Of a DNA stretch of 64,000 nt, positions 1 through 64,000 are shown in pieces. Under the pieces are notes generated by a model that searched no databases, was not told the origin of the DNA, and worked only from the letters and a program-made list of their open reading frames with translations. Origin of the DNA: Scenedesmus sp. PABB004 (Eukaryota); the NCBI GenBank assembly GCA_014905635.1, contig CM026547.1, positions 2,232,001 to 2,296,000 on the forward strand, in the 5' to 3' direction. How positions within the stretch are numbered: position 1 is the stretch's first letter; each line of letters begins with the position of its first letter. The position numbers and the translations under genes are program-made.

Positions 1-936
1 CGCGTCGCGGCGCAGGTCGCGCGGGTCGCCGCGGGTCGCTGCTGTGCGCACTTGGTCCACATCCACGCGGGCGTCTTGTTGAGGTGCGACGCGATGCCGA
101 GGGCGGCGTAGACAAAGACGGTGAAGATGGTGTGCATGGGGCAGATGTAGTAGAGCATGTAACTGTTGCCCAGCACGGCGCAGCAGAAGAGGACCAGGAA
201 GTTGAGGCGCCACATCATCTGGCAAAACCTGGGCCGCGCCGCGGCGACACACGGCGTGGGCGCGAGCAGCCGCGGGCGCGTCAGCCGCGTGCCTGTGGCG
301 CGGCCCCGCGCCGCCGGCCGGCCCGCGGCTGCGGCGGCTGCGGCGGCCGCGGGGGCTGACCGTCCGACGCTGAAATCGCCCGTGCGGTAGTAGTAGGTGA
401 AGTTGCCGTACCCCGTCATCCACACGTAGCCTGCAATGAAGATGCGGATGGCGTTGTAGAGCTCACGCGCCTCAAAGTAGTGGTACAGCAGGAACAGCAC
501 CTGGCAGGGAGGCAGGGCGGGGCAGGGTTGGCGGCAGGGTTGGCGGCAGGGTGGCGGCAGGGCGGCGGCGGCAGGCCCGGCAGGGCGGCGGCAGGGTGGC
601 GGCGGCAGGGGAGGGGAAGCGGCTGCGCGCCGCCCCCCCCCCCCCACACACGCGCGCGCGCACCTGCATCCAGCCCTTCCACTCCTCCGTCTGCGGCCGG
701 TTGAGCAGCAGCGGCGTGCGCACGGGCTGCAGCGAGCTGCCGACCGCGACCGCGGTGAGGCAGGCAAAGAGGAACCAGAAGAGGTCCCGGCTGTACCACT
801 GCGCGGCGGCAGCGCGGGCAGCGGGCGGCGGCAGCGGGCAGGGCGTGGCGGTGTGTGTGTGCGTTGCGTGTGTGCACGCGGGGCGAGCTGCCAGCAGGGC
901 GCGTGCGCGGGCGCGGGCGGGCCGCCGCGGCGCAAC

Positions 937-972
<36 letters not shown>

Positions 973-1976
973 TCTCCGACTGCCAGAAGATGTTGGTGCG
1001 GTCGCACATGTAGAACCACACCAGGATGCTGCCAAACTCCACGCTGCGGCGCCGCGCCCGGGCGGCGCGTGCGGCAGGTCAGCCGGAGGCTTCCCCCCGC
1101 CCTGCCGGCCGCAGCCGTGACAGCCCCAGCGTTGGCGGCGCTGCCAGCTGGCCGGCCCCGCCGCGCGCCGGCCCCGCCGCTCACATGTGCAGCAGCGTGT
1201 CCTTTGAGCCCAGCACCGCGCTCTGCTCCAGCCGCAAGCACCTGCGGCGCACGGGCGGGCGGCGCGCGTCGGCGCGCGCCTGCTGGCAGCCGCCGCGGCC
1301 TGCTGCCTGCCGCGCCGCCTGCCGCGCACCTGAACAGCGGCGTGCTCCAGAAGCCCGCCAGCACGGCCGACGGCTTGACGCTGCTGCTGCCGCCCCCGCC
1401 GCCGCCGCCGTCGCCGCCGCCGCCGCCGGGCGCCGCCGCTGCGCCGTCCTTGTCGCCGCCGTTCACGAGCGCCGTCGTTTCGATCGCCTCGTGCGCTTTG
1501 CTCTCAATGTCCGGGTCCGACAGGTGCACCTTCATCGCCGCCAGCGTCGCGGTCCTGCGTGCCGCGCGCCCGGCGCCCGCTCGGCCGCTGCCCCCGCCCG
1601 CGGCGCCGGGCGGCGCTGCCGCCCACGCCGCCCCTGCCGCCCCTGCCGCGCCGCGCGCCGCGCGCGCACTTGGCTCTGCTCAGCGCCAGCGCGTAAAGGT
1701 AGAGGCCGATGGCCCAGAGGTAGGCCACGCAGAAGCTGACCTGGTGGCGAGCGGCGGCGAGCGGCGCCAGGCGCCGCAGCAGTTGGCGGCCGCGCCGGCG
1801 CCGCCGGGCGTCCATGCCGTTCCAGCGCGCGGCGGGAGGTGGGGCAGCGCCGCGGCACCGTGATCGGCCCGCCGCCGCGGCCCCTGGCGCCGCACCTGGC
1901 CGACGGTGGGCAGGAACAGGGCGGCTTCCCGGGTCTGCGCGGCGGGCGGTGCCGCCGGCGCGCCCTCCGCGCCCAT
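1..1976 (-). CDS. CAS1-domain O-acetyltransferase (REDUCED WALL ACETYLATION-like); multi-exon, 3' end runs off the window
   Basis: The spliced translation gives [75 protein letters not shown] and [18 protein letters not shown], which are the Cas1p/RWA core motifs. ATG at 1976. Confidence 0.9.
939..970. repeat. (CA)n microsatellite at the 5' end of an intron of the CAS1/RWA gene
   Basis: Perfect AC dinucleotide run. On the minus strand it directly follows the AAG|GT donor. Confidence 0.95.
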
Positions 1977-2363
1977 GTTCGTTCCTCCTGTGCTCAGTAT
2001 GGCCGGTTTTCGATGCTTTTCGATGCTGGGGACGGTCTGGAGCTCGGCGCGCGCCTGGGTGCCCCGGTGTGCCGCAAGTGCGCGAGCGGGCGAGGCTGCG
2101 CGGGCGCCGGCCGACGTCTCCAGGACGGTTGACGCCAGGATTGCCCGCGCCGCGGCCGGCCTGCTCGCCCGCCCGCAACGACCTCGAGCGCTGGACCGCG
2201 GAGGCCCAGCGCGCTGGCTGAGCCCGGACACGGCGATCCCCGCCGGCCGCCCCTCTGCCAGACCCTGCTCTGCTCCCTGCGGCCGCCTGGAGGCCCCGCC
2301 TGTGCTCGCCCACCCGCGCGCCGCCGCCGCCGCAGCAGCGGACGCGCGCCGCCGCACGGCGCC

Positions 2364-3412
2364 ATGCAGCCGATCGGCGCCACGCCGCTGGGCGCCATGC
2401 AGCGCCCTCGCCCCGCCGCGCGTCCCTGCGCGAGCCAGCGCGCGGGCGCCAGCCCGCGGCCGACGGCGGCGCACGCCCGGCGCGGCGCGGCCGCGCAGTG
2501 CTCGGCGCTGAGCCGCCGCGAGCAGCTGGCCGCGGGCGGCGCGGTGCTGCTGGCGCCGCTCGCGCTGTCGGCGGGCGGCGCGCGCGCGGAGGAGGGCGGC
2601 GGCGCCGCGGCCGCTGCCACGGCGGGCGTGGTGGATGTGGACGTCGAGGACGGCTTCCGTCTCACCGTGCCGAGCCACTGGGCGGCGGGGGAGGGCCAGC
2701 TCCCCGGCAGCACCAGCTTCCAGGGCGCGTCGGGCGCGCGGCGCACGCTCGCCTGGTACCCGCCCGAGGGCGGGGACGTCAACCTCAGCCTCACCATCAC
2801 CAACACGTCGGCCGAGTTCACCAAGCTCGGCAGGTCCGCGTAGTGGAGTATAAGCAGGCAGCGGCGGCAGCGGCGGCAGCCCTCGCAGACTCGCCGGGCT
2901 CACCTCCCGCCGCCGTCCGCCCCGCCGCCGCGGCGCAGCTTTGGCAACGTGTTCACGTTTGGCCAAAACCTGGTCAACTCGATGGACCGCTCCTTCCTGC
3001 TGCGCGTGCGGGGCAGCACGCCCGTGGGCACGGCGGAGGAGCCGGTGCAGGTCGCCAAGCTGCTGGACGCGCGCGAGACGCGCGGCATGTACTACGTGTG
3101 AGCGCGGCCGCCGCACGGCGCGGGCGCACAGCTGCGCGCGCGGCCGCGCCGCGAGGGGCCGCGCGGCGAGCCGACGCCGCGCGCCGCCCGTCCGCCCTCG
3201 GCGCCGCCGCCCGTGCACGCAGGGAGTACACGGTTGAAAAGCAGCCCGGCCCGAAGCGCCACCTCTACTCGCTCGTCGCGCTGGCCTACAACGGGCGCTA
3301 CAACAGGCTCTACACGCTCACGGGGCAGTGCCTGGAGGAGCAGGTCGACGCCGCGGCGCCGGTGCTGCAGGCGGCGCTCAAGTCGTTCGTGCCGCCCGCG
3401 CGCATCGCGTGA
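2364..3412 (+). CDS. PPD3: PsbP-domain thylakoid lumen protein, PPD3-like; 3 exons
   Basis: Transit peptide with a twin-Arg motif (SRREQL...ARA), then FTKLGSFG...NLVNSMDRS and YYVEYTVEK...HLYSLVALAYNGRYNRLYTLTGQ, matching the PPD3 C-terminal motif. Confidence 0.85.
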
Positions 3413-3755
3413 GCGGCCCGCCCCGTGGCGGCGCCGCTCGGGACGGCGTCGACGGGGCGCGGTGTTTTCCTGTCGAGCGAGGCGCCAGCGCGCCGTGCGT
3501 GCGGCGTGCTGCTGTTGGTGGTGGGCCGGCCGTCTGACGCGCGGGCCGCGTGCTGCGTTGTGCTGTGAGGTGCTGTTCTGTGATGCGTTGGTGAGCGCAC
3601 ACGCCAAACGCAACCAGTTTTGTCTGAGTGGCTGCAGCAGTTGCGCGGTCGCCTGACTGCAGAGGGTGGAGTAACCTCGAGCCGCGCGCGCGCCCGCGCC
3701 TGCGCCTTGGGCTCGGCCGCGCCGCGCCTGCCGCCCAGCACGCCGCCGCCAGCGC

Positions 3756-4686
3756 TCAGCCCGTGATGCCCGGCAGGGCGCCCTTCTCAGCAAACGTCAG
3801 CCCAAACGCAACGATGGCTGCGGGGGAGGGCGGAAGGGCGGCGGCAGGGGGGGGGTCAGCTTGAGCACTGCCGGAGGCTGGCCGCCTGCACGGTCCAGGG
3901 CGCTGAGGGTCGAGGGGCCCCCCTCCCTGGCCCGCCCCAGGCACGCTCAGGCGCCCACGCTCACCGCCAAGCAGGGAGAGGTAGGAAAACCCCTCCACTG
4001 CACCGAGCAGCCCCGCAGGCCCCGCGGGCAGGCCGCTGCCGGTGCGGGCCTTGGTCGCAACGGACCAGGCGATGATGCCCACGACGACCAGGTAGCTCAC
4101 GCCCTCTGCGCGTGGACAGCCCCGATGACGGCAGTGTGGCCGCGGCGCGGCGGCCGGGGCCGGCGACGGCGGTGTGGGGCGCAGCGCGGCGGCCGGGCCC
4201 GGCGCCGCCGGGCGCGGGTGGTCGGCCGGGCTCACCGAGCGCGCCGAGCGCGCCGCCGGGCCCCGGTGGCAGTCCGGCGCCCGTCGTTTTGAGCGTGTAC
4301 TCGCTCCACAGGCACACCGGGTTGGCCACCAGCCCCGCCGCGATGCCCGCATACTCGGCCGGGCCGACGGCGTCGCCCTGCGCGGCGCGCACCACGACCG
4401 CGCGGCGCGGCCGCACGCCAGCGCGCGCGGGCTGGAACGCGGCTGCGGGAGGTGGGAGGCAGGGCGGCGGGCGTGAGGGGCTGGGGGGCGGCGGCGGGCC
4501 GGCCATTGCCGCCGCGCGCGAGCAGCGCCGCGCTGCTCCGCGGCACGGCTCCAGCGCTGCCGCTGCTGGCTCGCTCCCACTACGACGCCAGTTCCAGGGT
4601 CGCCACGCGTCCGCCACCGCGCGCCCGGGGCGCCCACCTGCGCGCTGCAGCCGGGGCGCGGCGGCGCCAGAGAGGCACGCCCGCAT
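3756..4686 (-). CDS. Small chloroplast membrane protein with a duplicated GLPxGPxGxLGAxEG motif; conserved green-lineage protein of unknown function; 4 exons
   Basis: WSEYTLKTTGAGLPPGPGGALGAL|EGVSYLVVVG and KARTGSGLPAGPAGLLGAVEGFSYL, after a transit-peptide-like N-terminus. GT-AG introns restore the frame. Confidence 0.75.
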
Positions 4687-5016
4687 CTCTGCTCTGCGGC
4701 GAATTGAGGGGGCGGGGTGGGTGCCTGCAGCTCGGGGAGGACGTGTGCGGGTCCCACGTCGGCGCGGCGAGGCCTGATCGCGCGCGGCGGCGGCGCGGCG
4801 TGCGAGCGGTCACGACCGTCGTCGGCGCGCCAGTTGCCTGCGCCGCTGCCGATCGGCGCCGCAGCTGCCCCACGCCACTGCCCTCACTGCTGCCGACAGG
4901 ACTTGCACCAAGGCCGCCCCTCACCGCCACCACACCCGCGCGCCACGCCAAGCAGCAGCGCACGCCACAGCGCCGCGGCTGCGGCGGCGGCCGCCGGCCC
5001 GCGCGGCGCAGCGGCG

Positions 5017-5990
5017 ATGCGTGGCGGCGCGGCGGCGCAGCTTGCGGGCGGCGCCTGGTGCCTGGCCATTGCCGCCGCCTACGTCGCCGCGCTCTACGCG
5101 GTGCGCGCGCCGGCGTCGCGGCAGCACCCCACGACCGTGCGGCGGCGCATGGCCGCGGTCGCGGTCGTGTCGGCCGGCGCCTGGCTGCCCGCCGCGCTGT
5201 CGCGGCAGCAGCTCGTCGCCGCGGGCGCCGCGCCGGCGCCGCCCGGCCTGGCCGCGCTGCTGGGCCTGCGCGGCGGCCCCGGCGCGCTGGCGGCGCTGGG
5301 CGAGGCGCTGGGTCTCGTGCTCACGCTATACGCTGGGCCGCTGCTCTTCCGCGGCGCCGCGGCGGCGGCGGCGGCGCGCGCGCGCGGCGGCCTCCTGCGC
5401 GGCGGCGCGCCGGGCCGGCACGCGCCGGGCGTGCACGCGCTGCGGGACTGCGTCGTCGCGCCGCTCACGGAGGAGTGGTGCTTCCGCGGCTGCATGGTCC
5501 CGCTGCTGTGGCTGCGGGGCGTGCCGCCCGCGCGCATAATCTTTGCCACGCCGCTGTGCTTCGGGCTGTGCCACCTCCACCACGCGCGCGAGCTGGTGCT
5601 CGTGCAGCGCTGGCCGGCGGGCCGCGTCGCCGCGGTGGTGCGCCGGCGGGGCCGAACGGGGGGCGCGCGCGGTGATTGCGCACCCGCGCCGCGTCCGCTC
5701 ACCGCCGCCCGCCCGCCGCCGTCGCTGCCGCGCAGCTCTGCTTCCAGCTGGCCTACACGACGCTGTTCGGCTGGTTTGCGACCTGGCTGCTCCTGGCGTC
5801 GGGGCGGCTCGCGCCGGCGGTCGTCGCACACGCGCTCGCCAACGCGCTCGGCGTGCCCCCGTTCGCCGACATGGCCGCGCACCCACGCCGGCGCCTGTGG
5901 CTGGGCGCCACCGCGCTCGGCATCGCCGGCTTTGCCCTCGGACTCGCCGCGGCGGCGCGGCGCGGGCTCGCGTACCCGGCCGGCGACTGA
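5017..5990 (+). CDS. RCE1: CAAX prenyl protease 2 (Rce1/FACE2, Abi family); 2 exons
   Basis: Contains APLTEEWCFRGCM, FGLCHLHH, FQLAYTTLFG and HALAN, the Rce1 catalytic EExxxR, FxxxH and HxxxN motifs. Confidence 0.9.
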
Positions 5991-6269
5991 GCCTCGCGCC
6001 GGAGCCGCCGCGCGGGCGCCGGTGTCGGAGGCACACTCGGACCTGGGGCCAGCTCGGGAGCGAGCTCGGGCGCCGGTTGGCGGCCAAAAAACAGCCGCCC
6101 CGGCAACAGCTTTTTTCGCCGAGCGCGCCGCGCTCACCCCAGCTCTCCACAGCCGTCCTGAGACTGTCACACGCGTCCCCAGCCCGCGCGGTGGCGAGGC
6201 GCGCGCGGCCCGCGAGAGGCGGAGCAGCGCCGGAGCAGCGCGCCGAGAGCCTGCCGGCCGGCGCCCGAC

Positions 6270-7602
6270 ATGGGCTTCCTGCTGGCGCAGTGGCTCTGCC
6301 TGGGCAGCGGCGGCGCCGCGGCCGCGCGCGAGCAGCAAGGGGTGAGCGCGCAGCGGCGGCGCCGCGACTCGCCGCGACTCGCGGCGCCGCCGGGCCTGCC
6401 CTCGCGCCTTCGCCGCGCTCATTGCTCGCCCGCCGCCGGCGTGCAGGCGGGACCGCCGCTCGCGGGGGCTGAGCCGCGGCCGCCGGGCCAGGCGAAGCAG
6501 CAGCAGCGCGACGCGCGCGCTGCGACGCCGCTCGGCGGCGCGGCGGCGGCGAAGAAGCGCGGCGCGGCGGCGCCGGACGGGGACGGCGCCTCCTCCAGCT
6601 CCGGCATCCCCGCGGCCATGCACGTGCCGGCGAGCGACTGCGGCGCGAGCACGAGCTACCCGCCGGGCGTTGCCGGCGACTGGGACGCGCTCGGCGCGTG
6701 CATGGCCAGCGCGGGCGAGGCGGAGGCCGGCGTCAACGCCGTGGTGCGCGCTGGCTCGCGGCGGCAGCGGGCGGCGCTCCCGGCGGCGGCGCGCGCGGGG
6801 GCGCGCTGGGCGGGCGGGCGCGCGCGCGCGCCAGCCGCGCCGCCGGCGGCGCGGCCGGCGCGCGCGCGCGCCCGCCCGCCCAGCGCGCCCCCGCGCGCGC
6901 CGCCGCAGCTCGACGGCAGCATCAAGAGCGCGCAGGCGCTCTTTGCGCGCTACGACATGGCCCGGCGCGGCGGCCTGGCGCGGCAGGACCTGTACGACCT
7001 GCTGCTGGAGCTCGCGCTGCCGCTGCCCTACGAAGCCTACGACCGCCTCGTCGGCGCGGCGCTCACCGCAGCGGGTGCGCGGCGTGTGCGGCGTGTGCGG
7101 AAGCACGCGGCGGCGGCAGCGGTGGCCGCGGCCGACGCCACACCGCGCGTGGCGGCGGCGCAGCGGCCGGCCGGCTCACGCCCGCTCGCCCGCATGCCGC
7201 GGCGCGCGCAGACGCGGACCGCGACGGCCTGCTGCGTGTCGCCGACTTTATTGCTCTGTACAAGTGCTTTGCCGCGCTGCGCCGCGCGTTCCGGCGCAAC
7301 GACCACCACGGCAACGGCCAGATCGATCGCCACGACTTCGCCATGGTGCTCCGCGAGCTGGAGCGCGAATGCGAGCTGCCGGGCTTGCAGGCACTGGCCG
7401 ACGCGGCGTTCTGGTGCGGCAGCGGCCGCGCGCGCGCGGCGCGCTGCCGCGGCGGCTGCGTGCCGACGCGCCGCACCCGCCCGCCCGCAGCGCCGCCGAC
7501 GCCCAGGGGCGGGGGGTCGTCAATTTTGGGCAGGCGCTCCTCTGGTGGAGCGGCCACCTCGCGGCCGGCTGCTGCTGCCGCGCCGCCGCGGAGGGGCTGT
7601 AG
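6270..7602 (+). CDS. EF-hand calcium-binding protein; multi-exon
   Basis: EF-hand-like loops DMARRGGLARQDL, DADRDGLLRVADF and DHHGNGQIDRHDF. Starts MGFLL. A TGTAA lies downstream at 8024. Confidence 0.7.
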
Positions 7603-8256
7603 CAGCCCCGTGTGCTCTCCCTCGCCGCTGCCAGCGCACGCTCGGCGCCCTGCCAGGGGCTGGCCGGGCTACCTGGACCGCAGCGGCGCGGCGCGCGTGG
7701 CCGCCAGGCGGCCGCCGCCTGACTTGACGCATCCCTTGTGTTGCTGGTGCGGCCGCCGCCCACTGGCGTGCCGCTTGACTGACACGGTGGAGGGTCGACC
7801 CTGTGACGGTGCAGAGAATCCCCCATGGGGATGTTGGCGGCGCACGAGCACTATTCTTTTCGATCGCGCGGGCGTTTTCCGCTGCCGGCGCGGGCCTAGG
7901 CCGGGCCTCGCACGCGAGCCCAGCGCGCTGCTCGCTCGCCGGCGTGGCTGTTTCGGGGGCGGCCCACACCCTCCGTGTGGGCGGCATGCCTGCGGCCAGC
8001 GAGCGCCTCGGACGACGGGCCTTTGTAAACCTGAGCTCTTGACCCTGAGTCGGCGCCCAGCGCTTGCACCCAGCCCCCGGCCAGCCCCAACTCCAACGAC
8101 GTCGCGTGCACGGCCGCCAGCCAGCCAGCAGCGCGCACCCGCCATGCATGCGTGTGCCCCTCCCCCTCCCCCAGTCAAGCGTCAGCAGTGTCGTCAGTAG
8201 TGCCGTGTGGTCCAGGTGCAGCCCCTCCTGACACAGCCCCTCGCGCGCCCGCCGGC

Positions 8257-10998
8257 TCACGGCCGCCGCACCTTTGGCGCCGTGAAGTTGGGCTTGAGCA
8301 GCATGTGCGCGGGCATGACGTCCATGGTGCCCGGCGGCGGCAGCGGGCCCAGCGCCTTGCGCTTGCCCAGCATCGCGCGCGCGCTAGGCTTGCTGGCGGC
8401 GCCGCTGCGGGCGGCGCGGCGCGGCGCGTCAGGCGCGGCGCGCATGCAGCCGCGCGCGCACGCGCGCGCGCGCGCGCGGCTGCGGCCTGCGCCATGCTCA
8501 CCTCGCGGCGCGCGCGGTGAGCGTCTTGAGCATGTCCGCGGCAGACACGCGCTCCTGCGCCGCGGCCGCCACCCTGCGCGGCGCGGACGGCAGCGCGCGC
8601 GGGGTGGGCCGCTGGCTGCTGCCCGGCGCCCGCGCGCCGCCTGCCGCGCCGCCTGCCGCCGCCGGCAGGTACCTAGGCAGCGCCAGCGCCGCCGTGGGAT
8701 TGGCGGTAGACCGGGGCTCAAAGCTGAGCGGCGGCGGCGCTGACGGCGCGGCGGCCTTGCCGCCGCCGCTGCGTCGCTGCGCGGCCTTGCTGCCCTCGCC
8801 CGCCGGCTGCTCCGGCGCGCCGCGCCGGTTGTCGTCAACCTGCTGCAGCACGCGCGGCGGCGGCACGCTGGGGCCCGCCTGCGCCGCGGCGGCTGCGCCC
8901 CGGGCCGCGTGGGCCGGCCGGTGGGCCCTGGCCGGCGGCTGCTCCAGCTCCAGCTGCTGCTCCTCCTCCGCCTCCTCCGCGTGCACGTGCTCCTCCTCCT
9001 CCTCCTCCTCCTGCTCCTCCGCGACGTCTGACGTCGCCGCGGCCGCCTTGGCCCGCGCACGCTGGCCGCGCCGGCCGCCGCCGCCGGGCGCGGGCGCGCG
9101 CCGGCCCTTGCCGCCGCCGGCGGGCGGGGGCGGGCTGAGCGCCGCCACGATGTCGTCCACCGCCCGCACCGCCGCGCGCGTGCTGGCCTCCTGCTGTGCC
9201 TCCAGCTCCGCCTCCAGCGCCGCGGCGCGCCGCGCCTCCCTGGCGGCCTGCTTGGCAGCCGCCTTGAGCTGGCCCTGCAGCTCGCCGACCTGCGGGGGGG
9301 GGGGGGGGGGGGGGGGGGGTGAGCGCCGCCAGCAGCAGGGCGCGGCTGCACGCGCACCCTCCCTCTCTCCCCAGAGCGCCTGGCCCCACCTGCTGGTCCA
9401 GCTCCACCACGCGCGCCTCCAGACCCCTGCTGGCCGCGCCCACCCTTGCGGCCGCGCTGCTGCCCGCCTCCGCGGCGGCCCTGCGACGACGGCGGCGCCA
9501 CGGCGTTCAGCCAGGCGCACCCGCCGCGCCGCCGCGCGGCGCCGCCCTGCGCGGCTGCGCCGCCCACCTCGCCGCCCGCTCCACGGCGAGCTGCTGGCGC
9601 ATGGCCGCGAGCTCGTCCAGCAGCCTGCCCTCAGTGATGGTCGCCTTCTCACGCATGCCCGCCAGCTGGGCCTGCGGCAGACGCGGCGACAGTTGCTGAG
9701 AGCTGCAGGCCGGCCCGCGCGGCCGCGCCGCCACGCGGGCCCGCCCGGCGCGCCCACGCGCGCGCGCCTGCGACAGCTGCATCTGCTGCGACGCCGTCTC
9801 CTTGCTGGCCTGCTCCAGCTTGCGCCACTCCTCCAGCTGCAGCTCCTTGACCGCCAGCGCGTCGCACGCGGTCTCTGCGGCCACGCCCGCCTTGCGCGCG
9901 ACCGACTCCGCCTCGACGCGCGCGCCGCGCTCCTCCTCCAGGCGCTTCTTGTAGCTGCGCGCGGCGAGCGCCGCGGCCGAGGCAGGGGCGCAGGGCAGGG
10001 GCGGGGGCAGGGCAGTCGGGCGGCGCCCCGCGGGTGGGCCGCGCCGCCGCGTCGCGGCTCGCCGCGCGCACCTGCGCAGCTCGCCCTTGAGCGAGTCCAG
10101 CGTGCGCTGCAGCTGCTCCTTGGCGGCGGCCGCCTCGCCGCCGCGCGCCGCGCCCTCGTTGAGCTGCTGCAGCAGGCTGGCGTTCTCCGCGCGCAGCGCC
10201 GCCAGCGCCGCCTGCGCCTCGGCGGCCGCCGCGCCCGTCGCGCTGCAGCGCCCGCTCGTGAGCTTCAGCTCCTCCCGCAGCTGCGTGAGCTGCATGTCCG
10301 CCGCCAGCGCCTGGCTCTGCGGCCGGCCGGCGGGGGGAGCAGGGCGCGGGGCGGCGGGGCACGTCGGCGGCGCCGCGCGCGGCCGGCCGCGGCGCTGAGC
10401 ACGTGGGTGCGCGCCGGCGCACCTGGTACTTGGAGGCCTCCGCCTGCGCCTGCGCCTTGGCCGCCGTCATGTCGGTGAGCGCCGCCGCCGCGTCGCTCAG
10501 CTGCGCCCGCAGCGCCGCGCCGCTCGCGAGGAGCCGCGCCTCGTGCGCGGTCATGAGCTCGGCGTTGCGCTCGTGCAGCTGCACGTTCTCGCGCGCGCTC
10601 GCGAGCTTGAGGCGCATGAGCGAGCACTGTTTGCGCCAGCGCAGCACCTCGAGCTTGAGCTGCTCGTTCTGCAGCTGCGCCTGGCGCAGCTCCAGCTGCA
10701 GCAGCCGCTGCGCCTGCGCGGCGGCATCGGCGGCAGCGGGTGGGGACGAGGGGGGGGGGGGGGGGGATCGAGGCGGGGCGGGGCTCGGCGCGGCCGAGCG
10801 GCGGCGCGGGTGCGCGTGCGGCGCGGCCGCGTGCGAACGGCGCACCTCGTCGACCTCCTTCTTGCGGTACTCCGCCTCATGCTGCTGCGCCTCCTGCGCG
10901 TGCACCACCTGCAGGCCATGCAGGCGCTCCTCGGCGGCGATGCGGGCGCGAGATATCTCCAGCAGCTGCACCAGCGCGCCATCCGCAGGCGCCGCCAT
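8257..10998 (-). CDS. Long coiled-coil protein of unknown function; multi-exon
   Basis: Heptad-rich exons (LQLELRQAQLQNEQLKLEV, QLTQLREELK, YKKRLEEERGAR) are joined by GT/GC-AG introns, followed by an acidic E tract and a basic C-terminus. The stop position is tentative. Confidence 0.6.
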
Positions 10999-11490
10999 TG
11001 CCGCGGCGCGCGCTGCTCCCCCTGCTGCCCGCGGCGGTGCTGCGCTGCGCTGCGGTAACGCCGGCCGTCCCCGGCGTCACGGGAGCGGCCCGCCCCGGCC
11101 TGGAGCGGAGCAGGCTGGGAGCCACCGGGGCTGCTCGTTGTTGGCGACGCGCACGGCGGCCCAGCAGTGTCGTGGGGCAGCCGACGATGCGATAGGAGGC
11201 GCGAGGCGGCGGGGGACGGGCGGGGCTGCGCGCAGGCAGCGACAGCCGGCTTGAACTTTAACGCGCGGGCGTGGCCGCCGGCGCGCTTCTTTTCGCTCCC
11301 GCCGGCGTTCCAGACAGCTCTCCCGACAGGCCGAGCACACGCTTCGCAAGCGCGCCGCGGCGCAGTGCGCGCAGTGCACACACCCCGCGGCAGCAGCGGC
11401 GGCCGCCGGCGCCGCCGCGCGGCGGTGCGCCGGGCGCCCCGTCCTGCCAGGACGCACTCGGGGCGCCGCCGCAGCGGGGTCACGGCATCA

Positions 11491-13158
11491 ATGGCGGCGC
11501 CGCCGCTGGCCGAGCTGCCGGCGCGGCTGGCCGCGCTCGCGGCGGCCGCGCCGCCGGGCGCGCCGCTCGCCGCGCGCCAGGCGCTCGCGGTGGCGGCGTG
11601 GGGCGCCGCCGCCGCCGCCACGCCGGCGGCGCTGTCGGCGCTGTTTGATGCCGCGCGCGAGGCCCTGGCGGACGGCCGCGGCGACGAGGCCCTCGCCGCG
11701 GCGGCGGCGGCGCTCGCGGGCCTCGAGGCGCGGCCGGTGGGCGCGCTCGTGCTGGCGCAGTTTGCGGACGCGGTGCTGCTGCCGCTCGCGGCCGCGCGCG
11801 CGCGCGACGGCGCGCAGGCAGAGGCGGAGCAGCTCGTGCGCGCGACGGCCCGCCTGCTCGCGCGCGGCGGGCACTGGGGACTCGCGCTCGACGCGGCGGC
11901 GGCGGCGCACGCGAGCCTCGCGCCCGAGGGCGCGGCGGCCGGCGCGCGGCTCCCGGAGCCGCAGGCGGGGCGCATCACGCTGCGGCTGCCGCCGGCCGTC
12001 GCAGCCGCGGCGGTCGCGGCGCTGTCCGAGGCGGCGGCGGCCGCCGCGGGCGGCGACGACGCCGCCGGCGCGGCGCCCCTGCTGGCGCTGTGCGCGGGGC
12101 CGCTGTTTGGCACCGCGCTGCAGCTGCTGACCAGCCCCAACGCGGCGCTGCGGCGGCTGTCCTTCCAGGTGCTCCTGCCGGCGCTGCTGGACGCGGCGGG
12201 CGCGGCGGGCGCGCGCGCCGCCTGCATGGCCGCGCTCTGGCGGCAGTGCCTCGACATGGCGGCCGCGCCGGCGCTGCCGCGGCGCATGGGCCTGGCGCTG
12301 CTGCTGCACCACCACGCCGCCTGGGGCGTGCTCCCGCCGTCGCCGGGCGACGGCGACGGCAGCAGCGGCGACTGCGCCAGCGACGCGGCGGCGGCGAGCG
12401 GCGCCGACGCGCCCGCCGCCGGCCCGGCCGCGGCGCCGGGCGAGAGCCGGCGCTTCTGGGCGGTGCTGCGGTCGTGCCTCGCCGACGGCGAGCCGCTCAA
12501 CCGCAAGCGCGCGCTGCGCCTGCTGCAGCTGCTGCTGCCGGAGGCGGAGCTGCGCGCCGCGCCGGTGTGGGGCACGTTCCTGGTGCTCCTGGAGCTGCTC
12601 GAGGAGTTCAGCGTCCACCTGGTCAAGGAGTCGTGGCCCCTGGTGAGCGCGGCGCCGCGGCTGCGCGTCGCCAGGTCGGCGGCGGCGGGCGGGCAGGCGG
12701 GCGGGCCGCCAACGCGCGCTGCGCGGCGCGGCGCGCAGGTCAGCACGCTGCACCCGGCGGCGCCCGAGTTTGCGGGCGAGGACGCCGCCGCGGACGTGGC
12801 GCACAGCGGTGCGATGAATCGCATCAAGCGCGCCCAGGCGGGGCAGCAGGCGCCCGGCGGCGGCACCATGCCGCAGGGCGGCGATGGCGCGGGCGCGGGC
12901 GCGGACGCGCCGCTGCCGCTCGCCTTTGAGTGGACGCGGGTGCTGTGGGAGCTGGCGCTGCGGCACAAGAACCTGCAGGTGCAGCGCATGGCGCTCAAGA
13001 CGCTGCTCAAGCGCCGCTGGACGGCGCGGGTGCTGTCCTCGGTCCCCGTGGCCTTCATCACCGGCAGCCTGCTGCCCGCGCTCATGAGCCCCGTGCACCA
13101 CCGTGTTGCGTCGGCGGGGGGCCTCACCGCCACGGGCGGCGCCGTGGCTGCCGGCGGT

Positions 13159-13193
<35 letters not shown>

Positions 13194-16100
13194 TGGCGAC
13201 GCGGGCGGGCGCGCCTTTGCGCTCGTGCCGCAGGCCGCCGCGCTGCTGGGCGCGTTTGCGCGCGCCGCGGGCCCCGCCGCGGCGCGCGAGGTCATCGCCG
13301 GCGGCCTCGCGCTCGCGGCGGCGCCGGGCCAGGAGCTGCCGCGCGCGGGCTGCCTCGCGCTGCTGCGCGCGCTCGCGGGCGCGGCCGAGGGCGGCGGTGG
13401 CGCGGGGCGCGCGCGCTGCTGGCGGGCCTGGACGAGCGCGCCGGCGCCGCGTACGCGGAGGCGGCCCTGTCCACGCTGCACGCGCTGCAGGGCCGGCTCG
13501 CGACCTACTCGGGCCAGGACTACCGCACCGCCTGCTTCGGCCTGCTGGTCGCCATCGCAGCGGCGGCGGCGCCAGCGGGCTCGTGCCGGCTCGCGGCGGC
13601 GGCGCGGCTCGTGCAGGCCTTGCCTGGCGCCCTGCAGGGTCCCGGCGGGCCGCTGCACGGCGCCGTGCGCGCGTGGCTGCTGGGCGGCGGCCACGAGGGC
13701 GGCGTGTGGCTGGCGGAGCAGGCGGGCGTCATGTGGGAGCAGTTTTTTGGCGCAGCCGACGGCGCGGCGCCGGGCGGGCAGCGCGCGCAGCAGCCGGCGG
13801 CGGCGCAGGCGTGGGGGGTGCGGCCGCACGACTACCAGGCCTGGCGCGCGTCAGCGGACGCGTGGCAGCGCGTGGCGCTGTGCGCGGGCGACGCACTGCA
13901 GCCGCTGCTCGCGGCGGCGTGCGCGGAGCTCGCGGACCGCGTGGAGCAGCTCAGCAGCCGCAGCTACCTGCCGCCCGGCGCGGCGGAGCGCACGCTGGTC
14001 ATGCTGGGCGTGCTGCTCGAGGGCGCCGAGGCGGCGGGGCGCGTCGCGGCGGAGGCGGGGGAGCCGCCGCCGCCGCTGACGGCGGCCGTGGCGCGCCTGG
14101 CCGAGGCGGCGGCGGGGCCGCTCGGGCGGGCCATGGAGGCGTACGCCAGCTGCTTCTGGCGCAGCCCCGCCGAGCTGGCGTGGGGCGGCGGCGCCGGCGG
14201 GGGGCCGCCGCCGGCGCCGGACAGCGCGGCGCCGTACGGCCTGCCCGCCAGCTCGTGGGCGGCCGCGGCGCGTGCCGAGGCCGCGGCCGGCGCGGCGGCG
14301 GCGGCGGTGCTGCTGCTGGCGCGGCACGTGTCGGGCTGCTGGGACGCCTGCGGCGCGGACGAGGGCACCCCGACAGCGCCCGCGGTAGCGCCGCCTGCGC
14401 GGCGCGGCGCCGCGGCGCTGCTGCAGCTGCTGGGGGCGCTCGCAGACGTGGGCGAGCGCCTGGCGGACCAGTCGCTGCCCGTCAGCAGCCCGCCGCCGGA
14501 CGCGGGCGCGCCGCGGGCGGGGGCCGTGCCGCCGCAGCTGCACGAGGCGGCCGCGGCCGAGCAGTCGCGCGCGGCGGCGCTGGACGTGCTCGCGCATGCG
14601 AGCCTGGGCCTGTCGCGCGCCCTGGCCTGCTGCCCCGAGCTGGCGCCCGCGCTCCGCTGCCGCCCCGTGGCCTGGCAGGCGGCGCTGCAGCGCGAGGTCG
14701 CCGCCGCGCGCGCGGCGCACGACGCGTGGCTGCCGGCTGCGTCGGCGGCGGCGAGCGTGCGCAGCGGGGACCCCATGCAGGGCTGGCTGTGCGGCATGCA
14801 TTGGCGCGCCTGCGACGGCACGATGGCGCTGCTGGCGGCCGTCCAGGGCGGCGGCGCGGCGGCGCGGGGCGCGCAGCTGCCGCGTGGCGCGCTGCCGCCG
14901 GCGCTGGTGGGCGAGCTGCTGGCGCAGGCGCTGGACGCGCTGCAGTGGACCACCACCGAGTCGGGCAGCGACGCCATGCAGCTGCTGCGCTGCCTGCGGC
15001 GCCTGTGGACGCTTGTGGCGGCCGACGAGGCGCTGCAGGTGCGTCGCCCCGCGGCGGCGCGGCGCGCGGCTCGCTTGCCGGGCGGCCATCGCGACTCGCG
15101 CCGCCCGCGCGCCGCGCGCGACGCATCCGTGTCCGCGTCCGCGTCCGCCGCGTAGGCTGCCGCCGCGGAGCGCCTGGACGCCGCCGGCGCGCTGCCGAGC
15201 GCCGAGGGCGCGCCGCTGTCGCGGCTCGCAGGCGGCCTGTCGCGTGGGCTGCTGGACATGCTGCTCGGCGCCAAGAAGCGCCCCGAGGCGCTCTACAGCG
15301 CCGCGCTGGGCGCGCTGCTGCTGCCGGGGCTGTGCGCGTTTGACCCCTCCGCGGCGCCCGGCCTTGCCGCGCTGCACGCCGGCGACGGCGCGCCGCTGCG
15401 GGGCTTTGTGCGCGGCCTGCTCGACATCGGTGCCAAGGGCAGCCCGCGCCTGATGCTCGTGCTCGCGCTGCACCTCTCCGCGCTGCTGCCCGCCGCGCCG
15501 GCGCTGCTGGGCTGGTACGCCCCCGAGCTGCGCCGCCTGGTGCTCTTCGGCACGGCCAACGCGGCGCTCGGCGCCGACGCCGACGCGCAGGCGCGCTGCG
15601 CGCGCTGCGGCCACAGCCTGCGCCGCCGCGCCGCGCCCGCCCTCGCGACGGCCGAGGACCGCGCCGCGCCTGCCGCGCCGCCGCGCGTCCGCGCCGCCAG
15701 GGCCTGCCGAGCTTGGAGGCGTGCCGGGAGCGCGTGCTGCTGGCGGGGCCGCTGGACGCGGAGCTGCAGGACGCGTATGCGCTCACAGACATCGGCCCCC
15801 GCGTCGCCGTGGTCTCGGCGCTGCACGCGCTCGCGACAGCCGCGGGCCTCGGCGGCGGCGGCGCCGCGGCGGGCGACGACGCGTGGGCGGCCGAGGCGGA
15901 GGCCGCGGGCGTGGCGCTCTGGGGCAGCTGGCTCGAGGTGCGGCGCCGCGCGCGGGGCGGCGGGGGCCGGCGTGCGCCGCGTGCGCACGCGCGGGGCGCG
16001 CGGCCACGGCCCAACGCCCGCTGCCTCTGCCGGCCGCCGCAGGCGCTGCGCAGCGACCCGCTGCTGGGCGGCGAGCGCTTCAAGGTCGGCTCGGACGTGC

Positions 16101-17996
16101 ACCGCCTCAAGGTCCGCGCCTGGCAGGGCCTCACCGCGGCGTCGGCGTTCTTCGCCAGCCCGCGGCAGCGCCCCGCGGCGGAGGCGGCGGTCGCGGGTGC
16201 GGGCCCCCCTGCTGCGCGCGCTGCGCGCGCTGCGCGCGCTGCGCGCGCGCGGCGGCTGCGAGCCCGCGCCCACACGCTTGCGCCTCCGCGCGGGGGGTCA
16301 CCCACGTCGCAGACCTGGTCGCCGCGCTGGGCGACAACAACCCGCCCAGCCTCAAGCAGTACCAGGAGGCGGTGCTCGCGTCCCTGCTGCTCGCGCACCC
16401 GGGGCTGCTCGAGGCGCACGTGCTGCCCGCGCTCGCGAGCGTTGAGCGCGGCAGCGCCGCGACCGCGAGCGAGCTGCTCATCGCGGTGCAGGTCGCGCTG
16501 CACAGCCCGCCCGCCACGCAGGCGGCGCTGCTGCCGCGCGTCGCGTCGCTGCTGCTGCCCTGGACCAACCACCACACGCACAGCATCCGGACCTTTGCGC
16601 AGCTCGGATTCATCGCGCTCGCCGAGGCGGCGCCGATGGGCGCCGGGCCGGGCGCGTGGCCGGGCTGGGACGCGGGGCTCGGGCCCGGCGGCGCCGCCGT
16701 GCTGGGCGAGCTGCTGCGCTTCACGCGGGACAACGCCGACTTCCAGCGCTTCCGCCGCGCCATGGGCGCCGGCATCGCCGCGTGGAGCCCCGCCGGGCTC
16801 ACCGCGCCGCGCCGAATCTTCAGCACCAGCCTGCACCTCGCGGGTGCGGCGGCGCGGGGGCAGCGGCGGGGCGCAGCGGCGCCGAGCGCGCGGCGACGCC
16901 CGCCCCCGCCCGCCCGTCGCCGCCGCCGCCCCACGCGCCGCGCGCGCGCGCGCGCGCGCAGGCGCGGAGGAGGTGCCCGTGACGTTTGAGGGCGTGCCCG
17001 AGGCGCTCCTGGACCGGCTGACCACCTTCCTGACCGCCGAGCGCGCCAAGCTGCGCGGCGCGGCGGTCGACCGCGTCGCGGGCTACGCGGGCGGGCCCCA
17101 GGCCGCGCCGCCGGCCGCGCAGCAGCCCGGTGGCGGCGGCGGCGGCGGCGGCGGCGCGCCGGCGCGCTACCAGCGCAAGGTCACGCCCAGCGAGCGAGCG
17201 GCGCTGATGGCGGACGTCCTGGACGAGCTGCCGGAGCCGGGTGTGTGCACGGGCGCGCGCACGGCGCGCGCGGCGGGCCCCGCTGCGCCGCGCGCGCCTC
17301 CCCTGCCGGCGCGCGCCTCCCTGACCGCGGCGGCGCGCCGCCGCCCCGACAGGCGCGGGCGGCGCGGCGGGGCCCGCGGGCACGGCGCGGCACGAGCTGC
17401 TGGTCGTGGCGAGCCTCATCCACAAGGCCCCCAACCTGGGAGGCCTCGCGCGCACGGCCGAGGTGCTGGGCGCGGGTGCGCTCGTGCTGGGCGACGCGCG
17501 CGTCACGAGCGAGCAGGGCTTCACCAGGTGCGGCGCGCCGCCCGGGCGGCCGTGTGCGCTGTGCGGACCGCGCGCTGCGTGCTGTGCGCTGCACGCGCCC
17601 CGAGCGCCCGCCCCTGCCGCGCGCAGCGTGAGCGTGACGGCGGAGCGCTGGGTGCCGCTGCTCGAGGTCAGGGAGGCGGAGCTGCTCGGCTGGCTGTCGG
17701 CGCGGCGGGCTGAGGGCTACGCCCTGGTCGGCCTGGAGCAGACGGCCGAGTCGCGCGTGCTGCCGCACTACGCCTTCCCCCGCCGCACCGTGCTGGTGCT
17801 GGGGCGTGAGAAGGAGGGCATCCCGCCGGAGGTCATCGCGATGCTCGACGCGACGGTCGAGATCCCCCAGCTCGGCGTCGTGCGCTCGCTCAACGTGCAC
17901 GTCGCCGGCGCCCTGGCGATGTACGAGTACGCGCGCCAGCGCCTGCCGCCCGCGCCCGGCGGCGGCGGCGGCGGCGGCGGCGGCGACGGACGCTGA
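11491..17996 (+). CDS. TRM3: tRNA (guanosine-18 2'-O)-methyltransferase TRM3/TARBP1-like: long helical N-terminus plus C-terminal SpoU domain
   Basis: The C-terminus has VASLIHKAPNLGGLARTAEV, SVSVTAERW, VGLEQT, VLGREKEGIP and EIPQLGVVRSLNVHV (SpoU/TrmH). One apparent frameshift near 13410. Confidence 0.88.
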
Positions 17997-18197
17997 ACGA
18001 TCGCGGTCGGCTTGGCCGGTGCGCGGGGCAGGTCGCGTGAGCGGCGTGGTTCAGGGCTCCGCGACACGACGGGCGCCGCCGCACCGTGCGTGAACCGTGC
18101 TGGTGCTCAGTGATGGGCACAGCCTCCGCGCCGCCCCGACCGCGGCCGCACGAGAGAGACAGCTGCACGAGGCGTGCGCACGCTCCGCCGCCGCACG

Positions 18198-19765
18198 ATG
18201 GACTCCGAGCTGCTCTCGGCGCTGGAGGAGGTGCTAGACGTTCTGGCAGAGGTGCGGAGGAGCGCGTGCTCCGGGCAGCAGCGCGCCGATCGGGGGCTGG
18301 CGAGGGCCGCTATGCATCGCACGCCGCCGCCGCAGGCGAGGGCGGCCATCGAGGCCGAGGTGGCGCTCGCCAGCGCCGTGAACGCCGACCTTAAGCGCGT
18401 TGTGAGGCGCCTGCAGGCCAGGTGGGTCCCCCAGTGTGGGCAGCCGCGGCGCGCGACGCCGCCGCTGTCCTTCCGCGGCAACCGCTGCCGCCGCGCGGTC
18501 GCAGGCCCAGCGGCGACGAGCAGGCGCTGCCGGAGCCCGCGGCGCAGGTTCTGGCGCAGCACAGGCGGCCGCACCTGCAGCCCGCGCCCGGCGCCGCCGG
18601 GCTGGCGCAGCAGCAGCGCGGGCAGCGGCCGGGCAGCGGCCGCGCGGGCGCAGCGGCGCCGCGCAGCGGCGGCAGCGCCGGCAGCAGCGGTGCTGGCCGA
18701 GCCGCCAGCGTTCCCGCGCCGGCCGCGCCGCAGCCGGCCGCCCAGGCTGCGGAGGGCGGCGGCCGCCGCGGCGCCGCGGCGCCGCCCGCGCTGCCGGCGG
18801 CCTTCCGGGAGCTGCTCGCGCGGTTTGCGGCCCTGCAGCAGCAGGTCGGCGGGCACGTGCCCGTGCCGCCGGCGGCGGGGCTCACCGACTCGGCGGCCGC
18901 GGGTTTCATGGCGGGCCTTGACCAGGCGTACGGCAGCGCGCAGCCGGCGGGACAGTCGCGGCTGGGCGCGGCCGCGTTCAGCCGCCAGGCAGAGTTTGTG
19001 GGGCTCGCGTCCGCGGCGCTTGCCGCGGTGCAGGCGCTCGGCAGCGGCGGCGCCGTGCCGGCGGGCGACCCGGAGCTGCACGAGGCGGCGCGGCGCGTGC
19101 TGCTGGCGTGCGAGCTCTGGTGCGAGCAGCACGAGCGGGAGGCGACACAGCCTGCCGCGGACGATGAGGCCGTCAGCGCCGCAGCGCGCTGGCAGAACCG
19201 CTGCCTGCGCGGCGTCCTGGCGACGGCCGCGGCGCTGGAGCCGGCGGCGCCTGACGCAGCCACTGCGGCGGCGGCGGCGGCGGGAAGCTGCAGCGCGGCG
19301 GGCCCCCAGCTGGCAGTGTGGCTGCCGGAACAGTGCTGGGGCCCGCTGGACGCCGCTGACGGCGTCGACGGCCGCGGCGGCGGCTCGCCCGTATGGCGCG
19401 TGCTGGCGCCGGCGGGCGCCGCGCAGACGGCGCCCGTGGCGCTGTGCTATTCGGACGCGGGCGAGCTCGCGCAGCACGCGCGCGCGGTGCAGAAGCTGCA
19501 GCAGCTGCTGCTGCACCACCACGTCGAGGCGCGCCTCGTGCCGCGCCTGCTCGAGTGCCTGCTGCGCGGCTGCCTCGCCGTCGGCGGCGGCCGCGCTGCC
19601 GAGCGGCAGGGCGGCGCGGCGGGCGCGACACACGAGCGGTGCCTGGCGCTGTTCCGCCTGCTGCACGCGCTCACCGCGGGCGCGCCCAAGCGGTGCGGCC
19701 TCGGCGGCGGCTGCCACGTGGTGGAGCTGCAGCAGGTCGCCGACGCGGGGTGGCTCGACTGGTGA
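18198..19765 (+). CDS. Protein of unknown function; 3 exons
   Basis: MDSELLSALEEVLDVLAE|ARAAIEAEVALASAVNADLKRVVRRL with canonical introns, then a long coding-like last exon ending ...DAGWLDW*. No family recognised. Confidence 0.6.
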
Positions 19766-20188
19766 CCGCCGAGCCGAGCCGGGTCCGGTCCACCGCTCGC
19801 TCTCTCGCGCGCGTCAGACCCGTCTGCCGCCGCTGCTCCCCCCCCCCACCCAGCTTGCGCGCGCCAGAGCTCGGCTCGGGCCGGGCAACGCGCTCGTTAC
19901 AGCGCCCTCGGGCGGGCGACTGCTGCAACGGCGGGGCCCTCGCGCGCGCGGGGCGGGTGCCGCGCGGCCTGCGCCTGCAGGGCGTGCACCACCACCCGCG
20001 ACCAGCTCCGGCTGGTCCGGCCCGCCTACGCCGCGCCGCCGGCCTCGCGGCGGCCCGCCCGTCGGACCGCGGCCGTGGCGCCGCCGGCCCGGCTCGGCAG
20101 CTCAAGCATCTGCTCCGCTGCCGCTGCTCCCAGGCCGCCTAACTCGTTGTACATGGCCCGGCGCTCCAGCTGCGGGGCTGGCCGCTGC

Positions 20189-21257
20189 TTACCAGTAGCC
20201 CTGCTTGCGGCCCTGCACGCCGATCTGGCCCCAGAACAGGCACGCGAACAGGCCCATGTGCCAGGTGAGCTGTGGGCGGCGCGCCCGGGCGGCGGTGGCG
20301 CGCGAGGGGGCGGGCGGCGGCGGGGTGGGGGGCGGCGGCCGGGCGGAGGGCTGCCGGGCAGGTCGCGCGGGCGGCTGCCGCGCTCCGCCGCTGCTGCCGC
20401 CGCCGCGGCCTGGCGCGCTGCCGCTCCGGCCCGGCCCGCGCGGCGACGCACGAGGTAGAGCCAGAACGGGTCGTCGATGGAGGGGCCGGTGGGGAACTTG
20501 GCCAGCTCCTCGCCGATGCTCTGGGTGAACAGGCCGAACAGGCTCTGGCCGCCAAACGCGCTGGTGGGGATGTTGCTGGGGATGGTCCAGCTGCGCGGGC
20601 GAGGGGCGCGGCATGCTGAGCGCTCCGCCGGCGCGCCCGCGACAGCGGCCGCCGCGCGCCGGCGCAGGCCGCTGCTGCTGCTCGCACGAGCCCGCGCTCA
20701 CCCCAGGAAGCCCAGCACGGGCACGAGCGGGTCGCGCTTGATCCAGTCGCTGGGGTAGGGCTGGCCGCTGCGGGTCGCGCGCGCGCCGGGCGGCGGCGGC
20801 GCAGTCAGCGGGCCCGCCGCTGCCGCCGCTGCCGCGGCGCGCGGCGCCGCCGCGCCGCGGGGATCTGCCGCCGCCGCGGCGGCCAGGCCTGGCCCCGCTG
20901 CCTCTGCGCCCGTGGGCGCAGCCGCTGCGGCCAGGGCGCCCGCTGCTGCGCGGCAGGGGCGCGCGATGGGCGCAACTCACGCGCGCACGGTCACGGCGCG
21001 GCGGGAGGCCGGCGCGGCGCGCGCGGCAGACCCTGCGGAGCGGCAGCCGCGCCCACGTCAGCCCAGGGCCGGGGCGCCCGCGGCGAGGCGCGGGCGCGCG
21101 GCGAGCCGCGCCAACGCAGATCGCCGCGCGCCGCGGCGCTGGGGGCGCCGGCCGGCCCGGCGCGGCTGCGCTCCGGGCGTCGCGCGCATGGCCACGCACG
21201 CAGGGGCGCCTTGCTGCGGGTCAGGCTCATGCCGGAGGTGCGCATGGTGAGGGCCAT
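20189..21257 (-). CDS. PSAO: Photosystem I subunit O
   Basis: Transit peptide, then DWIKRDPLVPVLGFLG|WTIPSNIP...SLFGLFTQSIGEELAKFPTGPSIDDPFWLY and TWHMGLFACLFWGQIGVQGRKQGYW*. A TGTAA lies on the minus strand at 19897-19901. Confidence 0.95.
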
Positions 21258-21529
21258 CTTGGACGGCTGCGGCGGGTGTGGCGCGGCACCGATGCGACGA
21301 CGCTGGACACGGCTGCACGTCGGGCGACAGCCAGAGGCAGCCGGGGCGGTAGATCCATGAACCGAGGTTCAGGGTTGGTGGTCAACTCGTTGAGTCCGCC
21401 CGCGCTGTAATTGCAAACGCACGCAGCCGGCCTTTTCTCACGCGCGCTTGGGGAACCCGCGCGCGGCCTCGCTCCGCCGCCGCGCGCCGGCAGCGGCGCC
21501 GGGGCCGGAGCCGGTGCCGCCGCGCCATC

Positions 21530-22915
21530 TCAATCGTCGCCGTCGTAGCCCGCGGCGGCAAAGCACAGCCCCAGCGCGGGCGCCGGCGGCGCGGTCAGGC
21601 GGCGGTCGGCCGCGCCCGCGAGCGCACGCAGGCGGCCCGGGTCAAACGCGCGCCCCGGCGGCACCGCGGCCGCCTCGCGCACCGCGGTCGCCACCAGCAC
21701 GCGCACCATGCGGCGCAGGAAGCGGTCGCCCACCAGCTCCACGCACAGGCACGCCGCGCCGCCGCCGGCGCCGCCAGTTCCCGATGGCAGGCGCACGAGC
21801 GCCGCGCGCGCCACGGCGAGCGTGCAGGCCGTGGCCTTGCCCGGTGGCGTGTCGCGCGCGTAGGCGGTGAAGTCCAGCGCCGCGCCCTGCAGCGCCCGCA
21901 GCAGCGCGTCCACGCGCCCGACGTCCAGCGCCGGCGCCGCCGCGAGCGCGGCGCGCAGCGCGGCGGCGGCGTCGGCGTCGCCGCCGGGCGGCGCCGCGCC
22001 GCGCCGCGCGCCGCGCGCCTGCGCCAGCTCGCCCGACAGCCGCGGCGACGCAGATCGCCCGGCGCCCTCGTCGCCCGCGCGCGGGCGCGGGAGGGGCAGG
22101 ATGTACACGTAGCGCCGCCAGCGCGCAGAGAAGGTGGCGTGGAAGTCGCGCGGCACCACCGCCGCGCGCCAGGCGCGCATGTGCACCAGCCCCGCCGCCT
22201 GCTGCTGCTCGGCCCCCGCGCAGCCGCCGCCCGGCTGTGCCAGCAGCGCCGCCTGCGCCGCGACGGCGCCCGGCAGCTGCGTGTTGAGCGCGGCCAGCAG
22301 CTCCTGCGGCGACAGCGCCGGCTGCCAGCTGTAGAACGACACCACCTGCGAGTTGCGCGTGGGAGCCAGCGGCGGCGCAGCCACTCGAGCGCCGCGCGCG
22401 GGGGCGCGGCCCGCGCCGCCACCCACCTGCCCCGCCGCCGTCACGCCGGCGTCAGTGCGGCCGGCGCACATCACGGCGGGCAGCTGCGCCTGCTGCTGCT
22501 GCTGCTGCTGCTGCTGTGCACCGCCCGCGTCAGCTGCCGCTCGGTCCGCAGCTGGCGCGGGCGCCGCCTGGCAGGGGCCGCCCTCCGCAGCGGCGCCGAC
22601 CTGGTCCGTGCGCGCGCGCTTGACGGCCTGCCTACCGGCGCGCCGGGCCGCCTTGGCCGCCGCGCGCTGCGTGTTGTAGCCGGGCGGGTGGGCGGCCAGG
22701 CCCGCCGCCGCGATCGCCGCGGCCAGCGTGTGCTCCAGCGTGACGCGGTCGGGCTGGCGCATCCAGCCCGCGAAGCTGCTGCCCAGGTATGAGACATGGA
22801 CCTTGTAGGTCGTGCGCTGCGGGCGCGACTGCCCCGGCTCCGCCGCGGCGTCAGCGGCCGGGCCCTGCGCCTGGTCCTGCTGCTGCTCCGGCTGCTCTGG
22901 CTGCTGCTCCGGCTG

Positions 22916-22951
<36 letters not shown>

Positions 22952-23318
22952 ATCCAGCTGCTGATCCAGCTGCTCAGCGCCGTCCGTGCTGGCTGGGGCA
23001 GGCGGCTCCCGCGCCTGGCTGCCTCCCGCCTCCTGCCGCGGGGCGCCGGCGCCGGCGCTGCGCGCATTCGCGCCTGCCGGCGCCAGGCCCAGCTGCGACA
23101 GGCAGGCGGTGCCCGCCACCAGCTGCACATAGAAATCTTCGACGGCCTGGGGCAGGCCCGGGGCAGCGAGTCGGCGCTGCGCGCTGCCAGGCGCCGGGGC
23201 GCCCACCACCGCGCGCTGGCGGCCACCGCACCCGCCAGTCGCCGCTGTGCAGGTACGCCACCGTCAGCTCGTGCGGCCAGGGGCTCTCCGGCAGCTCGTG
23301 CGCCGCCTGATCGGCCAT
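21530..23318 (-). CDS. tRNA pseudouridine synthase, TruA/Pus1 family
   Basis: YKVHVSYLGSSFAGW, catalytic AGRTDAGV, FHATFSARWRRYVY, GDRFLRRMVRVLV and APALGLCF. The start is uncertain, with upstream in-frame ATGs up to 23693. Confidence 0.88.
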
Positions 23319-23592
23319 CGAGGCGCGACAGCGGCAGTGGCCGCGCCGTGCTGCGGCGGCGGCACGGGCTCCAGCGGCTGGTTGTGCGCCGCACGGCCTG
23401 CGTCTGGCTGCGGCGCAGGCTCGCGGGAGCATCTCAGGGCGCCGTGCGGCCCATTCGGCGGCGGCGCGATGGCCGCTGCTGGCGCGGCGGCGGCGTCGGA
23501 GCGCGCGCGGGCGGCGACGTGGGCGGCGAATCGGCGCGTTTACTCGCTGGCTCGCGACCTGGGGTGCCGCAGAACGGCGAAGGCGCGCGGCT

Positions 23593-23631
23593 GCTTCGCC
23601 AGACCGCGGAGCGCTTCGCCAGACCGCGGAG
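23593..23631. repeat. Tandem 20-bp-period direct repeat (GCTTCGCCAGACCGCGGAG x2) in the divergent intergenic region
   Basis: Two exact copies lie between the TruA and TCAIM-like start codons. Confidence 0.85.
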
Positions 23632-23728
23632 TCGGTGACGACGACGGCGGCGCTACTGCCAGCGGACCCCACCGCCGCTGCCACCACTCCCATCGAGATG
23701 TTAGCGCTCTCTAGGTGACCTCACAGTC

Positions 23729-26184
23729 ATGGCGCGCTGGCTGGCGTGCAGCGGCGGCGGCAGCAGCGCGCCGCTGCTGCTGGCAGCGCTGCGCGCCGCC
23801 GGGCGAGCGCAGCAGCAGGCAGCCGCAGCAGCAGCAGCACATTTGGCGCTGCAGCAGCCGCAGCAGCCCTGCGCGCAGCTGCAGGCACTCGCGCCGTTCT
23901 GCTCCTCCCCGCAGCAGCAGCGCGGGGAGCTGCCGCTCAAGGCGGCGCTGCGGTCGCTGTACAAGCGCGTGCACCCCGACCTGTTTTCGGACTTCCCGGC
24001 AGAGCAGGTGAGGCTTACGTCTGTGCAGCTCCTGTGGCAGCTTGCCGCGCCGCCGCGCCGCTCACGCCGCCCGCGCGCGCCCCCGCTGGCAGGCCGACAA
24101 CGAGCGCTCGTTCAAGCTGCTGCAGGTGCCGCCGGCTGGCGGGCCGCGCCGCCGCGCGCGGCCGAGCGCTCACGCGTCGCCGCCGCCGCCGCCGCCGCGC
24201 CCGGCGCTCGCAGGACTACCTCCGCCTCGCGCGCGCGCCGAGCGCCGGGCCCGCGAGCCGCGTGGCGTACCATTTTCGCTTCCACCTCATGCCCCAGGCA
24301 GACGGTGCGCGCCGCAGCGGCGGGGCGCGCAGCGGCGGGGCGCTGCCGCGCCGCGCTCAGGCGGCTGCGCGCCCCGCGCCGCCCGCAGACGCGTGGCAGG
24401 AGCCGCCCGAGGGCGGGGCGCCCGACCCCGGCGGCGGCGAGGGCGATGCGGCGGGCCCCGGCTTCCGGCTGGTGGCGCTGTCGCTGCCGCCGCCGCCGCC
24501 GCCGCCGCGGCCGGGCGGCGCGGGCGAGCAGGCGGGCCCGCTCAGCCCCGCAGCGCACAAGGCGCTGGCCAAGCTCCTGCGCATGTGCGGGCTGCCGGCG
24601 CTGGCCGCGCAGGAGGCGCAGGAGGAGGCGGACGCGGCGCAGCACCTGCTGCGATTCTTGCCCGAGGCGGCTGAGGTGTGTGTGTGGGTGTGTGTGTGTG
24701 GGGGGGGGGGCTGCGGCTCGCGGCTGCCGCCGCGCCGCCGCCGACCGCGCCGCGCGCCGCCGCCCGCGCGCCAGGTCGTGCGGCAGCGCGAGTCGGGCAG
24801 CCCCGGGCAGGACGTGCGCGTGGCCAACCTGCGCGCCGCGCTCAGACTGGCGCGCAAGGTGTGGGGCCGCGCCGGCGCCCTGGCGCCCTGGCGCCGGCCA
24901 GCCACACAGCCGCGCGCCCTGCCCGGCCGCCGCCCTGCCCTGCCCCCACGCAGGTCGTGGCCGGCTTTGCGCCTGGCATGTTCCCGGGCGCGCAGCAGGT
25001 GGAGCTGCTGCAGGTCGGCAGCGCCGCGCGCTCGGCCGGCGCAGCGCCCAGCCCGCGCGTGCTGCCCGAGCGACCGCTGCGCCGCCGCCGCCGCCGCCGC
25101 CGCCCCTGCGCCCCGCAGCGCCTCGCGGCGGCGCTGGAGCGCGTCGCCGCCGAGGACGCCGCGTCTGGGGTGGAGGAGCCGCTGGACCTGTCGGGGCTGC
25201 ACCTGCTCATATGCGGCGCGACGCGCCTCGACAGCCAGGGCACGCTCTGCCTCGACGCGGCGGGCAGCGCAGAGGTGCGCTGGCCCCGCCCCGCCGCCGC
25301 CGCCGCGGGGCGTGCCGCGCCGCGCCGCGCCGCGCCGCGCCGCCGCCGCCGACCCCCCGGTCGCGCCGCGCCGCGCCGCGCCGCGCCCGCGGCCAGGAGT
25401 GGGCCGACTTCCTGGGCGGCGTGGACGCCGACTACGCGCGCCACCGCCGCGCCGCGGCCGACGCGGTGCGCCGGCTGGAGGCGGGCGTCGCGGCGGCGCT
25501 CGGGGTGCGCATGATCTTCACCACGGCGGCGCAGCTGATGAGCCACGAGCACCGCGCCTTCCTGGAGCGCCTCGCGGCCCACGCGGCGGAGCACGGGCCC
25601 GTGCAGCCGCGCGGCGGCGGCGCCGGCGAGCAGCAGCAGGGCCTCGGCAGCGTGCCGCTGTACGTGGCGCCGTCGCAGCAGGCGCAGCAGGCGCAGGAGG
25701 CGCAGCAGGCGCAGGAGGCGCAGCAGGCGCCGGTGCACGAGACGCAGGGCTTCGTCACCGTGAGCATGAGCGACAGCGCGGAGCGCGTCTACGCCACGCT
25801 GCGGGTGCGCGCACACGGCCGCCGCCACTCCTGGAGGGGGAGGGCGCGCGCGGCCGCCTCCGACCGGCCCCGCCCCGCCCCGCGCGCCGCCCCGCGCAGG
25901 CGCACGGCGCCGCGGCGGCGGCCGTGGTCGCGCGCAAGGCGGCGCTCGCTGCGGAGCTCGACGCGCTCAGCGCGGACGCGCGCGCGCGGCTGGGGCTGCG
26001 CCGGCTGCTGCGCGACCCGCTGCTCAGTGCGGACGAGTTCCGCGCCGCCGTCCGCCGCCTGCTCGCGCACCGGCACGCGCTGCTGCGCGCCAACGTCGAG
26101 GGCCTCAGCCTGCGCGTGTCGGACCGCAACCGCGTCGCGCCGGACGGCACGCTCGTCGACGTGGCGTGGAACGCAGAGCTCTGA
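23729..26184 (+). CDS. TCAIM-like protein (DUF4460/DUF4461 type; N-terminal J-like HPD domain), probably mitochondrial; multi-exon
   Basis: ALRSLYKRVHPDLFSDFPAEQ|ADNERSFKLLQ|DYL is the DUF4460 signature. The protein ends ...VAPDGTLVDVAWNAEL*. Confidence 0.75.
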
Positions 26185-26532
26185 CCGGCGGCGGGGGCAG
26201 CGCGGTAACCGAGGCATGCTGCTGCAGCACGCGGCGGGCCGGCTGGGTGTGCCGACTGCGCCCGACGCGCGGTCGCCGGTCCGGCGCGCGCGCCGCGCGC
26301 GTGGGTGGCGGCGACCGGCTGCGCGCGTGCGACAGGGCCCAGCGTCGTGCGGTGGCGGGCACTGAACAGGACGGACAGCACGGAAGGGCGCCGCACGGCC
26401 TGCGCGCTGCTGCGCCCTGCGCCGCCGCCGTCGCGACGGCGCGCGCCCGCCGACTGGCGCAGCCGCAGCGGCCGCGGGCGCCCTCTCCGCCGCGCGACCC
26501 GCACCGCCCCACCAACAGCCGGGACCAGAGAG

Positions 26533-27511
26533 ATGGCCGCGATGCTCAAGGCCCGCCAGGCGACCGCGTTCAGGCCCGCCAGCGGCCAGCGCGGCCCCGT
26601 GCGCTGCTCCGCGGCGCGCAGCGCCGAGGCCGGCGCCGTCGCCACCAGCCGGCGCGCCGCGCTGGCCGCGGGCCTGCTGGCGGGCGGCGCGGCGATCGCT
26701 CCGCGCGCCTGGGCGCTCATGTGAGCCGGGGGCGCCGCGGCGGGGGCCCATTGGCGCGCCGGGGCTCGCGTGGCACGGTGGCTGACCCACAACCGGCTGG
26801 GCGGCCGGCGCGGGGCTGCCGCGGCGCCGCGGCGCCGCCGCTGCTGCCGCCGGCCACGCGCGCCGCCGACCACGCGCGCACGCCGCGCCCGCCGCCGCCG
26901 GCGCCGCCGCCGCCGGCGCCGCAGCCCCGACGAGGAGGACGAGGCGATGCTGGAGAAGGCCAAGGCCAACCGCGCGAAGCGCCTGGCCGCGCAGAAGGAG
27001 ACGACGCGCGAGTTCCTGCGCGTCGAGGGCATCGCCGACAAGCAGCTCGACAGTGAGCTCATCCCGGTGCAGAAGGCGGTGGTCAACCTCGCCAAGTCGG
27101 GTGCGCGCCGCGCGGCGGCGGCGCGGGGAGGAGGGCGGAGGCGAGGGGAGGCCACCGCTGGCGGCGCGGCGCGGCGCGCCGCGGCGCCGCCGCCCGCGCC
27201 GTCGCCGGCCCGATCGCGCGGCCCGGCGCGCCCGCGCAGGCTCGCAGCTCGAGGCGGGCGACCTCAAGGGCGCGGCGTCGACGCTGAGCAGCGGCTGGGT
27301 GGAGGAGTTCCAGCGCGCGACGGCGGTGCTGGACTCGACCGACGAGGAGAAGGCCGCGGCGGCGGCCATCTTTGACGACCTCTCGACGCTGCGCAACACC
27401 GCGGGCAAGGGCGACCTCAAGGCCTCCAAGCAGCAGTACGTCGCGCTCGTGGCCGCGCTCGAGGGCTGGGCGCAGTCCACCGGCCTCGCCGCCGACCTCA
27501 AGGGCCTGTGA
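26533..27511 (+). CDS. MPH2: Thylakoid lumenal protein MPH2-like (maintenance of PSII under high light); 3 exons
   Basis: TAT-type signal (SRRAALAAG...AWA), then PDEEDEAMLEKAKANRAKRL, LAKSGSQLEAGDL and a C-terminus WAQSTGLAADLKGL*. Confidence 0.8.
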
Positions 27512-27668
27512 GCGCCGCGCGCGCGCACAGGGCGGGGCGCGGGCGGCGGCGCACAGTTTTGCGGGCGCGTGGCGCGCTGCCAGGGGGTCGAGCGGCCTGG
27601 CCTGGGCGCGGCGGGCGGGCTCGGGCGGCCAGCGCAGGCGTGCCCGTGCACGGGCCTGGCGGCGGTTT

Positions 27669-27729
27669 TGTAACGTTCACGGCGACCGGGGCGCCCGCGG
27701 CAGCACGAGTCGATGGGCGGCGCGTTACA
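27669..27729. terminator. Back-to-back TGTAA polyadenylation signals for convergent MPH2 (+, 27669-27673) and Mpv17-family (-, 27725-27729) genes
   Basis: TGTAA is the chlorophyte poly(A) signal. Further copies follow S15 (57733), PsaO (19897, minus) and the EF-hand gene (8024). Confidence 0.6.
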
Positions 27730-28277
27730 GAACGGCCGCCGAGTTGGGTTCAGTGCTGCTGTTCTGTCGCGACAGTTCGCAGATAAGCTCGCGGGCGCGC
27801 AGCGGGCCTGCGCCCCGCCCCTCTCTCGAATTGGACCGCACAACCCTGGCCGGGGGATGCCCCCGGCTCGCAGCCCCGCCCTACCGTACACTGGGGTCAG
27901 TCAGCGCGTGAGACAATGGTCGCGCCCGCGGCGGCGCCGCACCCAGCAGCGTCTGTCGCCAGGGCGCGGCGGGCGCCGCGGCCGCGCTTATGCGGCGGTG
28001 GTGCAGACGGCGAGCCCGCGCTGTCGTGCAGCCGCCCCCGGCGGCTGCTGCAGCAAATTCAACTGCACACCCCCCACCGCCCGCCCGCCGCCGCCCCCGG
28101 CCGGCCCTCTTATTGACAACGGCACGAGGCGTGCGGCAGTCCCGCGTGCGGCGGTCCCGCGTGCGGCGCGCGCTGCAATTGCAGCGCGGCGTGCGGCGGC
28201 TGTGGCTCTCCCCCCGCCAGCTGCGGGGAGGGAGGCGCGCGCACGCGCTGCCGCCGAGCGCTGCCGGCAGCGCTGCC

Positions 28278-29514
28278 CTAGGTGGCGGCCTCCACGCCGC
28301 CGGCCGCGCGCGGCACCACCAGGGCCTTGAGCCCCGACGCCGGCGCGCTCTGCAGCTCGCAGCCCGCGATGACGGGGCCGGCCCCGCCCGGCGCGGCGGC
28401 CGCCAGCAGCGGCGCGGGCGCCGGCGCGGCGTGCGCGCCCGGCTGCTCCACGGGCTCCGCCGCCGCCGTCGCGACCGCCGCCGCCGCCGCGGCGACCTGC
28501 GCGGCGGCCTCCTCCAGCTGCGCCGTGGTGGGCGCGGCGGCGGTGGTGCCGTCGAGGGCGCCGCGCATGACGCTGATGATCACGGTCCACGCGAACGACA
28601 CGCCCGCAACTGAAACGCGGCACCGCCACGGCGGCCGCGCCGCGCGCGCAGGGGCGGGCGGGCGGGCGGGGACGTGGGCGCGCGGCCGCGGGGGCGCGGC
28701 GCGGCGTGCCGGCGGCGCGCCGGGCTCACCAAACGGGATGCGCAGGTGGCGCGGCACGACGCTGAAGTTGACGAGCTGCGCGGGCACCCAGATGGTCCAG
28801 AGCGCCTTGCAGTTGTCCCAGAGCTCCGCGCGGTACTTGTCGTAGATGCCGGCGGGCGAGCGGCCCTCGACGTAGCCCTTCATGCCGTAAAACACGGGGA
28901 AGTAGAAGAACGGGTGGCTGGGAGGAGGGGGAGGGGAGAGGTGAGAGGAGAGAGGAGGGAGGGGGGGCGGAAGCAGAGCCGCGGTCAGGCGGCGGCGCGC
29001 CAGCGGGCCAGGGCGCCAGCGGGCGTGGGCAGCTGGCGCGTGCGCTTGCGGCGCGGGCGGCACGCGGGTGCGCTCACTGGATGGCCTGGTCGATGAAGGT
29101 CTTGATCGGCGCCGAGCCCTTGTGCCCCAGCGCGGCGGTGATGCCGGAGCACCAGCGCACAAAGAGTGTGTTGTACAGGTAGTACTGGAAGCCGCCGAGG
29201 TAAAAGAGGCCAAACGTGATGAACACGCCGTGCCGCTTCCAGTCCATCTCCTCGCGCTTCTCAATCACCTGGGTTTGTAGGGTCGCGGCGGCGTCAGCGG
29301 CGGCGACGGCGGCGGGCGGGGCTCGCTGCGCGCGCGCGCGCGCGCGGGCGCGCGCCTTTTGCGCAAACATGTCGGCCGCGCTCGTCTTCACGACGGTCGT
29401 GACGACGCCCGTCTCAAACGGGTAGCGCTGCGCGACCTCGTTGTACGAGCGCCCCGCGGTGACGAGCGGGTACTTGATCAGGTTGAACGCCTGCCGCAGC
29501 CGCGACGCCGCCAT
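28278..29514 (-). CDS. Mpv17/PMP22 family membrane protein; 4 exons
   Basis: KTSAADMFAQK, DWKRHGVF, KTFIDQAI and ALWTIWVPAQLVNFSVVPRHLRIPF|VAGVSFAWTVIIS. Confidence 0.92.
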
Positions 29515-30560
29515 CGCGCCCACCGCCCGCTGGGCCGCCGCTGCCTGCCGCTGCGGTTGGCGGCGCGGCGGCGCGGCGGCGGCGTCGGCCGGGGCGCGCC
29601 GCGCGGCGGCCGGCGCCACCGGGCGGGCGTCCGCCCCCCGTGGCCGGGGCGGCCGGCGCCCCGCCGCGGCGGCGGCGCCGGGATTGGTGGAGAGCGCTGC
29701 TGCTCCCACGCACGCACCCGCCGAGCCCTGGCGCCGCCTCGCGGCGCGCCGCCGTGCGCCTGGGCGGTCTCCGCGGAGCTCTGCCGCCTGTCTCGCAGCC
29801 GTGGCCTGGCCTGGCCGGCTCAATATGCTGCGCTGCCGCCCCTACGCGGCCATCCCGCTGTCCTGCTGCGGCTGCCGCGCGCCGCTGGCCACCTGCCTCG
29901 GTCACGCCACGCTCGGCGTGTGGGTGGCGTGTGGCGCGCCGGCCTGGCCGCGGGCGAGGGCGGCGTGGGAGGCTGGCTGGCGCTGCAGCGCTGCGCGGCC
30001 GGGTGTGCGCGGACGGCGCCACCGCCGGCGCGTCGGGACCGAGCTCAGGGGCGAGACTGCGGCGGCGCGGCAGAGGGTGGCGCCGCAGGAGTGGCGGGCG
30101 CACGCCGCTGGCCAAGCCCCGCGGTCGCCAACCACGTGGCCTGGGCTTCCCCCTGACCGCCTCGAGCTCTCACGCGCAAGCGCCAGCTGCGGGAACGCAC
30201 GCAACGCTCGGCGGCGCGCTCTGCCATCAGCGGTGTCGGCCGACCATCACCGCGCGCGCGCCGCCGCCCGGCTGCGCCTGCGGCGGCGGCGGCGGCGGCC
30301 CCACGCTCGCTGCCTGGCCTGAGCGCCGGAGGTTGCTGCCTCAACGCCCGCCGCTGGCGCGGGCGCGGCTGGCACGCACCGCGGGCACGCGCGGCTGCAC
30401 GCGCGGTCACGCAGCCGTCGCGGCAGGCCGCGGCCGTCGCCGCGGCCGCGGGGGCATCGGCAGCAAGGCGCAGGAGGAGAAGGGGGGTTACCCGCGTCAA
30501 CGCGCGCGGCCGCCCGCTGCGCCTGCAGCGGGCGCGCCGCGCGGGCGCGCCGGCGCGCGC

Positions 30561-31783
30561 TCAGGCGGTGAGCACGCACGCGCCGCCGACCTCCTTGATC
30601 TTCTTCTCCGCCAGCTTGCTGAAGAACTTGGCCTTCACGACCACGGGCTGCGACGGCAGCTGGCCCTTGCCGAGCACCTTGAACTTGCCGAACTTGGTGA
30701 CGTCGATCACCGGCGCCGTGGCGCTGTCCTTGGCGGCGGCCTCGCGCGCCTGCGCGCGCGGTCGGGGGCGCGGCGCGCCGTCAGCGGCGGCAGCTGCAGC
30801 GGCGCGGCGCGGGCGGCGGCCGGGCCCAGCGACGCGGCGCGGGGCCGGCGCCGCGGAGCGCGCCCGCTGCTGCCCCCGCGAGCGGTCCGGCCGCAGACTG
30901 CCGCTGCCGCCTGCCGCCTGCCGCCTGCCGCCCGCCGCTGCCGCCCGCCAGCTGTCGGACTGCCGCCGACTGTTGCCGCCGCCGCTGCTGCCACCGGCGC
31001 TGCGACTGCCGCCCCTGCGTCGGGCGCCACCGCGAGCCGCCGCTGCGCCAGCGTCTCCGCGCCCGGTGCTGCTGCTGCTGCGCGCCTGCGCCGTGCGCCT
31101 GCAGCTGCAGCTGCGCCTGCGCCTGCGCCGGGCGCGCTCCACCTCCAGGCTCTGGAGCTGCTGCGCCCGGCGCCCGGGCGCTCCACGCGCTGCTGCCGCG
31201 CCGCCGGCGCTGCTGCTCACCTCCTCGCCGACGAGCGCCCACAGCTTGTCCAGGTTGACGATGGGGCAGTGGTAGTGGTTCTTCTGCTTGTGGAAGTGCC
31301 GCATGCCCACCTGCGCGCGGCAGCAGCGGCGGCCGCCGGCGGCGGCGGCGGGCGGCTGGGCGCGCCCCGGCGCCCGCCCGGCCCCGCGCCGCGCGTGCGG
31401 GCGGCGCGCGCGGCCCTGCGCCCGGGGCGGGGGCGCCCGGGGGGCGCACCTTGCCGAAGAAGCCGGGGTGGTACTTGTCGAACATGATGCGGTGGTGGTG
31501 CTGGCCACCGGCATTACCGCGACCGCCAGGGTGCTTGCGGTGCTTGCCGATGCGGCCGTGGCCGGCACTGACGTGCCCGCGCTTCTTGCGGTGCTTCCTC
31601 AGCCCTGCGCGCGGCGCCCGGGCGGTGATGAGCCCCCGCCCCGCGCCGCGGGCCGCCCTCGCGCCGCCGGCCCGGGCGAGGGCGCCACCCGCCGCCATGC
31701 CCCGCCCGGGGCGCCGCCGGGCCGCCCCCGCCGCGCCCGCGCGCCCCCAGGGCCGCCCGCAGCCGCCACGCACGGGTGGTCAT
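30561..31783 (-). CDS. RPL27A: 60S ribosomal protein L27a (uL15); 4 exons, the first coding exon only 10 nt
   Basis: [42 protein letters not shown]...[22 protein letters not shown]. Confidence 0.97.
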
Positions 31784-32646
31784 CTTGGCGCGTGTGCTGC
31801 TCGTGGGCGACAGCCACACCGAAGAGGGCGACGGAGGGAGCCGCAGCCAGCAAAAAGCGCGCGCAGCAGCACTGGCGGGCGCGGTTTTAGGCTTTAGGCT
31901 GCCCGAGCAGGCGCGCGGGGCGGGGAACGGCGCGCGATCATGGCGCTCCGTCGTACGGGGGGTTTCCCCGCGTCCCCGCGCGGGGCTCCTGACGCCGCGG
32001 CGCGCTGGTCTGCTGCGGGCTCGCGCCCGCCCGCGCGCCTCGCTCGGACAGCGCGTGGGCCGCGCCAGTGGTGGTGTCTGAGTGACCGGCGGCGCTGCGG
32101 ATGCGGCGCGCGCCAAGCGACAAGCCGCCGCACCGCGCCGCCGCGCCCGCCGCCCGCGGCCGGCCGCGCGCACAATGCGCCGCGCGCGCCGTGCGGTTTG
32201 GTTGTGTACAGCCTCCTGCCTGCCTGACTGCGCCCACAAGGTGGGGCGCGCGCTGGTCAAAACGGCGGCCTCCCCTAGCCTAGGCGGCGGGCGCGCGGCG
32301 CGCATGCACGCGCGCCGCGCGTCCGCCGCAGCCGACCTCCGGCCACCTCCGCCGAGCAGAAGCCCGCCGCCCCCCACGCTCTGCGCCGCGCCGCGCCGCC
32401 CGCCCCCGGAATGCACATGGGATGCACGGCGGGCGGGGCGGCCCGCCGGGCGCGCGGTGTGTACACGCAAGCTGCGTCGCTCCCCCCTGCATGCGCTCGC
32501 TCGCGCGCGCACAATCGGCGCTGCAGCCAGGCTAGAGCCCCGCCCCCCGCCCCCCGCGGGCCCGGCCCGCCCGCCGCGCGCCCGCAGGCGCGCTCGCCGC
32601 CCGCGCGCGGCGCGGCCCGAGTTCAGTCCCGCGCGGCGTGCGCGCC

Positions 32647-35600
32647 TCACACGAGGTCGCTGCAGTCCTCCACCGCGTCGGCGCTGCCAAAGACGTGGCG
32701 CGACGTGCAGCGCTGCACGCCGGCGGCGCACGTGACGACCGGGTCGGCCGGCGCGACGCCGTCGGCGTCGATGGTCAGGATCTTGACCACGCCCGCCTCG
32801 CTCATGCAGGGGAAGCGCTCGCTCACGCGCGGGCACTGGCTCACGACGACGCGGTCGCCCGCCTTGATCAGACCGCGCGCGCTGGCCTGCGTGCGTGGGG
32901 GAAAGAGGGGCAGAGGGAGAAGGGGGGGGGGCAGGGGCGGCGGCGGGCGCGCGCGCGTCGGCGCACGGCCGCCGGCCGCCGGGCGCGGCGCGTTGCGCGG
33001 CGCGGCGCGGCGGCGCGGCGGCGGTGGCGGCGCGCCGCACCTCGTGCAGCGCGGCGCGCAGGATGGCGCCGTCGGGGCTGCCCAGGCTGGGGTCGGCGCA
33101 CACGGGCATGACGCCGCGGTACTGCAGGCACTGCCGCGCGACAAAGTCGCCGGTGCAGTGCCAGCGGATGCCGTTGGTGGACAGCCGCGGCACCACGACC
33201 TGCGCGCGGCGGCGGCGCCGGCGGCGGCGGGGGCGGCGGCGGCGCGGGTCGGCGGCCAGCGCGCAGCGGCGGGTGCTGCGGGCGGCAGGGCGCGGCGGCC
33301 GCTGCCGGCGGTGTGACGACCGGCGGCGGCGGCCCAGGCGGCAGCAGCGCGCGCTGCCCGGCTGCTGCCCCCTCCGCCTCGCTGCCGTCGTGTCGGCTGC
33401 CGCCGGGCGGTGGGCCACCAACCTGGGCTCCGTCGCCTGTCGCTGCCCCCGCCCCGCTGCCCGCGTCTGCGCTGCCCGAGGGCTCCGGGTCCCGGTTGTT
33501 GGCGGCGTCGCTGGGGAGGACCACCTGGGCGGCACGCGCGGCGCGGCACCGAGCAGGGGGACTGGTGGGGTGAGGCCAGCCGGCGGCGCTGCCGGGCGGG
33601 GCGGCGCCGCAGGCCGCCCCGGCCCCACCAGTGCCTCGCTCGGTGCTCGCGCCGCGGCCGCGCAGGCGGCCCCCCGATCGCGTGTGCTGCGCCGCCGCCG
33701 CTGCCCGGGCCCCGCGGGCGCCGCTGCGTGCGCCGCGCTGCACGCGCCAGCGCGCCGCCCCTCGTGGCACCGGCACCCGCCCGCGCGCCCGCCCGCCCGT
33801 GCGCCCGCCCGTGCGCCCACCCGCCCGCCCGCCCGCCCGCCCGCCAGTCCACCCTACCGCCCGCCCGCGCCGGGTGCGCTGGCTCACCGTGAGGATGGGC
33901 TGCTGGGGGCGGTACTTTGCGATCAGCCGCGCGGTGCGCCCCGTGACGGTGAAGACCACAATCAGCGCCGCCTGCAGCTTCGTCGCCGCGCGCACCGCCG
34001 CCGTGGCGAGCGCCTCGGTCTGCGCGCGCGAGCGCAGCGCGGGCGGCGCGTCAGCGCGCCGGCGCGTCGGCGCGGGGCCGCCCATCCGCCGCGCTGCGCG
34101 GCGCGGGCGCCGCGCGGGGTCCCAGCAGGCGCCGCGGAGCAGGGCGCGCCTTTGAGATGTCTGGGTTGATGGTGTGGAAGCCGCCGTAGTCCATGACCGA
34201 CTGGTAGTAGGCAAAGGAGTCGAAGCACTTCTCCGCCTGCCGGCAGATCGCGAGCACCGTGTCGACGCACGCGACCGCAAACTTGCCGCGGAACGTCTCG
34301 CTGCCCAGCACGATGCCGTCGGCGCCGTCCAGCACCAGGTTGGCCACGTCTGCGCGCGCGCGGCGGGGCGCAGCAGCGCGGCGCGCGGCGGGGGGCACGT
34401 GGGCGGGCCGCGCGCGCGCTGCCGCCGCCGCCGGGCGCGGGCGGGTGCAGGTGCGCACGCGCGCGCGGGCGGGCGCGGGCGCACCCGTCGCCTCTGCGCG
34501 CGTGGGGCGCGGCGCGTCGGTCATGGTGTCCACCACGCGCGTCACAAACACGGGCTTGCCCGCCAGGTTGCACTCCTGCGCGCGCGCGGCGCGCGACGTG
34601 GACGCGCAGGCGCGCGGGCGCCGCCGCTGCCCCGCCACGCCCCGCCCCGCCCGCGCCGCCCCGCCCGCTGCTCGCAGCCCGCGCCGCGCCCCGCCCCGCC
34701 CCCGCCGCGGCGCGCGGTCGCCCGCCCGCCCGGCGCACCCGCAGCAGCATCTTCTGAGCGAGGAACATCTTCTCGGGGTCGACGCAGTTGCCCATGCTGC
34801 CGCGCGAGAGCAGCATGACGTCGGCCGCGTCCATGATGTCCCTGTAGTTGACCAGGCCCTCCATGTTCTCAATCTTGGCCATGATCTTCACCTCAGCCAT
34901 GCCGATCCTGGGGGGGCGGCGCGGCGACGGGGCGCGCGGCGCGTGGGCGCGTGGGCGCGCGCGGCCAGGCGCGGCGGCGGGGCCTCCTCCCGCGTGCGCC
35001 CCGCGCGCCCCCGGGGCGCGCGCGCCGCACTTGTCGAGGTACGCGCGCGCGTCCTTGACGTCCTGCGCGGAGCGCGTGAAGCTGAGCGCGACAAAGTCGA
35101 TCTTGTTGGGCCGCGCAAAGCCCGCCAGCGCGGCCTTGTCCGCCTCGGCCAGGATGGGCGCCGTGTTCTTCATGCTCCCAAAGTGCACCGTGAGCTGCAC
35201 GCCCTCCAGCACGCACGAGTTCTGGACCACGCACGTCGCGCCGCCGCCGGCGGCGTCGACCGACTGCACCGTGAGGTACGCGCTCGTCGTCTCGCTGCCT
35301 GGCGCGCGCCGACGCGCGGCGCGGCGGGCGCGGGGCGGGTGGGCGCGGGGCGGGTGGGCGCGGGGCGGGTGGGCGCGCGCGACGCAGCCGCGCGCGCGGC
35401 GGCGGCGCCCGCGGCGCGCGCGCGGGCCTGGGGGCCCTCCTGCCGGCCGGGGCGCCTTGCCCCACCTGTGAAGAGGTATTGGCCGACAAAGACGGAGCGC
35501 CCCGGCTGCAGCCCCGTGCCCGCGAGCGAGGGGTAGGAGATCGGCAGCACCGTGCTGCTCGCCGCCTTGCTCGCGTCGCACGTGATCAGCACCGACTGCC

Positions 35601-36476
35601 CCGCCTCCAGCACGATGGGCTCTGCGGGCCTGCGGGGCGGCAGGCACGGGCGGCGGCAACTCGGGGGCGCGCGCGGCGCGGCTGCGGACCCGCCGCGCGC
35701 CTAGCCAGCCCCGCACGCCGCCGCGCACGCTGCCTGCCGCCGCTGCCGCGCCTGCCGCCGCCGCGCCCGCCGCGCCCGCCACCGCGCCCGCCGCGCCCGC
35801 CGCCGCGCCCGCTGCCTGCTGCCGCCGCGCCCGCTGCTGCCCGCGTGGCCCCCGCCGCGCCCGCCGCTGCGGCGCGCACCGGTTGACGACCACGATCTCG
35901 GGGCCGAGCGTGTCCATCATCGTGGCGCACAGCTTGCGCGTCGCCTTGGACGCCGCGCGCAGGTTGTCCAGGCCGCGCTGGTGCATCTCCTGCGGGCCGC
36001 GCGTGGGTCGGCGGGCGGCGCGCCGCTCGGCCGCGGCGCAGCGCGTGCTGGCGCCAGCGCGGCGCGCCGGCCGCCGCCCCGCGCCGCGCCGCCGCGCCGC
36101 CGCCGGCGCGCGCGGCGCACCAGGTCGCCGAGGCTGAAGTCGAAGCGCGCGATCTGCGGCGCGCGGCGGGGCGGCGGGCGTTACGGCGGGGGCGGGAGCA
36201 CCTGCTGCTCCCGCGCGCGCCGCGCGCGCACCGACATGCCCGTCTGCAGCATCTCCGTGAGCGTGGCGACGTCATTGGACACCGGTCCGAGCGTGCAGGC
36301 GATGTGCGTGCTCGCCAGCGGCGCGTGGGGCTCCTCCTGCGGGCGGGCGCGATGGGCCGCCTCAGCGCGCGCCCCGGCGCCCCGCGCGCCGCCGCGCCGG
36401 CCCCATTGGGACCCACCTGCAGCAGGCTCGGCAGGGAGAGGTTGGTGGTGAAGTAGGCGCGCCCCAGCGTGCCCAT
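32647..36476 (-). CDS. Cytosolic pyruvate kinase, plant divergent (RFDFS/TRVVD) subgroup; more than 12 exons
   Basis: THIACTLGP, RFDFS, MMDTLGPEI, KIENMEG, LSRGSMG, PTRAEAT|DVANLVLDGADGIVLGSETFRGKF and ARLIAKYRP. Confidence 0.92.
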
Positions 36477-36784
36477 TTTGGCGGTCGCGGCGCGGGCCGG
36501 CCTCAACGCTCGCGTGGGTCAGCGCACCCTATCGCAGAGGGGGCGCCGAGACGCGGGGCGGCGGAGACAAGGGCGGCCCGGGCGCGGAGCGGTCGCGGCG
36601 AGGGGGCACGACTGAAGCGGGAGTTGTCCGGGCGCTGGCGCAGAATCGGCCGGCACCACCGCGACCGCGCTCCCTGACTCCAGACTCTCCACCGCGACCG
36701 TCGCGCCGTGGCGCTGCACTCGCCGCCGCCGCCGCCGCAGCAGCAGCAGCACGCGCACGGCCGCCGGGCGCGGCGATCGGCGCC

Positions 36785-38163
36785 ATGCTGCTGTGCGCGG
36801 GCCGCGCGCACAGCAGCAGCAGCCACCTGGGCGGCGGCCGCGACGACGACGCGACGAGCAGCGCCGCCGCCGGGCGCGCCGCCGCCGGCGGGCGGGCCAC
36901 TGCCGCGCCGCGCGCCGCCGCCGGCCGGCCGCCGGTCGCCGCATGCGCCGGCGCGCGCGCCGTGGGCGTGGGCCTGCGGCGCGCGCCGCCGGGGGCGGCG
37001 CGGCGGCGCGTGGCCGCGGCCGCGGCGGCGCCGGCGGCGGCCGGGGGCCCCGCGTCGGGCGCGCCGGGCTACACGTGGTCGTGGCAGGCCCGCGGGCTGC
37101 CGCCGGACGGCTCGCCCTTTGACGACGCGCACCCGATCCCCGAGCAGCTGCAGGCGCAGGTCGGGCGCGGTGCGCAGCCGCCGCCGCCGCCGCCGCCGCG
37201 TGCCCGGCCGACCGCCCCGCCCCTGCCCCCGCCCCCGCCCCGCCGCCGCAGGACGCGCTGCTGCTGCTGCGCGCCGCCGCCGCCGCAGCCGCCGCCGCAG
37301 CGGCCGAGGGCGAGGGCGCGGGCGAGGGCGCGGCGCCGCCGTCGCAGGCGTGGCTGGGGCGCCTGCTGACCGGCGCGGCGCCGCTGCTGGGCGGCCTGGG
37401 CGGCGCCGACGCGGTGGCGCTGCTCGAGGCGCTCGCGGCGCTCGACTTCACGCCCGAGCCCGGCTGGATGGCCGGGGCGCTCGACGCGCTCGCGCGCGAC
37501 GCCGCCGGCCTGCCGCCCGCGCAGCTCGCGGGCGCGCTGTGGGCGCTGAGCAACCTGCGCCACGCGCCGGCGGCGGCGCAGTGGGACGCGCTGCTGCGCG
37601 CCGCGGCGGCGCAGCTGCCCGACTTTTACGGCCCCGACCTCGCGCGCCTGCTGTGCGCGGCGGGCAGCATCCACGCGAGCGCTCGCGGCGCGTTTGCGCC
37701 CGACGGCGGCGTGGCGCAGCCGCCCGCCGCGGCGGGCGGCGGCGGCGGCGGCGACGCCGCCGGCGGCGGCGGCGACGCCGCGCCGCCGGCGCTGGCGCTG
37801 CCGCCCGGGTGGCTCGACGCGGTCGCGGGCGAGGCGGAGTACCAGGTGGTGGAGTTCCCGGGCGACCTCGGCGCGTTTGACCTCGCGCGCCTCGCGAGCG
37901 GCCTGGCCGACCTCGGGCTGGCCGCGCCGAGCGCGCGGCTGAGCGAGGGCCTGCTCAAGGCGGTGTACGCGCGCACGCGCAGCATCGAGGAGAAGGGCGC
38001 GGTCGACTTTGCGCTTGCAAAGCTCGACGCGGGCGGCAAGCGCAGCATGCACTTCGACCCGCGGTGGACTCACGAGGAACTCCACTGGCTGCCCCGCCGG
38101 GAGCGCGACAAGCGGCGCATCATCAAGGAGGGCTGGTACCGCACGCAGTGGGGCGGCTGGTGA
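36785..38163 (+). CDS. Organelle-targeted helical-repeat protein, octatricopeptide-repeat (OPR)-like; 2 exons
   Basis: Degenerate ~38-aa units (PEPGWM...LPPAQLAGALWALSNL, PAAAQWDALL...FYGPDLARLL, PPGWLDA...FDLARLASGLADL). The C-terminus is W/R-rich. Confidence 0.55.
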
Positions 38164-38477
38164 GGCATCCAGCGGCTGCAGCGGCGCGCCCGGCCAGGCG
38201 GGGGCGAGCGAGCGCGCGGGCGGCGAGCGGGGCGCGCTTGCGCGCCGCTGCCTCCGCGCCGCGCCTGCAGCGGGCGCGGCAGGCCGCGGGGCCGCGGGTG
38301 GCATGTGGGGGCGAGCGAGCGCGGTGCGCACGCGCGGCGAGGCAGAGCGCCGCAGGCGAGGGGGACGCCGTCGCAGCGACATGTTTAACTCGCGCCGCCG
38401 TGCCCTAGCCGCGTGGTCCCGCGACGTCGCCCCGCCACGCTCTGGTCCGGGCCGTGTGCTGCGCAACAGTCGACGGT

Positions 38478-40392
38478 TCACCCCAGGCCCGCCGCATGCC
38501 GCTGCAGCAGCTCGCGCGCGGCGGTCAGCAGCCGCTTGCGCTCGGCACGCGCCGCCACTGCGGCCTCCAGCCGCGGCGCGAGCGCCCCCGCCGCCAGCAG
38601 CTGCTCGTCGTGCGCCAGCGCCGTCGCGCAGCTGCGGGCGGCAGGGGGAGGTCGGCCTCGGTGGCGCCGCGGTCCGGCGTGCGCGCGCGCCCCCCGCCCT
38701 GCGCCGAGAGCCGCTCACCTGTCCAGCTGCTCCTGGCACTGCTGCGCCAGCGCCGCCGCCAGCTCGCGCTCCCGCGCCGCGCGCGCGGGGTCGCGCGGCT
38801 CGCCCAGCGCCACAAACGGCTGCAGCGACTTGAGCGCCGCCTGCTGCCGCCGCCGGTGGGCCGCCTCGGCCTCCGCGTCCGCGGCGCTGCCGCCCGGCGC
38901 TGCGGCCGGGCAGGCGGCCGCGGCCTGCACCAGGCCCGCCGCGCTCAGCAGGGGCTCGATGCCGCCTGCGGCGGCGGCCAGCGCGCGAGCGGCGGAGAGA
39001 GCGGGCGGTTGAGGCGCGGGCCGGGGGCCGGGGGCCCCGGCGCAGGGAGCCCCCCCCTCCCCGGCGCGCCGCGCGCAGGCGGGCGCGGCGCGCCTCTCCG
39101 CGGCGGGGTGCCGCGGCCGCGCCGGCGGCGCACCCGCGGGCCGCAGCGCGACCGCGTCGGCGGCGTTGCCGCGCAGCACAAAGCCATAGTCCTTCATCAG
39201 CTCCGCGTTGCTCTTGCTGGGCTGTGTGCCGAGGTAGCTGATGAGAACCTCCGCCCCGGCGGGCAGGTCGCGCGTGAGCGTGAGGCTGAACGTGCCGCTG
39301 CCCGGGTCCAGCCGGTACTCGGCGTTGGGCGCCGCGCTGTGGTTGGCCTGCGCCGGCGGCCGGCACGCGCGTCGGCCGCGCCGCGTCGAGCTGCGCCGCG
39401 CCGCGCCGCCCGCCCGCCCGCGCCGCGCCCTGCCGCCGCCGCACCATGTCCGCGCACGGCACCACGAGCGACAGCACCTCCCGCCCCGCGGCGTCGGCAA
39501 AGCAGCGGCTGTTGACCATGCACGCCGCCCACAGCGTGTCCTCGAAGCGGCGCGCGAGGTCGAGCCCCGCGAGCTCGCCGCCTTTCGTGCTGAACACGGC
39601 GTCGTGCAGGCCCCGGATCGCGGCGCGCTCGCTCTCCGCGAGCGCCTGGAGGTCGGCAAACTGGAGCTCGTGGCGCTCCTCGGGCGCAAAGTTCATGAGG
39701 CACCCCATGTCGCGCTCGCGCGGCAGCAGGGCCAGGTAGAGCCGCCAGACGCCGCCGCCCCCGTCGCCAGACGCGAGCCAGAGCAGCCACGCCGCGAGGC
39801 GCGTGAACCACGTGCCCCGGCTCGACAGCACGTAGCTCGACAGCGCCGGCGGCAGCTCGCCGTGCAGCGCCTGCGCGGCGACGCGCGGCGCTGGGCGCGG
39901 CCGCTACGGCGGGTGCGCGCGCGGGCGGGAGGCTGCGCGCCGCCGCCGCCGGCGCCGGACCTGCCAGTCGGCGAGGGCGGCTGCCGAGAACGCCTTGCCG
40001 GTGCGCCCGGGCTCGTCCGGCACGGCGAGCAGGTTGAAGGCGTCGACGCTCAGCACCGCGCGCCCCGCCGCCAGCGGCCGCGCCGCGACCAGCCCGCGCC
40101 CGAGCGGCGTGCGCTCGGCCACGACGAGGCCGGGCTCGTGCAGCAGCAGCGGCGCCAGCGCATCCCACGCCGCCCGCACGTCGTCGCCGGGCGGCGCCGC
40201 TGCTGCGCCGGTCGGCGCTGCTGCCGCCGCTCCGCCCGCCGCTGCTGCTGCTGCCGCTGCCGCCGCGCCGCCTGGCGCTGCCGCTGCCGCTGGCGGGCGC
40301 GACGCGCGAGGCCGGCGCGCGAGCTTTCTGTGGGCGGGCGGGCAGCGCGCTGGCGGCGGCGCTGCGGCTGCGCTGGCGCGGCGCGCGGCCAT
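38478..40392 (-). CDS. SET-domain protein lysine methyltransferase (Rubisco LSMT/SETD3-like); multi-exon
   Basis: GRGLVA, LWAACMVNSR, VPCADM|ANH, GAEVLISY...SNAELMKDYGF, and a C-terminal T..HDEQLL...ERKRLL segment. Confidence 0.88.
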
Positions 40393-40577
40393 CTGTCGCG
40401 GGCAAATGCTGCTGCAAGCTGAATTAACCTGGGGCCCCGGCCTGGTGGTGCCGTCTCTCAGCCTGCCACTGCGGAGTTCAGGACGGCATGCGCGGACGCC
40501 GCACACGCTGCGCCGCCGCCACGTCACGAGCGCCCGCTGAGCGGGGCGGGCCCAGGGAAGCCAACGCACGCGCGCCC

Positions 40578-41748
40578 TCAGCGATCAAACTTGGCACACA
40601 TGCTGCCGCCCGCGTACGCCCGCAGCAGGCGGTCGCCGCAGTAGCCAGGCACGCCCTTCTGAGCCTCTGCCTCCTCGGCTGCCAGCTCGTCGTCGCCGGC
40701 GAGCTGCGAGAGGTCGCCGCGCCGGCCGTACAGCACGCCGTCCGCGGTGACTTGCCGTGGCATGGGCCGCGCGGCGCTGCCTGCACGGCGGCGGGCGCGG
40801 GGCGGCGCGCGTCGGCCAACGACCGCCGGGGCGCCGCGCGGCGCGGCGCGGGCTCCGCCGCCGCCGCGCCGCACCGACGTAAACGCCGTCCGCGTCGGTG
40901 CCGGCGCGGATGAGCCCCCCCAGGAGCAGGCTGCACGCGAGCAGCGTGCCCGCGAGGCCGAGCAGCGTCCGCCGCAGCACGGCGAGCACGGGCTTGACCT
41001 CGTACGCCGCGAGCAGGCGATCGCGCGCGAGCACCGCGCGCGGCTTGACGAACGTCTGCCCGTCGTACCTGCGCGCGCGCGCGCGCCGCAGCGGGCGGGC
41101 GCGTCCCTCAGGCTCGGCCGGCCCCCGCTCCCCGTGCCCTCGGCGCCGGCCGCCGCGGCGCGAGGCAGCAGCAGGTCGACCGCGCCGCGCCGCGCGGGGC
41201 GGGGGGCCGGGCGGGGCGCACCATCCCGACTCCTCGTACGGGATCGCCGCGTCCCGCAGGCGGCCGCCGACGTACGACCACCCAAGATACAGGCGAAGCA
41301 TCAGCACCCCCGTGACCACCAGGCTGCCCGTCGCGGCGCTCAGCACAAACTCGAGCGGCTGCCGGTCGGGCGCAAACGTCTGCTGCGCGATCGGCGCGCT
41401 GAGCAGCAGCGTGCAGCCCGCAAACACGCCGCCGAGGCGGGACGTGAACGCGCCGAGCGGCAGCGCCGCCCACGCCATGAACGGCGCGGCGCGCAGCGCG
41501 GCGAGCTCGTTCACGGGGCGCTGCTCCTCGGGCACCGCGACCTCCAGCTCCTCCAGCGACGCGGTCGCCGGCTGCTGCGGCCGGTCGGCGGCGGCGGCCG
41601 CCACGACGCGCCGCCGCGGCGCCGCGCTGCGCCGCCGTGCTGCTGCCGCTGCCGCCGCGCCGTGCCGTGCTGCCGCTGCTGCTGTCGCTGCCGTCGCTGC
41701 TGGAGCCGGTCCAGGGCAGCGCTGGGCGCCGCGCGTGAGGGCCCGCAT
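40578..41748 (-). CDS. CGLD27: CGLD27/Ycf36 (DUF1230) chloroplast protein; 3 exons
   Basis: VPEEQRPVNEL, RLYLGWSYVGGRL...YEESGW|YDGQTFVKP...RDRL and GYCGDRLLRAYAGG. Confidence 0.88.
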
Positions 41749-42099
41749 GGCTGCGCAGGACGCGTGCGGCGGAGCAGCGCCGACGTGGGGCGTCGGAGGT
41801 GGCGGCGGGCCGGCGCTGGGCGCGGCGGCGCGCGGCGTTGCGCGGGTGGCTCCGATGCGCGCGGCGAGAGCGGGCGGCCGCCGCCCTGGTGGTTGAAGGT
41901 GCGCGTGGCAGCGGCGCGTGCGGCGTGACGCGCTACGAAACCTGCGCGGCGGGCTGGGCTGCGCAGGGCACCACCGCAGGGCCACCCCCGGCCACTCCCG
42001 ACCGCGCCCGGCGTCTCTCGCTCCAGAACACGCTCCACCGGCGTCGGCGCGCCGACGCTGCTCCCGCGCACGCCGCCGCCAGCCCGCCAGCGCCCCCCG

Positions 42100-43008
42100 A
42101 TGGCGTCGGTGGCGGAGCTGAAGGACGGTGCGGGCTGCTGAGCGCCGGCGGCCCCGCGGGCAGCAGCGCTGGCTCGCCACGCGCGCGCCGACGCCGCTGC
42201 TCGCGCGCGCACCGCGCCGCAGCCGTCAAGGACACGCTCGAGCGCAAGGGCGCGCTGCGGGGCCTCCAGTCCGCGGTGCGCAGCCAGGTATTCAAGATCC
42301 TGCTGGAAGCCGAGGTGCGGCGAGCGAGCCGCACCTCAGCGCAGGCGCGCCGGGCGGCGTGCGGGCGCCGACGCGGGCGCGCCGCCGCGGGCGCGCCCGC
42401 CCGCAGGAGGAGGCGCGGCCGGAGCCGTGTGACGAGAGCCTGGTGGTCAACGAGCTCATCCGCGAGTACCTCATCTTCAACGGCCTGCGCGACACGCTGT
42501 CGGTCTTCATCCCCGGTGCGCCGCCCGCCGCAGACAGGCGCCCGGCACGCCCGCGCACGCAGGCGCGCGGCGCGGCGCCAGGCGCAGCGCGCGGCGCCCC
42601 GCGCCGCGAGCGGGCAGGCCGCCGCCGTCCCACGCCCGCCGCCGCCGCCGCGCCGCCCGCCGCGCCGCGCAGAGAGCGGGCAGCCCGCGGCGCGGCCGTT
42701 CAACCGCGAGTTCCTGGCGCGGCACCTTTGCATCGCTGACGCGCCGCACACGCAGCAAGTGTGAGCCCCCGGCCACGCGCGCGCTGCCGCCGCCCGCGCG
42801 TGCCGCGCCGCGGCGCCTGACGCCGCCCGCGTGTGCCCGTGCGCGCCGCAGGCCGCTGCTGTACGCCCTGGCGGCGCGCTCGCAGTCGCAGGCGGCGGGC
42901 GGCCCGCCGCAGCAGCCGCAGCCAAAGCAGCAGCCGGCGGCGGCCGGCGAGCAGCAGCGAGCGCTGGAGCCGCCGACACAGCTGCCGCCGGCGGCGGCGG
43001 ACGGCTGA
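42100..43008 (+). CDS. FOR20: FOP-related LisH centriolar protein FOR20/FOPNL (CEP20); 5 exons
   Basis: MASVAELKD|AVKDTLERKGAL...VRSQVF, LVVNELIREYLIFNGLRDTLSVFIP|ESGQP...FNREFL and V|PLLYAL. Confidence 0.85.
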
Positions 43009-43078
43009 CCGCGGGGGCGCGCGGGGACCCGGCGCGCGGGCGGGGGCCGCGCGAGTTACCCGCGTCCCGCACCGCCGC

Positions 43079-44778
43079 TCAGGCGAGCGTCAGGATTTCG
43101 TGGCCGCCCGGCGTGATGAGGATGGTGTGCTCGCACTGCGCCGCGAGCCCGCCGTCGATGGTGGTCGCGGTCCAGTCGTCCTTCCACATGCGCACCTTGT
43201 TGCTGCCCTCCACAAAGATGGGCTCAATCGTGAACGTCTGGTTCACCTGCGCCGCGGCGCCACGCGCCACGCGCGGCGGGGGCGTGAGGCGGCGGCAGCG
43301 CGCGGGTCGGGCGCGCGCGCTGCCGGCGGCCACGCCGCGCCGGTCCGCGCGCCGCGCGCCGCGGACCTGCATCTTGTCGCGCTTGCTGTTTTTGTGGTGC
43401 AGCACCTCGGGCGCGGCGTGGAAGACGCGGCCGACGCCATGGCCGATGAAGTCGCGCACGACGGTCAGCTTGTGCTTGGCCGCCACCGCCTCGCACACGT
43501 CGCCGATCGCCGACACCGGCACGCCCGGGCCGCACACCTGCGCCGCGCAGCAGGCGGCCAGTGGGCTGCCACGCCCGCGCCGCGGCCAGCACAGCGCAGC
43601 CGCCACGACGCGCAACGCGCGCCCGCGCCCGCCGCGCGCCCGCCGCGCGCCCGCCGCCAGCGGCGCGCCGCGCCTTGATGGCCTCCGCCAGCGCCTCCTC
43701 GTTCGCCGCGATCAGGCGCTGCGCCGCGGGGGAGGGCTTGCCGACGCAGAAGGTGCGCGACGTGTCGCCGTGGTGGCCGTCGAGGAAGACGGTGACGTCG
43801 ATGTTGATGATGTCACCCGCGCGCAGCTCCCTGCCACGACGCGGCGGCGCGGGCGGCACGGCGCGCCGTCGGGGCGCGGCCGGCGCCCGCCGTCGCGCGC
43901 GCAACCGCGCCAACGCGCCGCGCCGGCGCGCAGCACCGCTGGCGCCGCGCCCACGCGCGGCGCACCGCTTGTCGGGGATGCCGTGGCACATGACCTCGTT
44001 CACGCTCGTGCAGACGCTCTTGGGGAAGCGCCCGTAGTTGAGCGGCGACGGGTACGCGCCCGCCGCGAGCGCCATCTCGTGCACCGCCGCGTCGATGTCG
44101 TCCGTGCTCACGCCCGGCGCGACGAGCGCACCCGCGCGGTTCAGCACGTCCGCCGCGAGCCGGCACGCCGCGCGCATCTTGACCAGGCCCTGCCAGCGGC
44201 GCGGCGCCGTGCCGCGGCGGCGTGGGGGCGCGGTCGTGCGGCCGCGCACCTCGCCCCCCGCGCGCCCCGCCGCGCCCGCGGCGGCTGCTGCGGGCGCGGC
44301 GCACCTCGGGCGTGTGCACTTGCGGCCGCATCTCCACGGGCGGGTGCAGCCCGCTGTCGGCGTACGGCGGGCGCGCTATCCCCGGCGGCACGACGCGCAT
44401 GGGCGACACCCGGAACGGCTTCAGCGGCTCGCGCCCGCTGCGGCGCGGACGGGGCAGGCGCGGGCGGTGTGCGTGCGTGGGCCACCGCCGCTGCTTGCCG
44501 CCCCTGCAGCCGCCAGCCGCCGGCCGCGCGCCGCTGCTCGCCGCCAGCCGCGCGCCGCTGCTCGCCGCCCGCCCGCTGCCGCGCGCGGCGCACTTCCAAA
44601 AGTCCTTCTTGGACGGCGACTTGACCAGGCTGCCAAAGCCCTTGCCCGCGGCCTCAACGCGCGCGCAGGCGCAGCGCCGCGGCGCTGCCGGCGCCAGCAG
44701 CAGCGCCGGCGCCAGCAGCGGCGGCGCCGCCGCGCCGGCCAGCCGCCCGCCGCATCGACTGCCGGCGGCCGCGCGCAT
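43079..44778 (-). CDS. MAP1: Organellar methionine aminopeptidase type 1; multi-exon
   Basis: YPSPLNYGRFPKSVCTSVNEVMCHGIPD, GDIINIDVT...HGDTS, GHGVG..FH, TFTIEP and AQCEHTILIT. Confidence 0.95.
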
Positions 44779-45155
44779 CGTTCGCGGCACACGACGCACG
44801 GCAGGCCGAACGGGAGCGGCGGTCGGGGCGGCCTCCTTCTCGGCGCGGCAGCAGCAGGCCAGCAAGCTCGCGGGCGCGGTCGCGGGACGCTCTGCTATCG
44901 TTGCCGCACCCATTCGCGCGGCGGGGGGAGGCTTGGTGGCACGCGCGGCTCAGGGCGTGCTCGAACCAGCTGTCGCCTGCGCCCCGCGCTCGCCCGCAGC
45001 CCGCACGGCACCACGCACGTGCGATCATCACGCTGCGCCACGCGGCCGCGCCACGATTCATAACGCCCACCGGCGGCAGCTGAGGCAACAACGCCGCCCG
45101 CCGCGCGCCGCCGGCGGCGCCGGCCATGATGTGCGGCGCAGGGCCGTGAGCTCGG

Positions 45156-47657
45156 ATGGAGACGGCGCTCCTGCGCGCGCGGCGCCCGCTGCCGGGCGCC
45201 CGCGGCGCGCCGGCGCGGCCGCGGCCGCTGCGCGCCGCCGCGCCGCCCGCCCAGGGCCGCGCCGCGGCCCTGGGGGGCCCGTGGGGCGCCCGGCGGGCGC
45301 TGGACTCCGACGACTACGAGGATGACGCCGTGCCGGACCAGACGCCGCGCCGGGCGCAGCACAGGCGCCGCGCGGCCGCGGACGACGCCGGCGGCGGCGT
45401 GGTCGGCGCCGCGGTGGCGGCGTGGATGGCCGTCATCGGCCTCGCGCTGCGCCTGCTGCAGCCGCTCGGCGCGCTGCTGCTCCTGGCGACGCAGCCGCTC
45501 ACTCACGTCAGCCCGGCGCGCGCGCGGCACCGGCTGCAAAAGATGGTGCGCGCAGCACGCGCGGCCGCCGCGGCTGCGGCGTATGGCACACCCACACCCG
45601 CGCCGCCACCACACCGCCGCGCAGGCGGCGGAGCTGCCCGAGGGGCCGATGGCCAAGCTCCACTTCCTGTGGGAGCTGCCGCTCATCAAGTCGATTCGCA
45701 TCTCCGCCGCGGTCGCGAACTGGAGCGTGCGCCTGCCCGCGCTCGCGGCGCTGCTGCTCACGCAGGGCGGCGCGCTCGCGAGCCAGGTGTCGCTCGTGTC
45801 GCTCGCGCCGCTGCTGCTGGGGACGGGCATGGCGCTCAACACCATCAAGCGCAACGCGAGCTTCATCTTCCCCCGCCTCGGCCTGCTGGTCGTGCTGCTC
45901 TGGCTCGTGTGGTTTGCCAACGCCGTCATGCAAAATACCTGGCTCGCGCTGCGCGTGCAGGGCCGCATCGACGCGCGCACCTCTGCCGGGCTGCGCATGA
46001 CCACCGAGGTGCGCCGCCGCCGCCGCCGCCCGCCGCCGCCGCCGCCGCCGCCCGCCGCCGCCCGCCGCCGCCGCGTGGCCGGCGGGGCCCACTGGCCGCT
46101 GCCGGGTGGCGGCGACGCCGCGCCCGCGCCCGTGCCCGCGCCCGCGCGCGCTCGCGCACGTCAGGTCAGCAGCCTGCTGCTCGCCGGCATCCTCGTCCTC
46201 TCCTGCCTCGGCCTCAACATCTCCACGCTCCTCCTGCCGACCGGCGTCGTCGTCGCGATCGCGTCGCGCGACCTGCTCCAAAACCTCATCGCCGGTGCGC
46301 GCGGCGCGCGGCACGCGTGCCACGGCCGCCGGCTGCCGGCCGCGCCAGCCGCTCAGCGCCCGTGCCGGGCTCCGCGCCGCGCCGCCAGGCTTCTACCTGG
46401 TGCTGGTGCAGCCCGTGCGGCTGGGCGACGTCGTCGCCGTGAGCTGCGCCGTCCCCATCGCGCCGCCCGACGGCGCGCGGCGCGCCGGCGCGGCGGCGGG
46501 CGCGCCCGCGGGCATGCAGGGCTGGTTTGAGGGCGTGTGCGAGAAGGTCGACCTGCGCTACACGGTGCTCAGGTGGGCGGCGGGGCGGCGGCGGCGCGGG
46601 CACGCCGCCTCGTCCCGTCCGCGGCCCATCGGCCGCCTGGCCCCCGTTGATCCCCGACCCGCCGTCCCAGGGACGGACGCCGCCGGCTGATGGTCCCCAA
46701 CGCGGCGTTTGTGAGCCGCGAGTTTGTGGTGTACGACGACCCGCCCCAGGACGCGCGCTTCAGGGGCAGCCCCGCGGCGAGCCGCAGCGCGAGCCCCTGG
46801 CCCGGCGCCGCGGGCGCCGGCGGGCCGCCGCACAGCCACCCGCTGGCGCCGGAGCCGGCGAGCAGCATCCGGGAGGGCCACGTGACCACCGAGCTGCCGC
46901 CGGCGCCGCCGGGGGGCTACGCCGGCATGGTGCCGCTGCTGGGCCACCCCGCGGCGTACGGGCCCCCGCTGCACTTCCCGGCCGCGTACGTGCCGGAGGC
47001 GACTCAGCAGCCGGCGGGCCCGGGCCACCCGCACGCCGGCGGCGGCGGGGACCCGTGGTCCGCGCAGCTGGGCGCGCCGGCCGACCCGCAGGCGCCGGCG
47101 GGGCAGGCCCCGCACGGCGGCGGCCCGCCCAGCTACGTGCCTGGCTTCCCGCCGGGCGCGTTCTATGCGCCCGTGCTCTGGCCGCTCACGCCGCCCGGCG
47201 GCGGCGGCGGCGGCTGGGCGGGCGGCGGCGCTCCCCAGCAGCCGGGGGCGCCCCGGAGCACGCGCACGACGGCGCCGGCATGCACCAGCCCGTGCCGCCA
47301 CCGGTCGTCGAGGGCGGGCCGCCGCAGCCGCAGCAGCCGCAGCAGCCGCAGCAGCCGCAGCAGCCGCAGCAGCCGCAGCAGCCGCAGCAGCCGCAGCAGC
47401 AGCCGCCCACCACAGGCGGCGCCAGCGCGAGCGCTGCGCCGCAGGCGCATCAGCGGTCGGCCGAGGCCGCCGCGCAGATGCGGGCGGGCCTGGGCCCGCA
47501 GGCGATGCTGGTGGCGCCCGTGGCCGGGCATCCCGGACTGTGGTTTCCTCAACACCCCGGCGTCGCCCACGTCGGCCCGCCGCCGCCGCCGGCTGCGGCG
47601 CCCACGCAGCCGCCAGCTGGGCGGCCCGGCGCCGGGGTGTTGGGGCTGGGCGAGTGA
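45156..47657 (+). CDS. MscS-like small-conductance mechanosensitive channel with a Pro/Gln-rich tail; multi-exon
   Basis: Several TM helices, then ASRDLLQNLIAG|FYLVLVQPVRLGDVV and FEGVCEKVDLRYTVLR...MVPNAAF, the MscS TM3 and beta domain. Frame is ambiguous in the tail near 47250. Confidence 0.85.
47324..47405 (+). repeat. (CAGCCGCAG)n 9-bp tandem repeat encoding (QPQ)n in the MscS-like tail
   Basis: Directly visible array. Confidence 0.9.
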
Positions 47658-48229
47658 GCGCATCGCAGCTAGCTGATAGGAACGCCATTGCTGTTGGCGG
47701 CATCGCCAGGTGCACGCGCCCATGACCGCGCCGTGCGACGGCAGTGCAGGGCCTGTGCCTCCGCTGCGGCGGCCGCACGTGCCGACGGCCCCCACGCCCT
47801 GACTGTCGACGGCGCGCGGCCGCCGGCGCCACGCGACGGCGCGCCGCCGCATGGAGCGAGCGCTGACTGCCCGCGCCCCGTGCCCTCGCGGTCGGCGGCG
47901 CGGGGCTGACTGACAAACCTCACGACTCGTGCCCGGCTGCACTGCGCTTCAACTGTGCACTGGGTCTGCACCACTGTGTCTACGTGCATCGCACGCGCGC
48001 TCGCGTGCGCCGCCCGGGCCCGGCGGTGCGCCCGAGCCGCCGCCGCGGCCCGGCGCCCCAAGCGCTTCCAACCTCACGCCGCGTGCCTGCCCTCTGCGGT
48101 CGCCCCCCGCCACTAGCCCGGCCTGCCGCCCTGCGCGCGGGCTGACGTTGTACAACACCCGGCGCCGCGATTACCGCACGAGCCAAGAGCTCTTGTGAAC
48201 CCCGCCGTGACCGTGACCGCCTCGCACCC

Positions 48230-51200
48230 TCACAGCCCCCGGCTGGGCGGCCGCGCCGAGCAGCGCACCGCGTCGGTGCTGCCCCGCACCAGGCCGCGCG
48301 CCCTGGGCGCCGGCTGCTGGTCGCCCGCCGCCGCCGGGCCGCCGCCGCCACGCCCGGCGGCGACGCCGTCCAGCAGCGACCCAGCCCCGCCGCGGCCCCT
48401 CAGCTGCAGCGCGCCGCCGCCGGCAGGGCCTGCCGCTGCCGCGCACAGCAGCAGCTCCTTGGTGCGCCGCGCTGCGGCCGAGCCGGGGCGCGCACTGACG
48501 CCGCACGCTGCGATGCCGGCCGCCGACTGCGACGTGCGGCGCGCCGACGCGGGCCGGCCGCTCGCGCCGCACGCCGCGGCGCTGCTGCTGCTGCTGCTGC
48601 CACTGGGCTGCGCCTGCTCTGCGCCGGCGGCGTCCGCGAGGCTCAGGTAGGCGCGCTGCAGGCGGTCGCAGTCAAAGCGCGCCAGGTCAAAGGCTTGCGC
48701 CCCCGGCGGCGCCGCCGCCTGGTCGAGCTCGCGCTGCAGGCGCACGCTGTTGCCTGCGGGGCGCGCGCGCGCAAGGTCGGCGCAGGCGGCGCGCGCGCCG
48801 CGGCGCCCTGCCTCGCCCCCGCGCGCGCGCACGGCGCCGCGCGCGCACCCGCGGCGGCGACGTTTGCGATGGCCCAGGCCTCGTCGTACTCGCGCCACTG
48901 TGCCGCGCTGCTGATGAGGTCCTGGTAGGGCGGCGGGATGAAGGCGGCGATGGCCAGATTCTTGAGCTTGACCTGCTGGCTCAGCGCGCGGTAGTCGGCC
49001 AGCAGGTCCTCGCGCTCCGCCTGGAACTGGGCCGACACGTCCGCCGCCTCCGCGCGGCGCTCGCGGTAGCGCCGCGCGAGCGCGGCGAGCTGCGCGCCCT
49101 TCTGCGCGACCTCCTCCTGCGCGGCCAGCGCGACCAGCGCGGCCGGTCAGCGCGCCCGCCCGCGCCCGCCCGCCCGCCCGCCCGCCCGCCCGCCGCCGGG
49201 GCCGCTGGCGCCGCCGCGCCTCGAGGCTGCTGTACTTCGCGTTGAGGTCGAGGCGCTCCAGCTGCAGCTGCTCCAGGCGGCGCCGCTGCTCCGCCTGCTG
49301 CCGCGCGGCGACCTCGAGCTGCGTCTTGGTCGCCGCGCTGCGCTGCTTCAGCGCCTCCACCTTGTCCAGCAGGTTCTCGCCGCCGTGCAGCACCTGGCGG
49401 CCGCGCGGCGGGCAGGGCAGGGCGGGGCGCGCGCTCGCGCGGCGCGGCGCCGCGCGCGGCGAGGCGCCGCGCGCGGCGAGGCCTTGCCGCCAGCGCCGCG
49501 CGCCGCGGCGTGCCGCGCCTTGCTCTCCATCGCGGCGATGCGCTCGAGCAGCTCCTGCTGCTCGCTGCGCTCCTGCACCGCGGCGGCCTCGAGCGCGCGC
49601 ATGTCGGCGATCTGGCGCTTCAGGTCCTCGCGCAGCGCGCGCCGCTGCTCCTCGGTCGCGTCGCTCGCCGCCATCAGCGACTGCGGCGGTTGGCGCCGGC
49701 GGCGGTTGGCGGCAGCTGGCAGCGGTTCGTGCGGCTGCGCACACGCCCTTGGAGCGGCGGCGCGCTGGGCGGCGCCCGTGCTGGGCCGCCGCCCGCCGCC
49801 GGCCGCACCTCGAGCTGCTGCCGCGCGCGGGCCTCCGCATCCGCGCGCGCCGCCTCCAGCGCCTGGCCCTCGAGCTGCTGCTGCTGCTGCGCCGCCATCT
49901 CCGCCCGCATCTGCGCGCGCAGCTGCTGCACCAGCGTCGCCTTGTCGGGCTCCACCTCCACCACGCGCTCGACGACCTGCGCGGCGGGCCGGCGCTGCTC
50001 AGCGCACCGGGTCAGCCCGCGGCCAGCCAGCCGGCGGCCGGCGCGTGCGCGGCTGGCTCGCCCTCCTCCCACCGGCGCGCCTGCACGTCGGCGCCGTCGC
50101 CGGCCGCGCCGCCGCCCTGGCGCGCCGCCAGCTGCGCCTTGAGGCGCGATATCTCATCCTGCGGGGCGGTCGCCGAGCTCGGCCGCGCCCAGCGGCGCCG
50201 CGCATGCTGCGCGCGGTGGCGCTGCGGCGGCGCGCCTGGAACTCGCGCAGCATGGCGTCCTTGGGGTCCTCGTTGATGCGCGGCTTGTTGGTGATGTTCT
50301 TGGCCCTGCGAGCAGGCGAGCGCGGCCGCGTGACGACCGACCGGCGTCGAAGCGGCGCCCCGGCCGGCGCGGCGCGCGGGCGCGCGCGCGCGCGCGCGCG
50401 CGCGCGCGCCTGTTGGCGTAGCGCAGCGTGCTGAGCGTCTCCTCGTAGTTCCAGTCCGCGGGGCCGACGTTGGCGACCATCACGGTCTTGGTGTTGCCGC
50501 CGAGGCTGTCCTGCAGCAGGCGCGTGAGCTTGGAGTCCCTGCGCGCGCGCGCGCGCGGCGGGGGGCGCCGCGGCCGGGTCGCCGCTGAGCTCGGACGCCG
50601 CCCGTCAGCCTGGCGCCGGGCGCGGCGCGCCTGTAGGGGATGTGCCCGCTCTTGCCGTCCACGAGCGCGCTGATGACGTTGCCGAGCGCGCTGAGGGAGA
50701 GGTTGATCTTGGCCGCCTCCTTCAGCCGCTCGCCTGCGGCCGCACGGGGCGGCCCGGGCACAGCCGGGGCGGCAGGCCGCGGCGCGGTCGCGGCGGGCGG
50801 CGCACGGCAGCGCCGCGGGCGGCCCCCGCCGCGCAGCACCCCGCGCGCGCGCGCGCGCGCGCGCGCGTGTGCGCGCGCCGCACCCGTCGCGCCCGTCTTG
50901 CTCTGCCGCTCGCTGCCGGCGAGGTCCACCAGGTTGAGCTTGCCCACGCGGATGTGGCCGGCGCCCTCGGCCGCCGGGGGCGCGCGCTCGGCGGCCTCGA
51001 TGGTGATGGTGAAGATGGAGTGCGAGCGCGAGCTGTCCTGGTTCATCAGCGTCGCGCCGACGGAGCGGTTCTTCTTGCCCACCTGTGCGGCACGGCGCGC
51101 GCGGCGGCGGCGGCGGCGGCGCGTGGGCCAGCACGGCCGCGCGTGGGCCAGCGGGGGCGCGTGGGCCAGCGGCCGTGCGCCGCGTGCACACGCACGCACA

Positions 51201-52362
51201 CACACACGCGCGCACCTGCAGCACGCTGTTGACCTCCGCCGCGCTCTTGACGACAAACTGCATGAGGTCGCGCACGTACACGCCGCGGTCGGGGTGCTCC
51301 TTGAGCTCCAGCCGCGCGTCGGGGCTCTTGGAGAGCAGGTCCCGGATCTCCTCGTTGTAAATCTCCAGGTAGCTCGCGCGCACGAGGAACTCCGCCGCGC
51401 CGCCTGCGCGCCGCGCGGGCCGGGCGCGGGCGCGCGGCAGTGACGCGCGGCGCGCGCTGGCCGCGTGCGGCGGGCGCGGGCGCGGGCGCGCCGCCGTTGC
51501 CGCCGCCGCGCACCCTGCTGGGCGATGGTGTCGAAGACGTAGTTGAAGGTCGCGGGGATGATGCCGCGCAGCTCGGGCGGCTCGTCGCGGCCCTCCATGG
51601 TGAACGACTTGCCCGTGCCCGTCTGACCGTACGCAAAGATGGTGCCTGCGCGGGCGGCGCGGCCAGGGCGGGTCGCATGGTGCGCCGCGCGCGCGCGCGG
51701 CGCCGCCGAGGCGCGCGCAGGGTCCGTCCGAGCTGCGCCCCGCTGCCAGCCACCGGCGCCGCGGCGCCCGCACCGTTGTAGCCGCCCATGCAGGCGTCGA
51801 TGATGGGCTTGGCGGTGATCTCGAAAATGGTGCCCTGCTCGCTGTTCCAGTCGTACACCTGCGGCGGGGGAGCGGCCAGGCGGGGGGCGCGGGCACCCGC
51901 GCTGTTGACACCCGCGGCGCGGGTCGGCTGGCGCTGCCGCCCGCAGCGCCAGCTCGCGCCGCGCGCGCTGACCGCCGCCCCCGTCGCGCCTGATCAAAGG
52001 TGAACGACTTGGGCGGCTCCCGCTCGTCCGACTTGGGGTTGCGCAGCTGCGGCGGCGCACAGCGCGCGCGGTCGGCCAGCGGCAGCCCCGCGCGCCGCGG
52101 GGCCGTTGCGCGCCCGGACGCGCCGCGCGCGGACGCGCCGCGCGCCGCCGCCGCGCCGCGCACCAGGACCTGGCCCTGCCGCGCGTCCATGTCCACGATG
52201 CGCTGCCGGCCATCCTGCTTCTCCTTGTCGTTGAGGGGCCTGCACCGCACCACCACCTGCGGCGCCGGGAGGGGCGCACGCCGAGTGGGCGCCGCCCGGG
52301 CGCGCGCGACAGCAGGCGCGTGCGGCGCGCCGCACCTTCACCGCCTCCGTGTTTTTCGACAT
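48230..52362 (-). CDS. FLA10: Kinesin-II (kinesin-2) anterograde IFT motor subunit, FLA10/KIF3-like; about 16 introns
   Basis: [11 protein letters not shown]...[65 protein letters not shown] and [21 protein letters not shown], followed by a coiled stalk. Confidence 0.93.
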
Positions 52363-52409
52363 GCTGCTGCCCGCGCAGCAACAGCTGGCCTAGCAGCTTG
52401 CTGCGGGCG

Positions 52410-52790
52410 GCGCGGCGCCGACCGCGCGCGGAGACGCGCCGCCGCTGCTGCGCCGGCGCCGCCGCGCTGTCCCGCGCCGCAGGCGGCCGTGCCGCGCGTG
52501 ATACGGGGGCGTGGCGAGACGAGCGTGCTCCCGGGCGGTCGAAACGGACGGTCCGTGGCCGTGCGCGAGCGCGGCGCGGGTTCAACGCGGTCCGCTGCTC
52601 GTGGGCGGGCAGCTGGCGGGGAGGCTCGCGCGGCGGCGCGGGTGCGAGGGGATGCCTGAGGCCGCAGGCGCCTCCGTGCTGGTCGGCCGCGGGCGGGCGC
52701 GCGGCGCGCGAGGGCCGGAGCCCTGCCACAGAGAGGTCTCAGCGGCCGGCGCGCGCCGCGCGGCTGCCGGCTGCTCGCGGCTGCCCGGCG
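52410..52790 (+). repeat. Left arm of a ~380-bp inverted duplication; lies upstream of FLA10
   Basis: Reverse complement of ~55208-55598, with long identical blocks such as GCGCGAGCGCGGCGCGGGTTCAACGCGGTCCGCTGCTC and CGCGCGGCGGCGCGGGTGCGAGGGGATGCCTGAGGCCGCAGGCGCCTCCGTG. Confidence 0.95.
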
Positions 52791-53659
52791 GCGGCGGCGT
52801 CGCAGACAGAGCTGGCGGCGGCCGGTGCCTGGGCGGCGACGGCACCCCGACCGGCCCGCAGCGCGGCAAAGAGCAGCGACCAGCGCGGCCGCCCGCCCCA
52901 GCGCCGCCGGCGCCGGCGCCGCGCGGCAGCCAGAACGCGCTTGCCCCCGCTCCGCACGCACGGCGACGCTCGCCGCAGGGCGCACGCCGCCGCGGGCAGC
53001 GGTTGACCGCGGCCGCCGCCGCGCCCGTGCGGCCGCCCGGGCGCCGCCGCCCACGGTTCGTCCAGGCACGGCGCTGCGCGCGGTGGGGGCGCCTGGGGCG
53101 CGCCGCCCTAAAACCAAGGGGGACAGCGTGTCCTTGCTCGCCCGCCCCAAATGCCGTCCCCCGGCCACTGCCCGCTCAGACGCCCGCTCGGACACGCCCC
53201 CAGCGACCTCCCCTTGCGCCTGGACCGGTCCTCTGACCAGCGCGCGCACTCTTGCGGCGCAGCTTCCGCCCCGCCTCCGCCGTCGCCGATCAGCGCCCCG
53301 GCGCAGCGCGTGGCGTGCGCATGCGGTCCGGGCGCGCCCGACGCAGCGGCGCGTCGAGCTGAGCAGGTGCGGCGGGCGGTGGAAGCTTCGCCCGGCCTGC
53401 CGCGGCGCTCGTCGCGCCCACGCGCCGCGCCGGGGCCCGCGCCGCCGGGTTGGGCGCGTGCGCCGCGCTCGCGTCGCTTGCGCGCGGCGCCGGCGCGCCA
53501 GCGGGCCGGGCGGCGCGGCGGAGCCGGCGTTTGCGGAGATGGCGCGCTGTCCCTCACCTCCGCGCGCCGACGTGTCCCCCCCGCCGCGCAGGACTTCGAC
53601 GCCGGGGCGTTCGACGACGTAGGCAGCACCCCCCGTCGCGAGCGGCGCAGCAGGCCCCC

Positions 53660-54973
53660 ATGGCGGTGGCGGCGGCGGCGGCCTGCGGCGGCCTGCTCGG
53701 CGACGCCCTGTGGCCGGCGGGGCTGGAGGCGCTCGACCCCATGGACGACCACGACCTGCCCGACCTGTCCTCGCCCGACTTCCTGGAGTTCCTCGCCGAG
53801 AGCGACCTCACGGGCCCGCTGCCGCTCATCCCCGACGCGGCGCTGCCGGGCTCGCCCGAGGCGACGAGCAGCTGCGCGGCGGGCTCGCCCGCGTTCGCGC
53901 CCGCGTTCGCGCCCGCGGCGCAGCTGCCGCCCCTGCTCGCGCCCGTGGTGACCACGGCGCTCGCGTGCGGCGGCGGCGCGGCGCTGCCGCCGGCGGCGCC
54001 GGCGCCGGCGCGGCGCGCGCAGCGCCGGCCCCGCCTTGCGAGCCGCGCGGCGTCGACGAGCAGCAGCGACGACAGCGCGGCCGCCTGCCGCAGCGGCGGC
54101 GGCAGCGCCCCGGGCAGCCCGCTGGCGACGAGCAGCCTGCCCGCGTCGAGCGACGCCTCGGCGCTGCCGGCGCCGCTCGCGAGCCAGCTGAGCCTGCGCA
54201 GCGGCGCGGCGCGCGCCGCCGCGCGCCCGCCGCGCGCCTCGTCGGCGGCGGGCGCGCAGCAGGGCGGCGGCGGCGCCGCCGCCGCGGCGCCGACCAAGCA
54301 GCAGCTCGCGGCGGCCAAGCGCAAGGCGCCCGAGGTCGACTGGCGGTCCATCGACGACCCCGCGGAGCGCCGCCGCCAGCGGCGGCTCGCCAAGAACCGC
54401 ATCACCGCCGCGCGCAGCCGCGAGCGCAAGAAGGAGCAGCTGGTGGACATGGAGGAGCGCATGGCCGGTCTGGAGGCGGAGAACGCGCAGATGCGCGCCC
54501 TGCTGGCCAGCCTGGCGCAGGAGAACGCCGGCCTGAAGGAGCAGCTCGCTAGCCTCGCTAGAGGCGCAGCTGCAGCCCCGCCCTGCACCCGGAGCAGCCC
54601 CGAGCCTGCCGTGCTCGAGTGCTTAGCTATAATGCACTTGGCGGCTTGCCTCCGGTGTGACAGGGCGGCGGCATCCTTCTGGCTGGGCTTCCTCCTCGCG
54701 CCGGCGCTGGCGCAGCGGGGCGCGCACGCGAGCGCGGGGCCCGCCCCCGGCCCAGCTGCGCGCGCCGGCGTGCCCGCCGCTGCCCCTGCAGCGCGCGACA
54801 GCGGCGGCAGCGGCCGTGGCAGCAGCAGCGGCTGGCGGCGGCGGCGGCAGCGCAGCAGCAGCAGCTGGCGCCGCCCGCGGCGGTTGAGAGCTGGCGGCGC
54901 TGGCTGGGCGCGGCGCCGGGTCGGCGCCGCGCTACGGCCCGCCAGCGCGGGCGCGCGGCGCACGCGCGCCTGA
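53660..54973 (+). CDS. Membrane-anchored bZIP transcription factor, bZIP60/XBP1/HAC1-type (Chlamydomonas bZIP1-like)
   Basis: Acidic N-terminus, basic region ERRRQRRLAKNRITAARSRERKK and a leucine zipper, then EPAVL followed by a hydrophobic segment. The start is tentative; a probable 5'UTR intron spans ~53367-53591. Confidence 0.85.
   Translation: MAVAAAAACGGLLGDALWPAGLEALDPMDDHDLPDLSSPDFLEFLAESDLTGPLPLIPDAALPGSPEATSSCAAGSPAFAPAFAPAAQLPPLLAPVVTTALACGGGAALPPAAPAPARRAQRRPRLASRAASTSSSDDSAAACRSGGGSAPGSPLATSSLPASSDASALPAPLASQLSLRSGAARAAARPPRASSAAGAQQGGGGAAAAAPTKQQLAAAKRKAPEVDWRSIDDPAERRRQRRLAKNRITAARSRERKKEQLVDMEERMAGLEAENAQMRALLASLAQENAGLKEQLASLARGAAAAPPCTRSSPEPAVLECLAIMHLAACLRCDRAAASFWLGFLLAPALAQRGAHASAGPAPGPAARAGVPAAAPAARDSGGSGRGSSSGWRRRRQRSSSSWRRPRRLRAGGAGWARRRVGAALRPASAGARRTRA
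54601..54617 (+). promoter_or_regulatory. IRE1-type cleavage stem-loop in the bZIP mRNA
   Basis: CGAGC-CTGCCGT-GCTCG forms a 5-bp stem with a 7-nt CNGNNGN loop at the EPAVL position, equivalent to the ESAVL site of plant bZIP60. Confidence 0.75.
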
Positions 54974-55207
54974 GCGGTCGGCCGCTGCTGTCGAGAGGCT
55001 TGACGCATTTTGCATCGAAACCAACCTTCTTTTTTGCTAGCGGCGAGAGAACACAACAGGCACGCGCATGTGCGTGGGCGGCGGGCGGGGCGATTGATTG
55101 CACGTGTCGCGCGCGGCCCTGGCGGCGACATGACCCATTGTCAGGAGCGTCGGCCACGGTAACCAGCTCGGTGTGTCACCCCCCGCGGGCAGCGCCCCCT
55201 CAGCGGC

Positions 55208-55598
55208 GCGCCGGCAGCCGCCGCCGGCAGCCGCAGCACGCGCCGGCCGCTGAGACCTCGCGCACCGTGGCAGAGCTCCGGCCCTCGCGCGCCGCCCGCC
55301 CGCCCGCGACCGACCCCCACGGAGGCGCCTGCGGCCTCAGGCATCCCCTCGCACCCGCGCCGCCGCGCGAAGCCTCCCCGCCAGCTGCCCGCCCATGAGC
55401 AGCGGACCGCGTTGAACCCGCGCCGCGCTCGCGCACGGCCCACGGACGGACCGCTCCGACCGCCCGGGAGAACGCTCGTCTCGCCGCTCCCCCGTATCAC
55501 GCGCGGCACGGCCGCCTGCGGCGCGGGACAGCGCGGCGCCGCCAACGCAGCAGCGGCGGCGCACAGCAGCTCCGCGCGCGGTCGGCGCCGGCCGCGCC
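55208..55598 (-). repeat. Right arm of the inverted duplication; lies upstream of the coiled-coil gene at 55651
   Basis: Inverted copy of ~52410-52790 with scattered substitutions and small indels. Confidence 0.95.
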
Positions 55599-55650
55599 GG
55601 CGGGCCGGCCAGCCCTCGGTCGTGCGTGCACGTCCCACAACGGGTCCGCC

Positions 55651-56344
55651 ATGAGCGCCGCGGAGGCGCGCGCGCTGGCGCAGCAGCAGGCGGACTCGTT
55701 CAAGCTCGCGACCAGCAGCATCGGCGGCACGGCGGAGAGCCTCAAGCGCCGGCTCAAGCAGCTTGACGCCGGTGTGGCGGTGCTGTGTGGTGGCTGAGGG
55801 GCAGCTCCGGGGCGGCGGCAGAGCCAGCCAGCACTGGCTCGGCCGCGCGGCCAGCCGGCGCCGGCGACCAGGCTCCCGCCTCGCCCCGCCTCTCGCTCGC
55901 CCGCGCAGAGCTCAAGGAGGACCTCAAGGGCAAGAAGGAGTTCGAGGCCTACCTGTCCAAGCTGCAGACGCAGCGCGCCGACGTGCAGGACCGCATCGAG
56001 AAGAACCGCGCCTGGATCGTGAGCGCGGCGCCTGGCCGCCGGCCGGCCGGCGGCGGCCAGGCGGCCCCCCCCCACACGCGCGCGCGCGGCGCGCGGCCGG
56101 CGCGAGCGCGGCGGCGGCGCCGCCGCCGCGCCTTCCCTCGCAGGCCAACTTTGAAGCCAACCAGGACGGCGGGGCGTTTGAGAGCCAGTACAAGCGGCTG
56201 CTCGAGGAGATACAGAGCATCTACGAGTCGGCGAAGGAGTTTCACAGCGAGGGCATCAAGCTGCTCATCAAGGAGTTTGGCTACCACCTCGCGTACAAGC
56301 GCTGGAACGACTCCTTCACCGCGGTGCCGTTCACGCCCAAGTGA
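55651..56344 (+). CDS. Small (~140 aa) coiled-coil protein of unknown function, possibly flagellar; 3 exons
   Basis: MSAAEARALAQQQADSFKL...ELKEDLKGKKEFEAYLSKL...FESQYKRLLEEIQSIY...FGYHLAYKRWNDSF. Strong codon bias and canonical introns. Confidence 0.75.
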
Positions 56345-56554
56345 CGGGCCGGCGGCGCGGCGCAGCGCGAGGTCTCGGCGGCGCGGCGGCGCGTGTGGGC
56401 GCGGCACCGGCGGCGCCGCCGTCCAATTGACACGACCACGGCAGGCCCTCTTCGCACGCAACGCCCGCAGCCCCGCGCCCGCCGCAGCGCCGCCACTTTC
56501 GCTGCTGCCGCCGCCGGCCAGCCGGCCACGCCGCGCCGTGTTAGCAGCCGCGCC

Positions 56555-57698
56555 ATGCTGGCGCGGGGCAGCGCCGCTGGCCTGCTGCACCTGCACGCGG
56601 CGGCGCTGCTTGCGTCCGCCAGCTGCGCGGGCCTGCTGCGATCCCTCGGGGCGGTCTCGCGGCCCCCAGCGCCGGCGCCAGGTGCGCGGGCGCCGCGGCG
56701 GGCGTGACACGCCACCACGCCCAGCCCGGCGAGCCGACCGGCGGCCGCTGCCGGGCCCCGCAGGCGGCGCGGCGCTGCACACGAGCAGCGGCTGCATCGG
56801 CGACGGCGGCGGCCCGCACGACGGCGCCGCTGCCGGCAGCGACGCCGCCAGCTCAGCAGAGCCGCAGCCGCAGCTGGTGGAACAGGTGCGCGTGGTGCCG
56901 CCGCGCCGGGCAGGGGGCCGCGCCGGCTGGCGTGCGGCGCCGAGCTGCCAGGCCCTCCACGCCCCCCGCCGCCGCGCGCCGGCGCCGCAGCTGCTGAGCG
57001 CGGTGCACAGCGGGCGGCGGCAGCAGCTGGAGGCGCGCAAGCTGGAGGTCATACGGGAGTTCCAGCGCGCCGACGGCGACGTGGGGTCGCCCGAAGTGCA
57101 GAGTGCGCGCCGGCCGCCCCGCGCGCGCCGCCGGCCGCCCCGCGCGCCCCGGCGAGCGCGCGGCCCATCACGCCGCCTGCCGGTCCCGCGCGCCCGCCGG
57201 TCCCTGCAGTCGCGCTGCTGACCGAGAAGATCCGAGACATGGCCGGCCACTTCATCAAGCACCGCAAGGACTACCACTCGATGCGGTGCGGCCCCCGCGG
57301 CGGCGCGCCTGCGCGCACGCGCCCGCGCCGACACCGCACCGCCGCCGCCGCCGCCGCCGCCCAGGGGGCTGCAGGGCATGCTGAACCAGCGCCGCAAGCT
57401 GCTGGCCTTCCTGCGGCGCTCCAACTTTGCGCGCTACGCGTTTGTGCTGCACCGCCTGGGGCTCAAGGACACCTACGCCAAGCAGGCGCGCCGCGGCGCG
57501 CGGCGCACGGCGCGCGCCCCGACCGCCGGCGCCGCCCTGGCTGCAGCGCGGCGCGGCGCTGAGCTGACGCCGGCGCCGCCGCGCCTGCGCCGCGCCCCCG
57601 CCCGCCCGCGCGCATCGCAGGAGCGGTACGACAAGTACCGCGTGGGCACGCGCCTCGGCGCGCCGGCAGAGGCGTTGAAGCGCTACGGCAACAAGTAG
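56555..57698 (+). CDS. Organellar (probably mitochondrial) ribosomal protein S15 (uS15); multi-exon
   Basis: DGDVGSPEVQ..ALLTEKI, HRKDYHSMR|GLQGMLNQRRKLLAFLRR and LHRLGLK, after an N-terminal targeting-like extension. Confidence 0.9.
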
Positions 57699-57812
57699 CG
57701 GCGCCCGCGTCGCCGCCGCCGCCGCGGCCGCGTGTAACGCTGCCGCCGCCCCAGCTCCCGGAGGGGGCGGCACACGTGTTGCATCGGCGCGCGCGCTCAC
57801 TCGTCCGCGCGC

Positions 57813-59674
57813 TCACTCCGCCGCGACCGCGCGGCGCGCCATCTCGAGCGCGCCGTCGTATGTGGCGTTGCCGCCGATGAACCCGCCCGCGTGCACAAAC
57901 ACGCCGCCCGGCACGCCGCTCGCCTCGGACAGCGCGTCGTCGCGCAGGCCGCGCCACGCGGCCGGGAGGCCCTTGCGCTGCTCAAAGCTGCCCGGCGCGG
58001 GCGGCACGCACTGGATGCGCCACTTGCGTTCGCGCTCGTCCTCGTACAGCACGTACAGGATGGGGCTGCTCACGCGCAGCTCCTCCTCCAGCGCAAACAG
58101 GTGCTCCTTCCACGGCACGCCGCCCTGCGCCCCGCGGCGCGGCGGGGGTGGGCGGCAGCGGGCGCGCGCGGCGCCGTGCGCGTGCGGTGGCGGCGCGGCG
58201 CGCGCGGCGGCGGCAGGGCGCGCCGCCGCGCGGCTGCGGGCGGGCGAGGCGCGGGCGGGCGGGCGGCTGCGGGCGGGCGGGGCGCACCGCCTTGAGCACC
58301 ACGATCTGGCCGCTGGGGTCGACCGTGAGGCGCTCCTGGATGGCCGCCGCGACGACCTGCTTCGCCGGCAGCCACACGCCCGCCACGTACTTGACCGCCT
58401 CCAGGAACTCACCGCCTGCGCGCGCCCGGGGGCGCGTGAGCGCGGCGGCGCGGCAGGCGGCACGCTCCCGCGCCGCCGCGGCCGCGGCGTGCACCCGCGA
58501 GCGCCATGGCCTTTGCAAAGCCCGCGTCGAGCGTCTCGTCGGTGTACGCCTCGTTCCAGGCGGGGTTGAACCGCGCCACGCGCGCCGCGAGCGTCGAGTT
58601 GTTGACATACCTGCGTGCGCGCCGCGCCGCGCCGTGGGGCAGCCGTGGGGCGGCCCGCGCGCGGTCCCGCGCCGCCGCCGCCGCCGCTGCATCGCCGCCG
58701 CGCGCGCACCGCGCGGGCGCGTCGGTGTCGAACTGGCTGACGCCGTTGTCGATGGCGTCGACCGCCTCCATGAAGGAGCGGTAGACCGCCAGGTAGGCCG
58801 CCTCCACGTCGGCGTGGCCCTCGGGCAGCTTCATCGCGGCCGCGACAATCTCCCGCCCATAGTGCTTGTACACCAGGCCTGGCGGCGAGCAGGGCGGAGC
58901 GCGGGCGGGCGGTGGGCGGGGAGGGGCGCGCCCCGCGGCCAGCCGCGCGCGGCGCCGGGAGCACGCGCCGGGGCGCCGCGCCGCCGCGGCGCCGGCGGCC
59001 GCACCCGCGCTGGAGAGCTTGGTCGTGAAGCCGTGGCCAAAGACCTCGTCGAAGCCGCGCTGGTGGTGGTCGTAGCGCGCGGCGGCGGGGTCGTACACGC
59101 CGCCGACGTCAATCACGACGTCACAGTCGGCCAGCACCGCGGGGTCGCGCGACCTGCGGCGCCAAGCGCGCCGCGCACTCAGCGGCGGCGGCTCCGGCTG
59201 CGGCGTCGGGCCGCCGGGCCGCGCCCGCACGCACGGCGGCCGCGCGCGCGCGCCTGACGATGCTGCAGTCCTTGAACTGCGACGTCTGCTTGAGCATGAA
59301 GCAGCCCAGCGCCTGCGCCGCCGCGCCACGGCCAGCGCTCGGCGCGCGCCGCGTGCGCTGCTGCCGGCACCGGCGCCGCGCTGCAATGGGGGGCCCGCCC
59401 CCGGCGCCGCGCCACGCGCCTCATCGCAGTGGAAGGTGCCCGAGTGCGTCCCGATGCTCACGGCCTTGCGCTTGTGCGCGCCGGCCTCGGCGGCCATCAC
59501 GCGCTGCTGCTGCCGCCGGCGCTGGCTGGGCGAGGCGCGGGCGCTGGCTGTGAGCGCCGATCTGCTCACGGGAGCTCCCGGGAGGCGCGCCAAGCGTGTC
59601 GACGCTGCTGCAGCGCGCAAGGCCGGGAGCAAGCACGATGAGCGCGCCAACGTCCGCGTGAATGATGCCAGCAT
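57813..59674 (-). CDS. MYG1: MYG1 (UPF0160) DHH-type exonuclease; multi-exon
   Basis: IGTHSGTFHCDE, DVGGVYD...YDHHQRGF, KLSSAGLVYKHYG, AVDAIDNG, WRGLRD and FVHAGGFIGGN. Confidence 0.95.
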
Positions 59675-59937
59675 TGTGACGCCGCCAGAGACACGTCGGG
59701 GTGTCGCGGCGCGTCGCGGCGGCGCGCTGAGCCGCGATGTCACTTGCAAGCTGCAACCGACAGTGCAGTTCAGCCGGGCGGCGCGCAACACACTCCCTGG
59801 CGACCAGAGGCGAAGGCTGCGACACGCGTGGGCCAGCTCGCGCGCCCGCCGGCGCACCCCGCCGCGCACGCGCCCGCCGCCGCTGCTGCTCCGCGTCGCG
59901 GGCGCTCCGCGCGGCCGCGCCGCCGCGCGCGGCCAGG

Positions 59938-61469
59938 ATGGTAAAGTTCAAGCTGGAAGCCCTGGGGCAGGGCATGAGGAGCCTGGACAGCGGCCTGTCG
60001 ACGGCGGTGAAGACGCTCGACACGGGCCTGAGCACCGCCGTCAAGGGCGCGGGTGCGCCGGCGCGCGGCGGCGGGGGCGCCGCGCCGCGCCGCGGGCGCC
60101 GGCGGCGCCGGCGGCAGCCGAGCGCCATGCCGCCGCCGCCGCAGGCGCCGCTGCGGGCGCGGTCGGCAGCGGCGTGGGCGGCGTCGTCGGCGCGGCGACC
60201 AACGCGGGGCTGTCGGGCGTCTTCTCCCTCGGCCGCGGCTTCAGGTGTGCGCCCGGGCAACCCCACGGCGCGCGCGCGCGCGCGCGTCACGCCTGCGAGC
60301 TGCGGGCTGCGGGCTGCCGGTGCGGCGGCAGCAGCCAGCGCGCGACACGGGCGGGGGCTGCGCCCGCGGCGCCGCCGCCAGGGACTTCATCCTGCGCGGC
60401 ACGGTGGTGGAGCTCGCGGTCGCGGTCGTGCTGGGCACGGCGTTCACCAACCTCATCGCGGCGGCCACCTCGGTGCGCGCGGCGCTGCGGGCGGGGCGGG
60501 CCAGCTGGCGCGCGGCGCGGCGCGGCGGGGGCGGCGGCAGCAGGGGCGGTTGGCGGCGGCTCAGCGCGCGCGCCGCGCGCGCTGTGCGCGCGCAGGACTG
60601 GATCACGCCCCTGATCGGCGCGATCTTCCGGGGCTCCAACTTCCAGGAGCTGAGCTTCCAGCTCAACGGCAGCACGTTCAACTACGGGCACTTCATCAAC
60701 GAGTTCATCGTCTTCATACTCGTCTGCTTGCTGCTCTACTTTGCGGTGGTCGTGCCGCTCGAAAAGGTGCGCGCGGGCGCAGCCCACGGCGGGGCGGAGC
60801 GTCGCGCGCTGTGCTGCGTTGCGACGCGCGCCGCGCGCCGCGCCGCCGCAGCTGCAATTCGCGGCGTTCAAGCACCGCGCGATCCTGCGGGACTGCCCGT
60901 ACTGCTTCGAGGAGATCAGCCTCGCCGCGTCGCGCTGCCGCTACTGCTGCGGCGAGCTGGAGGTCGACGCGGACATCCTGCACGCCATGGAGATGGCCGA
61001 GGCGGCGATCGACTCGCAGGCCAGCAAGAGCTGGCTCTCGCGCCGCTTCGCGCGCTGCTTCAAGAGCAAGACGGCGGTGCTGCAGGAGACGGAGCAGGGC
61101 GGCGTGGAGATGGCCATCGCCGACGACGAGGCCGTGAACGCCGCGCTGCCGCCGCGCAGCATGGCCAGCGCCACCGGCGAGCCGCGCCAGGCGGGCCCGC
61201 CGACGGGCACGAGCTGGCGCCGCGTGAGCAGCCGCGGCTCCAGCGCGGCCGGGTCGCCCGCGGCGAGCTTCACCGGGGACGCCCCCGCGAGCTACCTGTC
61301 GGCGCGGAGCTCGTCGGCCACGTCCGGCGGCGGCAGCCGGCTCGGCCCCGGCCGCAGCAGCAGCACGTCGCCGCCCGCGGTCGCCGCGGGCGACGCGACC
61401 CTGGACGTCGCGGCGCTGCAGGCCCGCCTCGCGGCCGCCGGCAGCAGCAGCGGCGTGCGGCGCTTCTGA
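59938..61469 (+). CDS. mscL: Large-conductance mechanosensitive channel MscL homolog with a C-terminal Cys4 knuckle and Ser-rich tail; 5 exons
   Basis: Removing introns 60053-60144, 60245-60381, 60473-60595 and 60767-60851 gives GFRDFILRGTVVELAVAVVLGTAFTNLI..DWITPLIG...FNYGHFINEFIVFILV..LYFAVVVP...RDCPYCFEEISLAASRCRYC. Confidence 0.9.
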
Positions 61470-61985
61470 GCGCGGCTCGCTGCTCGCGCTGGCACGGCGG
61501 CTTGCGGCAGCACTGTTCACTTTAATCAGTTGATCGCTTCGCGCGCACGCGCGCTGTCCAACCAACGAACGCGGCTCGCAAGCTCCGGGCGCGCCGGACC
61601 GACCTTGACTGTCGTTGCGCATCGTTACGGCTGCACCTGGGGCATACGCATGAGCTCGTGGGCACACAAAGACTGCTGGCCTGAGCGCTCGGCCAACTGA
61701 CGACGACCGGGGGACGTGTGTGCGGGGCCCGCGCGCCGGTGTGTGGCTTTGCGCGCCCCGCCCGGGCACGGCGGCGCGCGCCTCCGCGCGGGTGGCACAG
61801 CGGCGGCGGCGGGAGGTGGAGGGTGATGCCATGCAGCCCGCAGCCTGCAGCGGCGGGACGTGCGGCAGCGGCTTCGGGGGCGCCGCGGCAGCAGCGGCGC
61901 CCGGCGGCGCCCGGCGGCCCCCAGCGGCCCTCCCGCGCGCTATCGAGGAGCGGGCGCCCCGGTTTGGGGTGCGAAAAAGGTAAAA

Positions 61986-62057
61986 GGGGAACTGCGGGAA
62001 TTGAACCCGCGACCTCTCGTACCCTAAACGAGAATCATACCACTAGACCAAGTTCCC
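61986..62057 (-). tRNA. tRNA-Pro(AGG), intronless
   Basis: GGGAACT/AGTTCCC acceptor stem, D-arm TGGTCTAGTGGTATGATT, anticodon arm CTCGT-TTAGGGT-ACGAG and T-loop GGTTCAATTCC. A TTTT Pol III terminator follows at 61982-61985. Confidence 0.97.
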
Positions 62058-62829
62058 GGAAGCCGCGCAAGACAGCTCCCGTCACATGTGCTATTCTCAA
62101 GACCTCCGGTGAAGGAGGCGCGTTCGGTGAGGTTGCCCGTCGAGCCATCTGCGCGTAATATGTACAGCATGCCTCAAATTTGGCCAAATCGCACCCTGCC
62201 ATCCTTTCGCACCTGTGACCCCCGCAACGTGTTAGGGGGGCCCGGGAGGGCCACTCAGACCCACTGTTGAGCGGGGGGGAGGAACAACTCGCCACAAAAC
62301 ACCGCCAAAAGTCGACGATACTGCGCCACGGCGCGCGCCAGCGCGCCCAACAGCGCCCACGCGACACGCCACACACGCACACCGGCCGCGCGCGCCCGCG
62401 CCGCCGCCGCCGCGGGCCGCACGCCGCCCGCCGACGGCGCGAGGCCGCGCGGCCCGCCGCGGCCAGCGCAGAGCCCGCTGAGGTCGCGCCCCAGCTCGTG
62501 CGGCTCGCGCCCAAGCTCGCAGGCGCGGCCGCGCGCTGGCGCACCAGCCGGCGCGTGGCTGCCGGCGACGCGCCCGTCGCGCGGGGGCGCCGGCGTCGAA
62601 GCGCGCCCATCGGACGGGCGCGCGGGCTGCGCGCGCCACACGGGCCCCAGCCCGCCGCTGGCCACGATGCAGCTGCTCTGTGCTCCGTGCTGCTCCGCTG
62701 CGGCCGGGCCGGTTGCACGCGGCGGTGCGGCGCTGCGCGTGCACGTCACTCAGAGCCCCGCTCGCGCCGCCTTCCTGCCGCCGCGCACGACACAGGGGCC
62801 AGCCGCGCAGCACGCAGCCGCCCGCCGTG

Positions 62830-64000
62830 CTACTGCTGAGGCGCCAGCGCGGGCGCGGGCGCGGGCGCCGCTGCGCTGCCGGGCGCCGCGGCCGCCGCCG
62901 GCGCGGCCGGGAGGCGCGTGTAGTCTGGTAGCGGGCCGACCTTGTTGATGGGCCAGTACTTGAACACCGCGCGGCCCAGGATGTTCTCCTTGGGCAGCGG
63001 GCCCCACACGTGGCCGTCGTAGCTGTTGTTGCGGTTGTCGCCCAGGCAAAACACCTGGGCGGATGGGGGGGGGGGCAGCGGCGGCGCGTGGGCTGCTGCC
63101 GCCGCCGCCGCCGCGCAGCGCGCCGCCGCGCAGCGCGCCGCCGCGCCGCTGCGCGCCGCGCTCACGTCGCCCGGCGGCACCACGAGCCGGCCGAGCGTGT
63201 AGGCTGGGCGCTGGTAGATGAACGGCTCCTCCCGCGCCACGCCGTTGACGTAGAGCGTGCCGTCGCGCACCTGCGGCGCGCGGACGCGTCGGCGCGCGCG
63301 TCGGCGCGCGGGGCGCGGCGCGGCGTGGCGCTGCAGCCCCGCATGCGCACGCGCACGCGAGCGCGTCGGCGCGGCGCGCGCCTCGACGGTGTCGCCCTCG
63401 ACCGCGACGACGCGCTTGATGAAGACGTTGTCGCCAAACAGGTCCTTGCTGCCCACGCCCTCCACGGGGTGGAAGATCACGACGTCGCCCGCGACCGGCG
63501 GCCTGCGCGGCGCGCGGCGCGCGCGCGGGGCGCGGCGGGGCGTGGCGGTCGGGCCGCGCGGGGCGCGGCGGGCGCACGCGCGCGCGCGCGCGCCGCGTCG
63601 CGCCGCGGCCACGTCTGGGCCGGGCCGCGGCCGCGGCGCGCACCGGCTGAAGCGGTAGGTCAGCTTCTCCGCGATGAGGCGGTCGCCGACGTCAAAGGTG
63701 GGGAACATCGAGAGCGACGGGATGAAGCGCGGCTCCGCGACAAACCTGCGCGCCGGCCGGCGGCGCGGCGGCGCTGCCGGGTCGGCCCCGGCCGCTGCTG
63801 CACGCGCGGCGGCGCAGCCGCGGCCGAGCCCGGCCCAGCGCCCCGCCCGCCGCCGCTGCCGCCGCGCAGGCCGGCCCGCCCCGCCGCGCGCGCACCAGCG
63901 GATGCCGTAAGAGATGCCCAGCGCCAGCGTGATGGTGAGCAGGTCGTCTTTGCTCACGCGCAGGCCCAGGAAGCTGAAGTAGCCGTCCGAGGGCGGCGGC
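62830..64000 (-). CDS. Thylakoidal processing peptidase / type I signal peptidase (Plsp1-like); 5' end outside the window
   Basis: AEPRFIPSLSMFPTFDVGDRLIAEK (catalytic Ser), FIKRVVA (catalytic Lys) and GDNRNNSYDGHVWGPLP. Confidence 0.93.
   Translation of the reverse strand, partial: PPPSDGYFSFLGLRVSKDDLLTITLALGISYGIRWCARGGAGRPARRQRRRAGRWAGLGRGCAAARAAAAGADPAAPPRRRPARRFVAEPRFIPSLSMFPTFDVGDRLIAEKLTYRFSRCAPRPRPGPDVAAARRGARARACARRAPRGPTATPRRAPRARRAPRRPPVAGDVVIFHPVEGVGSKDLFGDNVFIKRVVAVEGDTVEARAAPTRSRARAHAGLQRHAAPRPARRRARRRVRAPQVRDGTLYVNGVAREEPFIYQRPAYTLGRLVVPPGDVSAARSGAAARCAAARCAAAAAAAAHAPPLPPPPSAQVFCLGDNRNNSYDGHVWGPLPKENILGRAVFKYWPINKVGPLPDYTRLPAAPAAAAAPGSAAAPAPAPALAPQQ

Follow-up and report, generated by a model that had tools for sequence, protein, structure and literature searches.

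Bacterial-type mechanosensitive valves are already described in photosynthetic eukaryotes, namely the MscS-like channels MSL2/3 and MSL1 of plants and MSC1 of Chlamydomonas. In the portions of PMC7652255 and PMC11085791 that we draw on, green plants and algae are credited with such MscS-like channels, usually as the only bacterial-type mechanosensitive channels of green plants, while MscL is treated as prokaryotic. The two are unrelated in fold and family. MscL structures have been solved from M. tuberculosis (2oar/6ctd), S. aureus (3hzq), E. coli (9tiv/28oa) and, named here together with the bacteria, M. acetivorans (4y7k). Furthermore, many bacterial MscLs carry a putative C-terminal zinc ribbon, for example those at loci L033 (Acidipila rosea), L039 and L043 (Nonomuraea) and L077 (Paenibacillus dakarensis); we found no characterised member of this subfamily, which is defined by sequence as having CPxC-x10/11-CxxC about 10-20 residues after TM2.

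Here we describe an MscL gene in a window of 64,000 nucleotides (the whole stretch of DNA that was analysed) from the green alga Scenedesmus sp. PABB004. Its product shares with the solved MscLs the Pfam family, the S1-TM1-loop-TM2 order, the TM1 core with the gate Leu and Val, and the ITPLI start of the loop. It differs from them in being encoded by a spliced nuclear gene, in an N-terminal extension of ~70 aa, in having RGT-VV-E instead of RGN-hh-D after S1, and at the C-terminus, where a putative Cys4 zinc ribbon, a new helix and an Ala/Ser-rich tail of ~130 aa take the place of the helical bundle. The protein fits the definition of the zinc-ribbon subfamily, with the same architecture through the fourth Cys and the same distance of the motif after TM2.

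Annotated MscLs also exist in other chlorophytes: Scenedesmus sp. NREL 46B-D3 (P0002), Micractinium conductrix (PSC74947.1), Coccomyxa subellipsoidea (KAK9918657.1), Coccomyxa sp. Obi and Nannochloris 'desiccata'. These belong to the same clade and have the same MscL plus zinc-ribbon architecture. RGT, a long Gly-rich N-terminal extension and an MVKFKLE start are found only in Scenedesmaceae, whereas RGN (or RGS) is kept in the trebouxiophyte proteins, whose S1 is often preceded by a Cys-rich GC.G..C.GF segment.

Gene structure and genomic setting

Translation of the window yields a gene on the (+) strand that starts with the ATG at 59938 and ends with a TGA at 61469, in five exons separated by four GT..AG introns. 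The joined exons amount to 1095 nt, i.e. 364 codons and a stop, and contain no internal stops. All four introns start with GTG(C/T)G, end with CAG and have a GC content of 0.85-0.93. The features are as follows:

59938..60052, + strand: exon 1, with the start codon, the conserved N-terminal MVKFKLEALG..SLDSGL and then a Gly/Ala/Val-rich stretch; GC3 0.95
60053..60144, + strand: intron 1, 92 nt, GTGCGC..CAG, GC 0.93
60145..60244, + strand: exon 2, a Gly/Ala/Val-rich linker to GVFSLGRGF(R), with which the S1 amphipathic helix begins; GC3 0.97
60245..60381, + strand: intron 2, 137 nt, GTGTGC..CAG
60382..60472, + strand: exon 3, the last part of S1, then the RGT-VV-E linker, then TM1 (LAVAVVLGTAFTNLIAAATS), which holds the Leu and Val of the hydrophobic gate
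60473..60595, + strand: intron 3, 123 nt, in frame and stop-free, GT..AG
60596..60766, + strand: exon 4, the extracytoplasmic loop (DWITPLIGAIF..NGSTFNYG) and TM2 (HFINEFIVFILVCLLLYFAVVVPLEK); Pfam MscL positions 36-95
60767..60851, + strand: intron 4, 85 nt, GTGCGC..CAG
60852..61469, + strand: exon 5, a linker, the Cys4 zinc ribbon, a conserved amphipathic helix, the Ala/Ser-rich tail with an LDV..L end motif, and the stop
60894..60950, + strand: Cys4 zinc-ribbon motif CPYC-x10-CRYC followed by a fifth Cys, as read from the sequence

The initial annotation had four introns splicing a complete MscL core in the nuclear genome of a green alga, and this structure holds. In addition to the GT..AG ends and the open frame, junctions 2, 3 and 4 are supported by transcriptome-derived orthologs of Enallax costatus and Tetradesmus deserticola. 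The junction GFR|DFILRG, with intron 2 removed, is present in the E. costatus transcript P0031, and similarity to P0024, a read-through ORF on a relative's contig, stops after GFR. Intron 3 is missing from P0031 as well as from the T. deserticola transcript P0004, and the Pfam MscL match breaks into two stretches on either side of it. The junction PL(N/Q)K|LQ(Y/F)AAFK, with intron 4 removed, is found in transcripts P0004 and P0006; similarity to P0007 and P0011, both read-through ORFs on relatives' contigs, is lost at the position of intron 4. The removal of intron 1 is needed to put the Met exon in frame with exon 2, and the same junction is used in the GenBank model (P0001). Exon 2 can be aligned with the orthologs P0002 and P0031, while exon 3 is placed by the Pfam MscL profile (positions to ~35) and, via P0002, by alignment to M. 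tuberculosis MscL 2oar/6ctd. The motifs on which the first identification was built all reappear in the exon translations, namely: FRDFILRGT; VVELAVAVVLGTAF; DWITPLIGAIF; YGHFINEFIVF; CPYC-x10-CRYC; and the Ala/Ser-rich tail, with 27 Ala and 23 Ser in the last 133 residues.

The N-terminus is shared with P0002 (MARIKLETLG) and with the Enallax transcript P0031 (MVRIKLENFG). An in-frame ATG at 59737, 201 nt upstream, was considered as the start and rejected: it would add a 67-aa Arg/Ala-rich extension resembling a transit peptide, but the GC3 of this extension is 0.78, compared to 0.95-1.0 in the exons, which marks it as non-coding, and the orthologs begin at the conserved Met instead.

GenBank already carries the product as "mscL [Scenedesmus sp. 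PABB004]", in a 405-aa model with three introns that keeps the in-frame intron 3 as a 41-aa Arg/Gly/Ala insert. This insert is missing from all eight of the other sequences in one alignment (A1) and from 20 of 20 other algal-clade sequences in another (A5). Judged by these comparisons, the four-intron model is the better one, and in practical terms the 41-aa retained intron should be removed from the GenBank model.

The gene is nuclear and not a contaminant. Its coding sequence has a GC3 of 0.978 in a window with a GC content of 0.79, and the GenBank contig that carries the protein is 4,853,734 bp long. The neighbouring gene, a MYG1 homolog (PF03690, 172.7 bits), is divergently oriented, head-to-head with mscL, and its introns have the same GTGCG donors and CCAG/GCAG acceptors; a tRNA-Pro(AGG) gene lies downstream of mscL.

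Membership of the MscL family

The region 60383-60766, i.e. exons 3 and 4 read through intron 3, matches the Pfam MscL family (PF01741) with an E-value of 1.4e-16 and 61.4 bits against a cutoff of 27.4, a match far beyond chance; the 10 algal and bacterial relatives tested all score 81.8-128 bits. The mscL equivalog model TIGR00220 (cutoff 71) is passed by the ortholog P0002 (74.6) and by Coccomyxa P0035 (86.6). The GenBank model P0001 remains below that cutoff, at 55.1, because it retains intron 3. Similarly, all eight NCBIfam MscL equivalog models stay under their cutoffs on the read-through fragment, since the query is a fragment that includes intron 3.

The fold was tested on P0002, whose TM1 and TM2 are nearly identical to those of the window protein. 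All eight matches obtained with P0002 in a phmmer search of PDB sequences are MscL chains (the best two being 6ctd, E 1.8e-14, and 2oar, E 8.9e-14), and its TM1 core LAVAVV.GTAFT is identical to that of 6ctd/2oar. ELAVAVVLGTAF aligns column-for-column with DLAVAVVIGTAF of 2oar/6ctd, such that the hydrophobic TM1 constriction (the Leu and Val of D-L-A-V-x-V) is present; these residues are L17/V21 in M. tuberculosis MscL. As modelled by AF2, P0002 forms helices at 47-69, 72-104 and 124-156 and a loop hairpin at 115-122, in the S1-TM1-loop-TM2 topology. Foldseek returns MscL structures as the top seven matches to this model (2oar, E 1.5e-3, probability 1.00). The protein is thus a member of the MscL family: the Pfam search that had been named as the check on this identity confirms it, and TIGR00220 (on the orthologs), phmmer and Foldseek agree.

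The putative zinc ribbon and the algal clade

The CPYC-x10-CRYC motif occupies residues 174-191 of the spliced product, after TM2 and 15 residues past PLEK. The initial annotation had placed this Cys4 knuckle on a subset of bacterial MscLs, and it is indeed present in 75 of the 80 best bacterial loci from a profile search of genome contigs, as well as in 120 of the 150 best library matches (spacing 10 in 113 and 11 in 7). The bacterial loci that bear it belong to Actinomycetota, Acidobacteriota, Chloroflexota, Bacillota, CPR and Cyanobacteriota. Matches to zinc-ribbon families in Pfam stay below threshold (UPF0547: E 0.029 with the window protein, 5e-4 with the best of the bacterial proteins). 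The AF2 model places the ribbon strands of P0002 at 163-165 and 172-174 and the next helix at 191-221, both with pLDDT ~90, while the disordered tail is below 50; the helical bundle that forms the C-terminus of bacterial MscL is replaced by the predicted ribbon and this one long helix, and it is likewise replaced in the bacterial zinc-ribbon subfamily. Foldseek with the same model gives weak matches to RanBP2/NZF zinc fingers (E ~1). None of the eight PDB matches is a zinc-ribbon MscL structure, and a search of the open literature found nothing that pairs 'MscL' and 'zinc ribbon'.

The bacterial zinc-ribbon MscLs are 50-64% identical to Coccomyxa P0035 over ~70-77% of its length, and the motif itself is alike in the two groups, with CPYCFEEISLAASRCRYC in the window protein and CPYCLSxIPxAATRCAYC in bacteria. 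Other features set the algal proteins apart. The bacterial proteins end ~5-15 residues past the ribbon, are 130-150 aa in total and always have Asn in RGN, whereas the algal ones usually gain a Cys in TM2 and a long tail. A fifth Cys follows the motif in 16 of 31 algal-clade proteins, compared to 2 of the 80 bacterial loci. Both the helix after the ribbon and the LDV..L motif at the very end are conserved across Scenedesmaceae and a GC-rich, algal-like group.

Homologs were found in two green-algal classes, in Chlorophyceae (Scenedesmus, Enallax and Tetradesmus) and in Trebouxiophyceae (Coccomyxa, Micractinium and Nannochloris). In a first tree, 21 algal or algal-like rows, of which 13 are metagenome or Logan proteins judged eukaryotic by their sequence features and one, a Gloeochaete MMETSP protein, could be a contaminant, are split from 80 bacterial MscLs (UFBoot 99, SH-aLRT 97), with the algal branch present in 98% of 200 bootstrap trees. 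A second tree includes 76 bacterial or bacterial-like rows, among them those nearest to the algal profile; here the ancestor of the 10 named algal rows spans 31 rows, none of which is bacterial (SH-aLRT 94). The trees are built on ~146-152 columns, with just five bacterial sequences that lack the zinc ribbon and with no fungal MscL. Neither the 80 nor the 76 bacterial rows include a resolved sister to the algal clade.

The initial annotation had regarded the gene as probably horizontally acquired. This is plausible. The algal sequences form one clade, to which these trees resolve no bacterial sister, and the sequence data do not support a recent transfer into Scenedesmus. They do support one ancient acquisition, or else descent from an endosymbiont, ahead of the split between Chlorophyceae and Trebouxiophyceae. 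Two possible sources were examined. A scan of viral contigs with the algal alignment gave 16 loci at 32-44% identity, many at contig ends and none a close relative of the algal clade, leaving a virus-borne origin unsupported. As for a cyanobacterial (plastid) origin, the first tree offers a thin sample, and neither its one Gloeobacterales locus nor its one Melainabacteria locus grouped with the algal clade.

Orthologs already characterised across chlorophytes were to remove the novelty of the gene. Orthologs do exist, annotated in GenBank and UniProt, which lowers that novelty, but we found none that has been characterised. A search of the open literature gave no description of an algal MscL. 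The protein is new within a known family, and its algal relatives appear to be unstudied.

Proposed function, localisation and alternatives

We consider it probable that the locus is an expressed-type nuclear five-exon gene for a 364-aa MscL subunit, which would act as a tension valve derived from a bacterial zinc-ribbon MscL that was acquired once. The subunits would form a homo-oligomer like that of bacterial MscL, by analogy a pentamer, with both termini in the cytosol. Membrane tension would open the Leu/Val constriction of TM1 into a large non-selective pore, an emergency valve for cells that meet hypo-osmotic or rehydration shock. The zinc ribbon and the helix that follows it may stand in for the bacterial C-terminal bundle, and the long Ser/Ala-rich tail could be a eukaryote-specific regulatory or anchoring appendage. 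The ancestral zinc-ribbon MscL would have been gained before the two algal classes diverged. MscS-like valves have been retained in photosynthetic eukaryotes, and an analogous physiological role for the algal MscL is therefore likely.

More tentatively, and with greater doubt than confidence, the core chlorophytes as a whole could be seen as holding a eukaryote-specific MscL clade, founded by a single capture of a soil-bacterial zinc-ribbon MscL and serving as a rehydration/hypo-osmotic valve of the plasma membrane under eukaryotic control. The hosts are coccoid algae with cell walls, often living aeroterrestrially or tolerating desiccation (Scenedesmaceae, Coccomyxa, Chlorellaceae and Nannochloris). 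The control elements gained by the clade would be membrane-adjacent, potentially acylatable Cys residues, a cytosolic module of zinc ribbon plus helix, and a potentially phosphorylatable tail, while the threshold of gating could be retuned by the relaxed linker (N to T or S).

The channel most likely resides in the plasma membrane or an endomembrane rather than in an organelle, a placement for which the sole argument is that the N-terminus does not resemble a transit peptide. It is unlikely that, as with the plant channels MSL2/3 (plastids) and MSL1 (mitochondria), the channel sits in the envelope of the chloroplast or the inner membrane of the mitochondrion and relieves osmotic stress of the organelle. 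Such a location would make the ~70-residue N-terminal extension a targeting signal; the Scenedesmaceae proteins do have ~60-70 extra residues before S1, residues 1-47 of the P0002 AF2 model are disordered, and the bacterial-type MscS homologs of plants are organellar according to the part of PMC7652255 used here. The first 70 residues are, however, rich in Gly, Ala, Val and Leu with just two Arg, and orthologs share the very start of the protein, whereas cleaved presequences are not usually conserved in this way. Moreover, the homologs of Coccomyxa, Micractinium and Nannochloris have only ~10-30 residues before S1, and the Arg/Ala-rich stretch upstream of the start is non-coding by its GC3.

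In the S1-TM1 linker, R-G-T-V-V-E replaces the conserved R-G-N-h-h-D (N-h-h-D). That RGN is near-invariant and reads RGT here had been pointed out from the sequence, and the counts bear this out: the Asn is present at 80 of 80 bacterial loci, and RGN in all 114 proteins of a further listing. RGT is restricted to Scenedesmaceae, and loss of the Asn is found only within the algal clade. Both replacements are conservative and leave the profile-based assignment to the family untouched. In E. coli MscL, a hydrophobic modification at N15 causes gain of function, and the phenotype of D18C is strong (PMC4569298). Given the T-V-V-E linker and these N15/D18 phenotypes, gating may therefore differ, or the function of the protein may have shifted. 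We think it improbable that the shift goes as far as a regulated conduit or sensor that keeps the MscL fold but is no longer a pure tension valve. Its gating would then be governed by the zinc ribbon, the helix after it and the Ser-rich tail, and the N-to-T and D-to-E changes would reflect altered gating. Thr or Ser replaces the Asn in 8 of the 31 sequences of the algal clade but in none that is clearly bacterial, and both the post-ribbon helix (pLDDT ~90) and the LDV..L motif are conserved, as such a role would have it; against it, 22 of the 31 retain RGN, the TM1 gate and TM2 are as conserved as among bacterial MscLs, and no result points to a partner or ligand.

It is very improbable that the locus is an artefact, whether bacterial DNA that contaminated the assembly or the decaying, unexpressed remnant of a transfer. 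In favour of this stands the overwhelmingly bacterial distribution of MscL (12,430 library matches to the profile at E <= 0.001, with short bacterial-type proteins making up most of the best 150). Against it stand four spliceosomal-type introns in an intact frame, a host-like GC3, an intron-bearing MYG1 neighbour, the tRNA-Pro(AGG) gene downstream, and transcription of the orthologs in Enallax and Tetradesmus; contamination is effectively refuted already.

The plasma-membrane valve of the more tentative, clade-wide reading would, if true, be the first large-pore valve of the MscL type to operate in a photosynthetic eukaryote. The locus belongs to a conserved, spliced and codon-adapted MscL clade in two green-algal classes, which would make a clean case of a bacterial membrane channel turned into a eukaryotic gene, and it brings into view a very common group of bacterial MscLs, those with a C-terminal zinc ribbon. 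For microalgae used in biofuel and wastewater work, it may offer a tractable route to the study of osmotic and rehydration protection. More broadly, the simplest and best-understood tension-gated channel would seem to operate, or to have been repurposed, in photosynthetic eukaryotes.

Gene structure and nuclear setting

The initial annotation described an intron-containing MscL gene of bacterial type in a green-algal nuclear genome. We read window positions 59300-62300 with their frames and joined the candidate exons by script, which gave the gene model listed here with its neighbours.

MscL gene (exons joined by script) and flanking genes, in window coordinates
58409-59497, minus strand: MYG1/UPF0160 homolog (PF03690, 172.7 bits)
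59938-60052, plus strand: MscL gene, exon 1
60145-60244, plus strand: MscL gene, exon 2
60382-60472, plus strand: MscL gene, exon 3
60596-60766, plus strand: MscL gene, exon 4
60852-61469, plus strand: MscL gene, exon 5
61986-62057, minus strand: tRNA-Pro(AGG) gene, about 520 bp past the stop codon of the MscL gene

The joined coding sequence is 1095 nt long, i.e. 364 codons and TGA with no internal stops, and the four introns proposed at the outset leave an intact five-exon gene with a complete MscL core. All of the motifs quoted from the first reading are present in the exon translations, namely: FRDFILRGT; VVELAVAVVLGTAF; DWITPLIGAIF; YGHFINEFIVF; the Cys4 motif CPYC-x10-CRYC (residues 174-191 of the spliced product); and an Ala/Ser-rich tail. 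Introns 1-4 (92, 137, 123 and 85 nt; GC 0.85-0.93) all start with GTG(C/T)G and end with CAG.

The splice junctions were checked against orthologous sequences. Junctions 2 and 3 are spliced in an Enallax costatus transcript (P0031), junctions 3 and 4 in a Tetradesmus deserticola transcript (P0004) and junction 4 in a further transcript (P0006). In addition, the similarity of three read-through ORFs on relatives' contigs (P0007, P0011 and P0024) ends exactly at intron positions of the window gene. The transcripts bear on junctions 2-4 only; junction 1 is needed to keep the reading frame, and the conservation of the N-terminus validates exon 1. An in-frame ATG further upstream, at 59737, would add a 67-residue Arg/Ala/Ser-rich extension resembling a transit peptide (59737-59937, plus strand). 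It was rejected, since its GC3 is 0.78 vs. 0.95-1.0 in the exons and the downstream Met is conserved.

The public entry for this product, ‘mscL [Scenedesmus sp. PABB004]’ (P0001, 405 aa), equals the 364-residue model plus 41 residues translated from the in-frame intron 3 (60473-60595, 123 nt), which is bounded by GT and AG. The insert is made of Arg, Gly and Ala, falls in the extracytoplasmic loop, is missing from all 8 other sequences of one alignment and all 20 others of a second, and lowers the TIGR00220 score to 55.1. Judged from these comparisons, intron 3 is mistakenly retained in the GenBank model. Such in-frame introns can slip past gene callers because stop codons are rare in a genome of ~79% GC. 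Separately, other public algal models seem to merge MscL and adjacent genes into one: in the clusters of the Coccomyxa ortholog P0035 and of P0059, the 771-aa Coccomyxa subellipsoidea C-169 XP_005644161.1 (‘Dor1-domain-containing protein’) groups with a 180-aa MscL, and a 187-aa MscL groups with several ~360-aa models from Nannochloris ‘desiccata’ that bear the name ribosomal protein L24.

The gene sits in a nuclear setting, as had been proposed. GC is 0.74-0.81 across the whole window, and the MscL coding sequence is host-like, with a GC3 of 0.978. The MYG1 homolog lies head-to-head with it on the other strand, the start codons being 440 bp apart, and has the same kind of introns (GTGCG donors, CCAG or GCAG acceptors). 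At least two of these are in-frame (123 and 102 nt), and a stop-free frame runs through both. tRNA-Pro genes with A34 are typical of eukaryotic nuclear genomes. Bacterial contamination is excluded by the GC3, the 4,853,734 bp contig, the intron-bearing MYG1 neighbour with its matching donors and the tRNA-Pro(AGG) gene.

Family identity, putative zinc ribbon and linker

A Pfam search had been suggested at the outset. Exons 3-4, read through intron 3, match MscL (PF01741; E 1.4e-16, 61.4 bits, cutoff 27.4) in two stretches, one on each side of the intron. The cleanly spliced ortholog from Scenedesmus sp. NREL 46B-D3 (P0002) scores 91.3 bits with Pfam MscL and 74.6 with TIGR00220 (cutoff 71). Searched against all PDB sequences, it matches eight chains, all of them MscL, the best being from Mycobacterium tuberculosis (6ctd, E 1.8e-14; 2oar, E 8.9e-14), with which it shares an identical TM1 core, LAVAVV.GTAFT, that includes the gate Leu and Val.

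AF2 modelling of P0002 (69 aligned sequences, mean pLDDT 65.7) predicts helices at 47-69 (the N-terminal amphipathic helix S1), 72-104 (TM1) and 124-156 (TM2), two pairs of short strands covering the Cys4 motif, and a long helix spanning 191-221; pLDDT is ~90 over residues 160-220, and disorder is predicted at 1-47 and 244-311. The top seven Foldseek matches of this model in the PDB are MscL structures, all at E ≥ 1.5e-3, and its ribbon region bears a weak likeness to RanBP2/NZF zinc fingers (E ~1). We conclude that the window gene encodes a genuine MscL family member, annotated in databases and apparently unstudied.

The Cys4 motif (a putative zinc ribbon) had been said to occur on a subset of bacterial MscL proteins, and it does. 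Searched as C-x2-C-x8-16-C-x2-C after TM2, it was found in 120 of the 150 best library matches (spacing 10 in 113, 11 in 7), in 120 of 120 matches listed in a second protein search and in 75 of the 80 best loci on bacterial contigs (one genome per species), all three counts being biased by queries that carried the motif. The 80 loci come from Actinomycetota, Acidobacteriota, Chloroflexota, Bacillota, CPR phyla, Armatimonadota, Dormiibacterota, one Gloeobacterales and one Melainabacteria. Pfam UPF0547 and DZR match the ribbon below threshold only, and no paper in the open literature has both ‘MscL’ and ‘zinc ribbon’.

The RGN motif, which reads RGT here, is indeed near-invariant: its Asn is present in 80 of 80 bacterial loci, and RGN in 114 of 114 newly listed proteins. 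Within the 31-member algal clade (see below), RGN is kept in 22, while three Scenedesmaceae have Thr and five others have Ser (RGS, RSS or HPS). In the Scenedesmaceae the downstream Asp is also changed to Glu, such that N-h-h-D reads T-V-V-E. Passages of PMC4569298 describe the R13-D18 linker of E. coli MscL as highly conserved, report gain of function upon hydrophobic modification of N15, and propose N15 and D18 as seeds of a water chain on opening. The linker change may therefore alter gating of the window protein.

Other members vary nearby. P0039, P0041 and P0053 (410-530 aa), a very Ala/Gly-rich, long-tailed group within the algal clade, have F-L-R-S-S in place of F-L-R-G-N, so that the conserved Gly is gone too, and share a V-A-L-D-V tail motif with the Scenedesmaceae. 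Many trebouxiophyte-type members (P0178, P0005, P0033, P0059, P0045, P0049 and P0044) carry a Cys-rich G-C-x-G-x-x-C-x-G-F just ahead of S1, and most algal members have a TM2 Cys and a fifth Cys after the ribbon. As pure speculation, such membrane-adjacent Cys residues could be acylation sites.

Relatives and origin

A profile of three algal-type sequences retrieved 12,430 proteins at E ≤ 0.001 from 1.84 billion representatives. Named chlorophyte holders are Scenedesmus sp. NREL 46B-D3, Enallax costatus and Tetradesmus deserticola; Coccomyxa subellipsoidea, C. elongata and C. sp. Obi; Micractinium conductrix and Micractinium sp. CCAP 211/92; and Nannochloris ‘desiccata’, with two paralogs. One MMETSP transcript carries the label Gloeochaete wittrockiana and may be contamination. 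Among the 30 clusters looked up and 120 matches listed, no name belonged to Chlamydomonas, Volvox, a streptophyte or a fungus.

A phylogeny with bacterial homologs, also called for initially, places the algal sequences in one group. In the first tree (101 rows, 146 columns, LG+C20+F+G4), one branch separates all 21 algal or algal-like rows, 13 of them assigned by features such as tails, a TM2 Cys and a fifth Cys, from 80 bacterial rows (quick search, SH-aLRT 95; careful search, UFBoot 99/SH-aLRT 97); it recurs in 98% of 200 bootstrap trees, in a bootstrap not fully settled. The second tree (107 rows, quick search) also takes in those bacterial-like proteins that lie nearest the algal profile. 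The ancestor of its 10 named algal rows spans 31 rows, 20 assigned by the same features and none bacterial-like (SH-aLRT 94), and its sister group is unsupported (67). The fifth Cys occurs in 16 of these 31 vs. 2 of 80 bacterial sequences. It should be noted that both trees are unrooted, come from a short alignment, and barely or do not sample fungal MscLs and those lacking the ribbon.

Identity between bacterial proteins and the Coccomyxa ortholog is 50-64%, and a viral-contig scan gave only distant relatives (32-44%; 16 loci, L081-L096). Many of the latter lie at contig ends and may be bacterial prophage flanks rather than phage genes. The data fit a single origin before the Chlorophyceae/Trebouxiophyceae split and later duplications, the latter suggested by Micractinium sequences falling in two subclades; the trees name no donor. 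Taken together, the original observation is confirmed and its interpretation supported: the window gene belongs to a chlorophyte clade that probably descends from the bacterial MscL subfamily with the zinc ribbon.

Fungi also carry MscL homologs. A passage of PMC13463886 refers to unpublished work in which an ‘MscL-like channel’ was knocked out in a fungus. As to novelty, chlorophyte orthologs do exist in public databases; characterised ones were not found in the open literature, where passages of PMC7652255, PMC11092101, PMC7935092, PMC12806904, PMC9930137, PMC3681921, PMC11085791, PMC13463886, PMC6727746, PMC4569298 and PMC5578686 hold no description of an algal MscL.

Proposed working and significance

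By homology, the subunits would form a homo-oligomer with a tension-gated, large non-selective pore and both termini in the cytosol. The putative zinc ribbon and the next conserved helix may stand in for the bacterial C-terminal bundle, and the tail, which is disordered, rich in Ser and Ala and closed by a conserved LDV..L motif, would be a eukaryotic addition. A non-organellar membrane is the favoured location and the weakest step; it is suggested by the N-terminus, which is conserved and unlike a presequence (2 Arg within residues 1-70), and by the only ~10-30 residues that precede S1 in other algal members.

Placing the gene in the MscL family is unremarkable, and public annotation does so already; it is a further MscL, not a novel type of system. 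An MscL gene in algae runs counter to the usual textbook distribution of the family.
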